Shown: positions 1 through 64,000 of the stretch, one piece after another | How positions within the stretch are numbered: the stretch's first letter is position 1 | Layout of the letters: each line of letters opens with the position of its first letter | Assembly (NCBI GenBank): GCA_964600235.1 | Contig: CAZRIV010000008.1 | Span: 7,683-71,682 of the forward strand | DNA length: 64,000 nt | Source: an uncultured Bacteriovoracaceae bacterium | Lineage (GTDB): Bacteria > Desulfobacterota > Desulfomonilia > UBA1062 | Reading direction: 5' to 3' | The notes under the pieces: model-generated | Databases searched by the model: none | The model's input: only the letters and a program-made list of their open reading frames with translations | What the model was told of the DNA's origin: nothing | Program-made: the position numbers and the translations under genes

Positions 1-1432
1 AATAGCCTCCCGGAGCACTAAGCCCATCGTGGTCCTCAAGTCGAACACGACCACTGCCGGGAAAAAGGCCGCCATGAGCCATACGGCTGCGCTGAGCAAC
101 GACGATACGATCATCGACACCGCCTTTGAGCGTTCCGGCGTCATCCGCATCGGAAACTACCATGACTTCCTGGCCGTGGTGAAGGCATTCCAGCTCCCCC
201 CCATGAGGGGAAGGAGGGTCATGGTGATGAGCCCTGCCGGCGGGTTCTCGGTCATTACCGCGGACCTGTGCGAAAAGGAGGGGTTCACCTTCGCCGACCC
301 GGGGCAGGATTTCTACAAAGGCCTCCAGTCATTCTCCAATGCCGGGGTCATCAACTTCTCGAATCCCCTCGACATGGGTGACATCTATGATCCGCAGCTC
401 TCCGCCCACGTGATCACCTCTGTCATGCATTCAAACGAGGTGGACGGCGTGCTGTACGTGGGCCAGAGACCGCAGATGCCCTCGGGTGAAAACGTGTTCT
501 ACCGGATGTTCCTCACGGACCTGTCCAAGGAGGCGTGGGGGACGATCCTCTCTTCAGGGAAACCTCTGGGTGTCTGCCTGTTCGGGCCCTCGCGCATGAT
601 CCTCCAGACCAAGAGGACGGTGAACTTCCCGGTGTTCAACAGCGCGGAAGAGATGGTCCGGGCCATGGCGTCCCAGATGAGATTTTATGAACGCCTAAGC
701 AAGCCCTCGGTGGAGAATCCTTTGCCCAAGGGTATCCATACGCGCACGGCCCAGCAGTGGATCAGGGACAAGGCCGGAGATTTCGGGGAAGAGAGCATGG
801 CCCTTTTGCACGCCTTCGGCATCCCCGTAGCCAGGTCCTTTGTGGCCCAAGATCCCGATCAGGCCGTTGTCCTCGCAAAGAAAGCCGGGTTCCCGGTGGT
901 CATGAAGGTGGTATCGCCCGACGCCATCCATAAATCGGACATGGGAGGGGTGATCCTCGGTATCAAGGGGCCTCAACAGGTGAGGCAGGCCTTCCTGAAG
1001 ATCAGGAAAAATCTTCATTCCTATAAGAAAAAGGCTCGATTCGAGGGTATACGGATCTCGGCCATGGCCCGGGATGGCTCAGACATGTTCATAGGCGCCA
1101 AGCATGATCCTTCCTTCGGCCCGGTGGTGTTCTTCGGCATGGGCGGCGTGTTCATCGAGCTGTTCAGGGACGTGATGAGTGTTCTGTGCCCCGCAGGCAC
1201 AAGCGAGGTACGGGAAAAACTCGAACGGCTCAGGTCCGTTGCCCTGCTGAGGGGATACCGGGGTTCAGCGCCGGCCGATATCGACGCATTCGTGGACGCC
1301 GTGGTGAGAGTGTCCCATCTCATGCATACATGCCCGCGGATAGAAGAACTCGACATAAACCCCATCAGGGTGTTCCCCAAAGGGTGCGGGGTCCTCGCCC
1401 TCGATGCCAGGATGAGGATCAGGGGAGGATGA
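1..1432 (+). CDS. Acyl-CoA synthetase (NDP-forming) / acetate--CoA ligase (ADP-forming), C-terminal ~475 aa; 5' end lies outside the window
   Basis: The frame is open back to position 2 with no in-frame stop, and the listed start at 29 is an internal GTG. CoA-binding-domain motif KPIVVLKS..GKKAAMSHTAALS, followed by an ATP-grasp-like C-terminal half. Stop at 1430-1432. Confidence 0.8.
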   Translation, partial: IASRSTKPIVVLKSNTTTAGKKAAMSHTAALSNDDTIIDTAFERSGVIRIGNYHDFLAVVKAFQLPPMRGRRVMVMSPAGGFSVITADLCEKEGFTFADPGQDFYKGLQSFSNAGVINFSNPLDMGDIYDPQLSAHVITSVMHSNEVDGVLYVGQRPQMPSGENVFYRMFLTDLSKEAWGTILSSGKPLGVCLFGPSRMILQTKRTVNFPVFNSAEEMVRAMASQMRFYERLSKPSVENPLPKGIHTRTAQQWIRDKAGDFGEESMALLHAFGIPVARSFVAQDPDQAVVLAKKAGFPVVMKVVSPDAIHKSDMGGVILGIKGPQQVRQAFLKIRKNLHSYKKKARFEGIRISAMARDGSDMFIGAKHDPSFGPVVFFGMGGVFIELFRDVMSVLCPAGTSEVREKLERLRSVALLRGYRGSAPADIDAFVDAVVRVSHLMHTCPRIEELDINPIRVFPKGCGVLALDARMRIRGG

Positions 1433-1453
1433 AGCCCATGTGACCAGGGGGCA

Positions 1454-1906
1454 TCAAACAGTCACATCTATCCGGGTGAATGACGAGCTTGACAGCGTTT
1501 TATATTTCCGGATGACGGACAACAGGTCACTGGAACTCATAGATACCAAGTCTATGTTCTTAACGGAAGAAGATGTCAGAGAAGAAAAGTTGCTTTCCGT
1601 TGCCTCTGACTCATCAACGGCGAGGATCATATTAACGAGACCATAGCTGTGCCTTATGAGGTTCATGTTTGATGCAGAAAGTAAAACATCAGACATGGAA
1701 CTTCCGCTGGTTTTCGATGTGCTGCTCAGGGAACTCAGGAGGGATGTTATCTTGTTCTGCGCTTCAGGTGATATGCTGACCGTATCTTTAATGCCCGAAT
1801 CCGAAATGCCGCTTTTCAGTATTTTATAGAGATATGAAGGGTAAGACTCCCCCATACCTGACAGATATCTTGAAAGAATGGCGCTGATACTGCTGATACT
1901 TGACAT
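1454..1906 (-). CDS. Hypothetical Ser-rich low-complexity protein (AT-rich island)
   Basis: 150-aa ORF in the low-GC segment with extreme Ser/Leu bias and no recognisable domain. It may be the continuation of the 1935-2255 ORF in a different frame. Confidence 0.3.
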   Translation of the reverse strand: MSSISSISAILSRYLSGMGESYPSYLYKILKSGISDSGIKDTVSISPEAQNKITSLLSSLSSTSKTSGSSMSDVLLSASNMNLIRHSYGLVNMILAVDESEATESNFSSLTSSSVKNIDLVSMSSSDLLSVIRKYKTLSSSSFTRIDVTV

Positions 1907-1934
1907 GTCTTGCCTCTTTATCTCTTTATCTCTT

Positions 1935-2255
1935 TTATACGGTTATGTTGATCATCCTGGGCATGCCGGCGGCACTCGTGCCTGCCTCGCCCTTGGAATC
2001 GTATTGCGCAGGCATGTTCTGTGATGCCGTTTCATCAGGATGCATCAGTTCGTACAGATATGCTTCCAGTGCGGAGACAACGCCATCTTTGTTCAAGTCT
2101 CTGACATCGTACGTTTCACTGCTGCTGCCTGATATGCTTCCTGTGAAAGGTGATCTCTGCAGGTTTTCCGTAGTTCCTTGGTGCGTAGTGGTTAAAATCT
2201 TCGTAGTAGGAGTTGTCCCCAAACCTTTCATGGCAGACATGAATTGAATATTCAT
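1935..2255 (-). CDS. Hypothetical protein with EF-hand-like Ca-binding loop (DLNKDGVVSALE)
   Basis: 106-aa ORF. The 12-residue loop matches the EF-hand/dockerin consensus DxNxDGxIxxxE. It sits in the low-GC island. Confidence 0.35.
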   Translation of the reverse strand: MNIQFMSAMKGLGTTPTTKILTTTHQGTTENLQRSPFTGSISGSSSETYDVRDLNKDGVVSALEAYLYELMHPDETASQNMPAQYDSKGEAGTSAAGMPRMINITV

Positions 2256-2942
2256 ACCAGAAACCCCTTACGGCTTTGTCACTGTCCCATGCCTTTTAGA
2301 GTCTCAAAATATGGGTTTAGATGCAAGAGAAACCTTGAACGACATACTATCGGCCTCGATATTCAGAAATCATTCAGGTAATACTCAGCGTCTCATCGTC
2401 AGAGCAAAAAAAATCAGGACCGTTGGCGGTCCTGAAAATGAGGAGGTTCTATTGGGGAATTACTTGAAGAACCTATATTGTTCATCGGCGTGAATCGGAT
2501 TCCCATTAGCCCCTCCTGCCGGATTTTTTATGACAGGCATGACTGGAAACAGAACAATGGCCCATCAGGGACAGCCAGAGGCTTTACATCTCTTCATGAC
2601 AGATCAACGGCTTTAACGGACCAGTTAAAACAATTCCGTCCACTGCAGATTATCCGGTTAATGCACTCCTGAAAACCCGGGTGCGTACGGACACAAACAG
2701 ACGCACAAGCAAGCGGTTAATAATGACAAGAGCGGATGCAGAAAAGGACTCGCGGGTTACCGGCCAGGCCTGTTTGCATATGAACAGCTACCTGAGAACC
2801 CGGACAAGTGCGTGAAGGGTATCATTTCAGTTTAAAACGGTTCCGGGCAGCAGGAGCGGTGCGCACCCGGAACGATACCCCCCCCTGAACATGGGCCTGG
2901 ACCGTATCGATGCTTTCCTATGAATCCGCCGGTATCGGTTCT

Positions 2943-3368
2943 TTACTGAACCGCTTTTTCGACCGCCGTGTCCACGGCCTTTTCGACGGCCTTCTCTTTC
3001 GTCTTCTTCACCTTCTCATCAATGGTCTTTTTCTCCAGGACCAGTACTTTCTCGGCATTCATGGTGCCGGCTGCCAGGGAGACCTTCACCTTATAGCCGA
3101 CCTTGAGCTTTTTGAGGTGCTTCTGCTTCACGGTTATGGTCTGGTCCTTTACGAGAATCGTCTTTGCCGCCGTGTCGATTTTCTTGATGGTGCCGATGAC
3201 GGTCTCACCGGTAACGGCCTTCACCGCCTCGGTCGTCAGGACATCCGTCGCCTGTGCAGCGGCTGCGGCTGCAGGTGTTGCCGCAGGGGCCGGCGCATCT
3301 GCGCCGAAGACCAGTGTGGAAAAACACGCCAGTACCAGTACCACTGTAATGCAACTGAGTATCTTCAT
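2943..3368 (-). CDS. Secreted Lys/Ala-rich hypothetical protein (signal peptide)
   Basis: N-terminal MKILSCITVVLVLACFSTLVFGADA signal peptide, then a charged repetitive KxK/EKAV region. GC is normal for the genome, unlike its flanks. Confidence 0.5.
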   Translation of the reverse strand: MKILSCITVVLVLACFSTLVFGADAPAPAATPAAAAAAQATDVLTTEAVKAVTGETVIGTIKKIDTAAKTILVKDQTITVKQKHLKKLKVGYKVKVSLAAGTMNAEKVLVLEKKTIDEKVKKTKEKAVEKAVDTAVEKAVQ

Positions 3369-3766
3369 TGAACGCTCCCCCCTGAGATTCTGTTATGGCA
3401 CACAGCATACCATATGTGGGTCGTGCTATGAACAGGGTAAGATCATCTACTCTTATTCTATGCTCCTGAAGCTGAAGAACACGGGTTACGCCGTCTGGTA
3501 CTCCTGTTTATCAACTGCATAAAATCCCTGGTTTCGCAGTAACGTTGTGCGTCCTGATGAAACTCTGTTATTTTTGGAACAGCATCAATCGCGACTCAGG
3601 AATAATCACTATATATTTCTGTAGGTTAAATTATCAAAGATACGCGACAAAAGGATCTGAGACCCCCTTGATTTTCACCAGGTGAACGTTATTATAAAAT
3701 TTATCATCTACCTTCATTTTTTTACGATAGAAGCCAGTTATCTAGAGAAAGAAAAGGGGGTAGCCA

Positions 3767-4150
3767 ATGATCATGAAAAAGACGTTACTCGTGTCCCTTT
3801 TTATCTTTGTGCCATTGGTAACTCATGCACTTCCAATGAACGATCTGCCGAGCATGAACTCGAATACAACGTTGTTCTTCTTCAATACGATGTATTCCAG
3901 TAGATTGTTTGATATGTTCTCTCATGAACCATCCTTGCCCGCAAGCATTACCGCCCCAAGGCCAAACCATGATATACTTGCTGAGAGCCTGCATCAGCAA
4001 CCATCCCAGCCATTACGGCTCAATGAATCTCTTGATATAAATAATGACCAGGCCACGAACCAACCAGCACCTATTCCTGAACCGTCTACCTTGTTACTCT
4101 TAGGTTGTGGCCTGATCGGTCTTGCCGGATTGAGAAAGAAGACGAAATAG
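3767..4150 (+). CDS. PEP-CTERM sorting-domain protein (exosortase substrate)
   Basis: N-terminal signal peptide. The C-terminus PIPEPSTLLLLGCGLIGLAGLRKKTK is the PEP motif plus a TM helix plus an Arg/Lys cluster. RBS GGGGG lies upstream of ATG 3767. Confidence 0.7.
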   Translation: MIMKKTLLVSLFIFVPLVTHALPMNDLPSMNSNTTLFFFNTMYSSRLFDMFSHEPSLPASITAPRPNHDILAESLHQQPSQPLRLNESLDINNDQATNQPAPIPEPSTLLLLGCGLIGLAGLRKKTK

Positions 4151-4316
4151 CAACTGTTCTTGCAACAGGCGGCTCTGGAGGCAGGAACATAATCATCCCT
4201 GTCTTTTTATGTTTCTGCGGGAAAAAATGGGGCTTTGCCGTTAATGCTACTGCTATGTAAACGATGTGTCCAAGATCCTCAAAGGTCTCATGCTAGGGAT
4301 TCGCCCCTTGAAATAC

Positions 4317-5234
4317 TCATAACTTTTTCCGCGCAGGCTTCTTCCCATCATCCTTGAGGTCCCGAGCATTTGCGGCTATCCTGGCGACCTTGCCCAGGGT
4401 ATCTCGAATAGGGTACAGCTTGATCACCAGGGGCCTTCCTGCGGGAACAGCCACCAGTTCAAGGGGCTTGCCGGTGAAAATTACCTGGTCCATCGCCTCC
4501 TTTGCCTGGGCTGCAGCCATCCCCGGCATCTCCATGAATATATTCGAACCCTTGAGCTTTTTCACGCTTTTGCCGAACCTTCGGGCCGCAGGCTCGTTGA
4601 TGGCGATCACGTTCCCTGAGGTATCCAGGATCAGCGAGGTGTCATTGCTTGCATCCAGGAGCACCTGAGCGGTCTCCTGGCTCTCCCGGATCCTCTTTTC
4701 GCGCTCTATGCGGTCGCTGATATCCCTGGCGACGCAGATAAGTTCCGTTGTCCTGCCTCTGCGCTTCAGCGGGATACGGCTCAGCTCGCCGAACTTTATC
4801 TTCCCGTCCTTGGTAATGAACCGGTGAATGTTGTAGTAAACGCCTTTCCCGGCAAATGCCGTCAGGGAATCTTCCAGTGCGTCGCTCAAGTCTTCCGGGT
4901 GGAGTATGGCCAGGTCATAGAAGTACCTCCCCACCAGCTCTTCGGGTTTGAACCCGATCAGCCGCTCGACATTGTCCGAAACGCTCAAGATCTTCAGATT
5001 GAGGTCATAGGAGAACATGACATCATTGGTCATGGAGAAAAGGAGCTGGTATTTCTGATCGGCCTCGCGCACCGAAACTACTTCCTTCTTCAGCTCCGCG
5101 ACCTGACTCTTCAGCTCCAGTATCATCTTGTGGGCCTCACTCAGTTCGACGGCAAGCTCATCCCTCGTCAGGTTCCCGTATCTCATTGCAAAACCTCCAT
5201 TGATAATTCCATGGACTATATTAATCCTGCCCAT
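4317..5234 (-). CDS. PAS-domain sensor protein (two PAS-like segments, no output domain)
   Basis: Coiled-coil N-terminus, then PAS-like blocks (e.g. ...FSYDLNLKILSVSDNVERLIGFKPEELVGRYFYDL...). The true start may be the internal MRYGNLT. Confidence 0.7.
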   Translation of the reverse strand: MGRINIVHGIINGGFAMRYGNLTRDELAVELSEAHKMILELKSQVAELKKEVVSVREADQKYQLLFSMTNDVMFSYDLNLKILSVSDNVERLIGFKPEELVGRYFYDLAILHPEDLSDALEDSLTAFAGKGVYYNIHRFITKDGKIKFGELSRIPLKRRGRTTELICVARDISDRIEREKRIRESQETAQVLLDASNDTSLILDTSGNVIAINEPAARRFGKSVKKLKGSNIFMEMPGMAAAQAKEAMDQVIFTGKPLELVAVPAGRPLVIKLYPIRDTLGKVARIAANARDLKDDGKKPARKKL

Positions 5235-5440
5235 GGGAAGTCAAGCATCGGAATATGATGAGTTGTTAAAAATTTATCTTGATACTTGGAAACCAAAGGT
5301 ATATGTGGGCGCCGTAAGGTTACAAGATCTCACACAAAGGAGCAGTTCATGAGGATGTTCTTCACCGCAGGAATCGTAGTATATGCCTTCCTGGTCTTTC
5401 TCTCCTGGATCTAATCCGAGCATAACTTCCCCGCTATAAT

Positions 5441-8655
<3,215 letters not shown>

Positions 8656-8659
<4 letters not shown>

Positions 8660-9777
8660 TGCGCGGCCTCTGCCTCGATCATACCTCCGTCAGTTGCCTT
8701 CTGGACGCCTGCAGTGATGATCCGCTCATGGGGCTTCAGGCCCGAGAGGACCTCTACGCCCGTCTCTGTAACCCTGCCTTCCCTGATGAGGCGGTAGGTT
8801 ATGACGCCCCCTTCCCCCACCACATACACGCCCGTGAGCTGGCCCTTGCGGATAATGGCGTTATCCGGGATGATGAGTACATCCCTCTTCCCCACGGGGA
8901 TCTTCACCCGCGCGAACAGCCCGCTCTTGAGCCCCTCCTCCGGAATGTCTATCTTGATGGTAAAGGTCCTGGTGCTCGGGCTGATGTCCGGCAGGACTTC
9001 GCGGATGGTTCCTTTCAGGTGTCTGCCCTGGGAATCGATGACAACCTCTGCAGGCATCCCTGCCCGGATCTTCCCGCTGAGACCCTCGTCAATGGCCGCT
9101 TCCACATAGGCATCGCCGAGTGCCTCGATGACGAGAAGCGGCATACCGGGCGATGCCATGCTGCCCTCATCGATCTGCTTACTGGTCACCACGCCATCCA
9201 CCGGTGAGGTTATGCGGGCGAAGGCCAGGAAGGTCTTGGCCTCCTCGGCCATGGCCCGCGTGCGCTCATAATCGGCATTGGCGACATTGCGCCTGGTCTC
9301 AACCTGGTCCATGTCCTGCTTCGAGATGATCTTCTGCTCGTGGAGGTTGTGGTACCGTTTCCAGGTTATCTCGTTCAGGTCTTTATTCTGGCGTGCAGCC
9401 TCCAGAGCCATGGCAGCGGCATGAGACCGTTCCCGTGCATCCTTGTCATCGATGGTGAGCAGCAGCTGGCCTGCCTTTACCTGTTCGCCCTCCCGGACCT
9501 TCAGCGAGGTGACGACCCCCATGACACGGCTCGCGATGGTGCTGGTGCTCTCGGACCTGATGGTGCCTGAGGTCTCGTACACATCGTCCGTCTGGGTCGC
9601 GGCAACGGTGCTTACGGTTACCCCGGTTACATGAGGCCTTGCAACGTTCTGCTCCCCGGCCTCTTCCCGGCACCCGGACAGGGAACCAGCTACTATGGCC
9701 AAACATGCGGCCAGGCAGAATACCTGCAGGGAGCGGCCCTGAAATACCTTCATGAAATTCTTCCTGTTTCCACTCAT
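8656..9777 (-). CDS. Efflux RND transporter periplasmic adaptor subunit (MFP/HlyD family, lipoprotein)
   Basis: Lipobox LSGC, a coiled-coil hairpin and beta-barrel segments typical of membrane-fusion proteins. ATGA overlap with the RND gene. No outer-membrane factor is in the operon. Confidence 0.9.
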
Positions 9778-10351
9778 ATGAAACTCCCTGTGGCGCTTCT
9801 GCCGCGATCCCTCATGACCTAATCCCTTGAGAGACCAAGAAACGGTCGAAGCATTACATGCATGGCGTTTGTCCTTTGTATCAAATCATCTTTGAGATCA
9901 AATCCATACACCTTACACACCTTTATAATTGACTGACCCGGTTAATTCAATATCCGCCCATATGGATTTCCATGCAGTCTCTCTGAAAAGGGCTCCTTCG
10001 GCCTTGATATGTATCATCATATTGAAAGGCCTCCTTGTTATACTAAGACCTCTCATTCCGTATGGCATTGATATACATCAACATCCATGCCCTCCAGGGG
10101 TATCCGCTCCATTAGGCCTTGGGCTTCTGATCCGTGGAATGACAGGTGGATGAACGGTCACGCAGGCATTGAGAACCGGGATTGACTGAGAAGGTTACGC
10201 CTCTTTCTGAGAACTGCGCCCTCCCCCGGCTCTCCCCGTCAATTTTCAGGGAGAGGTCCGGGAGAGGTGATGTGTCATATACCTCTCAGATACTGTTGCC
10301 AGGTGGTGCGCAAGCTGTGATCAGGAGATCAATCTGCACTCGGTCCGGCCT

Positions 10352-10960
10352 TCAGTCGGATTCCATGGAGGTCTTCCATACCTCCCAGACCTTGCCCACG
10401 AGGTCGGGCCCGGGTTTGAGCGTGAGCTTGCCCGGTTTCCAGCCAGACGGCGTGGCCTCGGTGCCCTTGCTGTTCCGCACATACTGGAAGGCCTGGATCT
10501 GGCGGAACGTCTCGCTCACGTTCCTGCCCACCGGCGGGGTGAGCACCTCGTAGCCCTGGATGACACCGTCCGGGTCGATGAGGAACCTGCCGCGCATCTC
10601 CACGCCGGCGTCCGGGTCGTACACCCCGTATACGCTCCCCACCCGCCCTCCACCATCTGCGAGCATGGCAAAGGGCACTCCGCCCTTGACCATCTTTGAA
10701 AGCTCGTGGTCGTTCCACATCTTGTGCACGAACACGCTGTCAACGCTCATGGAGAAGACCTCCACCCCGAGCTTGACGAATTCAGGATATCTCTCGGCAA
10801 CTGCCGAGACCTCGGTGGCTCAGACAAAGGTGAAGTCACCCGGGTAGAAGCAGAGCACCACCCACTTGCCGAGATAGTCGGAAAGCTTCACCTGCACGAA
10901 CTTGCCCTTCAAATATGCCGGGGCAGTGAAATCAGGGGCCTTGCCCCCCACCTTGATCAT
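10352..10960 (-). CDS. Peroxiredoxin (AhpC/TSA family) with in-frame UGA (putative selenocysteine) at the peroxidatic-Cys position; UGA at 10820-10822
   Basis: The two listed ORFs (10820-11236 and 10352-10765) are in the same frame. Read-through gives ...[16 protein letters not shown][UGA][35 protein letters not shown]..., which aligns to AhpC ...FYPADFTFVCPTE..., so the UGA sits exactly on the Cp. Strong RBS (AAAGGAGG) 8 nt before ATG 10960 ([11 protein letters not shown]...). A SECIS-like hairpin lies 10 nt downstream of the UGA. The resolving Cys is replaced by Ser (TPSGWKPG vs VCPAKWKEG). Confidence 0.75.
10788..10812 (-). promoter_or_regulatory. Putative bacterial SECIS hairpin for the peroxiredoxin UGA
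   Basis: On the mRNA: UGA-GCCACCGAGG-UCUCGGC-AGUU-GCCGAGA. This is a perfect 7-bp stem starting 10 nt after the UGA, with a 4-nt apical loop containing GU. Confidence 0.45.
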
Positions 10961-11143
10961 AACCTTTGCCTCCTTTCGTGGACCCTCCTGTACGGGAGGT
11001 GCAGCCTCAGGTTCCCCGCCCACCGGCCCGCCTGTCGGCCTGGCGCACCCTGCCTTGATCTCTTCAGGCATAACGAACCTCCTTTCCTGTGCATCTCTGT
11101 ACATGAAACCGGCCCCCGTATGCTGAAAGGGACCTGTTTTATG

Positions 11144-11158
11144 ATTCAATACATGAAT
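11144..11158. promoter_or_regulatory. Inverted repeat ATTCA-N5-TGAAT in the prx promoter region (candidate PerR/Fur-family operator)
   Basis: Perfect 5+5 inverted repeat inside an AT-rich Fur-box-like context (TTATGATTCAATACATGAATAA), between the divergent prx and perR genes. Confidence 0.3.
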
Positions 11159-11229
11159 AAGTATAGCCCTTACATGCTCAAAGGCAATACCCGGAGCAAC
11201 GATAATTTGACTTATAAAGCAAGAATCTC

Positions 11230-11280
11230 TTGACATCCTGATAAGAAATAGTTAGATTTTTTAAATAATCATTCTTCATA
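11230..11280 (+). promoter_or_regulatory. Putative sigma-70 promoter of perR (TTGACA-17-TAGATT) with a Fur-box-like site AATAATCATTCTT immediately downstream
   Basis: Perfect -35 TTGACA at 11230-11235, a 17-nt spacer, then TAGATT at 11253-11258. AATAATCATTC at 11264-11276 resembles the Fur/PerR half-site ATAATCATTATC, consistent with autoregulation. Confidence 0.4.
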
Positions 11281-11310
11281 AACCGTATGCCACGAACGAG
11301 GTGAGAGCCC

Positions 11311-11769
11311 GTGAAACAACACCAGAGCGCCACACAGTGTTCCCGGCGTCTTGAGCAGATGCTCTCCAAGCTGAAAGAGCGGAGCTACCGCCTCACGCCC
11401 CAACGCATGGCCGTGCTCGAGATCCTCGCATCCAGCGAAGGACACCCCACCGTTGCCCAGGTCTATGAAACGGTCAGGGCCAAGTTCCCCACCACGAGCC
11501 TTGCTACGGTCTACAAGACAATCATCCTCCTGAAGGAGCTGGGCGAGGTCCTGGAGCTGGGCTTCCCGGACGGCAGCAACCGCTACGACGGCGCCAGGCC
11601 GGAGCCCCACCCCCACATCATCTGCACGAGGTGCAGAAAGATCATGGACCCTGAGCTTTCCAGCATTGACCACCTCAGCGAGGAGATGAAGAAAAAGACC
11701 GGCTATGCCATCGAGTACCACCGCATGGACTTCTTCGGCCTCTGCCCAGCCTGCCAGAAAGGGAACTGA
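11311..11769 (+). CDS. perR: Fur-family transcriptional regulator, PerR-like (peroxide-responsive repressor)
   Basis: Fur-family fold: winged-helix N-terminus (LTPQRMAVLEILA...), a C-terminal metal site with CTRC...CPAC. It lies divergent to the peroxiredoxin and directly upstream of catalase. GTG start. Confidence 0.85.
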   Translation: MKQHQSATQCSRRLEQMLSKLKERSYRLTPQRMAVLEILASSEGHPTVAQVYETVRAKFPTTSLATVYKTIILLKELGEVLELGFPDGSNRYDGARPEPHPHIICTRCRKIMDPELSSIDHLSEEMKKKTGYAIEYHRMDFFGLCPACQKGN

Positions 11770-11885
11770 TTTTTTTTCACTTTACTTAAGAATCATTATC
11801 CGTTAATAGTGATATTCTTCTAAGCTTGATTATCATCCTGAGCCTATTACTATAGCAAAGGTCCATACAGAGAAAGGAGGACGAA

Positions 11886-13370
11886 ATGGCGAAAAAGGAA
11901 AACCCGAACAAGGATAAAAAGAAACTGACTACCAGAAGCGGCGCACCCGTGGTGGACAACCAGAACGTTCTGACCGCCGGGCCGAGGGGGCCTCAGCTCT
12001 TGCAGGATGTCTGGTTCCTCGAGAAACTGGCCCACTTCGACCGGGAGGTGATCCCTGAACGGCGCATGCACGCCAAGGGGTCCGGGGCCTATGGCACCTT
12101 CACCGTCACCCATGACATCACCAGGTACACAAAGGCCAAGATCTTTTCCAGGATCGGCAAGAAGACCGACTGCTTCATCCGCTTCTCCACCGTGGCGGGT
12201 GAACGCGGGGCAGCGGACGCTGAGCGGGACATCCGCGGTTTCGCCATGAAGTTCTACACCGAAGAGGGCAACTGGGACCTGGTGGGCAACAACACGCCGG
12301 TCTTCTTCCTGCGCGACCCGCTCAAATTCCCTGATCTGAACCACGCGGTGAAGCGCGACCCACGCACCAACCTGCGGAGCGCTCTGAACAACTGGGACTT
12401 CTGGACTTCCCTGCCCGAGGCGCTCCACCAGGTGACCATCGTCATGAGCGACCGGGGGATACCAGCAACCTACCGCCACATGCACGGCTTCGGGAGCCAC
12501 ACCTTCAGCTTCATCAACGCGAAGAACCAGCGTTACTGGGTGAAGTTTCACCTGCACACGCAGCAGGGCATCAGGAACCTCACCGATGAAGAGGCCGAGG
12601 CCGCCATCGGCAAGTGCAGGGAAAGCCACCAGCGCGACCTGTACAATGCAATCGAGAAAGGCGATTTTCCCCGCTGGACCTTCTCTGTCCAGATCATGAC
12701 GGAGAAGGAGGCCCAGGCATGCCCCTACAACCCCTTTGACCTGACCAAGGTCTGGTACCACAAGGATTATCCGCTCATCGAGGTGGGTGTTCTGGAACTG
12801 AACCGCAACCCGGAGAACTATTTTGCCGAGGTGGAGCAGTCCGCCTTCAACCCGGCCCACGTGGTCCCGGGCATCGGCTTCTCGCCGGACAAGATGCTCC
12901 AGGGCAGGCTCTTCTCCTATGGCGACGCCCAGCGCTACCGCCTGGGCGTAAACCACGACCAGATCCCGGTCAATGCGCCACGCTGCCCCTACCACAGCTA
13001 TCACCGGGACGGCGCCATGAGGGTGGACGGCAACTACGGCAGCACGCTGGGCTACGAGCCCAACAGCTTCGGCGAGTGGCAGGAACAGCCCGAGTTCAGC
13101 GAACCGCCGCTGAAGCTCTCGGGAGATGCCTACCACTGGGATTTCCGTGAGGACGATGACGACTACTACACCCAGCCGGGCAAGCTCTTCCGCCTCATGA
13201 CCCCCAAGCAGAAGAAGGCGCTCTTCGAGAACACGGCCCGGGCCATGGGCGACGCCCCCAGGGAGATCAAGTTCCGCCACATCAGAAACTGCTTGAAGGC
13301 TGACCCGGCATACGGCAAGGGCGTGGCCGACGCTCTGGCCATTGACCTGAAGAAGGTGCCCAAGGACTAG
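11886..13370 (+). CDS. katA: Monofunctional heme catalase
   Basis: Canonical catalase motifs (RERIPERVVHAKG-like [34 protein letters not shown], a distal His and a proximal Tyr region), 494 aa. RBS GAAAGGAGG lies before the ATG. Confidence 0.97.
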
Positions 13371-13396
13371 AAAGACAAAGGGAATACGATGAACAC

Positions 13397-13434
13397 GCGG
13401 CAGCAGGCTCATGCCAGCTGCCGCCTGTTTTTTA
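13397..13434. terminator. Rho-independent terminator (bidirectional, between convergent katA and the radical-SAM gene)
   Basis: GCGGCAGC-12 nt loop-GCTGCCGC followed by CTGTTTTTTAT. Confidence 0.6.
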
Positions 13435-14445
13435 TACGCAGCCTCCGTAGAAGCGCGACGGCCCGTCCAGTACGTCCCACCCGCACTCTGCAAAGAGGTT
13501 CCGACAGCTGGCCACGGTCTCTCCCCTGCCCTCCTCGGTCTTTTCCCGTACATCCCGGGGGTTGGCACCCACTTCTGCCCAGAACAGGTTGGCACCGGCA
13601 ACCCCTCCCAGCGTGCAGGGCTCGTGGGTGCAGTTGCCGGGCACGGTCCTGGGCATACACAGCCTCGTGATGGCCACGATCTGGGCCATACGGAGCTCGG
13701 TGATGGTGCCGAGCCTTGCCATCTCGGTGCCCGGGATGGGGATGCGCCTGGCCGCCCCGCTGTAGGCAGGGTTTACGGACGCTGTGTACAGAATCAGGTC
13801 TGCGAGCTCTTCATTGGTATGCTCGGGGCCCACCGGCTCCACGCAGGTGCCCACCACCAGGCCCGCCTCCTGGAAGTTGCGGATGCTCTCCCTGCGCTTT
13901 TCCGGGGACAGCTTCGAGTCGATGCCCTCCCGCAGGCGTAAGGCGTGGTACACCCCGGTGATGCCGGCATCCTTCATCCGCCTTGCAGCCTCGTACGTCT
14001 GGTCTCCCACGTTGGCGATAAGGATGGTCTCTTCCCTGAGGTTTTTCCCGATCTCCCGGGACATGTCCAGGAACAGCTCGAAGGGATACTTGGCAGTGGT
14101 CATGACGAACACGGCGTTGGCGCCGTCGTACTCGAACTGCCGCGCATAGGCCACGGCCTGCTCCGCTGTAAGCCGGGTCTCTTCCTGAAAGACATTGTTC
14201 ACGCGGGCAAAGGAGCAGAACCTGCAGTCACCCGGACAGGGCGCCAGGTTGAGCGCCAGCTGGGCGTGCACCTCGGCCTGGTTGCCGGTGAGCTCCTGGG
14301 AGATGCGCCTTGCCTCGGCCATGACGAGGTACGATTCCGGGGAGTCAGGCCGCAGGCCCAGGAGGTCGATGAGATCCTGCCTGGATGGCGGCACGTGGTC
14401 TTTGCTTTTTTCGATCAGGTCGTGAATGTTCATGGATATCCTCAT
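13432..14445 (-). CDS. Radical SAM protein (BioB/HydE/ThiH-like, CxxxCxxC)
   Basis: The CPGDCRFCSF motif sits ~65 aa from the N-terminus. A TIM-barrel-length protein (337 aa) with additional C-terminal Cys residues. Function cannot be assigned from sequence. Confidence 0.85.
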   Translation of the reverse strand: MRISMNIHDLIEKSKDHVPPSRQDLIDLLGLRPDSPESYLVMAEARRISQELTGNQAEVHAQLALNLAPCPGDCRFCSFARVNNVFQEETRLTAEQAVAYARQFEYDGANAVFVMTTAKYPFELFLDMSREIGKNLREETILIANVGDQTYEAARRMKDAGITGVYHALRLREGIDSKLSPEKRRESIRNFQEAGLVVGTCVEPVGPEHTNEELADLILYTASVNPAYSGAARRIPIPGTEMARLGTITELRMAQIVAITRLCMPRTVPGNCTHEPCTLGGVAGANLFWAEVGANPRDVREKTEEGRGETVASCRNLFAECGWDVLDGPSRFYGGCV

Positions 14446-14516
14446 ACCAATCAGCAGATGACTCCATACATATCAAGTTTCAGATCCCGTGCAAGGTCTT
14501 TTCTCATAGACGGTAA

Positions 14517-14840
14517 TCACAGGGGGTCAGTGCCCTGGTATTTTTTCCGGTACATCCGGTACGCAGCAGGGATGAACAAGACCACCACGATGAGCGCCGC
14601 ATCCACCGTGCTCAGCCCCCGAATGGCGTTCTACATGAAGTCCGCATGGCCAGGAACGTCCCCCAGGCTGACCTGCACGCCCAGGGTTAGCAAAAGCGGG
14701 GCGATCCCGAATTCCATGGAAAGACCGCAGCGCTTCTCCTCCTTCATCCTGTCCGCGTCGATACCGGTCAGGGACCTCACGAGGCTCGTCTTGCAGTGAT
14801 CAACATGGCCGGAAACGCCTATGGTAACGATCCGTGACAT
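14517..14840 (-). pseudogene. selB: selB (selenocysteine-specific elongation factor) N-terminal remnant, degraded
   Basis: MSRIVTIGVSGHVDHCKTSLVRSLTGIDADRMKEEKRCGLSMEFGIA...DVPGHADFM[TAG]NAIRGLSTVDAALIVVV then divergence and TGA. It matches the SelB G-domain (GHVDHGKT, TGxDxDRLxEEKxRGISIELGFA, DxPGHExFIxNM, LVVAADEG). It has P-loop G->C, an in-frame TAG, and is cut to ~108 codons where SelB is ~630 aa. Confidence 0.6.
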
Positions 14841-14916
14841 GCTTTATGAATCAATCAGTCCTTCTGCGCTCCACCCATATGAGGTTCTTCGTGGGACCTG
14901 TCCATTCTCTGCACAA

Positions 14917-15008
14917 TGGAAGGGGCAAGGGGAATCGAACCTCCTCCCCGTGTGTTAGCCAGGGCTGACAGATTTGAAGTCCGCGGGGTGCCCAGCATAG
15001 TTGCCCCT
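14917..15008 (-). tRNA. selC: tRNA-Sec (selC), anticodon UCA, 92 nt including encoded CCA
   Basis: The minus-strand sequence AGGGGCAA...GCGGACTTCAAATCTGT...GGTTCGATTCC...TTGCCCCTTCCA has an anticodon loop CUUCAAA identical to E. coli selC. It has a 7-8 bp acceptor stem (AGGGGCAA/TTGCCCCT), a T-loop TTCGATT, a ~23-nt variable arm, discriminator U and CCA. It lies 76 nt upstream of the selB remnant. Confidence 0.75.
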
Positions 15009-15105
15009 GTTCTGTTCGCGGATAGAACGCTCTTACGGATTTTCTTCCAAACACTGATCTTGCTCCAGACAGCTGAAACGGTTGTCCTCTCGAGCCTGAT
15101 CATTA

Positions 15106-16383
15106 TTATTTGAGCATCTCAACGAAGGCCTCGACCCGGGTCCTGAGCTGGCCCACGTCCTCCATGCTGTAGTCTGTCTCGATCCGCAGGGTGGGTATGC
15201 TGTTCTTCTTGAGCTCCTCGGCCACCGGGATGGACTCCATCAGATAGGGCTGGCAGAACTGGAGTCCGTAGTGGATGACCCCATCGGCCTTGTATGTCTT
15301 AACCATCTCTTCCACATGCTTCAACCGGTCAGGGTTCGGGGTGAAGATGGCGCAGTCCACCTGGAAGTAGCGCTCCACGATGGCGTCCATCAATCCATCT
15401 ACCGTACCGGCCGAGCCGTCCACCAGGTTGCGGGTCCCCCGTTCGCCCACACAGGACTCCTCGCCCACGATGACCGCGCCCGAGGTCTCCACGATCCAGG
15501 GCAGCTTCCAGTTCGGCACGGCCATGGGGCAGCCGGAGATGAGGATACGAGGTGTACCTGCGGGGAACACACCCTGCTTCTGCGCGATGCGCATCTCCAG
15601 CTCATCGCAGATCTTGTTCACGGAGTCCGTGAACCTCCTGGGATTGTCGTAGAAATAGACCTGGTTGGCCAACAGGGCGTCAACACCCGATATGGGCGCC
15701 GGGTCCGCCTGGCGAAGCCTGGACAGCCGATGAATGGCCCTGCGCTTGTTGTTCACGGTTTCGATGGCCTCCTTGAGGCCCAGGGCGTCAATGGTCACAC
15801 CGGTGAGCTTCTCAAGGGCCTCTTTAAACTTCAGGTACTCGGCCTTGAGCAATAACCGCCCCTGGGCTGATTTCATCTGGGGAAGGTCCATCACATAGAG
15901 ATTTGACACCAGGGGGCCAAGGGACTCGTAGGCCTTCTTCTTGCCGTCGCAGGTGTTCTCACCCACGATCATGTCCGAGGCCTCCAGATAGGGGCAGACC
16001 TTGCCCAGCTTGAACCCGAAGCTGGACTTGATGAGCGCGCAGGTGTTTCGTGGCAGGAGCTTCTCCACCTCTTCCAATGCGAAGTCTGCGCCCGAGCACA
16101 GCCCCACCAGGGTAGCGTTCGCCGCCAGGACGATCTCCTCGGGCACGTACACACAATAGGAGCCGATGATCTTGCGACCTGCCTTCTTCTCGTCCAGGAG
16201 TTCCCTGATCCGCAGACCATGCACCTCACTCATGACGAAATCAAAGTACTGCATACCTTCGGGTCGGTTTTTCTGCGACAGGTGAATGTCCTTATAAAAA
16301 TTCCCCAAAACCCCAAGAAGCGCGTCGTGGGCAGTCAGGTCAAGCCCCAGATCCTTCCACATGCTGCGATAGTCTTCACCCAT
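15106..16383 (-). CDS. 2-hydroxyacyl-CoA dehydratase family protein (HgdB/HadC/BcrB-like subunit), orphan
   Basis: 425-aa protein with conserved Cys ligands for the dehydratase Fe-S cluster and family-typical overall similarity. No partner A-subunit or activator is adjacent. Confidence 0.8.
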   Translation of the reverse strand: MGEDYRSMWKDLGLDLTAHDALLGVLGNFYKDIHLSQKNRPEGMQYFDFVMSEVHGLRIRELLDEKKAGRKIIGSYCVYVPEEIVLAANATLVGLCSGADFALEEVEKLLPRNTCALIKSSFGFKLGKVCPYLEASDMIVGENTCDGKKKAYESLGPLVSNLYVMDLPQMKSAQGRLLLKAEYLKFKEALEKLTGVTIDALGLKEAIETVNNKRRAIHRLSRLRQADPAPISGVDALLANQVYFYDNPRRFTDSVNKICDELEMRIAQKQGVFPAGTPRILISGCPMAVPNWKLPWIVETSGAVIVGEESCVGERGTRNLVDGSAGTVDGLMDAIVERYFQVDCAIFTPNPDRLKHVEEMVKTYKADGVIHYGLQFCQPYLMESIPVAEELKKNSIPTLRIETDYSMEDVGQLRTRVEAFVEMLK

Positions 16384-16713
16384 GATGTTCCCTCTCTCTT
16401 CAGGTCAGATTGAATTGTTATTCAGTTGCATACGGCATCATATGGGCATGCTTAAATGAATAAATCAAATTCTAATATTGAATGGTTCCTGCATGATTAT
16501 TCAATGATAGCATTATGATACACGACGACAAAAAACCACTTTGAAAAGACTATTTATCGGAACACCGATGTTGATGCTCATGTTTCAGTTTCATGCACAA
16601 ACATATACCACGAATGTCGTAACAATATCTTTACTGTCTTGATTTATAAGACCCCTGAATTATCTTTCTGAAAAAGGGATATCTTATCCCGATTAAAGGG
16701 AAAGGAGTAAGTC

Positions 16714-16923
16714 ATGAAATATGGGGCACGCAACACCATCAAGGCAAAAGTTAAATCCGTGAAAAAGGGCGATGTCATGTCCCTGGTGAAGTTCGAGGCC
16801 ATCAGCGCTGCTGAGATGGCGTCAGTCCTCACCACCGAATCGGTGGAGGGCATGGAACTGAAAGCGGGGGATGCCGTGCAGCTCATCATAAAGGCCATCC
16901 ACGTTCTGCCGGTCAAAGAATAA
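16714..16923 (+). CDS. mop: Molybdopterin/molybdate-binding TOBE-domain protein (Mop, molbindin)
   Basis: 69-aa single TOBE domain (SARNTIKAKV..., here GARNTIKAKVKSVKKGDVMSLVKFE). RBS AAAGGAAAGGAG. Confidence 0.85.
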   Translation: MKYGARNTIKAKVKSVKKGDVMSLVKFEAISAAEMASVLTTESVEGMELKAGDAVQLIIKAIHVLPVKE

Positions 16924-17095
16924 CTAACCTGACAGCGTTTGGAAGGTGCATCCCGCACAGGGTTTGAGCCTGGTTTCGTCTATGAGCGTCCTTGGGAAGT
17001 ACGCCGGTTTTCGTTGTATCGATTTTGAAGATCCTCTCTGCCGAGCGCACACCCATGCTGTGTTCGCCTGCCAGGCCTCTTTTCGTACGCACTGT

Positions 17096-17584
17096 TCATG
17101 AACGGAGCGTAGCAATCAGACGTTTCGGATTTCGAAGCAGATCCAGGGCATCGAGAATGTCGGAGGCTACTATGTCGGCACTTGCCAGTGTAACCGCAGA
17201 TGCCCCTTCCTTTTGAATCAGCGCAATACCGATAGCAGCTTCACTCAGCATTTTCCTGTCATTGAGCCCATTGCCGATGGCGACAACGGTTTCTACCCCG
17301 AGCTGAGATATGAAATCAAACTTTGCTTGAGCCTGGGACTCAACCGGGATAACGGTAAGTTGCACAGGTAATCCGTGAAGCTGGTTTGCCGCCAGGCCGA
17401 ACGTGTCAGCCGTGATTACATGTATCCGGATGACGGTCGAAAGCGCAGCAAGTGCGTCACACACACCGGGAAGCAGTTTTCCGTCCACTGCAAGGGTACC
17501 GTTGAAGTCGCATACAACGTGTTCTATATGAACATTGCCAAAGCCTGGTATATTGACGTCTATCATACTGGTCTCATGAAGCAC
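17096..17584 (-). CDS. HAD-superfamily hydrolase (soluble P-type-ATPase-like HAD domain)
   Basis: Motif I VCDFNGTL. The C-terminal AIGNGLNDRKMLSEAAIGIAL...ADIV resembles the hinge/HAD motif III of P-type ATPases. 11-nt overlap with nifS. Confidence 0.8.
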   Translation of the reverse strand: MLHETSMIDVNIPGFGNVHIEHVVCDFNGTLAVDGKLLPGVCDALAALSTVIRIHVITADTFGLAANQLHGLPVQLTVIPVESQAQAKFDFISQLGVETVVAIGNGLNDRKMLSEAAIGIALIQKEGASAVTLASADIVASDILDALDLLRNPKRLIATLRS

Positions 17585-18719
17585 TACGCAGTCTGATCGC
17601 TGCCGAGGCCACTACATCGACGGCCCGATCGATCTGGGCAACGGTGGTCATCCGGCCAATGGAAAATCGCAAGGTCCCCTTAGCCCATTCGATCGGCACC
17701 TGCATGGCCTCAAGCACATGGGAGACGGTAACAGTGCCGGCATGGCAGGCGGCTCCGGCCGAGGCGGCGACTTCAAGCCCGATCTCCTCCAGCAGGCGAT
17801 TGGACTCGATCCCACTGAATGACAGGTTGAGGGTGTTGGGCAGCCGGTGTTCGGGGTGGCCGTTGAGCCGCACATCTGCCACCCGTGAGGAAATACCCTT
17901 ATGCAGCCTTTCGCGCAGGTCCCTCATGCGGACCATGCTGCCGGACAGTTCTCTTGCCGCTATCTCGCAGGCCTTGCCCAGGCCCACAATCCCAGCCACG
18001 TTCTCCGTACCTGCCCTCCATCCCTTCTCCTGCCCGGCGCCGTGGCAGAACTTCTCAGGCGCAAGGCCTTTCCGTACATAAAGTGCCCCCACGCCCTTGG
18101 GCGCATACAGCTTGTGGCCGGCAACGGAGAGAAGATCAACACCGAGGGTCGACACATCGGCCGGGATCTTACCAATCGACTGGGCGGCGTCGGTGTGCAT
18201 GGCAATGCCGCGCGCCCTGGCCAGTTCGGCAACAGCCGCTATGGGTTGCACCGTACCCACCTCATTGTTTGCATGCATGACCGTAATCAGGATGGTGTCG
18301 GGGCGCAGGGCCTGTTGCACCTGCGCGGGTTCGAGCATGCCCTGGGCGTCCACGGCCACCTTTGTGGTTTCAAATCCTTCACCTTCAAGGTGCCTGCATA
18401 CTTCCAATACTGCCGGGTGCTCAATGGCGCTCGTGACGATGTGTCTGCCTTTGAGCTTGAGCGCCCGGGCCATACCCTTTATCGCATGGTTGTTGGATTC
18501 GGTTCCTCCGGAAGTAAAGAAGACCTCTTCGGGCAGACAGCCGAGCAGACCGGCCACCTGCCGCCGCGCTGACTCCACGGCCTGCTTCGGCATGATGCCA
18601 TACCAGTGGGAACTGGACGGGTTGCCGAACTCCTCCTCCAGAAAGAGCCGCATGGCGGCAAGCACTCCGGGGTCGAGGGGTGTTGTACCGTTGTAATCAA
18701 GGTAGATAGGCCTGGTCAC
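17574..18719 (-). CDS. nifS: Cysteine desulfurase (NifS/IscS-type class V aminotransferase)
   Basis: N-terminus IYLDYNGTTPLDP, PLP Lys region ...SVAGHKLYAPKGVGALYVRKG, and an active-site Cys loop. Confidence 0.9.
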   Translation of the reverse strand: MTRPIYLDYNGTTPLDPGVLAAMRLFLEEEFGNPSSSHWYGIMPKQAVESARRQVAGLLGCLPEEVFFTSGGTESNNHAIKGMARALKLKGRHIVTSAIEHPAVLEVCRHLEGEGFETTKVAVDAQGMLEPAQVQQALRPDTILITVMHANNEVGTVQPIAAVAELARARGIAMHTDAAQSIGKIPADVSTLGVDLLSVAGHKLYAPKGVGALYVRKGLAPEKFCHGAGQEKGWRAGTENVAGIVGLGKACEIAARELSGSMVRMRDLRERLHKGISSRVADVRLNGHPEHRLPNTLNLSFSGIESNRLLEEIGLEVAASAGAACHAGTVTVSHVLEAMQVPIEWAKGTLRFSIGRMTTVAQIDRAVDVVASAAIRLRSAS

Positions 18720-18812
18720 ATAACCTCCGGGTAATCGAAATAATCATACTTGAGCCTGTCCAAACCGACTTTCTCCACTCTTGTCATTTCTCATTCGAAA
18801 TCAATAGCCAAG

Positions 18813-19568
18813 TCAGAAGAACTCCTCTATGAGCTCTTCCAGAAGGCCCGGGTTATGAAAATCCCTGTGTTCAAGGCTTCTCACAATCCTCCCTTCAGAG
18901 AGAATGATCACCCTGTCCGCAATCAACTTCACCTGTCTGATGCTGTGGGACACGGCAAGGATTGTATAATGTTCTTTTAGTTTTACAAGGAGTTCCTCGA
19001 TCTTTCTCGCCGACCTGACATCGAGAGATGCTGTGGGCTCATCCAACAGCAGGACCTCCGGTGAAAGAGCAAGCGCCCTTGCGAGGCATAGTCGCTGCTG
19101 TTGTCCGCCGGAAAGCGTCAGCGCATTATCATTCAACCGGTCACATACCTCGTCCCAGAGTTCTACCTCCCTGAGTACGTGCTCCATCCGTTGATGCCTT
19201 TCCTTCCGACCCATGGAATGTATAACCCGCAAGGGGGCAAGCAGATTTTTCTGTATGGAAAAAGGAAATACATTGGGTGACTGGAATACCATGCCAACCC
19301 TTCGCCTCAGCTCGTTCGGCGTCAGGCCATCATAGACTTCCACGGCTGCGTCTGAGAAGAAAATCTTCATGGATCCGGCTGCCGAGCACCCGGTAAACTC
19401 TTCATTGAGCCGGTTGACGGCCCTGAGCAAAGTGGTCTTGCCGGATCCGGAGGGGCCGATGATCATGGTGATGGAGTGTTTGGGGACATCCATGCTGATG
19501 TTCTCAAGGATCGTCCTACCTGAAAAGCCCACGCTCAGGTTCGTCATGGTTATGGCGGTTTCCTGCAT
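18813..19568 (-). CDS. pstB: Phosphate ABC transporter ATP-binding protein PstB
   Basis: Walker A GPSGSGKTT, signature LSGGQQQRLCLARALA and a PstB-type C-terminus. The probable start is the internal MQETAITM, since the ORF's N-terminal 33 aa overlap pstA. Confidence 0.85.
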   Translation of the reverse strand: MQETAITMTNLSVGFSGRTILENISMDVPKHSITMIIGPSGSGKTTLLRAVNRLNEEFTGCSAAGSMKIFFSDAAVEVYDGLTPNELRRRVGMVFQSPNVFPFSIQKNLLAPLRVIHSMGRKERHQRMEHVLREVELWDEVCDRLNDNALTLSGGQQQRLCLARALALSPEVLLLDEPTASLDVRSARKIEELLVKLKEHYTILAVSHSIRQVKLIADRVIILSEGRIVRSLEHRDFHNPGLLEELIEEFF

Positions 19569-19570
19569 CT

Positions 19571-20473
19571 TCACTCCCCACGGTGCCAGTAACGTTTCAG
19601 ATTCTTCTGGATGTAATAGGATATGAGAAAGAGCGTTCCAGTAAGGACAAGCAGAACGAGTGCACATCCAAAGGCCTTCTGCAGTTCGAAATCATCCCTG
19701 TGCTCTGCAGTCAGGTAAAATATTGTGAACGGAAGGGCCTCGAACTTGTCGGACAATGCCCGTGGAATACCCGCATTGGCCACTACACCGGTAAGCATGA
19801 TGACCGCCGTGTCTTCCGCTGCGCGGCCTATTGCCAGGACAATACCGCTGAAAATCGCAATGCTCGAAGCGGGCAGCAGGACATGCAAAATATTCTGCCA
19901 GCGGGTATATCCCAGCGAAGGCCCCAACAGCCGCACACTGTCCGGCAGGCTTTCAAGGGCGACCTGGGTCATCCGGATCAGGTACGGGAGGATGAGCAGG
20001 GCGATGCACACCGAAGACAGCATGATCGACGTGTTGGCATGGTTGAACAGGGTTCTCCGCATAAGGAGGATCAGGGCAAAGCCGAACAGCCCCATGACGA
20101 TGGAAGGCATGCCGGAGAGCAGATCCACCATGAAACTGAAGACCGATTTTAAAAAACCATGTGCATATTCAGCCAGGTATATGCCGCAGCATATCCCGAG
20201 GGGAATGGCGATGATGGATGAACACACAATAAGGATGAATGTCCCTGCCATGGCCGGATAGATGCCTTCAAAGACCGGCTCTGTTCCGACTATGGCAGCC
20301 ATCCACGGGGTGTCGCCGAAGAACAGCGTATGGCTCATGGCAGGCCATCCCCTCACGAACAGGTACACCATGAGCACACCCACGGACACCACGACGAGGC
20401 CGGAGGCAAGCCAGGAAAACACGCTGAATGCCCTTTCAGGACGCACTGCCATTGCGTTTCTTTCCCTTTCCAA
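19571..20473 (-). CDS. pstA: Phosphate ABC transporter permease PstA
   Basis: 6-TM ABC permease with an EAA-like loop, in the order pstS-pstC-pstA-pstB. The start may be the internal MAVRPERAF. Confidence 0.85.
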   Translation of the reverse strand: MERERNAMAVRPERAFSVFSWLASGLVVVSVGVLMVYLFVRGWPAMSHTLFFGDTPWMAAIVGTEPVFEGIYPAMAGTFILIVCSSIIAIPLGICCGIYLAEYAHGFLKSVFSFMVDLLSGMPSIVMGLFGFALILLMRRTLFNHANTSIMLSSVCIALLILPYLIRMTQVALESLPDSVRLLGPSLGYTRWQNILHVLLPASSIAIFSGIVLAIGRAAEDTAVIMLTGVVANAGIPRALSDKFEALPFTIFYLTAEHRDDFELQKAFGCALVLLVLTGTLFLISYYIQKNLKRYWHRGE

Positions 20474-21314
20474 GAGTGCCGCCGAGGCTGCGGATGACCA
20501 TGGTGAGACATGCCATGATCAGAAAAAGCATGAGCCCCGAGGCAAAGATGGAGTAATACGCCTGGTCCTGCGAGTCGGTGGCCACCACCAGTGCGATGTG
20601 AGCGGTGAGGGCGCGGATTGGGTCAAGCAGCGAATGGGGTATGACCGGGGCATTACCCGCCACCATGAGGGCCACCAAGGTATCGCCCACGGCGCGCCCG
20701 AACCCCAGGACCGCCGCGATGACCAGCCCTTTTGCGGAACAGGGGAGAAGCACCCAGAGCACTTCCTGGACAGGGGTCAACCCCAGGGATCGCGCCGCCA
20801 TGTGGACCTCGAGCGAGCGCTGGCTCATCTGAGCGTTCAGGGATATCACCACGGTGGGCACAATGAGGATTCCGAGGGTTATGGCGGATGCCGCAAGGCA
20901 GAATCCTGTGCCGTGTTCGAAATAGTCACGGAAAAGGGGGACCAGGATAAAGACCGACACGAACCCGTAGATGACCGTGGGAATGCTCGTCATGAAGTAC
21001 ACCAGACCGAGAACGATGCCCCTGACCCTGGCCGGCGCGAGTCCCTGGCTGAAGCAGGCAATGCCCACTGCCATGGGATAGGCAATGCCCAGGGACAGCA
21101 GTGCGAGGCTGAATGTGCCTGCCACCATGGCGAGTATGCCGAACTGGCCCGCGAACGGCTTCCACGTCCAACTGAAGACTGCGGCAAAGCCCCGCGCATC
21201 GAGGAACAGGGGCCATGAAAAATAGACGAGGAAGCCGAAGACCGCTGTGACACACAGCGAGCAGAACAGTGCCGAGGCAAAAAGTGCCCGTTCGACCCAT
21301 TTTTCGATCGTCAT
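20436..21314 (-). CDS. pstC: Phosphate ABC transporter permease PstC
   Basis: 6-TM permease with a conserved PstC core. Confidence 0.85.
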   Translation of the reverse strand: MTIEKWVERALFASALFCSLCVTAVFGFLVYFSWPLFLDARGFAAVFSWTWKPFAGQFGILAMVAGTFSLALLSLGIAYPMAVGIACFSQGLAPARVRGIVLGLVYFMTSIPTVIYGFVSVFILVPLFRDYFEHGTGFCLAASAITLGILIVPTVVISLNAQMSQRSLEVHMAARSLGLTPVQEVLWVLLPCSAKGLVIAAVLGFGRAVGDTLVALMVAGNAPVIPHSLLDPIRALTAHIALVVATDSQDQAYYSIFASGLMLFLIMACLTMVIRSLGGTLGKGKKRNGSAS

Positions 21315-21357
21315 GACGATGCGCTTTCCCCGATGGGTGCGCCTGCACCCATCGGGA

Positions 21358-22191
21358 CTAGTTGGGGATGGGAATGTACCCGCTCTTCTTGACGATCTCG
21401 GAACCGTCGGGCCCTTTGATGTAGTCGATGAAGGCCTTCACGAGCGCGGAGGGCTGCCCCTTGGTGTTCATATACAGGTTTCTCGCCACCTTGTAGGCGC
21501 CTGATTTCGCGTTTTCCTGGGTCGGCTCCATCTTGTCGATGACAACGGCCTTTACATCGCCTCCCACATGCCCGATCCCGAGATAGCCGATGGCCTGGGG
21601 GTCCTGCGCTATTGCGACCTTCATCGCACCGTTGGACGAAACGATATTGATGCCCTGGGCCACGTCGCCCTTGTTGAGCAGCTTCTCCCAGAACACCTCG
21701 CGGGTGCCGCTGGCTTCGTCCCGGCCGAACACATGAATGGCTGCATTCACCCCGCCCACGTCCTTCCAGTTCACGATCTCGCCTGCGTATATCTTCCTTA
21801 TCTGCTGGGAAGAAAGCTCCTTGACGGGGTTCTTCGGGTTTACCGCCACCGCGACACCGTCAATGGCGAAGGGAAACGATACGAGCCCGTACTTGTTCTT
21901 CTCCGCATCACTGAGCGCCCGTCCGGTGTTGCCGATATCCACCAGGCCTTCCCCGACCTTCTGCACGCCCACCCCGGAGCCCCCGCCCGCCACGGTGATC
22001 CTGATGCCGGGGTTGAACTTCATGATATTCTTTGCCGCGTCGTTCATCACCGGGATATGGGCCGTTCCGCCTGCAATATCAATGGTCCCCTTCAGACCGG
22101 TGAACCTGTCCATCTCTGAACCATGAGACGTGCCGGCAATAAGAAAAGCGAACATGCTCATAATGACCGCGACGAGAGATACCCTGTTCAT
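21358..22191 (-). CDS. pstS: Phosphate ABC transporter substrate-binding protein PstS
   Basis: Signal peptide plus a PstS-family fold (GTIDIAGGTAHIPV..., ...ITVAGGGSGVGVQKV...). RBS GGAGGA 6 nt upstream of ATG 22191 (MNRVSL). Confidence 0.85.
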   Translation of the reverse strand: MNRVSLVAVIMSMFAFLIAGTSHGSEMDRFTGLKGTIDIAGGTAHIPVMNDAAKNIMKFNPGIRITVAGGGSGVGVQKVGEGLVDIGNTGRALSDAEKNKYGLVSFPFAIDGVAVAVNPKNPVKELSSQQIRKIYAGEIVNWKDVGGVNAAIHVFGRDEASGTREVFWEKLLNKGDVAQGINIVSSNGAMKVAIAQDPQAIGYLGIGHVGGDVKAVVIDKMEPTQENAKSGAYKVARNLYMNTKGQPSALVKAFIDYIKGPDGSEIVKKSGYIPIPN

Positions 22192-22424
22192 GAATCCTCC
22201 TGCCATGTTTTTGCACACGATAGAATAAATCTCAGCGGTTGAATAATAACATGTCTCTATAGATACAGCTCAATTATTCAAAATAGTTATAAAGAGATAA
22301 TCAGGTCACTCCATTCGAAGTCCCTCGTATGGACGCTGCCTATGGCAAGGCTCATGCGGGGCACACCCCGGTCAGGCTACAGGCTCTTCTTCGAGGTCAA
22401 ATCTGTGGTGAGCATCCGGCCTTG

Positions 22425-23180
22425 CTAGTGTCCTGAACCAGGATCGAAGCCTCCGGACTCGATTATGTAGCAGAACTGTTTCAGACCCAGCAGGTTGGCT
22501 ACGCCGGTGACGGTCACGCCGTAGAAATAGGTATCCCGGCCCGCGTCCAGTATCTCGTCAATGGTACCGTTCACGACCGTGCTCCCGGTGGCAAAGATCG
22601 CCTCGGCCCAGGCGGCGTTCTCGGAAAAACGTTCCGGCCCGTCGATCACGACACCACATTTGGTCGTTCCGATGTTCTCCGGGTTCAGGTCGCAGGCCCT
22701 TACGTTTTTCAGCTCCGTCAACTTTTCCAGGAAGCGCGGCTGCAAACCGACGAGCAGGACCTTGTCCGCTTTTATGGACTGGTGCTTCAGGCAATCGAGG
22801 AAGTGATCGGCGCATCTCATGAGATCGTTGTCCTTGCAGTGCAGCGACTCTGGTATCCTCCCCAGATAGGCCATGATGGCGTTCAGGGATGAAATGAAGA
22901 TGGCCCTGCGCGCGTTGGTTTCCAGGTTCAGAGCGAGCACGTCGCCGACCTTGCCGCTGTAGTTGAAACAGGAATCTGAAAAGGCCTGTCCCTTTCTGCC
23001 CATGAAATCGGCCTCGATGATCCTCTCTTTGCCCAGTTGGATGGGATAGTCGTCGTGAAGCGGATTTCCGATGGCCTCTTCGGGCGTCAGCGTCTTGCAG
23101 GTGATGGTTATTTCCCTGTCCTGGATATCCAGGTTGTCTATTATTTCCATGAGCTGTTTTCTCGCCTGTTCCAAGATCAT
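22425..23180 (-). CDS. DUF364/DUF4213 Rossmann-like domain protein (putative metal-chelation/cofactor-associated)
   Basis: 251-aa protein with two-domain DUF4213+DUF364 features (conserved Cys/His). Typical neighbour of metal/oxyanion ABC transporters. Confidence 0.7.
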   Translation of the reverse strand: MILEQARKQLMEIIDNLDIQDREITITCKTLTPEEAIGNPLHDDYPIQLGKERIIEADFMGRKGQAFSDSCFNYSGKVGDVLALNLETNARRAIFISSLNAIMAYLGRIPESLHCKDNDLMRCADHFLDCLKHQSIKADKVLLVGLQPRFLEKLTELKNVRACDLNPENIGTTKCGVVIDGPERFSENAAWAEAIFATGSTVVNGTIDEILDAGRDTYFYGVTVTGVANLLGLKQFCYIIESGGFDPGSGH

Positions 23181-23215
23181 GAACCGTCTTCCTCCTTATC
23201 CTTTGTGAATATGAA

Positions 23216-24001
23216 TCAGCGTTCGCCGGGGCTCTGTTTATAGCCGTATTTCTTTTTTATGTTTTGGGCTTCCGTCGAAACAAGAAACGCGGCAAAATGA
23301 CGGGCACGCTCGATGTCTTTTGCGTTCTTTAACACACATGCCGAATATACCACAGGCGGCACCTCTTTCATTTCATAGTAGCAGCCCGTTTTCCCCTGGT
23401 CAGTATAGGCATGCGCGAGTGAACAGAAGGCGGCATCCACAGCGCCTTCCGATGCATACTGAAATACCTGGGACAGGTCCGGCGCGTATACGAGCCTGGA
23501 CACAACAGAATCCCAGAGGCCGGCATCCTGAAGGGCCTTTTTCGCCCTTAATCCATGCACGGCTGTTTCAGGATTGGCTATGGCGATTTTCTTCACGTCC
23601 TTGCCCATGAGCGCAGACCGCCAGTCATGAAAGGTGCAGAAATTCCGGTTCGAAGACCAGAGGATGACCTCGCCTGTCGCATATATGAACGGCTTCTCGC
23701 ACAGTGCCTTTTCATGGAGCAGGTCAGGCCTCTCCCTGTCTGCGGAGAGGAAGATGTCATAGGGCGCCCCGTTGACGATCTGACCGTAGAATCTTCCTGC
23801 CGACGTATACGTGGGCACGATCTTGACGCCGGTTTTCGCCTCGTAGGCAGCCGCAATCTCTTCGAAGGGCATGATGAAGCCTGCCACGACGGCCGCGTTT
23901 ATCTTCTGGTCTGCAAAAGCCCGGCCCGGCATGAACATGAAATTTACACATACCATTACAAAAACCAGAACATACACGTACATCCGTTTTGATCGTTCCA
24001 T
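23216..24001 (-). CDS. modA: Molybdate ABC transporter substrate-binding protein ModA-like
   Basis: Signal peptide and a ModA-family fold (...INAAVVAGFIMPFEEIAAAYEAKTGVKIVPTYTSAG...). Orphan: its permease and ATPase are not adjacent. Confidence 0.8.
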   Translation of the reverse strand: MERSKRMYVYVLVFVMVCVNFMFMPGRAFADQKINAAVVAGFIMPFEEIAAAYEAKTGVKIVPTYTSAGRFYGQIVNGAPYDIFLSADRERPDLLHEKALCEKPFIYATGEVILWSSNRNFCTFHDWRSALMGKDVKKIAIANPETAVHGLRAKKALQDAGLWDSVVSRLVYAPDLSQVFQYASEGAVDAAFCSLAHAYTDQGKTGCYYEMKEVPPVVYSACVLKNAKDIERARHFAAFLVSTEAQNIKKKYGYKQSPGER

Positions 24002-24307
24002 AAATACGCTGCCCTCTCTTTCCCGAAATGAGATGCCGAAGCAAGAGTCTAAGGCGGGGTTTTATTTATGTCAAGTTTAACATAATTTAATGCGGCCCTC
24101 TGCCTCCTCCCTTCCGGATCATACCCCTGGCGAATGGACCCTGAAAGGGCAGGTGCGGAAAGGGGGGACTGTCCTGACTGACTTGAGCTTCCTGAATCAA
24201 ATCACGGTTTCACGGGGCGTCTGTTTTTCCTTTTCTCCCAGGAGAGTCTGTGGCAGCATGATCACGCCCACGGCCACCGGAAAATACTGTGAGAGGAAGG
24301 GGAAAGC

Positions 24308-24961
24308 ATGAACGACCTCAAAGAATACCTCATATCGACGGACACAATCGACTGCGGCCACGGGCAGATCCTCGCAAAGGCCCGCGAGCTCACCCTGGGC
24401 TGCGCCTCACAACGGGAAAAGGCGCTCAGGCTCTTTGCCTTTGTCCGCGACGAGATCCCCTACAACCTCTACATGATCTCGGTCTTCAGGGAAGACTTCA
24501 GGGCCTCGCGCGTCCTGGCGTGGGGCAAGGGCTACTGCGTCCAGAAGGCGGTACTGTTCACGGCCCTGGCCAGGGCCGCAGGCATCCCGGCGCGCCTGAC
24601 GTTTGCCAGGATCCGCAACCACAAGGCCCCGGCAAAGATCGTGGCATTCACCGGGACCAACATCTTCCCCCGCCACGGCTACACCCAGCTCTTCCTTGAT
24701 GGTGCATGGGTGAGCGTGGCGCCTACCTTTGACCGAGCCCTGTGCGAGAAGATCGGCGTGCCTGTCGTGGACTGGGACGGCCGCACCGACGCCACGCTGC
24801 CCGCGGAAGACCTCCAGGGAGGGAAGTACATCGAGTACATTGAAAAGTTCGGGCACTACGCCGACCTGCCCTTTGACTGGATCGTGGCCGAGACCTCGAA
24901 GAACGTGGGGAAGGACAAGAGGCCCTGGATAACAAGGGACGACATCCCCAGGGGATTATGA
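24308..24961 (+). CDS. Transglutaminase-like cysteine-peptidase superfamily protein
   Basis: Catalytic Cys context GKGYCVQKAVLFTALARAAGIPAR plus downstream His/Asp. Confidence 0.8.
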   Translation: MNDLKEYLISTDTIDCGHGQILAKARELTLGCASQREKALRLFAFVRDEIPYNLYMISVFREDFRASRVLAWGKGYCVQKAVLFTALARAAGIPARLTFARIRNHKAPAKIVAFTGTNIFPRHGYTQLFLDGAWVSVAPTFDRALCEKIGVPVVDWDGRTDATLPAEDLQGGKYIEYIEKFGHYADLPFDWIVAETSKNVGKDKRPWITRDDIPRGL

Positions 24962-25001
24962 GCATATCCCCCCGGATAAGCTCATCTTAGCGGCTCTCCC
25001 T

Positions 25002-26039
25002 TCAGAACATATGCACGGCGGACGTCTTGAACGAGATCTGCGCACGCGTGCCGATGTCCAGGCTAAGATCCACCGCAGAGCCCTTGGTCACAAGCGACCT
25101 GAACACCAGGGCCTGCACTGATACATGGACCTCGTAGAGAAAGCCCTGGTCGATGATACCGCTGATGATGCCTGTGAAGGAGTTGCGCATGCTCGACTCC
25201 AGGGGATCGAGGCTTATGACGATATCCTCGGGCCTGATGGCGAGGTAGCCGCTGGGATTATCGTGCCGGCGAGGGACCTCGACGGACAGGGCGCCCAGAT
25301 CTGCCGTAGTCCCGTTGAATACGGCCGGAAAGATGTTCTTCATGCCCACGAAGTCCGCCACGAAGGAGGACGAGGGCCTCTGGAAGATGTCCCGGATCGT
25401 CCCGGTCTGCATAATCGTGCCGCTGTTCATGACGGCCGCCCTGGTGGCGAGCGTCAGTGCCTCGGAAAAGTCATGCGTCACCATGAAAAAGGTGATGTGC
25501 GAGCTCTTGTGGATCTGCTTGAGCAGCAGCCGGATCTCCTCCCTGAAGCCCTGGTCCAGGGCAGAAAGCGGCTCATCCAGGAGGATCACCCTCGGTTCCA
25601 CCATGAGGGCCCTCGCCAGGGCCGAGCGCTGGAGCTCGCCGCCGCTGAGCGTCTCCGGGTGCCGGTGGAGCAGGTGGCCGATGCCGAGGTCATCCACGAG
25701 CTTTTTGAACCGCGCTCCGGCAGCTGCCCTGTCGTGCCGGTGATAGCGAAGGCCGTAGGTGATGTTGCTTTCGATGGTCAGGTGCGGGAACAGGGCATAG
25801 TCCTGGTACATGATGCCGATACCCCGCTTCTCCGGAGGCAGCCTCGTGATGTCCCTGCCTCCCACCACGATGCTCCCGCCGAGGACCGGGACCAGCCCTG
25901 CAATGGCCTCCAGCAGGACGGTCTTGCCGGCGCCGGTGGGGCCCATGAGCACGAAGAACCCGCCTTCTTCTATGGAGAGGTCGATGTCCTTGAGGCGGAA
26001 TTCGCCAAGATGAACCTTCAGTCCCCTGATATCGATCAT
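25002..26039 (-). CDS. Molybdate/tungstate ABC transporter ATP-binding protein with C-terminal TOBE domain (ModC/WtpC-like)
   Basis: Walker A GPTGAGKT, LSGGELQRSALARAL, Walker B ILLDEP, a C-terminal TOBE fold, and an ATGA overlap with the permease gene. The start is taken at MIDIRGL. Confidence 0.9.
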   Translation of the reverse strand: MIDIRGLKVHLGEFRLKDIDLSIEEGGFFVLMGPTGAGKTVLLEAIAGLVPVLGGSIVVGGRDITRLPPEKRGIGIMYQDYALFPHLTIESNITYGLRYHRHDRAAAGARFKKLVDDLGIGHLLHRHPETLSGGELQRSALARALMVEPRVILLDEPLSALDQGFREEIRLLLKQIHKSSHITFFMVTHDFSEALTLATRAAVMNSGTIMQTGTIRDIFQRPSSSFVADFVGMKNIFPAVFNGTTADLGALSVEVPRRHDNPSGYLAIRPEDIVISLDPLESSMRNSFTGIISGIIDQGFLYEVHVSVQALVFRSLVTKGSAVDLSLDIGTRAQISFKTSAVHMF

Positions 26040-26821
26040 GCGGCCTTCTTTCCGGGCAGGGCGAGTACCCTCAGCGCCAGGAACAGCGTCAGGCACACCA
26101 GCACCAGCCATACCGCCACGGGCTGGGAGTACCTGAGCCCGTACGCCTCGTAGCGTTCATAGATGAGCACCGGCGCGATCATGGGGTGGTAGGCCACCAC
26201 CACCACGGCCCCGAACTCGCTGATGGCACGCGCACAGCACATGATGAGCCCCGCCAGGACGCTGCGCCAGGCAAGGGGGAAGGTGATGCGGGCAAAGGTG
26301 CTCCACATGGGGGCGCCAAGGCTCCGGGAGACGTTCTCCAGCCGGGGGGAGATGGCCTCGATCCCGCTCTTGAGCGCATTGATGTAGAAGGGCATGCCCA
26401 CGAAGGTAAGGACGGTGATGATCCCCGTGGTGCTGCCCATGATCCTGATGCCGAGCTCGCTCATGAACTGGCCCAGCCAGTGGTTCCTGCCGGCCACGCC
26501 CAGGATGGCGATGCCGACCACGGGGTGCGGGATCACGATGGGCAGGTCGATGATGCCCTCGATGAGGTGCTTGCCCCTGAAGGTCGAGCGGGCGAGCACA
26601 TAGGCCAGCGGCGTACCGATCACGAAGGATATGGAGGCGGCCGCGACCGCCGTGTATATGCTCAGCCAGATCGAGTGTATGACTGTCTTATCTTTGAGCG
26701 TTTCCTTGAGCATGGCAAAGGAGGGGGCCGTCAGCATCTCCACGAGCGGCAGGAGAATGAATGCCATGACCATGATGCCGCAGGACACCGACACCCAGAA
26801 AAACGGTTCCCTCCTCGCCAT
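26036..26821 (-). CDS. Molybdate/tungstate ABC transporter permease (ModB/WtpB-like)
   Basis: 6-TM permease with EAA motif region ...SRSLGAPMWSTFARITFP... Confidence 0.9.
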   Translation of the reverse strand: MARREPFFWVSVSCGIMVMAFILLPLVEMLTAPSFAMLKETLKDKTVIHSIWLSIYTAVAAASISFVIGTPLAYVLARSTFRGKHLIEGIIDLPIVIPHPVVGIAILGVAGRNHWLGQFMSELGIRIMGSTTGIITVLTFVGMPFYINALKSGIEAISPRLENVSRSLGAPMWSTFARITFPLAWRSVLAGLIMCCARAISEFGAVVVVAYHPMIAPVLIYERYEAYGLRYSQPVAVWLVLVCLTLFLALRVLALPGKKAA

Positions 26822-26834
26822 AACGGTCTGCCTG

Positions 26835-27824
26835 TCAGTCCTTCACTTCCACGAACCCTTTGAGCTCTGCGGGCAGTGAGGATTTCATCTGTTCGGTGGG
26901 GACCCGGCAGGGGATGAAGGGCGGCTGGCCCTGGTCCTTCAGAACCTTCAGGCCTCCTTTGGGGTCGAGCAGGTACTTGAGGAACGCGATGGCCGCCTCT
27001 CTGTTCGGTGCATCCTTGATGAGGGTGACCCCGTACGTGACCGACTCGCCCTTCATGTCCATGAACTCGCCGGGATTCTTCCCCGTCACCTTCACCACGG
27101 CCTGGGAATAGAACTGATCCTTCTTGTAGTCGCCCAGGTTGATGTCGTCGGGGAGCACCACATACTTCAACCCGTGCTGCACGGCCACGGAGAGGTACTC
27201 CCACGCATAGTCCATGTTGCCGGTCTGGAGCAAAGACACCAGCTCCACCGACTTGGGCCTAACATTAGCCTGGGGGCGGTTGGCGAGCATCTGGTCGTTG
27301 AGCCCGGGCTTCTTGTAGTACTTCTCCGCCAGCTGGAGCACCATCAGAGCGCGGTAGCCACAGGGATCGAGGTTCGGGTCCGAGTGACCCCAGACAACCC
27401 CCTTTTTCTGCAGGATCTCGTACCAGTTGTCGGCATTCACCTCCTTGGCGAACCTGCTCTTGTCCGTGTAGCAGAGCACGAGCTGGTTGGTGGCGAACCG
27501 GATGTTCCAGTCGGCATGCTTGGGGATGAGCAGCTTGTCGATAACCTTGAAATCCGCCGATGCCATGATGTCGCAGGGCTTTTTCAGGTCGGTTATCTTG
27601 CGCGCCGCTGCCTGGCTGCCGCTGGCCTCGCGCTGCAGGTCAACGCCCGGATACATGGCCTCGAACTCCTTCTCCATGGTCTCGAAGGGCATGGTGAGGC
27701 TCCCTGCATGGAACATGACCACGGTCCCCTTGGGCCCTGCCAGGGCGCTCTTCGGTGCCATGAAGGCAATGACTCCCAGGACGATGAACAGCACAGCTAC
27801 CTTATTGCCGAATGAATTCCTCAT
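26835..27824 (-). CDS. Tungstate/molybdate ABC transporter substrate-binding protein (WtpA-like)
   Basis: Signal peptide and a VVMFHAGSL motif characteristic of WtpA-type oxyanion binders. It is first in the wtpABC-like operon. Confidence 0.8.
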
Positions 27825-27894
27825 ACAAATTCCTCCTCATGTATAGATTTTTTGGATGCTCCCCATAACTCAGGCCGTGCCTTCCCTTCTGCGA

Positions 27895-28848
27895 TCACGC
27901 GCTGAAGGTCAGCCTGGTCCCGGACATGTTCAGGATGAACTGCCCCGGCATCTCGCGCTCCATGTGCATGATGGCCTTGCGGCCCGTGCAGTGCGTGGGC
28001 ACCACGTAGAGCGGATTCATGCCCTTGAGCTCGCCTACGGTCCGCTCGATGATGGGCTCGAAGAAGGGCCCGCTCAGGTGGAACCCGCCCATGACCGTGC
28101 ACACCCTGTCCACGCCGGTTTCCTTCATGGCATGGCGGACCGTGTTCACCACGCCCGCGTGGGCGCACCCGGTGAGGACCACGAGGCCCTTGCCCTTCAC
28201 GTTCACCGCGATGCCGGTGTCGTCCTCGATGGCGTCCCACTGTTCCTTGCCTGCCTCCTCGCGATGGGCGATGGGAAAGCCCTTCTCGAAGTCGGTAATT
28301 CTGGGTATCTCGCCGAGAAACAGTGCCTGGCCGTCCAGAAGGGGGTAGGGATCGGTGGTCTCCTTGAGGGTGTAGCCCTCCTTGAGTACGGTGTCTCTGG
28401 TGAACTCGGGGAAGTAGACCTTGAGCTCCTCGCCGAACTTCAGGTACCGTGGCTTCATGAAGACGCCGGGGTGACAGACGAACTCGAGTCCTAACCTGTT
28501 CTCCCCCATGAGAGAACTGAACATATGAATCCCCCCGGTGTGGTCCGAATGCCCATGAGACAACACCACGGCCTTGACGGCACTCATGTCAGCACCCAGC
28601 ATGACTGCGTTCCGGGCAGCCCCGTCCTCGGAGAACCCGAAGTCGAAGAGCAGGGACGATGCCTTGCCCTCGGCATGGACCGTAACAAAGGCCGAGAACC
28701 CGTGCTCGGCCAGGATGGAGTTCTTGATCTGCATGTCCTTCAAGGGTGTTGCCCTCTGTACCACGGCCGAGTTGTCCAGGGCCGTGATATCGATGTAGTT
28801 GTCCTGCAGGGTCAGGATCTCCACCTTGTCCACCTCGCGAATCTTCAT
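27895..28848 (-). CDS. MBL-fold metallo-hydrolase
   Basis: HxHxDH motif LSHGHSDHTGG and downstream His/Asp ligands. RBS AAGGAGG 5 nt before ATG 28848 (MKIREV...). Confidence 0.8.
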   Translation of the reverse strand: MKIREVDKVEILTLQDNYIDITALDNSAVVQRATPLKDMQIKNSILAEHGFSAFVTVHAEGKASSLLFDFGFSEDGAARNAVMLGADMSAVKAVVLSHGHSDHTGGIHMFSSLMGENRLGLEFVCHPGVFMKPRYLKFGEELKVYFPEFTRDTVLKEGYTLKETTDPYPLLDGQALFLGEIPRITDFEKGFPIAHREEAGKEQWDAIEDDTGIAVNVKGKGLVVLTGCAHAGVVNTVRHAMKETGVDRVCTVMGGFHLSGPFFEPIIERTVGELKGMNPLYVVPTHCTGRKAIMHMEREMPGQFILNMSGTRLTFSA

Positions 28849-28934
28849 GGATACCTCCTTCACGTTCATCCGGGTGCGGCCTGGCATGGCCGCACCCGAT
28901 TCTCGTCAGCGAATCGATCCAAACCGCCGGGGCA

Positions 28935-30635
28935 TCACTTCTCCTTGGCGTAGGGCCAGGCCACGATGCCGCCCTCCATGACCTTGACGTTGGTCCAGCC
29001 GTTGGCCTCGAGCACCAGGGCCGCTTCGTAACCTCTGAGCGAGATCTTGCAGTAGCAGATGATCTCCCTGTCCTTGTCCTGGGGAAGCTCACCAAGCCGC
29101 TTCCTCAAGGCCCCGAGCGGGATCAGGGTCTCTCCGATGCCCAGGCGCATCTGTTCGTATTCGTCAGGGCCCCGGGCATCGAGGAAGAAGGGCCGGTCCT
29201 TCTCGTCCAGTTTCTTTCTCACCTCCATGGGCGAGATACCCTTGAGCCTGCCCTTGAGCTTGTTCTGCATGAGGTGGGCCGTGGCGATGAAGTGGTCGAT
29301 GGCAAGAGAGAAGGGGGGCGCGTAGGGGAGGTCGGCGTTCACGATGTCCTCCACGTGCATGCGCGCCTGGATGGCCATGGCCCACTGGGCGATCTGCTTG
29401 GCCACGTTGCCGGGTCCGATGCACTGAGCGCCCAGGATCTTCCCGCTCGACCGCTCGGCCACGAGCTTGGTGATGATGAGCTCCCCGCCCATGAAGTTCG
29501 GCCTGTCCGTGCTCGCGTTCATTACGGTAATGATGTCCTCGATGCCGTTCTTCTTCGCAGCGGTCTCGGACAGACCCGTGGAGCCCGCAGAGAAGTCGAA
29601 GACCTTGCAGATGCCGGTCTGTATGGTGCCCGGGAAGGTGACCGTGTTGCCGACAACGGCGTTTTCCCCCGCTACCCTGCCCTGGAGGTTCGCCAGGTCG
29701 CCGTAGGGTGCCAGCACCTTTCTGCCCGTGATGCGGTTAAGGGTCTCCACGCAGTCGCCCACGGCATAGATGTCCGCATCGGACGTCTGCATGTACTCGT
29801 TCACCTCGATGCCGCCCGTGGCCCCGATGGTGAGGCCGGCCTCTTTCGCGAGCTTCACGTTCGGGCTCACGCCGATGGCCACCACGGCCAGGTCGCAGGG
29901 CAGTTCGGTGCCGTTGGACAGTTTCACCCCGGTGAGCGTGCCGTTCTCGCCCAGGAACTCGGCGATGCCGTTGCCCGTGATCACGTTGGCGTTCTTGGTC
30001 CGCACGTGGTTCTCCACGAGCTTTGCCAGATCCCAGTCAAGGAAGGTGAGCAGCTGGGGCAGCATTTCGATGACCGTGATCTCGATGCCCGCCAGTTCCA
30101 GTGCCTCGCAGGTCTCGATGCCGATGAGTCCGCCGCCGATGATGGCCGCCTTCTTGATAATGCCTTCGTCGCGTACCTTGCGCAGGAAGTCGGCGTCCTT
30201 CATGGACTGCAGGGTGGTGATGCCCTTGAGGTTCGTACCAGGGATGGGGGGCATCTTGGGCGTGGCGCCGGTTGAGATGATGAGCCTGTCGTAGGCCATG
30301 CTGCCGGTCTCGCCGGTGGCAAGGTTCCGGTAGCTCACCGTGTGCGCCTTCCTGTCGATGCCGGTCACCTCGGTGAGCGTCCGCGCATCGATGGCCTTGG
30401 CGTTCAGGTAAAACTTCGGGTCCCGCACGATGCCGGCCGGCGTGCACAACAGCATGTTGCGGTCGTCGAAGTATCCGCCCACGTAATAGGGATACCCGCA
30501 GGACGCCATGGACAGGTCCGCTTCCTTCTGGAAGATCACCACCTCCGCATGCTCGTCCATGCGCCTTGCCTTTGCCGCAGCCTTGGGCCCGGCCGCGGAC
30601 CCGCCGATTACCACTATCCTCTTTCTGTCTACCAA
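28935..30635 (-). CDS. CoA-disulfide reductase / NADH-dependent persulfide reductase with C-terminal rhodanese domain (CoADR-RHD)
   Basis: FAD motif VVIGGSAAG, single redox Cys SMASCGYPYY, an NAD(P) GxGxxG, and a C-terminal rhodanese with active Cys (ICYCKISLRG). Confidence 0.85.
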   Translation of the reverse strand: MVDRKRIVVIGGSAAGPKAAAKARRMDEHAEVVIFQKEADLSMASCGYPYYVGGYFDDRNMLLCTPAGIVRDPKFYLNAKAIDARTLTEVTGIDRKAHTVSYRNLATGETGSMAYDRLIISTGATPKMPPIPGTNLKGITTLQSMKDADFLRKVRDEGIIKKAAIIGGGLIGIETCEALELAGIEITVIEMLPQLLTFLDWDLAKLVENHVRTKNANVITGNGIAEFLGENGTLTGVKLSNGTELPCDLAVVAIGVSPNVKLAKEAGLTIGATGGIEVNEYMQTSDADIYAVGDCVETLNRITGRKVLAPYGDLANLQGRVAGENAVVGNTVTFPGTIQTGICKVFDFSAGSTGLSETAAKKNGIEDIITVMNASTDRPNFMGGELIITKLVAERSSGKILGAQCIGPGNVAKQIAQWAMAIQARMHVEDIVNADLPYAPPFSLAIDHFIATAHLMQNKLKGRLKGISPMEVRKKLDEKDRPFFLDARGPDEYEQMRLGIGETLIPLGALRKRLGELPQDKDREIICYCKISLRGYEAALVLEANGWTNVKVMEGGIVAWPYAKEK

Positions 30636-30683
30636 GCGATCCTCCTCAGGTCTTGTATGATTTTTCTTTATGGTGCGCTAAAC

Positions 30684-31022
30684 TCAGTGGTCGCAGGCGT
30701 TCTGTCCACCCTGGAGCCTGCCCGCCAGGTACTCCTCCACCAGGGCCTCCGGGGCCAGGGCAGGGGCGCCCACAAAGACGTCGATACCCTGCTGGTTGAA
30801 CAGGGCAATGGCCCGCTGGCCCATACCGCCTGCGATGACGAAGGTGGCGCCGCGCTCGGCGAGCCAGGGGGGAAGCAGGCCGGGCTGGTGAGGCGGGGCC
30901 TGGAGGTCTTCCCGGCCCTTAATCTTCTTGGTGTCCGGGTCCACGTCGATGAGCGCGAAGCGCTCGCAGTGTCCGAAGTGCATGCACAGTGTTCCGTTTG
31001 CCAGGGGTATTGCGATTTTCAT
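30684..31022 (-). CDS. NifX/NifB-like dinitrogenase FeMo-cofactor-biosynthesis-domain protein
   Basis: MKIAIPLANGTLCMHFGHCERFALIDVD... and ...FVIAGGMGQRAIALFNQQGIDV match the PF02579 fold. Confidence 0.8.
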   Translation of the reverse strand: MKIAIPLANGTLCMHFGHCERFALIDVDPDTKKIKGREDLQAPPHQPGLLPPWLAERGATFVIAGGMGQRAIALFNQQGIDVFVGAPALAPEALVEEYLAGRLQGGQNACDH

Positions 31023-31074
31023 ATATATTCTCCTTGTTCAGATAAGAGTTTTTTCTCCGTTTAAAAAAGTGTGC

Positions 31075-32361
31075 CTACTCTTCCTGCAGCTCCAGGAAGA
31101 GCTGTTCGACGATGTCCCGCATGGCGCCTGCCGTGGGGGTTTTCGCGTAATGGTGGATAAACGCGAACCCGTCGTCGCCCGCCTCTGCCACCTGGGGGTC
31201 CATGGGGATGGCCCCGAGGAAGGGCACGGCCATGTCCTCGGCGATGCCCCTTCCGCCGCCGCTTCTAAGGACCGGCGTGTACTGGCCGCAGTGCGGGCAC
31301 ACGAACCCGCTCATGTTCTCCACCACCCCGAGTACGGGCACCGAGAGCTCATGGCAGAACGAGACCGACTTGCGGACATCCACCGCGGCCACCTTCTGGG
31401 GCGTGGTGACCACCACCGCGCCGTCAACCCCGCCCAGCAGCTGGCAGATGGAGAGCGGCTCGTCTCCTGTTCCCGGAGGCAGGTCCACGATGAGGTAGTC
31501 CAGGTCTCCCCAGGCCACGTCCTTGAGGAACTGCTTGAGCGCCCCCATCTTCATGGGCCCGCGCCAGATCACGGCATCGTCCCTGTTACGCAGAAAGAAC
31601 CCCAGGGACATGACCTTGAGCCCGCCCACATCCACGGGCAGCAGCTCACCGGGCTCACCGTCCACCCTCCTGCCCTCCAGGCCCAGCATGGTGGGCACAC
31701 TCGGGCCGTGGATATCCGCGTCCAGCAGGCCCACTGTCCAGCCGTCCATCATGAGGGCAACGGCCAGGTTCACGGCCACGGTGCTCTTGCCGACCCCTCC
31801 CTTGCCCGAAAGCACCACGATCTTGTGCCTGATCCGGCAGAGCCTCTGCTCAAGCTTCTGCCGATCCGCAAAGTCGGCGTCGCTCTCGCCCTGATTGCGT
31901 CTCTTGGCCGAGCACGATGCATCCGTACAGGTTCCGCAGCTCTGGCCCGCCTTGCGCGTCTTCCGGGCTTCGCGCACCGTCCGGCCTTTGCCGTAAGCAT
32001 CGAGGGCGGCCTTCAGGGTATCCGAAGCCAGCAGGGCACAGTGTTCGACCTCGCCCGGCAGGCCTCCCAGGGCGTCGATGATCTCCTTCTGCCCGAACTG
32101 CGACACCTCTCTCACGTCCCTGCCCGAGGCAAGGGAGGTGGCCATGCTCCCGCAGGCCCGCGAAGGTCCGCAACCGGTGGTGGTGAACGACGCCCGCTCC
32201 ACAATGTCGTCCCGGACAAGGAGCCAGAACTCCATGGTGTCTCCGCAGGGACCTGTGATGCGCGCGTGGGCGTTGAACCTGGGCAGGCCCCCCTCGTTTC
32301 GGGGCTTTTCCGCGTGCTCGCGCACCACGGGGGACAGGTTCAGTTCTTCATGCATTTCCAT
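31075..32361 (-). CDS. Fe-S cluster scaffold/carrier fusion: N-terminal NifU/IscU-like domain + Mrp/NBP35 (ApbC) P-loop ATPase
   Basis: IscU-type ligands GPCGDTMEF, TGCGPSRACGS and HCALLA. Then Mrp Walker A SGKGGVGKST and the C-terminal CPHC of ApbC. Confidence 0.85.
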   Translation of the reverse strand: MEMHEELNLSPVVREHAEKPRNEGGLPRFNAHARITGPCGDTMEFWLLVRDDIVERASFTTTGCGPSRACGSMATSLASGRDVREVSQFGQKEIIDALGGLPGEVEHCALLASDTLKAALDAYGKGRTVREARKTRKAGQSCGTCTDASCSAKRRNQGESDADFADRQKLEQRLCRIRHKIVVLSGKGGVGKSTVAVNLAVALMMDGWTVGLLDADIHGPSVPTMLGLEGRRVDGEPGELLPVDVGGLKVMSLGFFLRNRDDAVIWRGPMKMGALKQFLKDVAWGDLDYLIVDLPPGTGDEPLSICQLLGGVDGAVVVTTPQKVAAVDVRKSVSFCHELSVPVLGVVENMSGFVCPHCGQYTPVLRSGGGRGIAEDMAVPFLGAIPMDPQVAEAGDDGFAFIHHYAKTPTAGAMRDIVEQLFLELQEE

Positions 32362-32362
32362 A

Positions 32363-33265
32363 TCATCCGCCCGAATGGGTTATATTCTTCCAGAGTTCCC
32401 TGATGTCTTGGGCGGCAGGACAATCCGTCTCCACCACGGTCAGCGATGCCACCTGCGCCGTTGTCACCCCGGCATCGTAGCGGATGCGGCCCGCGATCCT
32501 GACTCCGCCCCGGCTCGCCATCTCATCGATACGGCAGGTCAGATCAGGGTTGATGTCCCACTTGTTCACGCACACTGCAGAGGGTATGTCGAAGTGCCTT
32601 GCCAGGGCTAGGACACGCTCCAGGTCGTGCTCGCCCGACACGGTGGGCTCGGTGACGACAAGCACCATGCTGGCCCCGCCCATGGATGCGATGACCGGGC
32701 AGCCGATGCCGGGAGGCCCGTCCACGATGATCATGGACCGACCCTGTTCTTCGGCGATGCGGCGGGCCTCTTTACGCACCATGGAGACCAGCTTGCCCGA
32801 GTTCTCTGCCGCGATGCCCAGGCGGGCGTGGACCATGGGGCCGCACCTGGTCCGCGAGATCATCCAGTGCCCGCAGGAGCGCTCGGGAAAATCGATGGCC
32901 TTTTCCGGGCAGAACTGCACGCACACCCCGCACCCTTCGCACGAGACCGGGTCAATGCGATACGTGCGAATATCCTCTCCGTCCTGGCGCAGGCCGATGG
33001 CGCCGAACCGGCACAGGTCACTGCAGATCCCGCACCCCGTGCAGTCCGAGGCCCTGATAACGGCCTCGCGCCCGCTGATGAACTCGTGCCGTTCGATCTC
33101 CTGCGGCCTTAAAAGCAGATGCAGATCAGCGGCATCCACGTCGCAGTCCGCGACCACGGAGTTGCCGGCCAGCACGGCCAGCGAAGCAGCCAGGCTGGTC
33201 TTGCCCGTGCCACCCTTGCCGCTTATGACGACCAGTTCGCGGACGCTCTGCGTGTCTATGCCCAT
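32363..33265 (-). CDS. MinD/ParA-superfamily P-loop ATPase with inserted 2x[4Fe-4S] ferredoxin domain
   Basis: The start is taken at MGIDTQSV... Walker A SGKGGTGKTS, then CTGCGICSDLC and CEGCGVCVQFCP ferredoxin motifs. Confidence 0.8.
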   Translation of the reverse strand: MGIDTQSVRELVVISGKGGTGKTSLAASLAVLAGNSVVADCDVDAADLHLLLRPQEIERHEFISGREAVIRASDCTGCGICSDLCRFGAIGLRQDGEDIRTYRIDPVSCEGCGVCVQFCPEKAIDFPERSCGHWMISRTRCGPMVHARLGIAAENSGKLVSMVRKEARRIAEEQGRSMIIVDGPPGIGCPVIASMGGASMVLVVTEPTVSGEHDLERVLALARHFDIPSAVCVNKWDINPDLTCRIDEMASRGGVRIAGRIRYDAGVTTAQVASLTVVETDCPAAQDIRELWKNITHSGG

Positions 33266-33273
33266 AGCCTGAT

Positions 33274-33534
33274 TCACTCCCCGCACGACGGCTTCCCGCA
33301 GCGCGCATCCCTGCCGCAGCAGGTCTTCCCGGTCGTCTCCAGCGAGCACGACCCGGCGGGGATAGAGGCCCGTCCCTGTCCTGCACCCCTGAAGATGAAG
33401 CCCGTCCCTCCGCTCACAAGGCGGCGCACCTCGGCGCCGCACTGCGGACACTGCCGGAGCGGTTCATCAGTCATGGCCTGCTCGTGTTCGAAACGCGAGC
33501 CGCATGTGGTACATTCATACTCGTAGGTCGGCAT
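33274..33534 (-). CDS. FmdB-family zinc-ribbon protein
   Basis: MPTYEYECTTCGSRFE...CPQCG is the FmdB signature. Gly/Ser-rich C-terminus. Confidence 0.65.
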   Translation of the reverse strand: MPTYEYECTTCGSRFEHEQAMTDEPLRQCPQCGAEVRRLVSGGTGFIFRGAGQGRASIPAGSCSLETTGKTCCGRDARCGKPSCGE

Positions 33535-34387
33535 GGTTCTCTCTCCTTGCCCTGTTCCATAATTCGCTAATATTAATCATAAGCTGTTCAAAGAGCGCCC
33601 GGTATTCTATCAGGGCGTCGACCATGAGGTCTCCCCTCGAATAGGCCTCGGCGATACGGCGGTCGTCCGGGATCTCCATGAGGATGGGCACGCCGGACTC
33701 CCGGCAGAAGGAGTGGACCCTGTCGTCGCCCACCCCTACCCGGTTGATCACCACGCCGAAGGGGATGGCGAGCTCGCGCACCATGTCGACGGCAAGCTTC
33801 AGGTCGTTCAGGCCGAAGGGCGTGGGCTCGGTTACCAGGACGACCAGGTCTGTTCCCTTGATGGTGGCGATCACGGGGCACGAGGTGCCAGGCGGCGCGT
33901 CCAGTATGGCCATCCTCTCCCCGTCGAGGCGTTCCTTCACGGCCCGTATGACAGGCGGCGCCATGGCCACGCCTACATCGATGCGGCCCTGAACCAGGGT
34001 GATATGCCCCGATTCGATGATCTCGACCTCGCCGATACGGCGGTCCTTCTCGGTTATGGCCTTTCTCGGGCAGACAAGCGTGCAGCCACCACACCCATGA
34101 CAGAGCTCCTCGAAGACCAGGGCCTCGTCGGTGAGCGCCGCGATGGCATTGAACTCGCAGATGGCGCTGCAAGCCCCGCAGCCGTCGCAGAGCGCCGCAT
34201 CCACCTGGGGCACGGGCATGGTTACCACCTCCCGGCTCTTCAGGACGCCCGTGAGGAACAGGTGGGCGTTCGGCTCCTCCACGTCGCAGTCTAGAAGCTT
34301 CACCGGCGTGGCGGATACCTTTGCCAGGTTAACGGACACCGTGGTCTTTCCCGTTCCGCCCTTGCCCGATGCCACGGAGACGATCAT
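33515..34387 (-). CDS. MinD/ParA-superfamily P-loop ATPase with inserted 2x[4Fe-4S] ferredoxin domain (second paralog)
   Basis: SGKGGTGKTTVSVNLA, then CDGCGACSAICEF and CHGCGGCTLVCP. Confidence 0.85.
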   Translation of the reverse strand: MIVSVASGKGGTGKTTVSVNLAKVSATPVKLLDCDVEEPNAHLFLTGVLKSREVVTMPVPQVDAALCDGCGACSAICEFNAIAALTDEALVFEELCHGCGGCTLVCPRKAITEKDRRIGEVEIIESGHITLVQGRIDVGVAMAPPVIRAVKERLDGERMAILDAPPGTSCPVIATIKGTDLVVLVTEPTPFGLNDLKLAVDMVRELAIPFGVVINRVGVGDDRVHSFCRESGVPILMEIPDDRRIAEAYSRGDLMVDALIEYRALFEQLMINISELWNRARRENHADLRV

Positions 34388-34923
34388 GATTCCGCCTCCG
34401 GATCGTTACCCGGACGGTATCCACGCCTCCCCCGACTCTGGGCCGATGCCTCGTTAACCTCGTGATGCCACCCGTCTCTCGTGCCCTCGATGCGGTCGAA
34501 CCTGCCCACATAGGGCTTGATGTCGAGCAGGGGTGTGCCGTCGAGGATGTCCACTCCGTCGAGGTGCAGTGTCGCACCTTCTCGCCTCACAAGCTCCACG
34601 ATACTCAGCCCGATGGGGTTGGGCCTGCAGGGAGCCCGGGTGGAAAATACCCCGCGCTCCACGTCCTGGAGAAAGGGCTGCACGGTCAGCCGTGCCAGGC
34701 CTGAGCGGTGGAAATGATAGATCAGGATGATGTGGGAGAATCCGTCGAGGTCCTTCAGTCCTTCAGCATACTCGGGCAGCACCTCGACCCTGCCGGTGCA
34801 GCCCTGTGCGTACACGCTCTGGATCGGCGTCCGCTCAGGGTCCGTATGGGTGCTGCGGATGATGCCGATGGGCCCGTAGGACAGGCTCAAGGGATTGGAC
34901 CTCATCCCTTCTTTCATACCCAA
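34384..34923 (-). CDS. TsaA/YaeB-family SAM-dependent methyltransferase (tRNA m6t6A37 methyltransferase-like)
   Basis: Conserved TsaA core ...IGIIRSTHTD...DLDGFSHIILIYHFH...RPNPIGLSIVEL... Confidence 0.75.
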   Translation of the reverse strand: MGMKEGMRSNPLSLSYGPIGIIRSTHTDPERTPIQSVYAQGCTGRVEVLPEYAEGLKDLDGFSHIILIYHFHRSGLARLTVQPFLQDVERGVFSTRAPCRPNPIGLSIVELVRREGATLHLDGVDILDGTPLLDIKPYVGRFDRIEGTRDGWHHEVNEASAQSRGRRGYRPGNDPEAES

Positions 34924-35276
34924 TGTCCCTCCACATCCGCGTCGTGTGCAGGCTTCAGACTGCCCGCCCGGAACCTGTCAAGGGCATCGGCAACGCTTGC
35001 GGCATCGGTGGTGTAGATGGCGATCCCGGCCGCCTTGAGCACCTTGAAGGCCTTGGGGCCGCAGTGACCGGTAACCAGGTGCGTCGCGCCCGTCCTGGCC
35101 ACGTTCTGGGCCGCCTGTATGCCCGCTCCCTGTGCGGCGTTCAGGTTCTGGGTGTTGTCCGTAATCTCAAAGGTCTGTCTGTCCAGATCGTACACGAGGA
35201 TCTTCGGCGCCCGGCCGAATCGGCTGTCAAGGGGTGCTTCCAGGCTGTCGCCCGAGGTGGTGAATGCAACCTTCAT
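34914..35276 (-). CDS. NifX/NafY-like dinitrogenase FeMo-cofactor-biosynthesis-domain protein
   Basis: The start is taken at MKVAFTTSGD. PF02579-like fold with ...HLVTGHCGPKAFKVLKAAGIAIY... Confidence 0.8.
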   Translation of the reverse strand: MKVAFTTSGDSLEAPLDSRFGRAPKILVYDLDRQTFEITDNTQNLNAAQGAGIQAAQNVARTGATHLVTGHCGPKAFKVLKAAGIAIYTTDAASVADALDRFRAGSLKPAHDADVEGHWV

Positions 35277-35311
35277 ATCCTTCTCCTTCTGCCGGTGTCT
35301 TATCGCCGGCA

Positions 35312-35755
35312 TCAATCATAGGCCTTCATGATCAGAGGGTCTTCGTCCATGAGGGGACCGGCAAGGTCCTTCATGTTCGAGCGCTCCCAGAAATCGAGAG
35401 CGTCGTGGTTCTTGAGGTACTTCATGGGGATGGGGTGTGTGCCCACCACCACGTCCAGGCCGTACTGCTTCTCGATGAATTCCTTGAAATCGGCTATATA
35501 AGGACACGGGGGGTACCCCACGACAAACCCGGTTGCCAGGTGGATGACCTCGGCGCCGTTCTTCTTCATCTCGGCAGGGACATATTCCACGTTCCCTCCG
35601 GGACACCCCCCGCAGCCGGAATAACCCACCACCTCCACGTCCTCGTCCGCGGGGTATATCGCGAAGGCCCCGCACCTTTCCCTGAGCGCCCGGAAGCACT
35701 TTCCGCCACCGCACGTACGGTAGCGCTCACAGATGATGATGCCGATCTTTTTCAT
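35312..35755 (-). CDS. CGGC-domain protein
   Basis: MKKIGIIICERYRTCGGGKCFRA...GYSGCGGCPGG matches the CGGC-domain signature. Confidence 0.75.
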   Translation of the reverse strand: MKKIGIIICERYRTCGGGKCFRALRERCGAFAIYPADEDVEVVGYSGCGGCPGGNVEYVPAEMKKNGAEVIHLATGFVVGYPPCPYIADFKEFIEKQYGLDVVVGTHPIPMKYLKNHDALDFWERSNMKDLAGPLMDEDPLIMKAYD

Positions 35756-35756
35756 A

Positions 35757-36095
35757 TTATTCTTTTCCTGTTTTTTTGATTTCTCCACCGGGCTTCCCTC
35801 CCTGTTCATCAGGGCCCTCGATGGCCTTCGGCGTCACGACCACCGCCTTTACCCGCTGCGGTTCCTTCCTTTTCTCCAGCACCCGCCGCGCAAAGGCCTT
35901 GATCCTGCTGTCGGGCTGTCTGAGGTCGTGCACGGCGATCCCGGCGATCCATGCCAGCACCGGCCCGAGGACGGGGGCCCTCCTGAACAGGCGCATGGGT
36001 ATCATGGATGCGCCGGGCAGGTTTTTCCCCAGGGTCTTCATCAGGATATTCTTCCCCCACCTGAACCTCCATGGTCCTCCCGAGTGTGTATTCAT
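35757..36095 (-). CDS. Hypothetical small membrane protein (operon member)
   Basis: An ATG overlaps the upstream stop (ATGA) and there is one hydrophobic helix (VLGPVLAWIAGIAV). No domain is recognised. Confidence 0.35.
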   Translation of the reverse strand: MNTHSGGPWRFRWGKNILMKTLGKNLPGASMIPMRLFRRAPVLGPVLAWIAGIAVHDLRQPDSRIKAFARRVLEKRKEPQRVKAVVVTPKAIEGPDEQGGKPGGEIKKTGKE

Positions 36096-36667
36096 GGCAT
36101 CTGGTCCTCTTTTGTCCGTATGCCCCTCGGATCGGGTCCCCTGACCAGCGCACTCCCGCATACGGGGCACTTCTTCCGCGAGCAGGGGACGCCCCGCTCA
36201 TGCGGTTCGCTGTGAGGGCAGTTCGGACAGATACAGGTGAACCCTGATTCTCCCCCGGTGGCATCCCCCATTACGCACCTTCCCTTTCCTAAGCGCATGC
36301 CCATGCCGCTGCCCCCACGGCCTCTAACCTGCCGGCAGCATCCGGGCATGGCGAAAATATCGTCATGGATACTACCGTCGAGACTCGCCTGGATCACCGT
36401 GCGCAGTTCCCCGGCGACAAACGGGATCACCGTGATGCCGCAGGATGCGACAAGGTCCTGCAGCGGACGAGATATGGCGCCGCAGACCAGTGTGTTAACC
36501 CCGAGGTTTTCGAGGCACCGGGCCTTCGCCGCCGGGTCGTCGCCGGGCATCGCCTCGTCGGACTCGCGCACGATCCGGCCTTGGTCGCTCTCCACGATGA
36601 AGACCTGCCGGGCCACGTCGAAGACCGGGGCGATTCTGTTGTTCCAGGAGGAAAATGCTGTTTTCAT
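36092..36667 (-). CDS. NifX/NifB-like FeMoco-biosynthesis-domain protein with Cys-rich C-terminal extension
   Basis: N-terminal PF02579 fold (MKTAFSSWNNRIAPVFDVARQVFIV...LVCGAISRP...). The C-terminus carries CICPNCPHS...CPVCG zinc-ribbon-like motifs. Confidence 0.75.
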   Translation of the reverse strand: MKTAFSSWNNRIAPVFDVARQVFIVESDQGRIVRESDEAMPGDDPAAKARCLENLGVNTLVCGAISRPLQDLVASCGITVIPFVAGELRTVIQASLDGSIHDDIFAMPGCCRQVRGRGGSGMGMRLGKGRCVMGDATGGESGFTCICPNCPHSEPHERGVPCSRKKCPVCGSALVRGPDPRGIRTKEDQMP

Positions 36668-36701
36668 AAGCGTTCAGGCAATCCTTCTTTCTGTCCTTAT
36701 T

Positions 36702-36720
36702 CAGCATAGTCCATGCCAGG
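36702..36720 (-). promoter_or_regulatory. Candidate sigma-54 (-24/-12) promoter of the NifX-like/Fe-S operon
   Basis: The minus strand reads CTGGCATGGACTATGCTG. The GG-N10-GC spacing matches TGGCAC-N5-TTGCW with mismatches. It is ~35-50 nt upstream of ATG 36667 and directly downstream of the sigma-54 activator gene. Confidence 0.3.
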
Positions 36721-36851
36721 TCCTATCCAGTAGAATATAAAGCCTTCAACACCTTGATATATTTGGATTATCCTGCGTATTTCAGGGGAAGAGCCATATC
36801 TTATCAGTCGCGATATTGCGACTCTGTAGGTTTATTATAGTCCCATTTATG

Positions 36852-38246
36852 CTACTGTTTCACATGGCGGGCAGCACGGCCGTCTTTTCCTTCCGTATGG
36901 ATCCCGTGCTTCTTGATCTTCCTGAACAGGGTGCTCTTGTGGATGCCGAGCTCACGCGCCGCTGCAAGGCGGTTGTTCGCGTTGCGCTCCAGGGCCTTCC
37001 GGATGGCCTGCGCCTCCAGCATGTCTCCTGCCGATTTCATGCCCGGATGAGCCCTGCCCTCGGAGTAGCGCACGGTCAGCTCCTCGGGAAGATGTGAAAT
37101 ACCGATAGTGCCTTTTTCGCAAAGGATGAATGCCCGCTCGACAACGTTCTCCAGCTCCCTTATGTTGCCCGGCCAGTCGTGGGCCATGAGCAGCGACAGG
37201 GCCTCCGTGGTGATGCCCTGGACGGATTTCTTCTGCAGCGCGTTGAAGTGGGCGATGAACTGCTCGGAGAGCAGCGGTATGTCTTCCTTGCGCCTGCGCA
37301 GCGGCGGCAGCTCCAGGCGGACCACATTCACCCGGTAGTAGAGGTCTTCACGGAAGAGGCCGAGCTTCACCTGGCGGGCCAGGTCCTTGTTGGTGGCCAC
37401 GATGACCCGGGCATCGGCGGTCTCGGAAAAAGTGGCGCCCAGGGGCTCGTACTTCCTGTCCTGGAGGACCCGCAGCAGCCTCACCTGCAGGGCCGGGCTC
37501 ACCTCGCCGATCTCGTCGAGAAACAGAGTCCCGCCCCTGGCCAGGGCGAACCGGCCCGGTTTGTCCTTTGCGGCGCCTGTGAAGGCCCCTGCCTTGTAGC
37601 CGAAGAGTTCGGACTCCAGAAGCGTGTCGGGCAGCGCCCCGCAGTTGACCGCGATGAAGGGCCCTTCACGCCTGGGGCTCAGGGCATGGATGGTCCTGGC
37701 CACCACCTCCTTGCCCGTGCCGGTCTCGCCGAGGATGAGCACGGTGCTGGGGCTTGCCGCCACGGCCGGGATGACCTCGAACACCTTCTGCATGATGGGG
37801 CTGCGGCTCGCAAGCTCGCCCACGTGGGAGCGTCCGGCCAGCTCCTGGCGGAGTTCCTCGAGCTCGGACAGGTCGCGGAAGGTCTCCGCGCCTCCGATGA
37901 TGCGGCCTTGAGCGTCCTTCAGCATGGCCGTGGAGACGCTGATGGGGATGCGCTGCCCCCTGGCATCGATGATGTAGCAAGACTTCCCGATCACCTGCTT
38001 TCCGTTCTTCAGGGTGCGCTTCAGGGCGCAGTCGACCTCGCACATGCTGGAGCGGAAGACCTCCGAGCAGAGCCTCCCGATGGCTTCATCCCTCGGTATG
38101 CCCGTGATCTCTTCGGCCGCGCGGTTGAAGGAGGTGACGACCCAGTCCCTGTCCACCGTGAACACCCCGTCGGAGATGCTCTCCAGGATTTCACCGGTGA
38201 GCGTGGATAGCTGCGGTGTGCGTTTCCTTACGGCCTTGTCACCCAT
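36852..38246 (-). CDS. Sigma-54-dependent transcriptional activator (PAS sensor + AAA+ + Fis-type HTH)
   Basis: PAS domain, then AAA+ with [14 protein letters not shown] and ESELFGH motifs, and a C-terminal HTH. Confidence 0.9.
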
Positions 38247-38458
38247 CGTAATTGTCCTGTCCGGCCCGGTCGTACCAGACCATGAGGGTTATCCTTATAC
38301 CATATCGCCGAGGACTTCAAAGGGCAAGAGGCCTTCTTGAAATGCATGATACTGCTGAGCAGCGCTTTCCATATGGAGATCTTTCCCATGCCGGTGGCCG
38401 TTTTTTATGGTATTATCAGCCATTCATTGAAAAGTGACCGGCTTCAAGGGGAGGCCCC

Positions 38459-39478
38459 ATGCCTGAACTGAAGTTTGAACCGGAGCTCTGCGCAACGTGC
38501 ACCACCATCGACTGTGTCATGAAGTGCCAGTACATGGACCTGGACCTTGCCAGGGCAAGGGATGAACATGACCGGCTCGTGCGCAAAGAGCGTTCATCGA
38601 TCCTCACCGACTGTGTCACCTGTTATGCCTGCGAGGAATACTGCCCTTGCGGCAACCACCCCTTCTACCTCATCGTGGAGAGGCAGGAACAGCTGGACAT
38701 CCATCCCGTCCCTGTGCCCATCGAGAAATCCCAGGTGGTCATGATGGCCCCCAGGGGCAGGATCGTCCCCGAAGAGGTGCATGCCCCGGTGATCGACATG
38801 TGCTTTTTCGACATCATGAAGGCAGGCATCAGGGGAAGGCTCTTCGAAGGCGCCACCACCATAGGGGGAAGCGATGTCTTCTGCAACCTCATGTTCCTCC
38901 ACTTCGCCCGCAACTCCACCATCAAGGAGCGGCTCCCGCTGATCATGGAGAACATCATGCGTTTCCACCTGGAGCCCTCGGGCGTCTCCGAGCTCATCTG
39001 CTTCCACGACGAGTGCTACGGCACCTACACCTCCTGGGCGAAGGCCTTCGGTCTCGAGGTGCCCTTCAAACCGGTCCACTTCTTCGACTACCTCTACCAC
39101 CGTCTCGTCGAGATGAAGTCCGAGATAAAACCGCTGAACGTGAAGGTGGCCTACCAGCGCCCGTGCTCCAACCGGCTCTGCCCCGAGACCGACCACTACG
39201 TGGACGACATCTTCGGCCTTATCAGTGCCGACAGACCGAAGAGGACCTACGAGTACGGCAATGCCCTGTGCTGCGGGGGCGTGCCCGAGGCCGCCCAGCG
39301 CTTCGACCTGGTGGACGATATCAGGGGCAGGAACGTGGAGGACATGAGGGCCGCAGGCGTCCAGTACTGCGTGTTCAACTGCCCGTTCTGCTTCTGGACC
39401 CTGGCAGAGCCCGTGGCCAAGGCGGGTATTTTCCCCATCATGATGTCGGACCTGTGTCTCATGGCGCTTGGGGAGTGA
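38459..39478 (+). CDS. (Fe-S)-binding protein, ferredoxin + CCG (Cys-rich) domains (GlcF/LutA/HdrD-like)
   Basis: CATCTTIDCVMKC and CVTCYACEEYCPCG, then a CCG-domain CCGG motif. RBS GGGGAGG. Confidence 0.85.
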   Translation: MPELKFEPELCATCTTIDCVMKCQYMDLDLARARDEHDRLVRKERSSILTDCVTCYACEEYCPCGNHPFYLIVERQEQLDIHPVPVPIEKSQVVMMAPRGRIVPEEVHAPVIDMCFFDIMKAGIRGRLFEGATTIGGSDVFCNLMFLHFARNSTIKERLPLIMENIMRFHLEPSGVSELICFHDECYGTYTSWAKAFGLEVPFKPVHFFDYLYHRLVEMKSEIKPLNVKVAYQRPCSNRLCPETDHYVDDIFGLISADRPKRTYEYGNALCCGGVPEAAQRFDLVDDIRGRNVEDMRAAGVQYCVFNCPFCFWTLAEPVAKAGIFPIMMSDLCLMALGE

Positions 39479-39487
39479 GGAGAGATC

Positions 39488-40876
39488 ATGGAACGTTCGG
39501 CGATAATCAAACGGCTGAAGGCCATCGTGGGCGATGCCTGTGTCTCGGATGCCCCCGAGGAACTCTTCATCTACTCGCGGGACCAGGGGGTCCAGGAACC
39601 TCACCTGCCCGACTGGGTAGTCATGCCGGCGAGCACCGGCGAGGTGGTCTCCATCCTGAAACTCGCCTCCCGGGAGAAGATCCCGGTGGTGCCCATGGGC
39701 GGAGGGCTCGTGCTCTCGGGTCTGTCCGTGCCGCTGCAAGGAGGCATCGTGCTGGACATGAAGCGCATGAACCGCATCCTTGAGGTAAATGAGCACAGCC
39801 ACTACGCGGTGGTGGAGGCAGGGACCTCCCAAGGTATGCTCGATGCCTATCTCAGGAAGCATCACCCCGGCCTCAAGCACTCGCTGCCCGACGCGCCTCC
39901 TGGGGCCACCGTTGCGGGAAACATCGCCATCCACGGCTCCGGACACCTCTCCCAGAGCGAGGGCGGGTTCCACTCCGAGATGGTCACCGGGCTCGAGGTG
40001 GTGCTCGCGAGCGGCGAGGCCGTGAAGATCGGCTCGTGCTCCACCGTGCCTGCCTGGTTCTCCCGGGCACCCCTGCCCGACCTGGCGGGCCTGTTCCTCG
40101 GCTGGAACGGCACCACCGGTGTCATTACCAAGGTGGGCATCAAGCTTTTCCCCCGTCCGAAGCACCATGATGTCCTGGTCTACATGACCGAGGACATCGA
40201 CCTGGCCCCGTTGGTGCTTTCCCGGGTGATCGGCACCTCCATGGCCGAGGACATCAACTACGCCCTGGCGCCCAAGCCGGACTACCTGAACGGTTTCCAG
40301 ATGACCGTGATCAACTTCACGGCCGCCTCCGAGGACGAGCTCACCTTCAAACGCAAGAAGCTCCGCTCGGTGATGAAGGACCTCTACGACACGAAGAGGT
40401 CCGGGTTCATGCCCATACCCCCGAACATGAAGGCGGGCTTCCTCGAGGCGCCCCAGAAGGCCCTGAGCAAGTTTGCCGACGTGCGCAAGGGCGGCGGGTT
40501 CGAGTATGTGGGCGCCATCATGCCCATCGAGAAGATCCCGGATGCCTGCAGGGCGGGCATGGCCATCACGGCGCGGCACAACATCACCTACTCATTGGGT
40601 TCCCGCATCATCGGGCGCGGGCACGCGGCCATGTTCTTCTTCGCCTACCCCTTCAACCGGGTGGACAAAGATGAGGTGGAGCGGGTGAAACAGGCCCTGG
40701 ATGACACCAACGAGACGGCCCTGGCGCTGGGCGGCATCCCCTGGAAAACCGAGGTGCAGGGCCAGCAGCTCATCCTCAAACAGATGGACCCAGCCACACG
40801 TGCCCTCATCAAGCGGATCAAGGGGGTCCTCGATCCGGACGGGATCATGAATCCCGGCAACTGGGAGGTGGCCTAG
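39488..40876 (+). CDS. FAD-binding oxidoreductase (GlcD/D-lactate dehydrogenase family FAD-linked oxidase)
   Basis: FAD_binding_4 domain (VVPMGGGLVLSG...) plus the C-terminal FAD-oxidase_C domain. 462 aa. Confidence 0.9.
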   Translation: MERSAIIKRLKAIVGDACVSDAPEELFIYSRDQGVQEPHLPDWVVMPASTGEVVSILKLASREKIPVVPMGGGLVLSGLSVPLQGGIVLDMKRMNRILEVNEHSHYAVVEAGTSQGMLDAYLRKHHPGLKHSLPDAPPGATVAGNIAIHGSGHLSQSEGGFHSEMVTGLEVVLASGEAVKIGSCSTVPAWFSRAPLPDLAGLFLGWNGTTGVITKVGIKLFPRPKHHDVLVYMTEDIDLAPLVLSRVIGTSMAEDINYALAPKPDYLNGFQMTVINFTAASEDELTFKRKKLRSVMKDLYDTKRSGFMPIPPNMKAGFLEAPQKALSKFADVRKGGGFEYVGAIMPIEKIPDACRAGMAITARHNITYSLGSRIIGRGHAAMFFFAYPFNRVDKDEVERVKQALDDTNETALALGGIPWKTEVQGQQLILKQMDPATRALIKRIKGVLDPDGIMNPGNWEVA

Positions 40877-42037
40877 ATGGACAGTGCATACCGCGACATC
40901 CTTCACAGGTGCTTCCGCTGCGGCTGGTGCAAGTTCCCGCTCAACTATACCGACTTCAACTGTCCCGCCTATCTGAAGTTCCGCTTCGAGTCGTTCTCTT
41001 CGGGCGGCAGGATGTGGCTCATCAGGGCATGGCAGGACGGAGAGATCGCCACCAGCGAACGTCTCGGGCAGATCCTCTTCTCGTGCGTCACCTGCAGGAA
41101 CTGCGTGGAGGCATGCGCCATACCGGGCATAAAGGACAAGCTGGTGGACGTGTTCATCGAGGCTCGCTCGGACATGGTGGAACAGGGCAGGATACCGCCA
41201 AAGGTGAGGGACTACTTCAAGGCCATCAGCGTAAACGGCAACCCCTACAAGATGCCGGCTGGTGACAGGGGGAAATGGTCTGACGGCCTCGGACTGGACA
41301 GGTATGAAGACCAGGAATATCTCTTCTATGTGGGGGACGAGGGCGCCTTTGACGAGATGGGCCAGAGGATGGCCCGGTCCGTGGCCACGCTCATGAAGCG
41401 GGCCGGGTTGTCTTTCGGCGTCATCTTCGAAGACGAACTCACCGACGGCAACGACGTGCGCGCCCTGGGTGAGAAGGGCCTGGCCGCATACCTGGCCCAG
41501 CAGAATATCGCGCTCATGATCGCTCGCGGGGTGAAAAAGGTCATCACGCTGTCCCCGCATGCGTTCAATGCCATGAAGAACGAATACCCCGCCCACGGCT
41601 CGACCATACACGTGGAGCACTACACCCAGACGTTGCGGCCCCTTATGGGGAGCCTCGGCGCCGGGGCGTCCACCGGCAGGGTGGTGACCTACCACGACCC
41701 CTGCTACCTGGGTAGGTGGAACAACGAGTACCTCGCCCCACGCCAGATCCTGAAATCCGTCAAGGGGCTCAAGCTCGTGGAAATGGACAGGGCAATGAAA
41801 AACGCCCTGTGCTGCGGGGGCGGAGGGGGCAACTTCTTCACGGACATGCTCGGCACAGGGCCTGACCTGGCGGCTCGGGCACGGGTGAAAGAGGCGCTCG
41901 CAACGGGTGCGGACACCATCGCCGTGGCCTGCCCACAATGCCTGAGGATGCTCGGAGATGCCGTGAAGGACGAAGGCGTCGAAGACATGATCCAGGTGAG
42001 GGAGATCTCCGAAATCGTGAACGAAGCCGCGCCCTGA
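40877..42037 (+). CDS. (Fe-S)-binding protein with two CCG domains (GlcF-like)
   Basis: CFRCGWCKF...CPAY and CVTCRNCVEAC ferredoxin motifs, then CCGGGGGNF CCG domains. Confidence 0.85.
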   Translation: MDSAYRDILHRCFRCGWCKFPLNYTDFNCPAYLKFRFESFSSGGRMWLIRAWQDGEIATSERLGQILFSCVTCRNCVEACAIPGIKDKLVDVFIEARSDMVEQGRIPPKVRDYFKAISVNGNPYKMPAGDRGKWSDGLGLDRYEDQEYLFYVGDEGAFDEMGQRMARSVATLMKRAGLSFGVIFEDELTDGNDVRALGEKGLAAYLAQQNIALMIARGVKKVITLSPHAFNAMKNEYPAHGSTIHVEHYTQTLRPLMGSLGAGASTGRVVTYHDPCYLGRWNNEYLAPRQILKSVKGLKLVEMDRAMKNALCCGGGGGNFFTDMLGTGPDLAARARVKEALATGADTIAVACPQCLRMLGDAVKDEGVEDMIQVREISEIVNEAAP

Positions 42038-42159
42038 AAATGCTGCACACAGCATTGTGATTTCTTAAGAAGAAGCCATTTTCTGGCCATGCTCAAAAAT
42101 ATCGGGATTGCTAATGAGAAGCTTTCCGGTTATGGAGAGATAAAATTTTGGAGAATCCT

Positions 42160-42525
42160 ATGAAGATTGCACTGCCTTCGAACGGAACCATGGTTGATGG
42201 TCATTTCGGCCACTGTGAATATTTTACGGTTATAACGGTAGACGATAAGAGGAAGATCGTGAACCAGGAACTGGTGCAGCCTCCTGCCGGTTGCGGATGC
42301 AAGTCCAACATAGTGGGCACGCTGGCGGACATGGGGGTAAAGGTGATGCTCGCCGGGAACATGGGCGCCGGGGCAGTCAATGTCCTGAACTCTCACGGGA
42401 TCGAGGTTGTACGCGGGTGCAGCGGCAACGTGCGGAAAGTGGTTGAGGACTGGCTCAGTGGCACCTTGAATGACTCGGGAACGACATGCGCCTCCCACGA
42501 CGGATGCGGCGATCATAGCCATTAA
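42160..42525 (+). CDS. NifX/NifB-like FeMoco-biosynthesis-domain protein
   Basis: MKIALPSNGTMVDGHFGHCEYFTVI...MLAGNMGAGAV... matches PF02579. Confidence 0.8.
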   Translation: MKIALPSNGTMVDGHFGHCEYFTVITVDDKRKIVNQELVQPPAGCGCKSNIVGTLADMGVKVMLAGNMGAGAVNVLNSHGIEVVRGCSGNVRKVVEDWLSGTLNDSGTTCASHDGCGDHSH

Positions 42526-42666
42526 ATCATCGCGTGGTTCAATGCGCGGCAAAGGGACATCCTTACTGTTATCAGCTTTTCAGCAGGTGTGAACCCTTTT
42601 TTCGGTCCGGGCATCATTGATCAGCACTATAAACATGCCCCTACCCCTTTTCTTCGTGCCCAGAGC

Positions 42667-43440
42667 CTATTCCCGGTCTTCCTGATCCGACTCATCAGTA
42701 GCGGCAGCGGGCTCTTCCTGAACCGTCTCGCCGGATTCTTCTTCCGCCACCCGGGCAACGGGGGCCTGCTTCGCAGATAGTTCAGCGATCCAGAGCGGAT
42801 GGCGGTGCTCGGCATAGTCGCGCCGGATCTTCCCGGTGAGGATGGCCCGGATCATGGGCCGGTTGGGCCTGATAAGTATGGCCGCCATGTGGGCGAAGAA
42901 GGCCAGCACGAAGAGGATGAAGAAGAGGTTGTGCGCCCAGGTGGCCATAAGCACCAGTGCCAGGGACATGTCCGGGGCGAAGAGGTTCTTCCAGGTCTTT
43001 ATGAGCCCGCTCGCGATGAGCCCTGCGATGATGAGGGCTATCCCCACGTAGGCAAGGCGCTGTTCCGGGAGGTACTTGGCAAAGGGCGGCTCCTCGCCCT
43101 TGCCGAAGAGACTCCTGATCACATCCCAGGACTCCCTGAGGTCTCCTTTCTTCGGCAGTATGGACCTGTGCCCCATGAACCCATGGTATATTACATGAAA
43201 CAGGCTCATGCCCACAAAGACCACCGAGGCCGCATAGTGCAGGTAGAGCGAGAAGATGTAGTCGCCCGACCACCTCAGACCAGGGATCTCGGTGATGAAG
43301 TAGCGCCTGGCAATGGGGAGTTCGAAGAGTCCGGTAAGAATAAGTACGAGACCGGATATGGCGATGGCCCAGTGCTCGGCCAGAACGACGATGTCGTGGC
43401 GCTTCACCAGGTCCCGTGCATCAGAGGCTTGCCTACTCAT
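42667..43440 (-). CDS. b-type cytochrome membrane subunit (FdnI/HydC formate-dehydrogenase-gamma-like)
   Basis: Four-five TM helices with conserved His pairs (EHWAI..., LYLHYAAS, WAHNLFF). It overlaps the upstream Fe-S subunit gene. Confidence 0.8.
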   Translation of the reverse strand: MSRQASDARDLVKRHDIVVLAEHWAIAISGLVLILTGLFELPIARRYFITEIPGLRWSGDYIFSLYLHYAASVVFVGMSLFHVIYHGFMGHRSILPKKGDLRESWDVIRSLFGKGEEPPFAKYLPEQRLAYVGIALIIAGLIASGLIKTWKNLFAPDMSLALVLMATWAHNLFFILFVLAFFAHMAAILIRPNRPMIRAILTGKIRRDYAEHRHPLWIAELSAKQAPVARVAEEESGETVQEEPAAATDESDQEDRE

Positions 43441-44419
43441 GGTCGTTCTCCTTCCTGTTCTTCAACCGCGCCACAGCAACGGCAGCCACCCCTGCGATGA
43501 TCCCGACCGCCGGTGAGGCCAGCACGGCCGCTCCCATGGGGTCGGTCTTTTCCATATTCCGGACCGCCTTGCCCAGGTGGGGCCTGCCCGGCCCTTTCTC
43601 GATGGCCGCGTTCAGCTCCTCGAAGGGCACCGGCGAGACGTACAGGGTGGAGGTGCCTCCGTTCTCGTCCTTGCCGTAGATGAACCCGTTCATGGCCGCG
43701 GCCCTCTTTTCGGCCTGGGCGAAGATCTCTTCTTTCGGCCCGATGAGCATGGCCTGTCTCGGGCAGGCCGTTATGCATGCAGGGTCCTGGCCTTTGACGA
43801 GCAGGTCCTGGCAGAGATCGCACTTGAACATGACCCCGTTGCCCGCCAGTTCGGGCAGGATTTTAAGGTAGATGCCCACGCCCGACTGCCGCTGGGGGAT
43901 GGACCAGGGGCACACCTCCCGGCACTTGGCGCCGCCGAAACAGATGTCCTGGTCAATGACCACGGCCCCGGTTTCGAACTTGTGATTGGCGGAAAAGGGG
44001 CAGATCGTTGCGCAGGCCGGGTTGTCGCAGTGCATGCACCGTCTCGGGACATACACGGTCATCTTCTCGCCCCCGCGCTCCACCTCGGCCTTCTGGACAA
44101 AGAGATAGTTGTACGGGGTGAGGCGGTTTTTTATCCCCTGCTTGTCCGAAAAATCCTCGATCTTGCCCCGTGGAAAGAGCTTCGGAATAGGCCGGGCCGG
44201 CTCGGGAACCACGCCAGCATTCTTGGCCCGGCAGGCCGCGACGCACGCCGGCGTCTCGCTCCCAGCGCATCCGTCGCACAGGCTCAGGTCAATGAGGGTG
44301 GCAAAGGCCCCGGGTTCTGCCGCCCGGGCAGATACGGGCAGGCCCACGGTACCGGCAAGGGCTGCACCGCCTGCCAGCTTCAGAAGCGATCTTCTCGTGA
44401 TTCCGGTCTTTTTGGTCAT
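43433..44419 (-). CDS. Tat-exported 4x[4Fe-4S] iron-sulfur subunit (FdnH/HybA/PsrB-like)
   Basis: Twin-arginine signal TRRSLLKLAGGAALAG and multiple CxxCxxCxxxCP clusters. No catalytic molybdo/NiFe subunit is adjacent. Confidence 0.85.
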   Translation of the reverse strand: MTKKTGITRRSLLKLAGGAALAGTVGLPVSARAAEPGAFATLIDLSLCDGCAGSETPACVAACRAKNAGVVPEPARPIPKLFPRGKIEDFSDKQGIKNRLTPYNYLFVQKAEVERGGEKMTVYVPRRCMHCDNPACATICPFSANHKFETGAVVIDQDICFGGAKCREVCPWSIPQRQSGVGIYLKILPELAGNGVMFKCDLCQDLLVKGQDPACITACPRQAMLIGPKEEIFAQAEKRAAAMNGFIYGKDENGGTSTLYVSPVPFEELNAAIEKGPGRPHLGKAVRNMEKTDPMGAAVLASPAVGIIAGVAAVAVARLKNRKENDHE

Positions 44420-44634
44420 GTCTCCTCCTGGAGAAACCTTGCAAGGTCGATTATCTTTTAAATATAGTATCTATTAAACCCCTGGGGAAGGGTATTACAG
44501 GAAAGAAAACCATAAAATCATTGATCCAGATCAACGAAGCGTTTTTTCTCAAGGGACAGGCTGTCACAGAATAGGTATCGATTCAAAGTTTCTCGCGGGA
44601 GAAGCCGATTCACTCGCCGCAGATGACACCCGGA

Positions 44635-45375
44635 TCAGGGATACTCGTCCTTGTGCCTGTGCGAATACTTCCCTCCTACGTGGACATGCGTATGCGTGTG
44701 CGGGGTTATGTCACGGACTTCTTCGATGCGCCCGTCTGCCAGGGAGTAGAAGGTTCCGGCCATCCTCGTGAGGAAGTCCATTTCGTGGGAGGTGATGAGA
44801 AAGGTCAGATCAAGGCCGTGAAGGATCTCCATGAGCCGGGTCTTGGTTGTGTGGTCGAGGCCGGCGGTGGGCTCGTCGAGGATGAGCACCTGCGGGTCCA
44901 TGGCCAACACGCTCGCCAGGGCCACCAGCTTCTTCTCACCATGCGAGAGCTTGTGGCTCACCCGGTTCTCGAAGTCGGCGATCCCGAGGGTCGCCAGGGT
45001 CCTTCGTGCGATGGAGCGGGCCTCGGCAGGAGACCTGCCGAGGTTGAGCGGCCCGAACGCCACGTCCTCCATGACCGTTGGGCAGAAGAGCTGGTCATCG
45101 GAGTTCTGGAAGAGGAACCCGATTTTCCTTCGCACCTCGATAAAGCCTCCTTCGTCCCGCACCGTTTGTCCGAAAACGCTGATACTGCCCGAGACAGGTC
45201 TGGCGAGGCCCATGATGAGGTGGAAGAGCGTGGTCTTTCCCGAGCCGTTGGGACCGATGATGCCGATCCTCTCGCCCCTGAGCGCCACCAGGCGGGCACG
45301 GTCCAGAACCTTTGGGCCTCCCGGGTATGCGTAGGTGACGTCCGTTATCTCGATTACCCTCTCATGTATCTGCAT
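44635..45375 (-). CDS. ECF-type (CbiO/NikO) transporter ATP-binding protein with His-rich C-terminal tail
   Basis: Walker A GPNGSGKTT and LSHGEKKLVALASVLA. C-terminal HTHTHVHVGGKYSHRHKDEY. The start is taken at MQIHERV. Confidence 0.85.
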   Translation of the reverse strand: MQIHERVIEITDVTYAYPGGPKVLDRARLVALRGERIGIIGPNGSGKTTLFHLIMGLARPVSGSISVFGQTVRDEGGFIEVRRKIGFLFQNSDDQLFCPTVMEDVAFGPLNLGRSPAEARSIARRTLATLGIADFENRVSHKLSHGEKKLVALASVLAMDPQVLILDEPTAGLDHTTKTRLMEILHGLDLTFLITSHEMDFLTRMAGTFYSLADGRIEEVRDITPHTHTHVHVGGKYSHRHKDEYP

Positions 45376-46111
45376 ATACGATCCCTGCGAGGACGAGACA
45401 TAGCACACCCAGACACAGTACATCCAGCCAGGAAATGGTGTCTGTTTCGACGCGCGGGAACTTCCCGTTGAACCCCCGGCAGAGCATGGCGGAGCGTATC
45501 CGCTGGGCCCGCTCGAAGCTGTTCACCAGGAGCATGCCCACCAGGTAGGCATAGCTCCGGTAGGTGTGTACGCTGGTGGAGGGCCGGAAACAACGCATCT
45601 TCATGGCATTGACGAGCCTGGCGTACTCGCTGGTTATCTCGCCGATGTAGCGGTACGTGAGAAAGAACAGGTAGGTTATCTTGTCGGGCACTTTCATGGC
45701 GCTCATGGCACGGGTCATGGCCGTGATGGAGGTGCTTGCCATGAAGGCCATGAGGGCGAGCACGAGGGCGTTGGCACGCAAGGTCGTGGCGGCCATGTAC
45801 GTGATCCCCTCCCTGCTCACGGCAAGCTCCCCGATCCCGAAGGCCTTTTCTCCCGGGATGCCCCAGGGGATGAAGAGCCAGAGGAAGGCCAGGAAGAGGT
45901 TGAAGGTGAACAGGCGCTGCAGGAGGACCCTGGCGGGAGGGTGTGCGAGCAGGACAAAGACCAGCGACAGTCCCAGCGAGAGCCCCAGGGCGCTCGGGGT
46001 CCGGAGGAAGGCGACAACCGTGGAAAAGACCACGATGCCCAGAAGCCTGGTGCGTGCGTCCGGGGAGAGAAGCGCCGAGCTGCCTGCAGTGGCCTGGTCG
46101 GAATCCATCAT
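45362..46111 (-). CDS. ECF transporter transmembrane (T) component CbiQ/NikQ
   Basis: 5-6 TM helices, the CbiQ-family ARG motif region, and its position in the operon. Confidence 0.8.
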   Translation of the reverse strand: MMDSDQATAGSSALLSPDARTRLLGIVVFSTVVAFLRTPSALGLSLGLSLVFVLLAHPPARVLLQRLFTFNLFLAFLWLFIPWGIPGEKAFGIGELAVSREGITYMAATTLRANALVLALMAFMASTSITAMTRAMSAMKVPDKITYLFFLTYRYIGEITSEYARLVNAMKMRCFRPSTSVHTYRSYAYLVGMLLVNSFERAQRIRSAMLCRGFNGKFPRVETDTISWLDVLCLGVLCLVLAGIVYADT

Positions 46112-46788
46112 GTATCGCTTCTTCGTCGTGCCTTGAAGTACATGATGATGCCCATGATACCGGCTATGTACCCGATGCCCCCGATGATGTCCGTCAGCGA
46201 TGTCTTGTCCTGGCCGAGGATCGTCACCTCGCGCAGCAGCGGGGCAAGCTTCCTGTCGAGTTCTTCGGCGATGATGGCACGTATCCGGTCTTCCTCGATG
46301 GCTGCAGTGCCTGGGGCAGCGGGATCATTTAAGGTGGCTGCCGCCGGAATCGCGACTGAGCGTCCCTGTTCTGGCTTCGCTGCGGCCTTGGCTGCAGCAT
46401 GAACAGGAGCCTTATGCCTCTCCGGTGATGCCTCCCGGGCAGGAGTCTCCTTCCCGCCCTCCACAATACACTCGGCGCGGTGCCCCATGGACCCGGTGAG
46501 TACGACCCTTACCTCCGGGACGTCCGGCATGGGAAAGGAGAATACCCCCATCTCGTCGGTCTTCCCCTCGAGGAGCTTCTTACCGTCTTTGGCGAACACC
46601 TCCACCAGGGAGTTCTCCGCCTTCTTCCCGTCGGCGAAGTACCCCTCCAGGTGAACACGGCCCCCTTCGAGATAGCCGAATACCATGACCTTGTGCGCGT
46701 ATGCCGGCGTGTTCGCCATGGTTGCGGCCAGCATGCACACCAGCGCCGCCATGCAGGGCCACAGCCGTTTTCGAGTTCCCATATTCAC
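46108..46788 (-). CDS. Membrane-anchored periplasmic accessory protein of the Ni/Co ECF operon (NikL/CbiL-like, uncertain)
   Basis: Signal peptide, His-containing HKVMVFGYLEGGRVHLEGYF, an Ala/Pro-rich linker and a C-terminal TM anchor. It overlaps both neighbours. Confidence 0.45.
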   Translation of the reverse strand: MNMGTRKRLWPCMAALVCMLAATMANTPAYAHKVMVFGYLEGGRVHLEGYFADGKKAENSLVEVFAKDGKKLLEGKTDEMGVFSFPMPDVPEVRVVLTGSMGHRAECIVEGGKETPAREASPERHKAPVHAAAKAAAKPEQGRSVAIPAAATLNDPAAPGTAAIEEDRIRAIIAEELDRKLAPLLREVTILGQDKTSLTDIIGGIGYIAGIMGIIMYFKARRRSDT

Positions 46789-47384
46789 ACCTCCATGATC
46801 TCCGGTTTCACCTTTTTCAGAAAGATCAGCGCAAAGGCGGTGACAATGCCCTCGATCACCATCACGGGGACGTGCGCCGCCAGCACCACCTTGGCGGTAA
46901 AGAGAAAGGCCTTCTCGGTGAGCACCAGGGTGGCCCCCACGGCGAAGATGCTCAACGTCAGCGAAACGAATCCGCAGGCAAACCCCGCCAGACCCGCCAT
47001 TTCCACTTTGCCCGAGCGGACCATGCCCCTGAACAGGTAGTGACAGATCACCGCGGGCAGGGCCATGTTCACCGTATTAACGCCCAATGTGGTCAGCCCC
47101 CCGAACTGGAACAGCACCCCCTGCAGGAGCAGGGCGATCATGATGGCGGGAAAGGCGGCCCACCCGAGCAGCAGGCCCATGAGGCCGTTGAGAACGAGGT
47201 GGACACTGGTGGGCCCGATGGGGACATGGATGAGCGACGCCACGAAGAAGGCCGACGAGAGCACCCCCACCTTGGGGATGCCCTGGGTGTCTATCTTCTT
47301 CATGCCATAGGCCGCTCCGGCAGCCGCAAGCACCCAGCCTGCTGCAAGGACCTGCGGCGAGCAGATGCCTTCTGAGATGTGCAT
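46785..47384 (-). CDS. Ni/Co ECF transporter substrate-capture component CbiM/NikM
   Basis: The N-terminal MHI...EG motif (MHISEGICSP) is diagnostic of CbiM/NikM. 6-7 TM helices. Confidence 0.85.
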   Translation of the reverse strand: MHISEGICSPQVLAAGWVLAAAGAAYGMKKIDTQGIPKVGVLSSAFFVASLIHVPIGPTSVHLVLNGLMGLLLGWAAFPAIMIALLLQGVLFQFGGLTTLGVNTVNMALPAVICHYLFRGMVRSGKVEMAGLAGFACGFVSLTLSIFAVGATLVLTEKAFLFTAKVVLAAHVPVMVIEGIVTAFALIFLKKVKPEIMEV

Positions 47385-47387
47385 GGG

Positions 47388-48143
47388 CTACTTCATCTCG
47401 TGGAACTTCACCCAGAGCACGGCACCGAGTTCCACGTCCTTGTCCTTGATCTTCTCTTTCGACGTGTTCAGGGCCGCGAAACCCCACCACCCGGCCTTGG
47501 GCGCCGCATACGTGAAGACCCCGTTGGCATCGGTCCTGACGACCTGGGTGACAAAACAGTCGTCAGGGGCCTTGTACCTCTTTGCCTGGTTGTAGTACTC
47601 CACCTCCACGTCGCAGTCCGGCACGGGCTTCCCGTCGAGCTTCACCACGCCCTGGAACACGTTCCCGGCATAGAGGCCGAAGGGCCTGGTCATAGGAACG
47701 ATCTCGGTGGCTAGCCCCACCTCCGCGTCCCACCCCTCTTCCAGGCCAAACGCGCTCATAATGACCTTGGTGTAGTGGATGATGTAGCAGTCTTCCGCCG
47801 GTTCCCAGTACGGTTTGGGTACCATGTAGAAGCTGTACACCCCTGGTTTCTTTATGGTGTACGAGGCCTCCCATGCCTTCTGGCCGTGGGCCTTGATCTC
47901 CTTGAGATTCCCTGACAGGTCTGCCTTTTCCTTGCCGGTCATGACTCCGAACTGCTCCGGTTTCTCAAGCGGCATACCCTGCATCTCGAAGGGGTGGGCG
48001 AACATGAGCCTGAGGCTCACCTGCCTGGGGTCACCCTGGGAGACGATATCGTCGGACGGGATAACCATGCCGAAGTGGGCATGGGCCCCCTGGGCAAAGA
48101 GCAGAAACGATGCCGCCGCGATGAGAAGCACCCTGCTGGTCAT
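47388..48143 (-). CDS. DUF4198-domain periplasmic protein (putative Ni/Co-binding NikK-like component)
   Basis: Signal peptide, then mature HFGMVIP... (N-terminal His typical of the family). It is first in the ECF operon. Confidence 0.7.
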
Positions 48144-48414
48144 GAAACACCTCCATGGAGTGGTATGGGCTCCACCTATACCACCTTGAGAGACCATGGA
48201 CAAGATCATAGTGCTACGTTTGTTAATTTAGTAGCACCAATGCTCCTTCTTTTCTTAGCCCGCAGCAAGCTGCGAGGTATCAAAAACAAAGGCAGGGAAC
48301 GAAGCACGCTTCGAGGAATTAACCCGGTAGAGATTTAAAAGGGTATTATCCGCATGATTTAGAAAAAACCCCGTTTGGAGCTACTGAAGATACGGTATCC
48401 TAATGTTATCCCTT

Positions 48415-49728
48415 TCAGGACCGTTTGTGGGGTACACGTCCCTTTGCTGCGTGTGCTGCGGCCTGCATACCGGCCTGGTCCTTGGAGAAGTGTTCCCTGA
48501 TGATGAGCCTTGAGAGCATGTCGGCCTGGATATGGAAACGCTTGCTCAACACCAGGGCACACCCGATGGTGATGGCCTCGCCCGTATCCTTGTTCCTGGC
48601 AAAACCCACGAACCAGTTGCGCCTGCCCCTGGGGTTGTCGCCGTCCATGCTTCCGCTCTTGGCGCCCATTGCAAGGTTCTTGAGCACCCTGTCCGAGTTC
48701 ACTCCCCTGAAGCTTTTCGCCACGGTGCCCGACTTAACGGTCTTCTCCATCATGGCCCGCAGGCTCTCTGCCGTGCCGGCCCTCATGACAGGGACCCTCT
48801 CGTCCCTTTCCGTACGCACCAGCCTCGGTCTGACCATGTAGCCCCCGTTCAGGGCCGGGGTCACCATCTCTGCGGCATGGAGCGGCGATATGCGGGTCTG
48901 CCTGTTGAAACCGCTTGCCAGCTCTGCAAGGTCGTATTCATCCTCGGGCGTGAAGAGGACGGATGCGGGAGATTCGAAGACCCTCAGGGGCGATTGCCCG
49001 AACCCCATCTTCATCGCGGTCATGGTAATGGGAGTTTCGCCGAGATATATCGACCCGAGCTTTCCGAATATGACGTTGTTCGATTTGGCAAAGGCATCAG
49101 TGAGGGTTACGTCCGCGCTCCACCTGTCCCTCTTGTTTGTGAGCTGTCTTTTGTAGAGGGTATGGGCATTGCCGGTGTAGAAGAACCTGGTGTCCCCTCG
49201 AAACCCTTTCTGCTCGATGGCGGCCGTTGCCGTGACCAGCTTGAAGATGCTCGCTGCGATCTCAGGATCGAGCGCCAGGGTACAGTCTTCGCCTTCAGGC
49301 GACTTTCCATAGGCTGCAAGGATGTCACCGTTCTTTGAGTCCATGACGACCACTGCCCCGTGATAGAGCTTGTACCTGGCAGACATATCGGTGATGAACT
49401 GCTGGAGCTCCCAGTCGATGGTGAGGTTGCATTTCTTGATCAGATCCTCGCTGATATGGACGAGATCGTCTTTTCTCAAGGCCGCGGGCTTTGCCGGCAC
49501 CTGCGTCTGCCTGGGGGGTGCGTATCCCTTTGCCGTGGCCATATGGGCTGCTGAAGACTTGACCGAAGAGGCATCGCCGCCTTTGGCAGCAACCTTGTCC
49601 CTTCCGTCCGGGGCCAGGAGGAACCACGCAGCCAGCAGGACAATCAGGAGCAGAAGATGCCGAAGACGCGGAAAGCGTCTTCTCTTCTTTTTCAGCAGAT
49701 ATGAGTCATCATAAACGTACTTGCCCAT
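48415..49728 (-). CDS. Penicillin-binding protein 2 / peptidoglycan D,D-transpeptidase
   Basis: N-terminal TM anchor, a dimerisation domain and a transpeptidase domain with STFK-, SxN- and KSG-type motifs (e.g. GFGQSPL..., KSGTVAKSFR...). Confidence 0.85.
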   Translation of the reverse strand: MGKYVYDDSYLLKKKRRRFPRLRHLLLLIVLLAAWFLLAPDGRDKVAAKGGDASSVKSSAAHMATAKGYAPPRQTQVPAKPAALRKDDLVHISEDLIKKCNLTIDWELQQFITDMSARYKLYHGAVVVMDSKNGDILAAYGKSPEGEDCTLALDPEIAASIFKLVTATAAIEQKGFRGDTRFFYTGNAHTLYKRQLTNKRDRWSADVTLTDAFAKSNNVIFGKLGSIYLGETPITMTAMKMGFGQSPLRVFESPASVLFTPEDEYDLAELASGFNRQTRISPLHAAEMVTPALNGGYMVRPRLVRTERDERVPVMRAGTAESLRAMMEKTVKSGTVAKSFRGVNSDRVLKNLAMGAKSGSMDGDNPRGRRNWFVGFARNKDTGEAITIGCALVLSKRFHIQADMLSRLIIREHFSKDQAGMQAAAHAAKGRVPHKRS

Positions 49729-49979
49729 AGGTCGATATTTAATCGGTTTTTTACACAGGTGGATACGTTATGTCAATCAAGATAGACTCTGGTGGTTATA
49801 TTTTCCTCAATTCCGAACTGCACCTCAGACAGGCAGCAAAAGCTCCGGTATGCCCGGACACGCACAGGGTAAACAATGGTCCTCGCCGGCACGCCGGTCT
49901 CGGGTTTTCCATGCACGGATCTTCCACTTTTCACCCGGACGTTTCGATGATAAGACTTTCATGGTAAGAACGGAGCCCC

Positions 49980-50546
49980 ATGAAGAGAGGAAACGACCAC
50001 ATATGCCCGGTGGAACGGGCAGACCATCTCGATACGAGGGTCCGCAGGTGGGTGCAGAATCCCCGCAGGATCCTGGGGCCATTCATCCAGGAGGGGATGA
50101 CGGTCCTGGAGGTCGGGTGCGGTCCGGGCTTCTTCTCCCTCGACCTGGCATGGATGGTCGGAGAGGCCGGCCGGGTCATTGCCTGCGATCTGCAGGAAGG
50201 GATGCTGCATAAGGTCAGGAAAAAAATCTGCGGGACGGAACTTGAAGGACGCATCACTTTGCACAGATGTGATCACGACCGCATAGGCATTTCAGAGCCA
50301 GTGGATTTTGTTCTGGCCTTTTACATGGTCCACGAGGTCCCCGATCAGGAAGCGTTCTTCCGCGAGATACGCTCGATCCTGAAGCCGGCCGGACAGGTTC
50401 TCGTGGTGGAACCGCCTTTCCATGTTTCCATGGCTGCGTTTGGAAAAACCCTCGAAAGGGCCCGTGCCGGAGGACTGGTGCCTGTTCAGAGGCCGAGGGT
50501 GCTTTTCAGCAAGGCGGTCCTCCTGAAAAAGGCGGGGGCATCTTAG
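49980..50546 (+). CDS. Class I SAM-dependent methyltransferase
   Basis: Motif I VLEVGCGPGFF and an acidic loop. Confidence 0.8.
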   Translation: MKRGNDHICPVERADHLDTRVRRWVQNPRRILGPFIQEGMTVLEVGCGPGFFSLDLAWMVGEAGRVIACDLQEGMLHKVRKKICGTELEGRITLHRCDHDRIGISEPVDFVLAFYMVHEVPDQEAFFREIRSILKPAGQVLVVEPPFHVSMAAFGKTLERARAGGLVPVQRPRVLFSKAVLLKKAGAS

Positions 50547-50590
50547 GGATATATTGTCCGTTGAGCTTTGACGCGAGAAAGGAGGTCTCC

Positions 50591-51790
50591 ATGCAGACTG
50601 GAAGGAAAAAAGTTCTGGTCCTCATAAAGGGGATAATCCTCGTGGCGGCAGTTCTGGCACTGTCCGCAATCTCATCAGGCCTATGGGGCGAAAAGGCCCA
50701 TTCGGAGAATGCACCGCCCATATTCATGCCCGACCCCACCATGTCCCCCCGCACCCTTGCCCGGGAGTCCCAGGTGACTGAACACGCTATTTTGAAAGGC
50801 CTGTCGCTGAACGGGGTAAAGGACCTCGACAGAAGCCTGAAAGACCTCGGCATAGCCCCGTCCCAGGCGATGCAGGCAATTAAGCGCGCCCGGGCCATAG
50901 GCGCCGAGGAATCGTCCAAAAACTGGAAAAAGATTGTCGTAAAGTTCTTCCTCTGGGCAGCCTTCCTCACGATGGTCTTCATCCTTATGCATAAACGGGC
51001 CGTAACAACAGGCAGACGGAAAGCCCTCTATCTGGCTGCATTGACCCTTTTCGGCATCGTGCTGGGGTCCGACCCCAACCCCATGGGTACGGTCAAGGAC
51101 GCCATTGTGCTCTACGGTCAATCCGGCGGGATCTTCCCGCCCAGGTTGATCGCCTTTGCAATCTTCATGGCCATGGTCATCGCGGCCAACAAGTTCATCT
51201 GTTCCTGGGGTTGCCAGCTCGGCACGCTGCAGGACCTGCTCTTCCGTATCAACAGGAACGAAAAAGACAGGGCAGGCGTCTTCAGACAGTACAAGGTCCC
51301 GTTCGTCATCACCAATTCCATCAGGGTGGTCTTCTTTGCGGCCATTACCATAGCCTCTCTTGCCTGGGCCTTGGACATCGCAGGGCCCATAGACCCGTTC
51401 AAGGTGTTTCATCCCTGGGCATTTGTCTTTCCCGGAGCGGTGTTCGCCGGGGTTGTCCTTGCGGCGAGTCTCTTCGTCTATCGGCCATGGTGCCATTTCT
51501 TCTGTCCCTTCGGCCTCGTGGGTTGGCTAGGCGAAAAGATCAGCATCGCAAAGATCCGGGTGAACTATGACACCTGTATCGCCTGCGGCGCCTGCGAAAA
51601 GGCATGCCCGTCCACGGTCATGGAGGCCATCCTCAAACAGGACCGCATCATACCCGACTGCTTCGCCTGCGGCACCTGCATCCACACCTGCCCCACCGAT
51701 TCCATCATCTTCGCTGTGGGCAGGAGACCCAGGCCCCCTCAGAATAAATTCGCCGGGAACATACCCCGGGAACAATCTCCCGGAGAATAG
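50591..51790 (+). CDS. Membrane-integral 4Fe-4S polyferredoxin-like protein (NapH/MauN-like)
   Basis: RBS AAAGGAGG before ATG 50591. Several TM helices with CxxC and a C-terminal CIACGACEKACP...CFACGTCIHTCP. Confidence 0.8.
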   Translation: MQTGRKKVLVLIKGIILVAAVLALSAISSGLWGEKAHSENAPPIFMPDPTMSPRTLARESQVTEHAILKGLSLNGVKDLDRSLKDLGIAPSQAMQAIKRARAIGAEESSKNWKKIVVKFFLWAAFLTMVFILMHKRAVTTGRRKALYLAALTLFGIVLGSDPNPMGTVKDAIVLYGQSGGIFPPRLIAFAIFMAMVIAANKFICSWGCQLGTLQDLLFRINRNEKDRAGVFRQYKVPFVITNSIRVVFFAAITIASLAWALDIAGPIDPFKVFHPWAFVFPGAVFAGVVLAASLFVYRPWCHFFCPFGLVGWLGEKISIAKIRVNYDTCIACGACEKACPSTVMEAILKQDRIIPDCFACGTCIHTCPTDSIIFAVGRRPRPPQNKFAGNIPREQSPGE

Positions 51791-52009
51791 GCGATGGAAA
51801 CCTTGTCCAGAGGATCAGAGGTCTGGCGTTCGAAAAATTGAGAGAGATCCTGCAGAAGAGGGTACCATGAGGCCTTCTCTTCCCGGCGGCCCTACATGCC
51901 GGGCACCCCATGAGCGGTCCGTGGAAATCCACTGTACTCTGGATGAAAGGACTGATAGGGAACATAACCAGGTATTCCGACAGAATCTTTAGGGGGGGAA
52001 ACAGGTATA

Positions 52010-52927
52010 TTGAGTATGCTGTTCAGAGTCGCAGGTCTGATCGCTTTTGGTATGGCGTTCTTGTGCCCTGCCGCCTTTGGGGCTGAAGCTTCCCACGGCA
52101 TGACCTGCTTCCAGGCAGTCGTCCTGGGTATCACCGAGGGGCTCACCGAGTACCTGCCTGTGAGCTCCACCGGCCATCTGTACCTGGCCAGCCGCCTGTT
52201 GGGGCTTGGGAATACCGAGGCAGGCAAGACAGCCTCGGACGCCTACGTGATCGCCATCCAGATCGGGGCCATCCTGGCCGTGGTGTGGCTCTACCCGAAA
52301 CGGATCTTCTCAATGGCTCTTGGGTTTCTGGGGCGCGACAGGGCAGGGCTGTCCCTGGCAATGAACACGGCCGCCGCCTTCCTCCCTGCAGCCGTCATCG
52401 GCCTTGCCTTCGGTGACCTCATCAAGGAGCACCTCTTCGGCCTGTGGCCCGTGACACTTGCCTGGCTTGCAGGGGGCGTCGCCATCCTCACTGTGGCGAA
52501 AGGCATACACCGCAGCGCCGGGGAGGGGGCAGGCCTCGAGGGTCTGAGCATGCGCATGGCCGTCATCATCGGTCTGATCCAATGCATCGCCATGTGGCCC
52601 GGCGTGAGCAGGAGCCTGGTCACGATCCTGGGAGGCGTACTGGTGGGGCTCTCGGTCCAGGCCGCCGTGGAGTTCAGCTTTCTGCTGGGCCTCATCACAC
52701 TGGGCGCCGCCACATGCTACGAGATTTTCAGGGAAGGGCCGGCCATGCTACTCCAGTTCGGCCTGGTATCGCCTGTGATCGGCATCATTACCGCCTTCTT
52801 CTCCGCCGTGGCCGCAGTGAAGTGGATGGTAGCCTACCTCAACCGGCACGGGCTGGAGATCTTCGGGTACTACCGGATCGTGCTGGGTGTGTGCGTAATG
52901 GCGCTTATCCTGGCAGATTTTTTCTGA
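52010..52927 (+). CDS. uppP: Undecaprenyl-diphosphate phosphatase UppP/BacA
   Basis: VVLGITEGLTEYLPVSSTGHL is the hallmark motif. The start may be the internal MTCFQ (52100), since the first 30 aa look like an extension. Confidence 0.9.
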   Translation: MSMLFRVAGLIAFGMAFLCPAAFGAEASHGMTCFQAVVLGITEGLTEYLPVSSTGHLYLASRLLGLGNTEAGKTASDAYVIAIQIGAILAVVWLYPKRIFSMALGFLGRDRAGLSLAMNTAAAFLPAAVIGLAFGDLIKEHLFGLWPVTLAWLAGGVAILTVAKGIHRSAGEGAGLEGLSMRMAVIIGLIQCIAMWPGVSRSLVTILGGVLVGLSVQAAVEFSFLLGLITLGAATCYEIFREGPAMLLQFGLVSPVIGIITAFFSAVAAVKWMVAYLNRHGLEIFGYYRIVLGVCVMALILADFF

Positions 52928-52943
52928 TATAAGGATCGCCGCC

Positions 52944-53579
52944 ATGAGCACCCGAGAAAGAGACTTCGATAAGGAGGCTGCGTCATGGGACCAGAAGCCG
53001 GGGCGAATCAGGCTTGCCGCAGATGTCGCTGCAGCCATACGAAACGAGACCATCATAACCCCGGATATGGACGCCCTGGACTTCGGCTGCGGCACCGGGC
53101 TGCTGACCCTGCAGATGCAACCCCTCGTACGATCGATAACAGGAGTCGACAGCTCCGGGGGGATGCTCGACATCCTGATGTCCAAGGCGAGGGAACAGAA
53201 CCTGACCAATGTGAGCACCCAGCTCAAGGACCTGTCCAGGGGCGATGGACTTGATGGCAGGTATCACCTGATCATGAGCAGCATGACCCTGCACCATATC
53301 AGGGAGATCGCCCCACTGCTCCATCACCTCTCGGAGGCCATGCTCCCGGGCGGGCACCTCTGCATCGCCGACCTTGACCCTGACGACGGCAGGTTCCACA
53401 CCAACAATGAAGGCGTGTTCCACTTCGGGTTTGACCGATCGATTCTCTCTCAGGCATTCACGGAAGCGGGGTTCAGCGAGATCCGGGTTCAAACAGCAGC
53501 AACAATGGACAAGCCTGTCCCTGGAGGGGGCAAGCGCACCTTCACCGTTTTCCTCATGACCGCCCGGAAACCTGCCTGA
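52944..53579 (+). CDS. Class I SAM-dependent methyltransferase
   Basis: LDFGCGTGLLT motif I. Confidence 0.8.
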   Translation: MSTRERDFDKEAASWDQKPGRIRLAADVAAAIRNETIITPDMDALDFGCGTGLLTLQMQPLVRSITGVDSSGGMLDILMSKAREQNLTNVSTQLKDLSRGDGLDGRYHLIMSSMTLHHIREIAPLLHHLSEAMLPGGHLCIADLDPDDGRFHTNNEGVFHFGFDRSILSQAFTEAGFSEIRVQTAATMDKPVPGGGKRTFTVFLMTARKPA

Positions 53580-53699
53580 TACTGCGCAAGGCCACACGGA
53601 TGGAAAGCAGGTGCGTACGGTCTTCCCCCTCCCCATGCACGCACGGTTGAACTTGCCTTTGTGTAACCTCGCGGCTATTCCATCGTTATAGGGTGAACA

Positions 53700-54176
53700 A
53701 TGCAGATCACATCCATGTTCGAACAGTGCAAGGCAGGTATCTTCTCGTACCTGATGCGCATGAGCGGAAACTACGATCTTTCCCAGGACATCCTCCAGGA
53801 GACCTTCACGCGCTGTATGGAGCATTACCCGAACGGCAACGCATCGGCATCGCTGCTGTTCACCATCGCGAGAAACGCCCTGGTGGACCACCGGAGAAGG
53901 CATAAACCCAATAGCCCGTTCGACGAGGAGGTGCACCATGCCCAGGGGGATACGGCCGAACAGAGCGTCCTCATCAAGGAGAGCTACATCAAGATGCTCG
54001 AGGCCTTGAAGACCTTGCCCTCAGACGAGCGGGAGATGCTCTCGCTTGCCGTGAGCAGCGAGCTGCCATACAAAGAGATCGCCACCATCATGAACCTGAC
54101 CGAGGCGAACGTGAAGGTGAAGATCCACCGGGCACGGCAGAAACTCAGAGAGATCATCCAAGGAGGTCGGCCATGA
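53700..54176 (+). CDS. ECF-subfamily RNA polymerase sigma-70 factor
   Basis: Region 2 (...DILQETFTR...) and region 4 HTH (...LPYKEIATIMNLTEANVKVKIHRARQKLRE). Confidence 0.9.
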   Translation: MQITSMFEQCKAGIFSYLMRMSGNYDLSQDILQETFTRCMEHYPNGNASASLLFTIARNALVDHRRRHKPNSPFDEEVHHAQGDTAEQSVLIKESYIKMLEALKTLPSDEREMLSLAVSSELPYKEIATIMNLTEANVKVKIHRARQKLREIIQGGRP

Positions 54177-54739
54177 AAGAAGAGCTGATCAGCATGTTCA
54201 TCGATGACGAGATGGACCTGGAAGAAAAAATCGAATTTGTGGAGCAGGTGCATGCGGATGTGTTTTTCAAGGACAGCACCATCGAGTTCCTGTACCTGGA
54301 GAAGGACCTCAGGGGCGATGTGGTCGAGCGGCTGCCTCAGGTAAGCGTACCTGCACGAAAAACCTCATGGATATTCTTCCGGCCCATGCATCTTGTCGCG
54401 GCTTCCCTGGCCGCTGCCGCAGCACTGCTTGTCTTTCTGTTCTGGCCGGTCCACCAGGAAGCAGCTAACCCCAGCGAGCCCTACCGGTTCGTGATCTACC
54501 GACCCGATGTATCCCGGGCCGCCATTGCCGGCGATTTCACCGGGTGGAAAGATGTTCCGCTGCAGCGTGTCGGATCGAGCGGTTACTGGGAGATATCGTT
54601 CAGCCTCCCCCGGGGGGAACACCGGTATGTCTTTGTCCTGGGCGGAGGAGAACGGGTCCCGGACCCCACGGTCATGACCCGGGAACCAGATGATTTCGGG
54701 GGAGAGAATACGATCATTGCAACAGGGGGTAATGCATGA
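54173..54739 (+). CDS. Anti-sigma factor (single TM) with periplasmic AMPK-beta/CBM48-like beta-sandwich domain
   Basis: ATGA overlap with the sigma gene, an acidic N-terminus, a TM (LVAASLAAAAALLVFLFW), and a C-terminal domain ...FTGWKDVPL...YVFVLGG.... Confidence 0.65.
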   Translation: MKEELISMFIDDEMDLEEKIEFVEQVHADVFFKDSTIEFLYLEKDLRGDVVERLPQVSVPARKTSWIFFRPMHLVAASLAAAAALLVFLFWPVHQEAANPSEPYRFVIYRPDVSRAAIAGDFTGWKDVPLQRVGSSGYWEISFSLPRGEHRYVFVLGGGERVPDPTVMTREPDDFGGENTIIATGGNA

Positions 54740-55062
54740 GATTCCGGGCACTCACGATTGCAGGGCTATTCTTCCTTCTGGCCGGATGCACACACCATAC
54801 GGTCCTTGTGGACAAAGGCTCGGTTACCCTGTCTCTGAAGGCGCCGGGCGCGAAAAGCGTCCATCTCGCATCTTCCCTGGACGGATTTGAGCTCCACGAG
54901 GCCCGGCAGGCGGATGACTCGAACTGGGTGATACAGCTCCCCTCGGACATGCAGTTCAGTTACTTCTACCTGGTGGACGGCGAGGTCTTCCTGCCCGAGT
55001 GCACCCTTACGGAATCGGACGATTTCGGGTCACGCAACTGCGTCTATGCCCCCGGGATGTAA
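54736..55062 (+). CDS. Lipoprotein with CBM48/AMPK-beta-like domain (paralogous to the anti-sigma C-terminal domain)
   Basis: Lipobox LLAGC. Its domain ...LDGFELHE...SYFYLVDGEVFLPE...DDFGSRN is similar to the preceding protein's ...FTGW...YVFVLGGGERVPDP...DDFGGEN. Confidence 0.6.
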   Translation: MRFRALTIAGLFFLLAGCTHHTVLVDKGSVTLSLKAPGAKSVHLASSLDGFELHEARQADDSNWVIQLPSDMQFSYFYLVDGEVFLPECTLTESDDFGSRNCVYAPGM

Positions 55063-55116
55063 CCTGTGCCGCATCTATACGTTTCATATGGCAACTCAGC
55101 ACAAAAGGAGAACATC

Positions 55117-56187
55117 ATGAAAAAGGTAATCACGGCTCTGTTCTTACTGGCCTTCATGGCATCCGGCGCCCGTGCGGATTCCATCGATGACGCCCTGGGA
55201 ACGGACACATCGCCGCAGGTCAGAGAGAGCGTCAGGGAGATGGTACGGGCTGGCATCCATCAGGATGATGCCATTGGGATCACAAGGGCCATGGTCCTAA
55301 ACAGGTATCAGGAGCGCAACGTCCTGCAGGTGCACCAGTCCGTCCGGGAGGCCAGGCGTGCAGGTCTGCCGACCGAGCCTCTCATGAACAAACTCCGGGA
55401 AGGCATTGCAAAACAGGTACGCTCCGAGGCGGTGGCAAAGGCCGTGGATCAGGTGAGGGGCCGGTACGCGCATGCATACGGCAAGGCAAAGGGCCTTGCC
55501 TCTGTTGAAGGCAATCTGGCCCCGCTGGGCAACGCCATTGCCGAGGGCATGGCTGCCGGCATGGCCCCGGGTGATGTGGACGCAATCGCCCGGAAACTAA
55601 AGGACCACACACGGACCATGGACAGGGAGCAGGTTCACAAGCTCTCCATGGAGAGCTTCCTGACCGCCAGAGACATGACAAGGCAGGGCGTCGCTCCGGC
55701 GACGGGAACCGATGTCGTATGCCAGGCGCTGGAGAAGTCATGGCAGTACAGTGACATGGAAAGGCTGAGAAACTCGTTCATGACACAAGCCCGCCTGGAG
55801 AACCCTCAGGGGCTTGCCATGAGATACTCCAGGGCCATCAGGAACGGCTTCGATTCGAGCCGGATCGATTCGAAACAGGCCCGGGAGACATATGGCCAGG
55901 GTGCCCAGAGAGGACAGGGATCGCCGGGTGGAAAAGGCATGGGGTCTGGCGACGGTTCCACTTCAGGAGGTAAGGGCGGGGCGTCGGGTAACGGTGGGGG
56001 ATCGGGTTCTGGCGGAAGCGGTTCTTCAGGCAGTGGGGCTGGCTCAGGCGGGAGCGGATCTTCAGGAAGCGGCGGCTCATCCGGCAGTGGATCGGGGTCT
56101 GGTAGCGGGTCCGGGTCAGGTGGCGGTTCAGGCTCCGGCTCAGGCGGAAGCGGCGGTTCCGGATCGGGAGGACGAGGCGGCAAGTAA
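55117..56187 (+). CDS. Secreted protein with long C-terminal Gly/Ser low-complexity tail
   Basis: RBS AAAAGGAG, signal peptide MKKVITALFLLAFMASGARA, a helical domain, then ~100 aa of (G/S)n. Confidence 0.6.
   Translation: MKKVITALFLLAFMASGARADSIDDALGTDTSPQVRESVREMVRAGIHQDDAIGITRAMVLNRYQERNVLQVHQSVREARRAGLPTEPLMNKLREGIAKQVRSEAVAKAVDQVRGRYAHAYGKAKGLASVEGNLAPLGNAIAEGMAAGMAPGDVDAIARKLKDHTRTMDREQVHKLSMESFLTARDMTRQGVAPATGTDVVCQALEKSWQYSDMERLRNSFMTQARLENPQGLAMRYSRAIRNGFDSSRIDSKQARETYGQGAQRGQGSPGGKGMGSGDGSTSGGKGGASGNGGGSGSGGSGSSGSGAGSGGSGSSGSGGSSGSGSGSGSGSGSGGGSGSGSGGSGGSGSGGRGGK
55915..56185. repeat. GGN/AGC trinucleotide-rich low-complexity tract encoding the Gly/Ser tail
   Basis: Imperfect tandem repeats of ggc/ggt/agc/tcc. 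A candidate for slipped-strand length variation. Confidence 0.55.
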
Positions 56188-56345
56188 TGGGATATGGTAT
56201 AGTTGACTCTCCAAAGGACGTAACTATGGAGGCAAGTGATGAAGGTACGAAGGAGAGAGGACATTACAGGATTTATCACGGTCTTCTGTCTGACCATGCC
56301 ACATGTAACCTTCTAGCCATGAACAAGATAAAAGGAGGTACTGCC

Positions 56346-56501
56346 ATGAAGAAGTTGATCATAACGATGCTGTTTCTTGCACTGACAACAGGGGTTGTAA
56401 TCGCCGGAGGTGATCAGAACCAGGGAACAAGCGGTTCCGGGTCGACATCGACCGGTTCGACTTCGCAGGGCCAGGCATCTCAATCACGTTCAGGTCGATA
56501 A
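56346..56501 (+). CDS. Small secreted Gly/Ser/Thr-rich peptide (51 aa)
   Basis: Strong RBS AAAAGGAGG before ATG 56346. Signal peptide MKKLIITMLFLALTTGVVIA, then a GS-rich region. Confidence 0.4.
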   Translation: MKKLIITMLFLALTTGVVIAGGDQNQGTSGSGSTSTGSTSQGQASQSRSGR

Positions 56502-56788
56502 TTCATCTATCTGTAAGCTTGTGCTATGCCCACGGGCAAAGGCTTATGCCTTTGCCCGTTTCGTTATCCGGCTCGCTCGGGGTACGGACCATCGGGACAA
56601 AATATTTGTCTCTTGTCTTTTTTCAATGCCCCCTTATAATTAAAGAAAAGCTTTTTGATTTTCATTACCATGAATGGATTCAGGAATATACTCGGCGATA
56701 ATAGGGCGTAATTTCAGTTGGTTTTAATTCCTGCATCTCTGCGGGATGAGGGACTTTATGTACATGAGAACAAGGGAGATCCCATGAC

Positions 56789-58027
56789 ATGAAGCATTGG
56801 CCCTTCCTTTTCATCCTGCCGGCCATGCTGTTCATTGCCGTCCCTGCAGATGCCCCTCGGGCGGATTCCAACTCCTGCGTTATCTGCCACACCGACGGTG
56901 CCAAGCTGAAGTCCCTGGTCATCCCGCCCAAGATCCACTCTGAGGGAGAGGGTTGAGCGGGTGCTCCTCCGCCGGTCCGGGCGGAAGACTACTACAAGGG
57001 TTACCTGGTGGACTCCTCTCTTCTGGAAAAGGACCCTCACCTCTCCAGGGGATGCCGCTCCTGCCACAAGGGAAATGCCGATGCCCAGGATAAGGACGAG
57101 GCGCATAAAGGCATGCTCAAGCGGCCCTCCGACGACCTCGCTACCTGTGGAGGCAAGTGCCATGGGAAGATCGCCGCAAACTATGCCAAATCTCTGCATT
57201 ACACATCCCTGGGCCAGAGGCAGGGGGTCATCCCCCGGTTCTCCAGGGCCGAGGTCAAGCTCTTCGACCAGAAGGTCTTCCAGCAGTCCTGCCGCAGCTG
57301 CCACGCCTCCTGCGGGTCCTGCCATGTGAAATCGCCCGCGGTATCGGGCATAAGCCTGGGTCTCATCAAGGGCCACAAGTTCATCAAGAAGGACGAGGGC
57401 AAGACCTGCGCCTTCTGCCACGGCGGCCGCGTATACCCCGAATACACCGGTGAGTACGGAGGGTCTACGGATATACACTACCAGAAGGGCATGATGTGCG
57501 TGGACTGCCACAAGAAGGTGGAGATGCACGGCGACGGCAGGAGATACCTGGGGAAGCAGGAAGTGAAAGACCGGCCGAAGTGCACGAACTGCCACAAGAC
57601 CATCAAGTCGGGCAAGCTCCGCGTACAGGTGGCCCACGATGCCCACAAGGGCAAGGTGAGCTGCTACGGCTGCCACGCCGCGGGCCAGTACCGGAACTGC
57701 TACACCTGCCACAAGGAGTCGACCTCGAAGCCCGGCTTCATCCTGGGGAAGAATCCGCGCAATCTAAAAGAGGTCACCACACTGAGGATCATCCCCACGG
57801 TACGCGACAGCTTCGCCCATGCAGGAATCAAGCAGGAGAACTACGACAGGCTTCCCAACTACTGGAATACCCCGGCACACACCATCAAAAAACGGACGGA
57901 CCGGACACGGTCTTGCGATATCTGTCATACGGAGAAGAAGGATTTCCTCACCCGGGAGACCCTTCTGAAGGACGGCTCCAAGGCCAATCAGGGACTGATC
58001 CATGTCCCGAAACCCATAACACACTAG
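56789..58027 (+). CDS. Periplasmic multiheme cytochrome c (~11 CxxCH) with in-frame UGA at 56954-56956 (candidate Sec/recoding site, or a disrupted gene)
   Basis: ATG 56789 encodes signal peptide MKHWPFLFILPAMLFIAVPADA plus a first heme motif CVICH. The sequence ...SEGEG-UGA-AGAPPPVRAEDYYKGYLVDSSLLEK... continues in the same frame into the 57008-58027 ORF, which itself lacks a signal peptide. Ten further CxxCH motifs follow. Confidence 0.55.
56968..56985 (+). promoter_or_regulatory. SECIS-like hairpin 11 nt downstream of the cytochrome UGA
   Basis: UCCGCC-GGUCCG-GGCGGA: a 6-bp GC-rich stem with a GGUC apical loop (compare the GGUC apex of E. coli fdhF SECIS) in the canonical window after the UGA. 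Confidence 0.3.
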
Positions 58028-58040
58028 ACAAGGAGGAAGT

Positions 58041-58937
58041 ATGAAACAGCTCAAAACATGTGCACTCATGATGGTGGTGTTCGCTCTCCTCATCCCGGCA
58101 GCCGTCATGGCCCGGGGAATAGATCCCATCGTCTCGACGGAATGGCTCGACAAGAACCTGGCAGACGCGAAGCTCGTGATCGTGGATATCCGCAAGGTGG
58201 AGGAGTACAACGCGGGACACATTCCCGGTGCGGTCAATGTCTTCTACAATGTCTGGGCACCAGGCAAGGGTGACATGCAGAACGAACTCCCGGCCGACGA
58301 TGACCTGAAGGATGCCCTGTCCGCCAACGGGATCGCAGCCGATTCCAAGGTGGTGGTGGTGGGTAAGACCGACACCCCGCCCGACAAGGTGAACGTCACA
58401 AGGGTAGCGCTCACGCTCCTCTATGCGGGCGTAAGCGATGTGGCTGTCTTGGACGGCGGGATGAACAAGTGGACCTCAGAGACCAAGAAGGTTTCCACGG
58501 ATGCGGTGAAGCCCAAGGCAAAGGACTACAAGGGAAAGTTCAACAAGGGCCTGTTCATCAAGAAGGAAGATGTTGCGGCCAAGATCGGCAAGGCGATCAT
58601 ACTGGATACCCGTGAGGCGCCTTTCTATAGCGGAGAGAAGAAGCTCGACTTCGTTGCCAAGCTCGGTCATGTCAAAGGTGCGGTGAACCTCCCCACCATG
58701 TCCCTGATCTTCAACGCGGACGGGACATACAAGGCAGCTGCCGACCTGATGGTCCTTGCGGCAAAGGCTGCGGGTGAGGACAAGGCAAAAGAGATCATCG
58801 TGTACTGCGATTCGGGCAGGGTGGCCTCGGCCTGGTGGTACCTATTAAAAGAAGTCCTGGGGTACAAGGACGTGAAGATCTACGACGGCTCCTTCCAGGA
58901 CTGGGCCAAGGATGCAAATCTGCCCGTAGAACCGTAA
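58041..58937 (+). CDS. Periplasmic tandem-rhodanese sulfurtransferase (Sud/thiosulfate-sulfurtransferase-like)
   Basis: Signal peptide, two rhodanese domains, and active-site Cys loop IVYCDSGRVAS in the second. Confidence 0.85.
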   Translation: MKQLKTCALMMVVFALLIPAAVMARGIDPIVSTEWLDKNLADAKLVIVDIRKVEEYNAGHIPGAVNVFYNVWAPGKGDMQNELPADDDLKDALSANGIAADSKVVVVGKTDTPPDKVNVTRVALTLLYAGVSDVAVLDGGMNKWTSETKKVSTDAVKPKAKDYKGKFNKGLFIKKEDVAAKIGKAIILDTREAPFYSGEKKLDFVAKLGHVKGAVNLPTMSLIFNADGTYKAAADLMVLAAKAAGEDKAKEIIVYCDSGRVASAWWYLLKEVLGYKDVKIYDGSFQDWAKDANLPVEP

Positions 58938-59007
58938 TGCACCAGCCGGGACGGGACAGGCACAGCCATGTCCCGTCCCGTGTACCATGGAAAGGATTGG
59001 GGAACGA

Positions 59008-60837
59008 ATGACTCGCTTGAAGGCCATACGTCTCATCTTCCTGGTCATGGCAGTAACTGTCGTGCTGCCGGCGGGCAGGTCCGACAGCGGCCAGCGGTCA
59101 TCCGCACACCAGGACATCTGGCTGCGCAACGAGACCGGCGATCGCATCACGCCGACGGACAACGCGGCAGAGCCCTACAGCCCGAGGAAGACCTGCGGGG
59201 CCTGTCACCACTACCCGACCATCGTGCAGGGCGACCACTTCCGCATGGGCTCCCCGGCAAAGAAGGCCGATCCTTCCCGGGCGAACCTCCCCCTGGAGCT
59301 TCTGCCGGGCGAAGGGCGACCCGCGCCCTACGGCGGTGCAGCGATCTATGACTGGATCGCCGCGAATGCCTCCTACCACCCGGGCGGCGGACCCATGGAG
59401 TGTCTCAACCTGCGTCCGGCCGGAGGAACACCGACGAACCTCGTAGAGGCGGAGCGCATCGTCTCCTCGTCCAGGAACCCCCATTTCCAGTCCCGCCTCA
59501 CCCCGGACGGCCACAGCCGCTTCAAGGCAAGCGGAGTCCTGGAAGGGGACTGCCTCATGTGCCACCTGAACGAGTACCGCCTTGAGCGGCGCAACGCCCA
59601 GATCGCCTCCCGGAACTACCGGTGGGCGGCCACGGCGGGCTCAGGCCTGGGCGAGGTGACCGGCCGGGTGTGGACCCCGGGCGAGGGCAAAGGCACCTGG
59701 GAATTCTCCCGCAGGCCGCTGGTGAAATACCACTGGAAGAACGGCATGTTCAAAACGGATGGCAGGCTTTCGGGACGCCTCATCCGCAAGGCGGTCTCTT
59801 CAAGCTCATGCCTGGCGTGCCACGGGACCACGCAGGCCCTCCGGACAGGGACCCTGTACCGCTCAGGCGATGATGCCCACATAAAAGCGGGCCTGCGGTG
59901 CGCAGACTGCCACACCTTGGCCGAGGCTGCACCTGGAGGCAGGCTCGGTCACCGCTTCGGCGGCTCGTCCGCATCCGGTGACTTCCGGCAGACCGGCATG
60001 AGGACCTGCGCCGACTGTCACCTGGCACAGGGGGGGCGTGCCCCCGACCCGACACTGACCCATGCGGACATGCTGCCCAATGCCACATTCCACCTGAGGC
60101 TGCTGGCCTGCACGGCCTGCCACGCCACGGCACAACCGGCAAAGGGGGCGTACCTGCTGGACCTCTCCACCGGCGCCGGACAACGGTTTACCGCACAGGG
60201 TCTTGAAGCACTCATCTCCCCGGCCGATGCCGCGAATCCCGCCCGGGAATCCTGGAGGCCCTGGCTCGCCATCTACGACCTCAAGGGATCACGCGGCCGG
60301 CGCTACGTGCCTGTTGCCCTGCACACGGCCCAGTGGTTCGGGGTGAAGGGACACAAAAACCGGATAACACCGTTGGAAGCCCCTGTGGTGGCCAATGCCT
60401 TCAGGCTCTGCACCGGCATCACCACTGCGGAGGTCAGGGACACCGCGGGGAGAAAACTCAGGATCCCCACCGTGGCCACCGAGGCCGACACGGCGAAGAT
60501 GCTTCACGCGCTGACACGCCTGGGCGTGAAGCAGGCGGTCTTCGTCTCGGACAAGGCCTATTCGCTCAAAGGCGGCAAGGTCGTGTCCTCGGAGCTGCCC
60601 TTGATCAACACCCTGAGCCTGCCGGTCTGGCACAACGTCCAGCCTGTGGCGAAAAGGCAGACCTATGGCGCCAAAGGCTGCACCGACTGCCACCAGGACA
60701 AGGCCCCCTTCTTTACGAAGATGAAGGTAAAATCCGTGGGGCGGTTCCTGAAGGACGACTACCCGGTGCCCAAGGCGCCCAATGCATCCCCCCAGATGCT
60801 GGACTGGGGTTACGAGGAAGTGCCGAGCCATGAATAG
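59008..60837 (+). CDS. Periplasmic multiheme cytochrome c (>=8 CxxCH)
   Basis: Signal peptide MTRLKAIRLIFLVMAVTVVLPA. Heme motifs CGACH, CLMCH, CLACH, CADCH (x2), CTACH and CTDCH. ~610 aa. Confidence 0.85.
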   Translation: MTRLKAIRLIFLVMAVTVVLPAGRSDSGQRSSAHQDIWLRNETGDRITPTDNAAEPYSPRKTCGACHHYPTIVQGDHFRMGSPAKKADPSRANLPLELLPGEGRPAPYGGAAIYDWIAANASYHPGGGPMECLNLRPAGGTPTNLVEAERIVSSSRNPHFQSRLTPDGHSRFKASGVLEGDCLMCHLNEYRLERRNAQIASRNYRWAATAGSGLGEVTGRVWTPGEGKGTWEFSRRPLVKYHWKNGMFKTDGRLSGRLIRKAVSSSSCLACHGTTQALRTGTLYRSGDDAHIKAGLRCADCHTLAEAAPGGRLGHRFGGSSASGDFRQTGMRTCADCHLAQGGRAPDPTLTHADMLPNATFHLRLLACTACHATAQPAKGAYLLDLSTGAGQRFTAQGLEALISPADAANPARESWRPWLAIYDLKGSRGRRYVPVALHTAQWFGVKGHKNRITPLEAPVVANAFRLCTGITTAEVRDTAGRKLRIPTVATEADTAKMLHALTRLGVKQAVFVSDKAYSLKGGKVVSSELPLINTLSLPVWHNVQPVAKRQTYGAKGCTDCHQDKAPFFTKMKVKSVGRFLKDDYPVPKAPNASPQMLDWGYEEVPSHE

Positions 60838-61573
60838 CTCATTACGCCCACTGCTGCTTGCGGGTCTTATCCTGCTGACCATTGCCTGGGCCCTCCCCGC
60901 CCCCCTCACGGCCGCCCAGAGCTGGAAGATGGTGAAGGCCGAGACGCTGGATTCCTGGCTGAAGACGGAGCAGCTCACGCTGGTGAACGTCATGAGCCGC
61001 ATCGAGTGCCTGGACCACCGCATCGCGGGTTCAGAGTGCATTGCCTGCGAGGAGTTCAAGGACAGGCTCTCCAGCATCCCCCGGGACAGGAAACTCGTGA
61101 TCTACTGCGAGAGCGAGGTGTGCACCCGCAGCTGCCTGGCCGCAGACGAGGCGACCAAGGCCGGTTTGAAGGACGTTTATGTGCTGGAAGGGGGCATGCC
61201 GGCATGGAAGGCCGCCGGGTTCACTCTGGAATCGGTGCAGCGCATCCCGCGCATGCCCGTTTCCTCGGTGAAGGCTACTGAGATCAAGACCTGGATGAAC
61301 CGCCACCCGGAGTTCATGGTGCTCGATATCCGCTCCCGGGAAAAATATGAAAAGGGTCACCTCGATGGCGCCATGAGCATCCCCCTGCACCAGCTGCACG
61401 AACGATACCAGGAAATCCCCCACGACAGGGCGCTGATGCTGGTGGACGACCAGGGCTTCCGCTCCTTCCTGGCTGCCAGCTACCTTGCCCGCAAGGGGTT
61501 CAAGGTCATGCGGCTCTTCGGGGGCATGGCGGCGTGGAAGACCTTCTCCGAAGGCAAGAGGCAGGTGAAATGA
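60830..61573 (+). CDS. Secreted tandem rhodanese-domain protein
   Basis: The ATG overlaps the upstream stop. Signal peptide, then two rhodanese folds with Cys loops (VIYCESEVC... and a C-terminal domain). Confidence 0.8.
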   Translation: MNSSLRPLLLAGLILLTIAWALPAPLTAAQSWKMVKAETLDSWLKTEQLTLVNVMSRIECLDHRIAGSECIACEEFKDRLSSIPRDRKLVIYCESEVCTRSCLAADEATKAGLKDVYVLEGGMPAWKAAGFTLESVQRIPRMPVSSVKATEIKTWMNRHPEFMVLDIRSREKYEKGHLDGAMSIPLHQLHERYQEIPHDRALMLVDDQGFRSFLAASYLARKGFKVMRLFGGMAAWKTFSEGKRQVK

Positions 61574-63417
61574 GGCGAAACCATCTCTCAGCGCGCTCCG
61601 TCATGGTCCTGGTGGCCTGGTGCCTGTCCCTGGCCCTGTGCGGCACCGTGGAGGCAAAGACCTGCCAGGACTGCCACTACGGCGCCATGTACACGAGCGG
61701 GTTTGCAGCCTCGGTGCACGCCAAGAACGGGTGCCTGAGCTGCCACAGCGACATAACGGACATGGATCTTCACATGAAGGGTCTGAAGAAGCCTTCCCCG
61801 GTGACCTGCGGGAAGTGCCACGCCGGGATCGCCCAGAAATACCGCAAGAACTTCCACTACCTCCAGGAGGACTTCCGTTGTGTGGACTGCCACAGCGACG
61901 TGCACACCCGCACTGCCCCCACCAGGGACATCAAGATCCGCACCATCGAGAAGTGCACCCAGTGCCACGGCAACGAGGAGTACGTCAACTCCGGCCACGC
62001 CGAGGCCGTGCTCAAGGGCAACCGTGACGCCGCTGCCTGCGGCGACTGCCACGGGCTGCACGACACCCGGGTCTTCCACACCTCCCTGTCGGCCTACCCA
62101 GAAGAGGCGCGCATGTTCTACAACGACAAGTGCATCTCCTGCCACGACGATTCGGCCATGATGAAGCGGAACAACCTCTCGGACAAGGTGGTGGAATACT
62201 ACGAGGAGACCTACCACGGCAAGGTCCAGGGCGTGGGGTTCGCCACGCTCGTGGCCGGATGCGCCGACTGCCACCAGACCCACAACATCCTGCCCAAGAC
62301 CGACCCGCGCTCTTCCATCCACCCGGACAACCTGGTGGAAAACTGTGGCCGCTGTCACAAGGGCTTCCACAAGCGCTTCGTGGACTACAAGGCCCACCCG
62401 GACTACCACGACCGGCACAACTACCCGGCCCTGTTCTGGACCTTCGTCTTCATGTCCGGACTCCTCATCTTCACCTTCGTCTTTTTCTGGACCCACACGT
62501 TACTCTGGTGGCGCAAGAGCTACTGGGAGCATCACGAGCAGGAAAAGAAGGGCGTCCTGCCAGAAGTCTGCACGACCGACACGGAGGGCTTCCAGCACGT
62601 CCAGCGCTTCAGCGTGATGGACCGGGCCATGCACGTGCTGCTCATCCTCTCCTTTTTCACGCTCGTTACCACCGGGTTCCCGCTCAAGTACCACAAGGCC
62701 CCCTGGGCCAAGTTCATCATGGGTATCTGGGGCGGAGCGCCCATGGCCGGTCTCTTCCACCGCATCGCGGCCGTGGTGCTCATGGTGCTCTTCGCGGTCG
62801 TGGCCGTGCGATGCCTGCTCTTCCTGTTCCCCCCGGGAATCGGGTTCAAGGGCTGGACGGACCGCCTCTTCAGCCCGGACTCCCTGTTCCCTAGGTGGAA
62901 GGACTGGGAGGACATCAAGGGCATGATCCGCTGGTTCTTCAACAAGGGAGAGAAGCCGCGGTTCGACCGGTGGTCCTACTGGGAGAAGTTCGACTTCTGG
63001 GCCGTGTTCTGGGGCATGTTCGCCATCGGCGGCTCCGGGGTGCTCCTGTGGAATCCCGAGATATCCTCGTATATCGTGCCCGGCTGGGTGCTGAACGTGG
63101 CCACGCTGATCCATTCCGAAGAGGCCCTCCTGGCGGCGCTCTTCATCTTCACGGTCCACTTCTTCAACACCCACTTCGTGCCCGAGAAGTTCCCCATGGA
63201 CCGGCTCATCTTCACGGGCACCTATTCCATTGACAACCTGAGGCGGGAGCGGCCCGAGGAGTATGAGCGGCTTGTTGCAGAGCAGAAAATAGAGAACCTC
63301 AAGCGCAGGCATCCGAGCATCCCGCTTAAGCTAGTATCGGCAGTCATCGGGCTTGCGAGCCTGCTGCTGGGACTGACACTCACCGTTCTGTTCATCTGGG
63401 TGATCGTGGGGCTGTGA
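61570..63417 (+). CDS. CbcL-like fusion: periplasmic nonaheme cytochrome c domain + FdnI/HydC-type diheme cytochrome b membrane domain
   Basis: Signal/anchor, then nine CxxCH (CQDCH...CGRCH). The C-terminal half has 4-5 TM helices with conserved His, typical of PF01292 b-type cytochromes. The ATG overlaps the upstream stop. Confidence 0.85.
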   Translation: MRRNHLSARSVMVLVAWCLSLALCGTVEAKTCQDCHYGAMYTSGFAASVHAKNGCLSCHSDITDMDLHMKGLKKPSPVTCGKCHAGIAQKYRKNFHYLQEDFRCVDCHSDVHTRTAPTRDIKIRTIEKCTQCHGNEEYVNSGHAEAVLKGNRDAAACGDCHGLHDTRVFHTSLSAYPEEARMFYNDKCISCHDDSAMMKRNNLSDKVVEYYEETYHGKVQGVGFATLVAGCADCHQTHNILPKTDPRSSIHPDNLVENCGRCHKGFHKRFVDYKAHPDYHDRHNYPALFWTFVFMSGLLIFTFVFFWTHTLLWWRKSYWEHHEQEKKGVLPEVCTTDTEGFQHVQRFSVMDRAMHVLLILSFFTLVTTGFPLKYHKAPWAKFIMGIWGGAPMAGLFHRIAAVVLMVLFAVVAVRCLLFLFPPGIGFKGWTDRLFSPDSLFPRWKDWEDIKGMIRWFFNKGEKPRFDRWSYWEKFDFWAVFWGMFAIGGSGVLLWNPEISSYIVPGWVLNVATLIHSEEALLAALFIFTVHFFNTHFVPEKFPMDRLIFTGTYSIDNLRRERPEEYERLVAEQKIENLKRRHPSIPLKLVSAVIGLASLLLGLTLTVLFIWVIVGL

Positions 63418-63457
63418 TCATGCAGCTCGTCACATTACGCAGGAGAAAAAGACCTTC

Positions 63458-63535
63458 CCTGTACAAATAATGATGAAAACTGTCAGGAAAAGTCATATGA
63501 CTTTTCCTGACAGTTTTCATCATTATTTGTACAGG
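63458..63535. repeat. 78-bp perfect palindrome (39-bp arms, centred on CATATG)
   Basis: cctgtacaaataatgatgaaaactgtcaggaaaagtcat|atgacttttcctgacagttttcatcattatttgtacagg is an exact reverse complement. It lies between the convergent cytochrome and crp-like genes. Confidence 0.9.
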
Positions 63536-63646
63536 CCGTTTTTTCGTGCCTCTCGGCTGCAAGTACTTATTTATCCCAGATCTCGTGTTTGAAGGGGTTT
63601 CAAATTGATCCGTTCAAAGCAGTGATCTCGATGCCCGGGGAAGATA

Positions 63647-64000
63647 CTACTCCCCTTCTGCGAGCGCCTTCAGTGCCCTGGCATCCAGAATTCGGACCAC
63701 CCTTCCCTGAACTTCCAGCATGCCCTGGTCCTGCAGCTTCCTGAATGCCCGGGACAGGGCCTCGGGTGTGGACCCGAGTATCTTGGACAGCTCGCGCTGC
63801 GTAATAGGGAGCTCGATGGACCAGGCGCCGTTTCCCTCTTTTCTGCTCAGGGCCATGATGAAGGCGGCCAGTCGTTCCGGGACCTCTTTGAGCGCCAGGG
63901 ACTCGATGAGCGTCATGGACTCCTTGAGCCTGAGCGACAGCACCTTGAGGATGTTCAGAAGGAGCTCCGGCTCTTTCATGACGATCTCCTCCACAGCGGA
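63647..64000 (-). CDS. Crp/Fnr-family transcriptional regulator, C-terminal part (N-terminus beyond window end)
   Basis: C-terminal HTH ...TQRELSKILGSTPEALSRAFRKLQDQGML..., preceded by part of the dimerisation helix. The ORF is open to the window edge. Confidence 0.75.
   Translation of the reverse strand, partial: SAVEEIVMKEPELLLNILKVLSLRLKESMTLIESLALKEVPERLAAFIMALSRKEGNGAWSIELPITQRELSKILGSTPEALSRAFRKLQDQGMLEVQGRVVRILDARALKALAEGE

Follow-up and report, generated by a model that had tools for sequence, protein, structure and literature searches.

A conserved in-frame UGA codon, probably read as selenocysteine, in a family of eleven-heme cytochromes c found mainly in Syntrophales and Smithellaceae

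Among the closest described systems to the gene analysed here is MccSep/ExtKL of Geobacter sulfurreducens (GSU2937-2936; PDB 9wt8-9wtc; NCBIfam NF040886), a multiheme cytochrome c selenoprotein that has been demonstrated to reduce both polysulfide and selenite (Mihara et al., Sci Adv, August 2026; PMC13510729). Some members of the octaheme tetrathionate reductase (OTR) family, TIGR04315, are annotated as selenoproteins in GenBank (2026 review, PMC13188914). In Dethiobacter alkaliphilus, clusters of multiheme cytochrome and rhodanese genes have been proposed as non-canonical thiosulfate or sulfur reductases, and an Otr/SirA-like multiheme cytochrome encoded beside rhodanese-domain genes is up-regulated on thiosulfate (PMC10376724). 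Here we describe a cytochrome gene in a 64,000-nucleotide stretch of DNA, the whole of which is referred to below as the window.

Reading through an in-frame UGA yields an open reading frame at positions 56789-58027 (plus strand) for a predicted undecaheme cytochrome c selenoprotein of 412 residues including Sec56, which ends at a TAG stop (58025-58027). The sequence AAGGGAGA lies 5' of ATG 56789. Translation from this ATG bears out the layout given in the initial annotation, namely a signal peptide (MKHWPFLFILPAMLFIAVPADA; 56789-56854, judged from the translation by inspection) and a CVICH heme motif (residues 30-34; 56876-56890), followed by the TGA at 56954-56956 as codon 56 in the motif (E/G)G-U-AGAPPPV. 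The frame after the TGA is open as far as the TAG. The body 3' of the UGA contains ten further heme motifs, the number originally proposed, in the form of nine CxxCH and one CGGKCH (CX3CH), giving ten CxxCH and one CX3CH for the protein. This body has no hydrophobic N-terminus, also as proposed, and MKHWPFLFILPAMLFIAVPADA is the sole export signal. Together with the CxxCH motifs and the export signal, Pfam matches above gathering score (PF14522, 43.9 bits; PF22113, 38.6; PF14537, 31.3; Cytochrome_C7, MtrC/MtrF II/IV and Cytochrom_c3_2 domains) mark the protein as a multiheme cytochrome c. Its structure was approached through an AlphaFold model of a homologue with 70% identity (P0002) in place of the window protein; overall pLDDT was 82.9, with values below 50 at residues 50-61, so that the Sec loop is the unreliable part of the model.

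The predicted protein resembles MccSep/ExtKL in being a periplasmic multiheme cytochrome c with selenocysteine outside any CxxCH, in having a UGA that splits the annotated gene and a SECIS-like hairpin, in belonging to a family with Cys as well as Sec members, and in the presence of a rhodanese gene nearby (ExtH in the case of MccSep). The expectation of the initial annotation that any role for selenocysteine outside CxxCH in a multiheme cytochrome would be new does not hold, given this precedent (PMC13510729). The two proteins are, however, built differently. MccSep has five hemes as opposed to eleven, and its Sec325 lies in a C-terminal Ig-like domain in the context D-G-U-P, whereas Sec56 lies in an N-terminal loop in the context G-U-A-G. 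The selenocysteine of MccSep pairs with the heme-ligating Cys239, whereas the window cytochrome has no cysteine outside its heme motifs and Sec56 would therefore be its only free chalcogen side chain. NF040886 does not match the window protein, and a profile of the window family gives MccSep (9wt8/9wt9) no more than 19.2 bits, all from a stretch of generic heme motifs. By its sequence, the window cytochrome belongs to a different family from MccSep/ExtKL.

The heme core shares its fold with OTR of Shewanella oneidensis (PDB 1sp3), which is its best, though distant, fold match. OTR has eight hemes against the eleven motifs of the window protein and lacks the equivalent of its first ~115 residues (heme 1, the Sec loop and heme 2), and TIGR04315 does not match the window protein at E <= 0.01. 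In a weak HMM alignment (12.6 bits), Lys56 and Cys64 of OTR stand opposite Ser152 and Asp160; Mowat et al. in 2004 reportedly found the active-site heme of OTR to be ligated by Lys56, with Cys64 nearby. The likeness to Dethiobacter alkaliphilus is one of gene arrangement, a multiheme cytochrome gene adjoining rhodanese-domain genes, and extends to nomenclature, as its cytochrome was once mis-named a thiosulfate sulfurtransferase in the same way as some JGI records of the window family; selenocysteine, however, is not reported there (PMC10376724).

We examined the UGA codon in a set of 79 orthologues comprising 78 loci, one genome per GTDB species, and the window. The homologous codon is TGA in 78/79 and CGA in one, and is never TAA or TAG. 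The single exception, L061, is the sole close orthologue without TGA in the genome scan, and the 3' arm of its hairpin is mismatched. TGA is also kept in four distant clade representatives with less than 50% identity. Protein sequence is conserved on either side of the UGA in the orthologue alignments, the flanking EGEG-U-AGAPPP strongly so, and this conservation extends, as protein, through the 17 codons (AGAPPPVRAEDYYKGYL) that separate the UGA from the first start codon 3' of it. A UGA conserved among orthologues, with coding conserved on both sides, is a mark of a selenoprotein gene. Moreover, a hydrophobic N-terminus precedes the first CxxCH in all orthologues, motif 1 is kept as C..CHT, and the eleven heme motifs are intact in 74 of the 79.

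Cysteine homologues at the Sec position, a further mark of selenoproteins, were found among distant full-length relatives, of which ten out of 29 have Cys at this column in the motif G-C-G-G-x-x-P (in the exact column in eight, and one column off in P0131 and P0133). Six close homologues have S, R, A, A, Y or R in place of Sec or Cys, and the residue must therefore be dispensable for the function of these six. Tryptophan residues in two 'full-length' homologues were considered as evidence against selenocysteine and discounted, the DNA being TGA translated with a Trp code. Genome-wide reassignment of UGA was likewise rejected because 12/79 of the orthologous genes use TGA as their terminator. 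Sense codons in the orthologues with an unconserved hairpin, the outcome that the initial annotation had set against recoding, were not the pattern seen: alignment at this position gave TGA in 78/79 and Cys in ten distant relatives, and the hairpin is kept.

This hairpin, proposed to lie 11 nt after the UGA, was found by folding at 56968-56985 (plus strand), with a 5' arm UCCGCC (56968-56973), a loop GGUCCG (56974-56979) and a 3' arm GGCGGA (56980-56985), beyond a spacer of 11 nt (56957-56967). Taken by itself, the window hairpin does not exceed shuffled GC-rich sequence in stability (z = +0.84 for 66 nt and z = -1.0 for 37 nt), and only comparison with orthologues gives it significance. In the 5' arm, entropy at the third codon position is 0.24 for Pro60 and 0.49 for Pro61, lower than at any other of the 52 conserved fourfold-degenerate codons of the gene, where it ranges from 0.89 to 1.96. 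At +26 a G is present in 78/78 sequences, whichever of R, K, T, S, P or Q is encoded. Within the stem 93.8% of cells are paired, as compared with at most 62.6% when the partner is slid, and compensatory changes occur in two pairs, G-C to U-A in L001 and C-G to G-C in L039, L045 and L065. RNAalifold recovered part of the stem from the 78 close orthologues, with a covariation term of only -0.09; because the stem is so conserved, there are few independent compensatory events among close orthologues. The distant clades represented by L084-L087 have hairpins of unrelated sequence 9-10 nt past the UGA with GU in each loop, such that a hairpin with GU in the loop lies 9-11 nt past the UGA in all clades. 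On the question raised by the initial annotation of whether the hairpin is conserved, the frozen synonymous sites of the stem, the compensatory changes and the distant-clade hairpins agree in indicating a downstream stem-loop conserved in structure, as in selenoprotein genes. This putative SECIS has features in common with bacterial SECIS elements of the fdhF type (E. coli consensus) and with the SECIS of a peroxiredoxin gene in the window: the distance from the UGA (~10-11 nt), a stem that is rich in GC and 6-8 bp long, and G-U in the apical loop. It differs in that the stem is short (6 bp) with no bulged U evident.

The peroxiredoxin gene in question, prxU (10352-11236, minus strand), confirms the Sec-type peroxiredoxin of the initial annotation. 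Its in-frame TGA at 10820-10822 (...DFTFV-U-ATEV...) splits the match to NCBIfam NF040737 at profile position 81, with 98.7 bits upstream and 290.9 bits downstream, and a hairpin, UCUCGGC-AGUU-GCCGAGA, lies 10 nt after the UGA. PrxU is a second Sec gene of this genome and provides an internal control for SECIS geometry. The tRNA-Sec gene also reported for the window stands in part. A candidate selC at 14920-15009 (minus strand), with anticodon loop CUUCAAA, a long variable arm and T-loop GGUUCGAUUCC, is a full-length match to Rfam RF01852, but at 36.4 bits it falls short of the gathering score of 47 (E-values of 0.0015 for the whole window and 4e-6 for a local search) and is visible only in a permissive Rfam search; ARAGORN called no tRNA in the window, and Rfam gave no match there at its gathering threshold. 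The ORFs beside this candidate were considered as selA or selB and rejected, as their products are instead a double-cubane reductase, a radical-SAM protein and a NifS-like desulfurase. No selA, selB or selD was found among the ORFs scanned, which were part of the ORFs of the window.

Judged from sequence comparison, 56789-58027 is one intact gene for a periplasmic cytochrome c with eleven heme motifs, with a conserved UGA at codon 56 and a hairpin 9-11 nt downstream. The competing view of the initial annotation was that of a recently disrupted gene, to which may be added a TGA arising from sequencing or assembly error, the downstream part in either case making nothing functional. This would account for a single in-frame stop that splits the ORF and for the separate shorter protein that gene callers and public annotation give for the downstream part. 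Yet 78 of the 79 sequences, assembled independently of one another, share this TGA, as do four distant clades, protein sequence and heme motifs are conserved on either side of it, and the synonymous constraint coincides exactly with the hairpin; the comparative data refute disruption, and we consider it next to impossible. Recoding could alternatively proceed without selenocysteine, through near-cognate read-through (Trp, Cys or Arg) stimulated by the hairpin, or the UGA could end a 55-residue monoheme peptide, with the body translated from GTG 57008. The failure to see selA, selB or selD among the scanned ORFs and the tolerance of close homologues for S, R, A or Y would fit such a scheme, which is nonetheless very improbable: UGA is the only stop codon ever found at this position, the hairpin shares its spacing and GU loop with the PrxU SECIS, and distant relatives have Cys, the usual counterpart of Sec. 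Attachment of c-type heme is periplasmic, and initiation at GTG 57008 is at odds both with the conservation of the AGAPPPVRAEDYYKGYL codons as protein and with the lack of a signal peptide on the body. Taken whole, the data are best explained, very probably correctly, by the internal UGA of the cytochrome gene being a selenocysteine codon. The selenocysteine-containing multiheme cytochrome of the initial annotation, produced by UGA recoding with a SECIS hairpin, is thus supported by the near-invariant TGA, the constraint on the stem and the Cys column. We infer with high confidence that decoding follows the standard bacterial route, in which SelB, bound to this hairpin, brings Sec-tRNA(Sec) to the UGA, so that translation proceeds past the codon and yields the complete precursor of 412 residues, which leaves the cytoplasm by the Sec pathway and receives its hemes in the periplasm.

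The cytochrome gene is usually found in the company of rhodanese and cytochrome genes. In the window it is followed on the plus strand by genes for a periplasmic tandem-rhodanese protein (58041-58937), with a signal peptide, two Pfam Rhodanese domains (132 bits) and a CDSGRV active-site loop in the second domain; a 616 aa heptaheme c-type cytochrome (58987-60837; downstream on the same strand in 43 loci); a second rhodanese-domain protein with the loop YCESEVC (60782-61573; same strand in 36 loci), the true start of which is likely ATG 60830; and a nonaheme c-type cytochrome fused to a membrane cytochrome b of Ni_hydr_CYTB/FdnI type (61534-63417; same strand in 35 loci). The heptaheme cytochrome is probably an electron relay, and electrons from quinol probably enter the module at the nonaheme-cytochrome b fusion, which may resemble CbcL of Geobacter. 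Of the 74 loci with enough sequence, 58 have a rhodanese gene immediately 3' of the cytochrome gene, as do the more distant members L082, L084-L086 and L089; about nine TGA loci lack any rhodanese gene within 6 kb. The directly adjacent rhodanese was lost in L061, L090 and L091, which are the three readable loci with a residue other than Sec or Cys, giving an apparent co-loss that in raw counts amounts to retention in 0/3 non-chalcogen forms versus ~63/73 Sec forms. This loss suggests changed function rather than neutrality in these three. Matches within the module to NCBIfam ExtH and ExtM of the selenite/tellurite operon are weak and below cut-offs, and no outer-membrane porin or extracellular cytochrome gene was found in the conserved neighbour set.

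We further infer that the protein may work in the periplasm to reduce sulfane-sulfur compounds with electrons from quinol, Sec56 being its catalytic chalcogen. Synteny, the distant fold match and analogy suggest, tentatively, that it could well serve as the terminal reductase of a five-gene respiratory module. In such a pathway, the nonaheme-cytochrome b fusion would oxidise menaquinol and hand the electrons on, by way of the heptaheme cytochrome, to the undecaheme selenoprotein with its OTR-like core. Sec56 would attack an S-S bond or Se-containing substrate, which may be polysulfide, thiosulfate, tetrathionate or a persulfide on the adjacent periplasmic rhodanese, and the heme chain would then reduce the resulting Se-S adduct, following the same logic as Geobacter MccSep.

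Other roles for the residue and the module were weighed against this proposal. Selenocysteine might be inserted mainly for regulation, making synthesis selenium-dependent, with a residue that has no chemical role; the chemically unrelated residues in six close homologues and the faint similarity of the module to selenite/tellurite-reduction clusters are compatible with this. A chemical role is argued, however, from the Cys kept in a conserved G-C-G-G context in many distant relatives, and the strongly conserved flank of the UGA and the lost adjacent rhodanese in the three non-Sec, non-Cys loci likewise make a purely regulatory role most unlikely. A less remote, though still unlikely, alternative is that the module serves extracellular or metal acceptors (iron, electrodes or syntrophic partners) or selenite/tellurite detoxification instead of sulfur respiration, with the Sec cytochrome as a relay or a selenite reductase. 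The similarity to MtrC/MtrF domains in Pfam, the weak ExtH/ExtM similarity and the additional activity of MccSep on selenite point in this direction, and we know of no sulfur respiration in Syntrophales. Against it, the conserved set is devoid of porin and extracellular cytochrome genes, the best fold match is a tetrathionate reductase, and rhodaneses are carriers of sulfur and selenium.

A further possibility concerns heme ligation. The family has only nine conserved non-motif His residues as compared with eleven heme motifs, and Sec56 (Cys in distant relatives) might, although we think this doubtful, act as distal axial ligand to one of the pair of hemes that have no conserved His. Selenocysteine would then dissociate from the iron and take over sulfane sulfur from the adjacent rhodanese. 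If true, this would be a natural c-type heme with His/selenolate ligation, with selenium in the place that sulfur takes in the His/Cys hemes of TsdA, SoxAX, DsrJ and MccSep; to our knowledge, selenocysteine has until now served as a heme ligand only in engineered proteins.

A scan of 185,579 species genomes detected 438 relatives, with 1,084 cluster representatives at E <= 0.001, and the sequences with TGA found here are mainly from Syntrophales, Smithellaceae and Syntrophaceae. Carriers of the gene include the complete genomes OY762510.1 (Syntrophus sp.), OY970063.1, OY820932.1 (Smithellaceae) and CAXXVL010000002.1, as well as MAG DYLD01000103.1 of Syntrophus aciditrophicus, and one truncated record, SAMN04489760_11552, comes from Syntrophus gentianae. 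This conserved-UGA family, usually encoded beside a rhodanese gene, is obscured in public databases, where almost all of its closest members are recorded only as N-terminally truncated proteins named 'cytochrome c3 family' or 'hypothetical'. About 110 of the best 120 database matches are annotated as proteins of 305-357 aa starting just past the UGA, and a few records have Trp translated at the Sec site or, among some JGI records, a sulfurtransferase name. If our reading is right, this family of multiheme cytochrome selenoenzymes is common, and an annotation model would correct hundreds of records.

If the selenocysteine assignment is true, the window cytochrome would represent a second family of multiheme cytochrome selenoenzymes, of independent evolutionary origin, larger than MccSep and built differently. 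The combination of selenium and heme chemistry for reduction of S-S or Se bonds would then be a recurring solution rather than a one-off, and since Sec56 is the only free chalcogen, this protein would offer a clean system for studying the effect of selenium beside heme. Syntrophales and Smithellaceae are known as obligate syntrophs. These organisms would gain a conserved quinol-linked periplasmic reductase module with rhodaneses, which hints at an ability to respire polysulfide, thiosulfate or selenium compounds or to detoxify them.

The eleven-heme cytochrome c gene (56789-58027, plus strand; 412 residues including Sec56) is preceded by AAGGGAGA, and its product starts at ATG 56789 with MKHWPFLFILPAMLFIAVPADA, judged by inspection to be a signal peptide, followed by a CVICH heme motif (residues 30-34) and an in-frame TGA at codon 56 (56954-56956). 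The reading frame past this TGA stays open to TAG 58025-58027 and encodes ten further heme motifs (nine CxxCH and one CGGKCH), with neither a hydrophobic N-terminus nor a cysteine beyond the heme motifs in this part of the window protein. After 11 nt comes a hairpin formed by UCCGCC (56968-56973), a GGUCCG loop and GGCGGA (56980-56985). The layout is thus as the initial annotation described it, including a post-UGA part without its own signal peptide and a hairpin at this spacing. The third heme motif, CGGKCH (CX3CH; 57146-57163, residues 120-125), is the same in the closest relative, database protein P0001, and looks like a one-residue insertion within a heme-binding motif; in 74 of 79 orthologues all eleven motifs are of the plain CxxCH form.

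A recently disrupted gene had been put forward as the competing explanation for this arrangement. The closest public records of the family are shortened or mistranslated: among the best 120 of 546 relatives from a protein search, inspected for extent across the UGA site, approximately 110 are called as proteins of 305-357 residues starting just past the UGA position and 8 read through it. Other public records are shortened to ~345 aa, and some bear the JGI name 'thiosulfate/3-mercaptopyruvate sulfurtransferase'. The homologous codon was read from in-frame DNA upstream of each locus match in a genome scan (one genome per GTDB species; 438 relatives, 80 loci kept, nearly all from Syntrophales, Smithellaceae, Syntrophaceae and Syntrophorhabdaceae, with one from Geobacteraceae). 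This codon is TGA in 78 of 79 sequences, the window counted in, and TAA or TAG in none of the 79; the sole exception is CGA in locus L061. Across orthologues the codon context is ...(E/G)EG-TGA-GCN GGN GCN CCU CCG CCN GUN (CGG/AAG) GCG GAA. Such conservation of TGA, never replaced by TAA or TAG, rules out a pseudogene or a sequencing error and overturns the suggestion of recent disruption. Two database proteins, P0002 and P0115, show Trp at the site, where the contig DNA has TGA. These are public metagenome gene calls (P0002, L081 51-1313; P0115, L082 162-1385) whose products disagree with the table-11 translation, the TGA = Trp table evidently having been chosen for these short contigs. The orthologous genes themselves end in TAG (43), TAA (24) or TGA (12), so UGA is still a terminator in the carrier organisms and a reassigned code is ruled out.

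Taken alone, the window hairpin is no better than chance for GC-rich RNA (z = +0.84 over 66 nt and -1.0 over 37 nt), and the argument from a single sequence is therefore weak. Comparison of the 78 TGA sequences is more informative. Third positions of the first three codons past the UGA are free to vary (entropy 1.37, 1.95 and 1.54), whereas those of the two Pro codons of the 5' arm are almost fixed (0.24 and 0.49) and are the least variable among 52 conserved fourfold-degenerate codons, the rest ranging from 0.89 to 1.96. The stem-closing position +26 is G in 78/78, though the codon specifies R, K, T, S, P or Q. When the alignment is scored against the imposed structure, pairs form in 93.8% of cells; sliding the 3' partner by 1-3 columns lowers this to 62.6% at most. 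Compensatory changes occur in two of the six stem pairs: L001 has U-A for G-C, and L039, L045 and L065 have G-C for C-G, the latter changing both amino acids. RNAalifold alone recovered part of the stem only, with a covariation term of almost nil, since the element varies too little among these close orthologues. In L061, with CGA for TGA, the 3' arm contains a mismatch. Stronger evidence than the close-orthologue alignment comes from the predicted hairpins of distant clades. L084-L087, each representing a cluster below 50% identity, all carry TGA at this site (contexts EGEG-U-A, EGEG-U-GG, EGTG-U-GG and KGGC-U-GG), followed after 9-10 nt by hairpins of unrelated sequence with stems of 7-8 bp and loops of AGUUA, GUU, GUU and GUC. 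One of these distant members, L087 (451-2328), has Cys before Sec (GGC-U-GG, a C-U dipeptide), and has a CarboxypepD_reg-like domain of ~240 residues fused to the portion that precedes the UGA.

A profile of full-length homologues had 1,084 matches at E <= 0.001 in a representative library of 1.84 billion proteins. Of the distant relatives spanning the UGA site (n = 29; 25-37% identity), 10 have Cys at the aligned Sec column (P0131 and P0133 one column off) within the motif G-C-G-G-x-x-P, which, judged from the alignment, is the relationship usually seen between Sec and Cys forms. The window also holds the Sec-type peroxiredoxin reported by the initial annotation: a PrxU-type selenoprotein gene (10352-11236, minus strand) whose TGA (10820-10822) splits the NCBIfam NF040737 match exactly at profile position 81 and is followed after 10 nt by the hairpin UCUCGGC-AGUU-GCCGAGA. 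The reported tRNA-Sec gene is less certain. The candidate (14920-15009, minus strand) has anticodon UCA, a CUUCAAA anticodon loop and a full-length match to Rfam RF01852, at 36.4 bits against a gathering score of 47; its D-arm region fits the model poorly and ARAGORN did not call it. No selA, selB or selD was found among the window ORFs scanned, and the neighbours of the candidate are a double-cubane reductase, a radical-SAM protein and a NifS-like desulfurase rather than selA or selB. The UGA, the hairpin, the Cys homologues and PrxU in the same window together support the proposal of a selenocysteine-containing multiheme cytochrome, with selenocysteine by far the most probable reading of the UGA.

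Multiheme cytochrome selenoproteins are an already known kind, within which this is a different family. A 2026 review gives three families of cytochrome-type selenoprotein, namely ExtKL, the GSU2204 family and the OTR family (PMC13188914). The window cytochrome has only generic multiheme Pfam matches and reached the cut-off of no NCBIfam release 20 model; the models for ExtKL (NF040886), the GSU2204 family (NF041027) and the OTR family (TIGR04315) gave no hit at all. Against the PDB, the family profile scored higher with GSU1996 (46.6 bits), Shewanella oneidensis octaheme tetrathionate reductase (OTR; 36.0 bits) and MccA (35.9 bits) than with the Geobacter sulfurreducens selenoprotein MccSep (9wt8-9wtc), which scored 19.2 bits over a generic heme stretch only. 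MccSep, a polysulfide and selenite reductase, has five hemes, one with His/Cys ligation, and bears Sec325 in an Ig-like domain at its C-terminus (PMC13510729). The present family differs from the known selenoproteins in heme number, fold relatives and the position and context of Sec, and lacks a partner cysteine. In the HMM alignment OTR starts at approximately residue 115 of the window cytochrome, so that the part before it, with heme 1, the Sec loop and heme 2, is an N-terminal extension. In this weak alignment, Ser152 and Asp160 are the counterparts of OTR Lys56 and Cys64. The 11 heme motifs are accompanied by only 9 conserved non-motif histidines across the family. In the libraries available the family is neither described nor modelled, and may be noted in work beyond their reach.

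The cytochrome is the first gene of a cluster. Next come a periplasmic tandem rhodanese (rhodanese 1; 58041-58937) and a heptaheme cytochrome (58987-60837), then another rhodanese (60782-61573) and a fusion of a nonaheme cytochrome with a membrane cytochrome b (61534-63417). Among the 74 loci with at least 600 nt of downstream sequence, 58 have rhodanese 1 immediately downstream, and approximately five more loci have it upstream; each of the last three genes recurs in 35-43 loci. Conservation does not extend to the genes upstream of the cytochrome in the loci compared. A rhodanese also lies directly downstream in the distant TGA forms L082, L084, L085 and L086 and the Cys form L089, and approximately nine TGA loci have no rhodanese within 6 kb. 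The close homologues without Sec or Cys, L061 (Arg), L090 (Ser) and L091 (Tyr), all lack an adjoining rhodanese gene; these three cases, counted without regard to kinship, are suggestive, and the chalcogen residue and its presumed partner rhodanese may have been lost together. A distant relative, P0141 (L083 3001-7040), has a genuine Trp at the Sec column and is adjoined by NrfC-like (4Fe-4S) and NrfD-like genes in place of the rhodanese. The quinol-coupling module appears to be interchangeable within the wider family.

Upstream of the cluster, an ECF-type sigma factor gene (53700-54176) is followed by another ORF (54173-54739); neither this ORF nor those immediately before the cytochrome (55066-56501) have a family match, and the ORFs at 53700-54739 and 55066-56501 have a homologue in none of the related loci. 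A 78-nt inverted repeat (CCCTGTACAAATAATGATGAAAACTGTCAGGAAAAGTCATATGAC...; 63458-63535), perfect by appearance and centred on CATATG, lies 40 nt past the last cytochrome operon gene, with a T-run after it. Several miRNA-precursor models match it, equally on either strand; it may represent a terminator hairpin of unusual length, or a palindrome of the mobile-element or REP-like kind.

The comparisons show a single gene whose UGA, hairpin and synteny are conserved and which has Cys-bearing homologues. We infer with high confidence that insertion of Sec56 is SelB/SECIS-dependent, which would allow the whole precursor to be translated, exported and matured in the periplasm. Sec56 is the sole chalcogen side chain beyond the heme motifs of the window cytochrome. 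Its attack on the substrate, or on a rhodanese-bound persulfide, would give an adduct to be reduced in turn through the heme chain, a mechanism also proposed for MccSep. In Dethiobacter, Otr/SirA-like cytochromes adjoining rhodaneses have been linked with thiosulfate respiration (PMC10376724). Tentatively, and with slightly less than even confidence, the module may be a periplasmic reductase that draws electrons from quinol to reduce sulfane-sulfur or selenium compounds.

What the first reader, a model, noticed from the sequence alone, without database searches (positions are those of the whole stretch)
56789..63417. Cytochrome-rhodanese respiratory module: three multiheme cytochromes c alternating with two Sud-like rhodaneses and a CbcL-type quinol-oxidising c/b fusion
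Five co-directional, translationally coupled genes (stop/start overlaps at 60830 and 61570) encode: an ~11-heme cytochrome; a periplasmic tandem rhodanese with an active Cys; an >=8-heme cytochrome; a second secreted tandem rhodanese; and a nonaheme cytochrome c fused to an FdnI/HydC-type diheme cytochrome b membrane anchor. The last is the architecture described for Geobacter CbcL menaquinol oxidase. No molybdopterin (Psr/Phs/Ttr) catalytic subunit is present. A periplasmic rhodanese (Sud) is known to hand polysulfide sulfur to polysulfide reductase in Wolinella. Here the rhodaneses are paired with multiheme cytochromes instead, suggesting a molybdenum-independent route from the quinone pool to persulfide, polysulfide, thiosulfate or selenium-sulfur substrates. 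The module is preceded by an ECF sigma/anti-sigma pair and followed by a Crp/Fnr regulator.
Basis: inference. Interest (0 to 1): 0.75.

Follow-up and report, generated by a model that had tools for sequence, protein, structure and literature searches.

The report
Selenocysteine multiheme cytochrome–rhodanese respiratory operon
A conserved five-gene operon of syntrophic deltaproteobacteria links a membrane quinol-oxidising cytochrome to periplasmic multiheme cytochromes and sulfur-carrier (rhodanese) proteins, and its first cytochrome belongs to a family, absent from the selenoprotein lists checked here, that very probably carries selenocysteine and probably reduces sulfur compounds without molybdenum.

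Summary
The five co-directional genes are real, at the stated coordinates. The order cyt1-rhd1-cyt3-rhd2-cyt5 recurs with unrelated flanks in 30 of 54 related loci long enough to judge, mostly Syntrophales, Smithella and Syntrophus MAGs.

The "11-heme" gene has an in-frame TGA (56954-56956, codon 56, motif GEG-U-AGAPPPV).
- The TGA is kept in 82 of 84 homologous loci.
- A hairpin with an invariant GU in its loop follows it. All six pairs form in 72 of 76 sequences, against 1% of synonymous recodings.
- Distant full-length homologues have Cys at this position.
- cyt1 is therefore very probably a selenoprotein. It is not in the MccSep/ExtKL family and not in a 2026 list of selenoprotein families.

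Other findings:
- All five close variants without Sec that were checked lack the adjacent rhodanese.
- Cys-type relatives in other phyla again sit next to a rhodanese.
- cyt5 has the CbcL architecture.

Best reading: a molybdenum-free, quinol-fed, Sec- and rhodanese-dependent reductase for sulfane sulfur or another chalcogen. It is analogous, not orthologous, to the Geobacter ExtH/MccSep system. The substrate is unproven.

The parts
56613..56692 (+). Two sigma-70-like promoter matches in the 290-bp gap upstream of cyt1. They follow a terminator-like hairpin at 56532-56559.
   Evidence: These are consensus matches only (4 found against 1.9 expected), so the evidence is weak.
56789..58027 (+). 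cyt1: a 412-codon periplasmic cytochrome c with 10 CXXCH plus 1 CX3CH. It is read through an in-frame TGA at codon 56. Every Cys lies in a heme motif.
   Evidence: There is no start codon and no signal peptide for the part after the TGA.
56954..56956 (+). In-frame TGA, a putative selenocysteine codon (U56) in the motif GEG-U-AGAPPPV.
   Evidence: The TGA is present in 82 of 84 homologous loci. Cys occupies this position in distant full-length homologues.
56966..56987 (+). SECIS-like hairpin CC-UCCGCC / GGUCCG loop / GGCGGA-AG. The invariant loop G22-U23 starts 18 nt after the UGA.
   Evidence: Alignment A2. 82.7% of cells are paired against at most 51.5% when slid, and there are compensatory changes. 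All six pairs form in 72 of 76 sequences against 1.1% of synonymous recodings, and the stem codons are fixed (CCT 74/76, GCG 75/76).
58041..58937 (+). rhd1: a secreted tandem rhodanese of 298 aa. The C-terminal domain carries the active loop C256-D-S-G-R-V.
   Evidence: Pfam Rhodanese, E 1.3e-38, two domains. Cys256 is invariant in 63 of 63 sequences. The nearest solved proteins are tandem TST/SseA types.
58948..58979 (+). Hairpin with an 11-bp perfect stem (GGGACGGGACA/TGTCCCGTCCC) between rhd1 and cyt3. It is a possible mRNA processing or stability element.
   Evidence: Read directly from the sequence. Not analysed further.
59008..60837 (+). cyt3: a 609-aa cytochrome with 7 CXXCH plus a degenerate second motif (ASYH124PGGGPME). 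It has an OTR-like heme domain and an extra beta-rich domain at about residues 376-540.
60830..61573 (+). rhd2: a secreted tandem rhodanese of 247 aa. C60 and C70 are invariant. The canonical loop Cys93 is variable. The C-terminal domain is inactive (Asp).
61570..63417 (+). cyt5: a signal peptide, nine CXXCH motifs, then a membrane domain of 5-6 helices related to FdnI/HydC cytochrome b. This is the CbcL architecture.
   Evidence: The CbcL architecture is taken from PMC9129911.
63458..63545 (.). Perfect AT-rich palindrome with arms of about 39 nt centred on CATATG, followed by a T-run. It looks like a bidirectional terminator at the end of the operon.

Best explanation
This is one operon encoding a periplasm-facing respiratory chain that works without molybdenum.

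Proposed electron path (inferred):
- cyt5, a CbcL-type fusion of nine c hemes with a membrane cytochrome b, takes electrons from menaquinol.
- The electrons pass through the OTR-like cyt3 (7 covalent hemes) to cyt1 (11 hemes).

Proposed catalytic step:
- cyt1 is a selenoprotein. Its in-frame UGA is decoded as selenocysteine (U56) with the help of the hairpin that follows it.
- The tandem rhodanese rhd1 picks up a sulfane sulfur atom (from polysulfide or S0, possibly thiosulfate; a selenium species is an alternative) as a persulfide on its invariant Cys256.
- U56 attacks that persulfide to form a Se-S bond.
- The heme chain reduces this bond, releasing sulfide.
- rhd2 and cyt3 form a second carrier/relay pair.

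The minimal evolutionary unit is the Sec/Cys cytochrome plus its rhodanese. The quinol-oxidising module is interchangeable (CbcL-like here, NrfD plus FeS in relatives).

Shown: the gene anatomy, the conservation, the recoding signature, the Sec/Cys pairing, the link between Sec and rhodanese, and the OTR-like fold.
Inferred: the electron path, the Sec-persulfide chemistry, the substrate and the direction of flow.
For: Anatomy and export:
- Anatomy and coupling.
- Hydrophobic N-terminal segments consistent with export signals on all five products.
- No + strand terminator inside the cassette, and terminator-like elements at both ends.

Conservation:
- The same gene order with unrelated flanks is seen.
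- 30 of 54 loci with enough downstream sequence to judge hold the full cassette, and 14 hold only cyt1-rhd1.

Evidence for selenocysteine:
- The TGA is kept in 82 of 84 loci, inside a reading frame conserved on both sides.
- Most database entries for homologues are truncated just after it (104 of 150).
- The hairpin has compensatory changes.
- All six pairs form in 95% of sequences against 1% of synonymous recodings, and rare codons are fixed in the stem.
- Distant full-length homologues carry GxGC[GA]G with Cys at the same position.

Link between Sec and rhodanese:
- All five close variants without Sec that were checked (Ser, Arg, Tyr, Arg, Ala) lack rhd1 next to cyt1, whereas about 64 of 81 TGA loci have it.
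- Cys-type relatives in Ignavibacteria and Bacteroidota-like contigs are again followed by a rhodanese.
- rhd1 Cys256 is invariant.

Interchangeable quinol modules:
- NrfD plus a TAT-signal 4Fe-4S protein plus a c7-type cytochrome are attached to cyt1-rhd1 in L050, L064, L075, L076, L079 and L086.

Precedent:
- Geobacter MccSep/ExtKL is a Sec-containing multiheme cytochrome and a polysulfide (and selenite) reductase. It is encoded with the rhodanese ExtH, further multiheme cytochromes and a cytochrome b complex (PMC13510729; PMC5877670).
- cyt3 is related in fold to a tetrathionate reductase.
- In Dethiobacter, a multiheme cytochrome clustered with rhodanese genes is upregulated on thiosulfate (PMC10376724). 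This is a lead only; homology was not tested.
Against: - No experimental or expression data exist for this family, so the substrate and the direction of flow are inferred.
- The Sec-insertion machinery (selA, selB, selC, selD) could not be checked in the same genome. No tRNA-Sec is in the window or in the fetched loci.
- Rfam gave no SECIS hit.
- RNAalifold did not select the hairpin.
- Whole-segment folding energy is only weakly better than that of recoded sequences.
- Close variants without Sec carry Trp, Ser, Arg, Ala or Tyr rather than Cys. This is unusual for a catalytic Sec. It could mean the residue is dispensable for electron transfer, or that it acts as a heme ligand.
- cyt1 could not be modelled (pLDDT 54), so the position of U56 relative to the hemes and to rhd1 is unknown.
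- Unlike MccSep, cyt1 has no free Cys to partner the Sec.
- Polysulfide and especially thiosulfate reduction are energetically demanding from menaquinol (own knowledge of the redox potentials).
- The host clade consists of syntrophs not known to respire sulfur.
- The link between Sec and rhodanese is not corrected for phylogeny.
Confidence: 0.5

Rival explanations
1. The same machine has selenium or tellurium oxyanions (selenite) or other metalloids as its physiological substrate. It would then serve detoxification or selenium handling rather than sulfur respiration. The rhodanese would carry a perselenide.
For: - MccSep also reduces selenite, and the ext cluster was first linked to selenite and tellurite reduction.
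- NCBIfam gives weak, sub-threshold matches of rhd1 to ExtH and of cyt1 to ExtM and ExtN, all from the 'selenite/tellurite reduction operon'.
- A distant cyt3 homologue (29% identity) sits inside an ars-type arsenic operon.
- Rhodanese is known to bind selenium (a reference cited in PMC5877670).
Against: - The matches to the Ext families are far below their cutoffs and reflect generic heme motifs.
- MccSep prefers polysulfide about sevenfold.
- An operon encoding 27 c-type heme sites and coupled to the quinol pool is costly for a trace substrate.
- The ars context concerns only remote relatives of cyt3, not cyt1-rhd1.
Confidence: 0.17
2. The chain runs in the oxidative direction or takes part in disproportionation. 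Sulfide, polysulfide or thiosulfate would be oxidised at the Sec-cytochrome/rhodanese site and the electrons fed into the quinone pool through cyt5, as in TsdA/SoxAX-type chemistry.
For: - Heme enzymes with a chalcogen ligand or nucleophile (TsdA, SoxAX) work oxidatively, and the MccSep authors note this relation.
- OTR/TsdA-type reactions are reversible (own knowledge).
- Nothing in the sequence fixes the direction.
Against: - The hosts are strict anaerobes and syntrophs, and no high-potential acceptor is evident in these loci.
- CbcL-type proteins are described as quinol oxidases for low-potential acceptors.
- In relatives the partner modules are of the NrfD/FeS type, typical of reductive quinol-oxidising complexes.
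Confidence: 0.1
3. It is a general periplasmic electron-transfer (extracellular or interspecies electron transfer) module. The cytochromes are only wires, U56 is a heme axial ligand or redox tuner, and the rhodaneses have an accessory role, for example protection or maturation.
For: - cyt5 has the architecture of CbcL, an extracellular-electron-transfer quinol oxidase.
- The Pfam matches are to c7, c3 and MtrC-type domains.
- Only 9 invariant non-motif His serve 11 hemes in cyt1, so Sec could be a heme ligand.
- Close variants tolerate Trp, Ser, Arg, Ala or Tyr at the Sec position.
Against: - The cassette holds no outer-membrane porin or lipoprotein cytochrome.
- Adjacency of the Sec/Cys cytochrome to a rhodanese is strictly kept across phyla, and rhd1 is absent wherever Sec is absent. 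Both point to sulfur-transfer chemistry.
- The rhodanese Cys is invariant.
Confidence: 0.13
4. The TGA is a genuine stop. The locus would then encode a 55-aa monoheme peptide plus a separate 10-heme protein, or a pseudogene, and there would be no selenoprotein.
For: - Gene callers annotate it this way: 54-55 aa plus about 340 aa.
- Rfam finds no SECIS.
- The Sec machinery was not verified.
Against: - The downstream part has no signal peptide, and no start codon before 57008, yet it must be exported for heme attachment.
- The peptide sequence immediately after the TGA is strongly conserved in frame in 84 loci.
- The TGA itself is conserved at 58-92% protein identity, so it is not a random nonsense mutation.
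- The stem codons are under RNA-level selection.
- Cys homologues exist.
Confidence: 0.04

Closest known systems
Geobacter sulfurreducens ext cluster: rhodanese ExtH plus the Sec-containing pentaheme polysulfide reductase MccSep (ExtKL, GSU2937-2936), with ExtM and ExtN multiheme cytochromes and the ExtOP Rieske/cytochrome b complex (PMC13510729, PMC5877670)
   Same: - A periplasmic multiheme cytochrome c with a UGA-encoded Sec and a downstream hairpin.
- Encoded with a rhodanese, further multiheme cytochromes and a membrane cytochrome b quinol module.
- No molybdenum enzyme.
- Database annotation splits the gene at the TGA.
   Different: - It is not homologous at family level. None of 8 family members matches NF040886 even at E<=10.
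- It has 11 heme motifs, not 5.
- Sec lies 22 residues after the first heme motif in GEGUAG, not in a C-terminal Ig-like domain DGUP loop.
- It has no spare Cys for a His/Cys heme.
- The rhodanese is a soluble tandem TST type immediately downstream, not the 49-kDa lipoprotein ExtH.
- There is no porin.
- The quinol module is CbcL-like or NrfD/FeS, not Rieske/cytochrome b.
- The hosts are Syntrophales, not Geobacter.
CbcL (GSU0274), inner-membrane c- and b-type cytochrome of Geobacter (PMC9129911)
   Same: - An N-terminal periplasmic domain with nine CXXCH motifs in about 270 residues.
- A multi-helix membrane domain of the FdnI/HydC (Ni_hydr_CYTB) type follows it.
- A presumed quinol oxidase.
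   Different: - Orthology was not tested.
- The Pfam and NCBIfam scores for the b domain are just below or well below their cutoffs (29.2 against 30.1 bits; 34 against 115.9).
- Here it is embedded in an operon with rhodaneses and a Sec cytochrome rather than standing alone.
Octaheme tetrathionate reductase OTR of Shewanella oneidensis (PDB 1sp3; TIGR04315)
   Same: - cyt3 relatives have eight CXXCH motifs.
- It acts on sulfur compounds.
   Different: - There is no sequence-level match.
- The window protein has lost both Cys of the second motif, which by motif order would correspond to the OTR catalytic heme.
- cyt3 has an extra beta-rich domain of about 165 residues.
- cyt3 is paired with a rhodanese.
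Wolinella succinogenes polysulfide respiration: Sud rhodanese plus PsrABC molybdoenzyme
   Same: - A periplasmic rhodanese-fold sulfur carrier combined with a quinol-linked membrane complex.
- In relatives the partner even includes NrfD (PsrC-like) and 4Fe-4S (PsrB-like) subunits.
   Different: - There is no molybdopterin catalytic subunit; its place is taken by a Sec/Cys multiheme cytochrome.
- The rhodaneses are tandem-domain TST/SseA-like, not the single-domain Sud, and Sud is not among the PDB sequence matches.

Membership tests
Bacterial selenoprotein (Sec decoding of UGA) | An in-frame UGA conserved among orthologues, within a reading frame conserved on both sides | tested here: met
   TGA is present in 82 of 84 loci, and GEG-x-AGAPPPV is conserved on both sides.
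Bacterial selenoprotein (Sec decoding of UGA) | A SECIS-type hairpin just downstream, with a conserved G/U in the apical loop | tested here: met
   - The stem occupies columns 15-20 and 27-32, and the loop G22-U23 is invariant.
- There are compensatory changes, and 82.7% of cells are paired against at most 51.5% when slid.
- All six pairs form in 72 of 76 sequences against 1.1% of synonymous recodings.
- Caveats: there is no Rfam hit, and RNAalifold did not choose the hairpin.
Bacterial selenoprotein (Sec decoding of UGA) | Homologues with Cys at the Sec position | tested here: met
   GxGC[GA]G is found in 12 distant full-length homologues. Close variants without Sec, however, carry Trp, Ser, Arg, Ala or Tyr.
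Bacterial selenoprotein (Sec decoding of UGA) | selA, selB, selC and selD present in the same genome | not testable with these tools
   Only a 64-kb window is held. No tRNA-Sec is in the window or in 47 related loci, and the source contig is not on record.
MccSep / ExtKL (NF040886) | Five conserved CXXCH motifs | tested here: not met
   cyt1 has 10 CXXCH plus 1 CX3CH.
MccSep / ExtKL (NF040886) | Sec/Cys in a D-G-U-P loop of a C-terminal Ig-like domain, next to a conserved Cys that ligates heme 2 | tested here: not met
   Sec is at residue 56 of 412 in GEGUAG, and every Cys of cyt1 lies in a heme motif.
MccSep / ExtKL (NF040886) | A match to the family HMM | tested here: not met
   No hit for cyt1 or for 8 family members at E<=10.
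MccSep / ExtKL (NF040886) | Polysulfide reductase activity that depends on Sec | not testable with these tools
   This needs biochemistry.
CbcL-type c/b fusion quinol oxidase | [quoted passage not shown] | tested here: met
   Nine CXXCH motifs lie between residues 32 and 263 of cyt5.
CbcL-type c/b fusion quinol oxidase | A C-terminal six-helix dihaem cytochrome b domain of the HydC/FdnI type | tested here: inconclusive
   - There are five strong hydrophobic segments and one weaker one.
- PF01292 gives E 9.2e-7 but 29.2 bits against a 30.1 cutoff. TIGR01583 gives 34 bits against 115.9.
- Orthologues in relatives carry PF01292 hits.
CbcL-type c/b fusion quinol oxidase | Sequence orthology to GSU0274 | not tested
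Octaheme tetrathionate reductase family (OTR, TIGR04315) | Eight CXXCH motifs | tested here: not met
   The window protein has seven. The second motif is ASYH here but CGxCH in about half of the homologues.
Octaheme tetrathionate reductase family (OTR, TIGR04315) | The OTR fold | tested here: met
   [not shown]
Octaheme tetrathionate reductase family (OTR, TIGR04315) | A match to the family HMM | tested here: not met
   There is no TIGR04315 hit for cyt3. Neither a PDB sequence search nor a profile search retrieves 1sp3.
Sud-type periplasmic polysulfide-sulfur transferase | A single rhodanese domain of about 130 aa, forming a dimer | tested here: not met
   Both proteins have two rhodanese domains. 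The best solved relatives are tandem TST/SseA and YnjE types, and Sud is absent from the list.
Sud-type periplasmic polysulfide-sulfur transferase | Periplasmic location and a catalytic Cys | tested here: met
   Both have signal-like N-termini. rhd1 Cys256 is invariant. In rhd2 the canonical Cys is present in only 24 of 37 sequences.
Psr/Phs/Ttr molybdoenzyme | A molybdopterin catalytic subunit in the operon | tested here: not met
   No such ORF or domain is found in the cassette or in its conserved relatives.

The most novel reading that the evidence does not exclude
cyt1 would found a widespread, so far unrecognised family of selenoproteins (Sec or Cys forms). It is a cytochrome c with about 11 hemes whose N-terminal GEG-U/C-AG residue works hand in hand with a dedicated periplasmic tandem rhodanese. 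Together they would form a molybdenum-free terminal reductase for sulfane sulfur (polysulfide or S0, possibly thiosulfate). Plugged into interchangeable quinol modules, it would give 'obligately syntrophic' Syntrophales and Smithella, as well as Ignavibacteria, Bacteroidota and Calditrichota relatives, a hidden sulfur (or selenium) respiration.
Probability: 0.4. Interest if true: 0.85.

Novelty: new variant of a known kind. Interest (0 to 1): 0.75.

Why it matters
- A Sec-dependent multiheme cytochrome reducing polysulfide has only just been established, in one family (MccSep, 2025-26). A second family that reached the same solution would show that 'chalcogen nucleophile plus heme wire plus rhodanese' is a general alternative to Psr-type molybdoenzymes. 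This family shares no detectable family-level sequence similarity with MccSep and has 11 hemes, a different Sec motif and a dedicated rhodanese.
- The family is large. 389 of about 186,000 species genomes hold a close relative, and 1,084 50%-identity cluster representatives match at E <= 0.001. Where a source gives a name, it is 'hypothetical protein', 'cytochrome c3 family protein' or a wrong sulfurtransferase name.
- Nearly all entries are mis-annotated: the genes are split or truncated at the TGA.
- It would assign a respiratory capacity to syntrophic fatty-acid and aromatic degraders that dominate methanogenic digesters and sediments. That would affect how the coupling of sulfur, selenium and carbon cycling in such systems is modelled.
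- A cultured carrier exists (Syntrophus gentianae, P0128), so the hypothesis can be tested directly.

Tried and rejected
- **Rfam.** A scan of 56000-64000 at E<=10 gave no SECIS family. The only hits were spurious miRNA-like matches to the terminal palindrome.
- **RNA folding.** RNAalifold on the 76-sequence alignment chose a trivial 4-pair structure rather than the hairpin. The single-sequence fold z-score is not significant. Whole-segment folding energy against synonymous recoding is only weakly shifted. I replaced these with an explicit test allowing two pairing registers.
- **Structure of cyt1.** AlphaFold2 gave pLDDT 54 for the close full-length cyt1 homologue, so that model was not used.
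- **PDB searches.** Sequence and profile searches for cyt1 and cyt3 returned only local heme-motif matches to NrfA-type proteins.
- **Source contig.** A look-up of the window's own contig failed because it is not on record.
- **tRNA-Sec.** None was found in the window or in 47 related loci.
- **Another selenoprotein in the window.** The CoADR-rhodanese protein has Cys, not Sec.
- **Literature.** Searches for this cassette found no description of it. The Dethiobacter cytochrome-rhodanese cluster could not be tied to this family by sequence.
- **Rejected ideas.**
  - The TGA is not an ordinary stop or a pseudogene.
  - The cassette is not a member of MccSep, OTR or Sud.
  - The ECF sigma, anti-sigma and Crp genes are not part of the conserved module, because the flanks differ in relatives.

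Full report
**1. What is in the sequence**

Five + strand genes fill 56789-63417.
- cyt1 runs from 56789 to 58027.
- rhd1 runs from 58041 to 58937 and is preceded by an AAGGAGG ribosome-binding site.
- cyt3 most likely starts at 59008 (MTRLK...); an upstream ATG at 58987 lies just 3' of a hairpin. It ends at 60837.
- rhd2 runs from 60830 to 61573, and cyt5 from 61570 to 63417.
- The reported overlaps are exact. ATG 60830 lies inside the end of cyt3 (TAG 60835-60837), and ATGA at 61570-61573 joins rhd2 and cyt5.

All five products begin with a hydrophobic, signal-like segment. There are promoter-like matches and an upstream terminator-like hairpin before cyt1. No + strand terminator lies inside the cassette. 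A long palindrome with a T-run follows cyt5. Together these fit one transcription unit.

Motif counts:
- cyt1 has 10 CXXCH plus one CX3CH. The latter is CXXCH in homologues.
- cyt3 has 7 CXXCH.
- cyt5 has 9 CXXCH followed by 5-6 hydrophobic helices.

Pfam and NCBIfam place none of the proteins in a named family above cutoff.
- The cytochromes hit only generic c7, c3 and MtrC-type models.
- The cyt5 membrane part hits Ni_hydr_CYTB and FdnI just under or well under threshold.
- Both rhodaneses have two rhodanese domains.

**2. The missed feature: a recoded TGA in cyt1**

The cyt1 frame contains TGA at 56954-56956 (codon 56). It lies between the signal peptide plus first heme motif and the other ten heme motifs. 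The mechanical ORF list therefore shows only 57008-58027. The part after the TGA has no start codon before 57008 and no signal peptide, although a cytochrome c must be exported.

Most database homologues are called as proteins of 340-351 aa that start just after this point. In related contigs the callers produce a 54-55-aa ORF plus a truncated cytochrome.

A scan of one genome per species found 389 loci encoding a relative. In the 84 loci where the motif could be located (the window, the best 80 from the scan and a few others), the codon is TGA in 82. It is TCA in one and CGA in one. The flanking peptide GEG-x-AGAPPPV(R/K)AE is conserved in frame on both sides.

**3. A SECIS-type hairpin**

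The 48 nt from the TGA align without gaps in 76 distinct sequences. Columns 15-20 pair with columns 27-32 (UCCGCC with GGCGGA) around a six-base loop. G22 and U23 of that loop are invariant and begin 18 nt after the UGA. From my own knowledge of bacterial SECIS elements (E. coli fdhF; the bSECISearch model), this geometry is typical.

Evidence for the hairpin:
- For this structure 82.7% of cells are paired, against at most 51.5% when the partner is slid by 1-3 columns. Two pairs show changes on both sides: G-C to U-A, and C-G to G-C in four sequences.
- The apparent mismatches are explained by a second pairing register with a bulged C29. That register needs G26 (an Arg CGG codon), and the affected sequences have it.
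- With both registers allowed, 72 of 76 sequences form all six pairs and the other four form five. In 500 synonymous recodings that keep the peptides and the genes' codon usage, only 1.1% form all six pairs (maximum 6.6%).
- The stem fixes rare codons. The first Pro is CCT in 74 of 76 sequences, although CCT makes up 11% of Pro codons in these genes. The Ala codon is GCG in 75 of 76, against 31% overall. Third positions outside the stem vary freely.

Negative or weak results should be stated plainly.
- Rfam reports no SECIS.
- RNAalifold prefers a trivial structure.
- Whole-segment folding energy is only slightly better than that of recoded sequences, because the peptide is rich in G+C whatever the codons.

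**4. Sec/Cys pairing**

The few close full-length homologues carry Trp, Ser, Arg, Ala or Tyr at the position, never Cys. Several of these are one substitution away from TGA.

An exhaustive profile search gave 1,084 cluster representatives at E <= 0.001.
- 104 of the best 150 are truncated right after the TGA position.
- Among the more distant full-length relatives, twelve carry Cys there, in GxGC[GA]G. Examples are PGEGCGGTVPE and VESCGGPPPPL.
- This Cys clade is common in MAGs labelled Ignavibacteriales, Melioribacteraceae, Bacteroidetes/Bacteroidota and Calditrichaeota; one of the best matches is from Chloroflexota. It is annotated only as a hypothetical protein, or wrongly as a sulfurtransferase.

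A conserved UGA, a SECIS-like hairpin and Cys homologues together are the standard signature of a selenoprotein. I put the Sec reading at about 0.9. What is missing is the Sec machinery of the same genome, which cannot be examined here.

A 2026 review table of prokaryotic selenoprotein families lists only three cytochromes or CXXCH-containing proteins: ExtKL (NF040886), the GSU2204 family (NF041027) and an OTR-family octaheme (TIGR04315).
- cyt1 and seven of the eight family members scanned match none of these models. One member gives a weak match to TIGR04315 (E 2.7e-4); no score was reported for that match.
- The family therefore does not appear in the lists of known selenoproteins that I could check.

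**5. Conservation and the minimal unit**

The order cyt1-rhd1-cyt3-rhd2-cyt5 recurs with unrelated neighbours down to about 40% identity of cyt3.

Of 54 loci with at least 7 kb downstream of cyt1:
- 30 have the full order.
- 14 have only cyt1-rhd1.
- 4 have cyt1-cyt3-rhd2-cyt5.
- 4 have cyt1 alone.
- 2 have other arrangements.

In several cyt1-rhd1 loci the electron-input module differs.
- In some, NrfD and a TAT-signal 4Fe-4S protein lie upstream, and a seven-heme segment is fused in frame ahead of the Sec codon.
- In others, NrfD, an FeS protein and an 11-12-heme cytochrome follow rhd1.

The constant core is therefore the Sec cytochrome plus the tandem rhodanese, and the quinol-oxidising module is interchangeable.
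- All five close variants without Sec whose context could be read lack rhd1 next to cyt1: L005 (Ser), L082 (Arg), L088 (Tyr), L089 (Arg) and L090 (Ala).
- About 64 of 81 TGA loci have rhd1 there.
- A naive hypergeometric estimate of mine gives roughly 8e-4. It is not corrected for shared ancestry.
- Cys-type relatives in other phyla are again directly followed by a rhodanese in two of three distinct contexts examined.

**6. The other parts**

rhd1:
- Its C-terminal-domain Cys256 (loop CD[S/T]G) is invariant in 63 of 63 sequences.
- Its nearest solved relatives are tandem thiosulfate and mercaptopyruvate sulfurtransferases. Sud is not among the matches.

rhd2:
- C60 and C70 are invariant.
- The canonical loop Cys is present in only 24 of 37 sequences.
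- The second domain has Asp at the catalytic position.

cyt3:
- It models well (pLDDT 87.8).
- There is no sequence-level match.
- The family is ancestrally octaheme. The second motif is CGxCHPGGGPME in about half of the homologues. It has lost both Cys in the window's clade (ASYHPGGGPME), while His124 and the GGG-x-x-E motif stay invariant.
- By motif order this would be the catalytic heme of OTR. That is an inference from my own knowledge of OTR and was not tested.
- A remote cyt3 relative (29% identity) lies in an ars-type operon.

cyt5:
- It reproduces the published CbcL architecture: nine c hemes followed by a six-helix dihaem b domain.

**7. Mechanism and comparison**

The closest known system is the Geobacter ext cluster.
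- It comprises the rhodanese ExtH, the Sec-containing pentaheme MccSep (ExtKL), further multiheme cytochromes and a cytochrome b complex.
- MccSep is a polysulfide (and weaker selenite) reductase in which Sec attacks the substrate and a Cys-ligated heme delivers the electrons.

The window's operon has the same logic with parts that belong to different families: a different Sec cytochrome family, a different type of rhodanese and a different quinol module. It is therefore an analogue, not a member.

I propose the electron path menaquinol, cyt5, cyt3, cyt1.
- rhd1 Cys256 would carry a persulfide.
- Sec56 would attack it.
- The heme chain would reduce the resulting Se-S bond to sulfide.

This is supported by the link between Sec and rhodanese, the invariant rhodanese Cys, the Sec/Cys pairing and the precedent. 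It remains an inference.

The alternatives are given as rivals with their tests:
- a selenium or other metalloid substrate;
- oxidative operation;
- a pure electron-wire role, with Sec as a heme ligand (cyt1 has only nine invariant non-motif His for eleven hemes);
- a true stop codon.

**8. Verdict**

The most important element, a probable new selenoprotein family paired with a dedicated rhodanese, was not noticed. Relative to MccSep and the Psr/Sud system this is a new variant of a known kind, not a categorically new one.

Noticed in passing
window 59008-60837 (cyt3 residues 120-132): The second heme motif of an ancestrally octaheme family (CGxCHPGGGPME) has lost both Cys in this clade (ASYHPGGGPME), while His124 and GGG-x-x-E stay invariant. 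It is unexplained whether a heme is still bound non-covalently or the pocket has another use.
   Followed up: partly
window 28935-30635 (-): A fusion of a CoA-disulfide-reductase-like flavoprotein with a C-terminal rhodanese domain (Npsr / CoA-persulfide reductase type). It has Cys, not Sec, in SMASCGYPY. This is a second, cytoplasmic enzyme for sulfane sulfur in the same window.
   Followed up: partly
window 63458-63545: A perfect AT-rich palindrome with arms of about 39 nt centred on CATATG, followed by a T-run, directly after the cyt5 stop. It gives spurious miRNA-family hits in Rfam. It looks like a terminator but is unusually long and AT-rich for this genome, so it could be a repeat element or a protein-binding site.
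   Followed up: partly
window 58948-58979: A hairpin with an 11-bp perfect G+C-rich stem between rhd1 and cyt3. It partly occludes the upstream alternative start of cyt3 and could be an internal mRNA processing or attenuation element.
   Followed up: no
window 55117-56501: Two secreted proteins with no family match lie upstream of the operon. One is 356 aa with a long Gly/Ser-rich tail. The other is a small Ser/Thr/Gly-rich peptide (an N-terminal hydrophobic segment, MKKLIITMLFLALTTGVVIAGG, followed by the Ser/Thr/Gly-rich part). They follow an ECF sigma, an anti-sigma with a CBM48-like domain, and a lipoprotein.
   Followed up: no
L006/L007 7933-15276: A remote cyt3 homologue (P0088, 29% identity) is embedded in an ars-type operon: ArsR, ArsP permease, thioredoxins, DUF6951, a methyltransferase, LMW-phosphatase ArsC, Acr3 and DsbD. 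An octaheme-like cytochrome in an arsenic resistance context is unexplained.
   Followed up: no
L050, L064, L075, L079 (about 9344-11161 in L050): In these relatives the segment before the Sec codon is a seven-heme c7-type cytochrome fused in frame. Read through, the protein would carry about 17 hemes. It is preceded by NrfD and a TAT-signal 4Fe-4S protein.
   Followed up: partly
proteins P0129, P0142, P0397, P0424, P0446, P0491, P0502: JGI names several members of this cytochrome family 'thiosulfate/3-mercaptopyruvate sulfurtransferase', although they contain no rhodanese domain. The same mislabel is reported for Dethiobacter DealDRAFT_1917, which is upregulated on thiosulfate. This is a possible link that was not verified by sequence.
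   Followed up: partly
L004 5341-7512 and L086 629-2790: A TAT-signal FAD_binding_2 flavoprotein plus a small c3-type cytochrome precede the cyt1 cassette in some Smithella-like relatives. They could be an additional periplasmic reductase sharing the electron supply.
   Followed up: no
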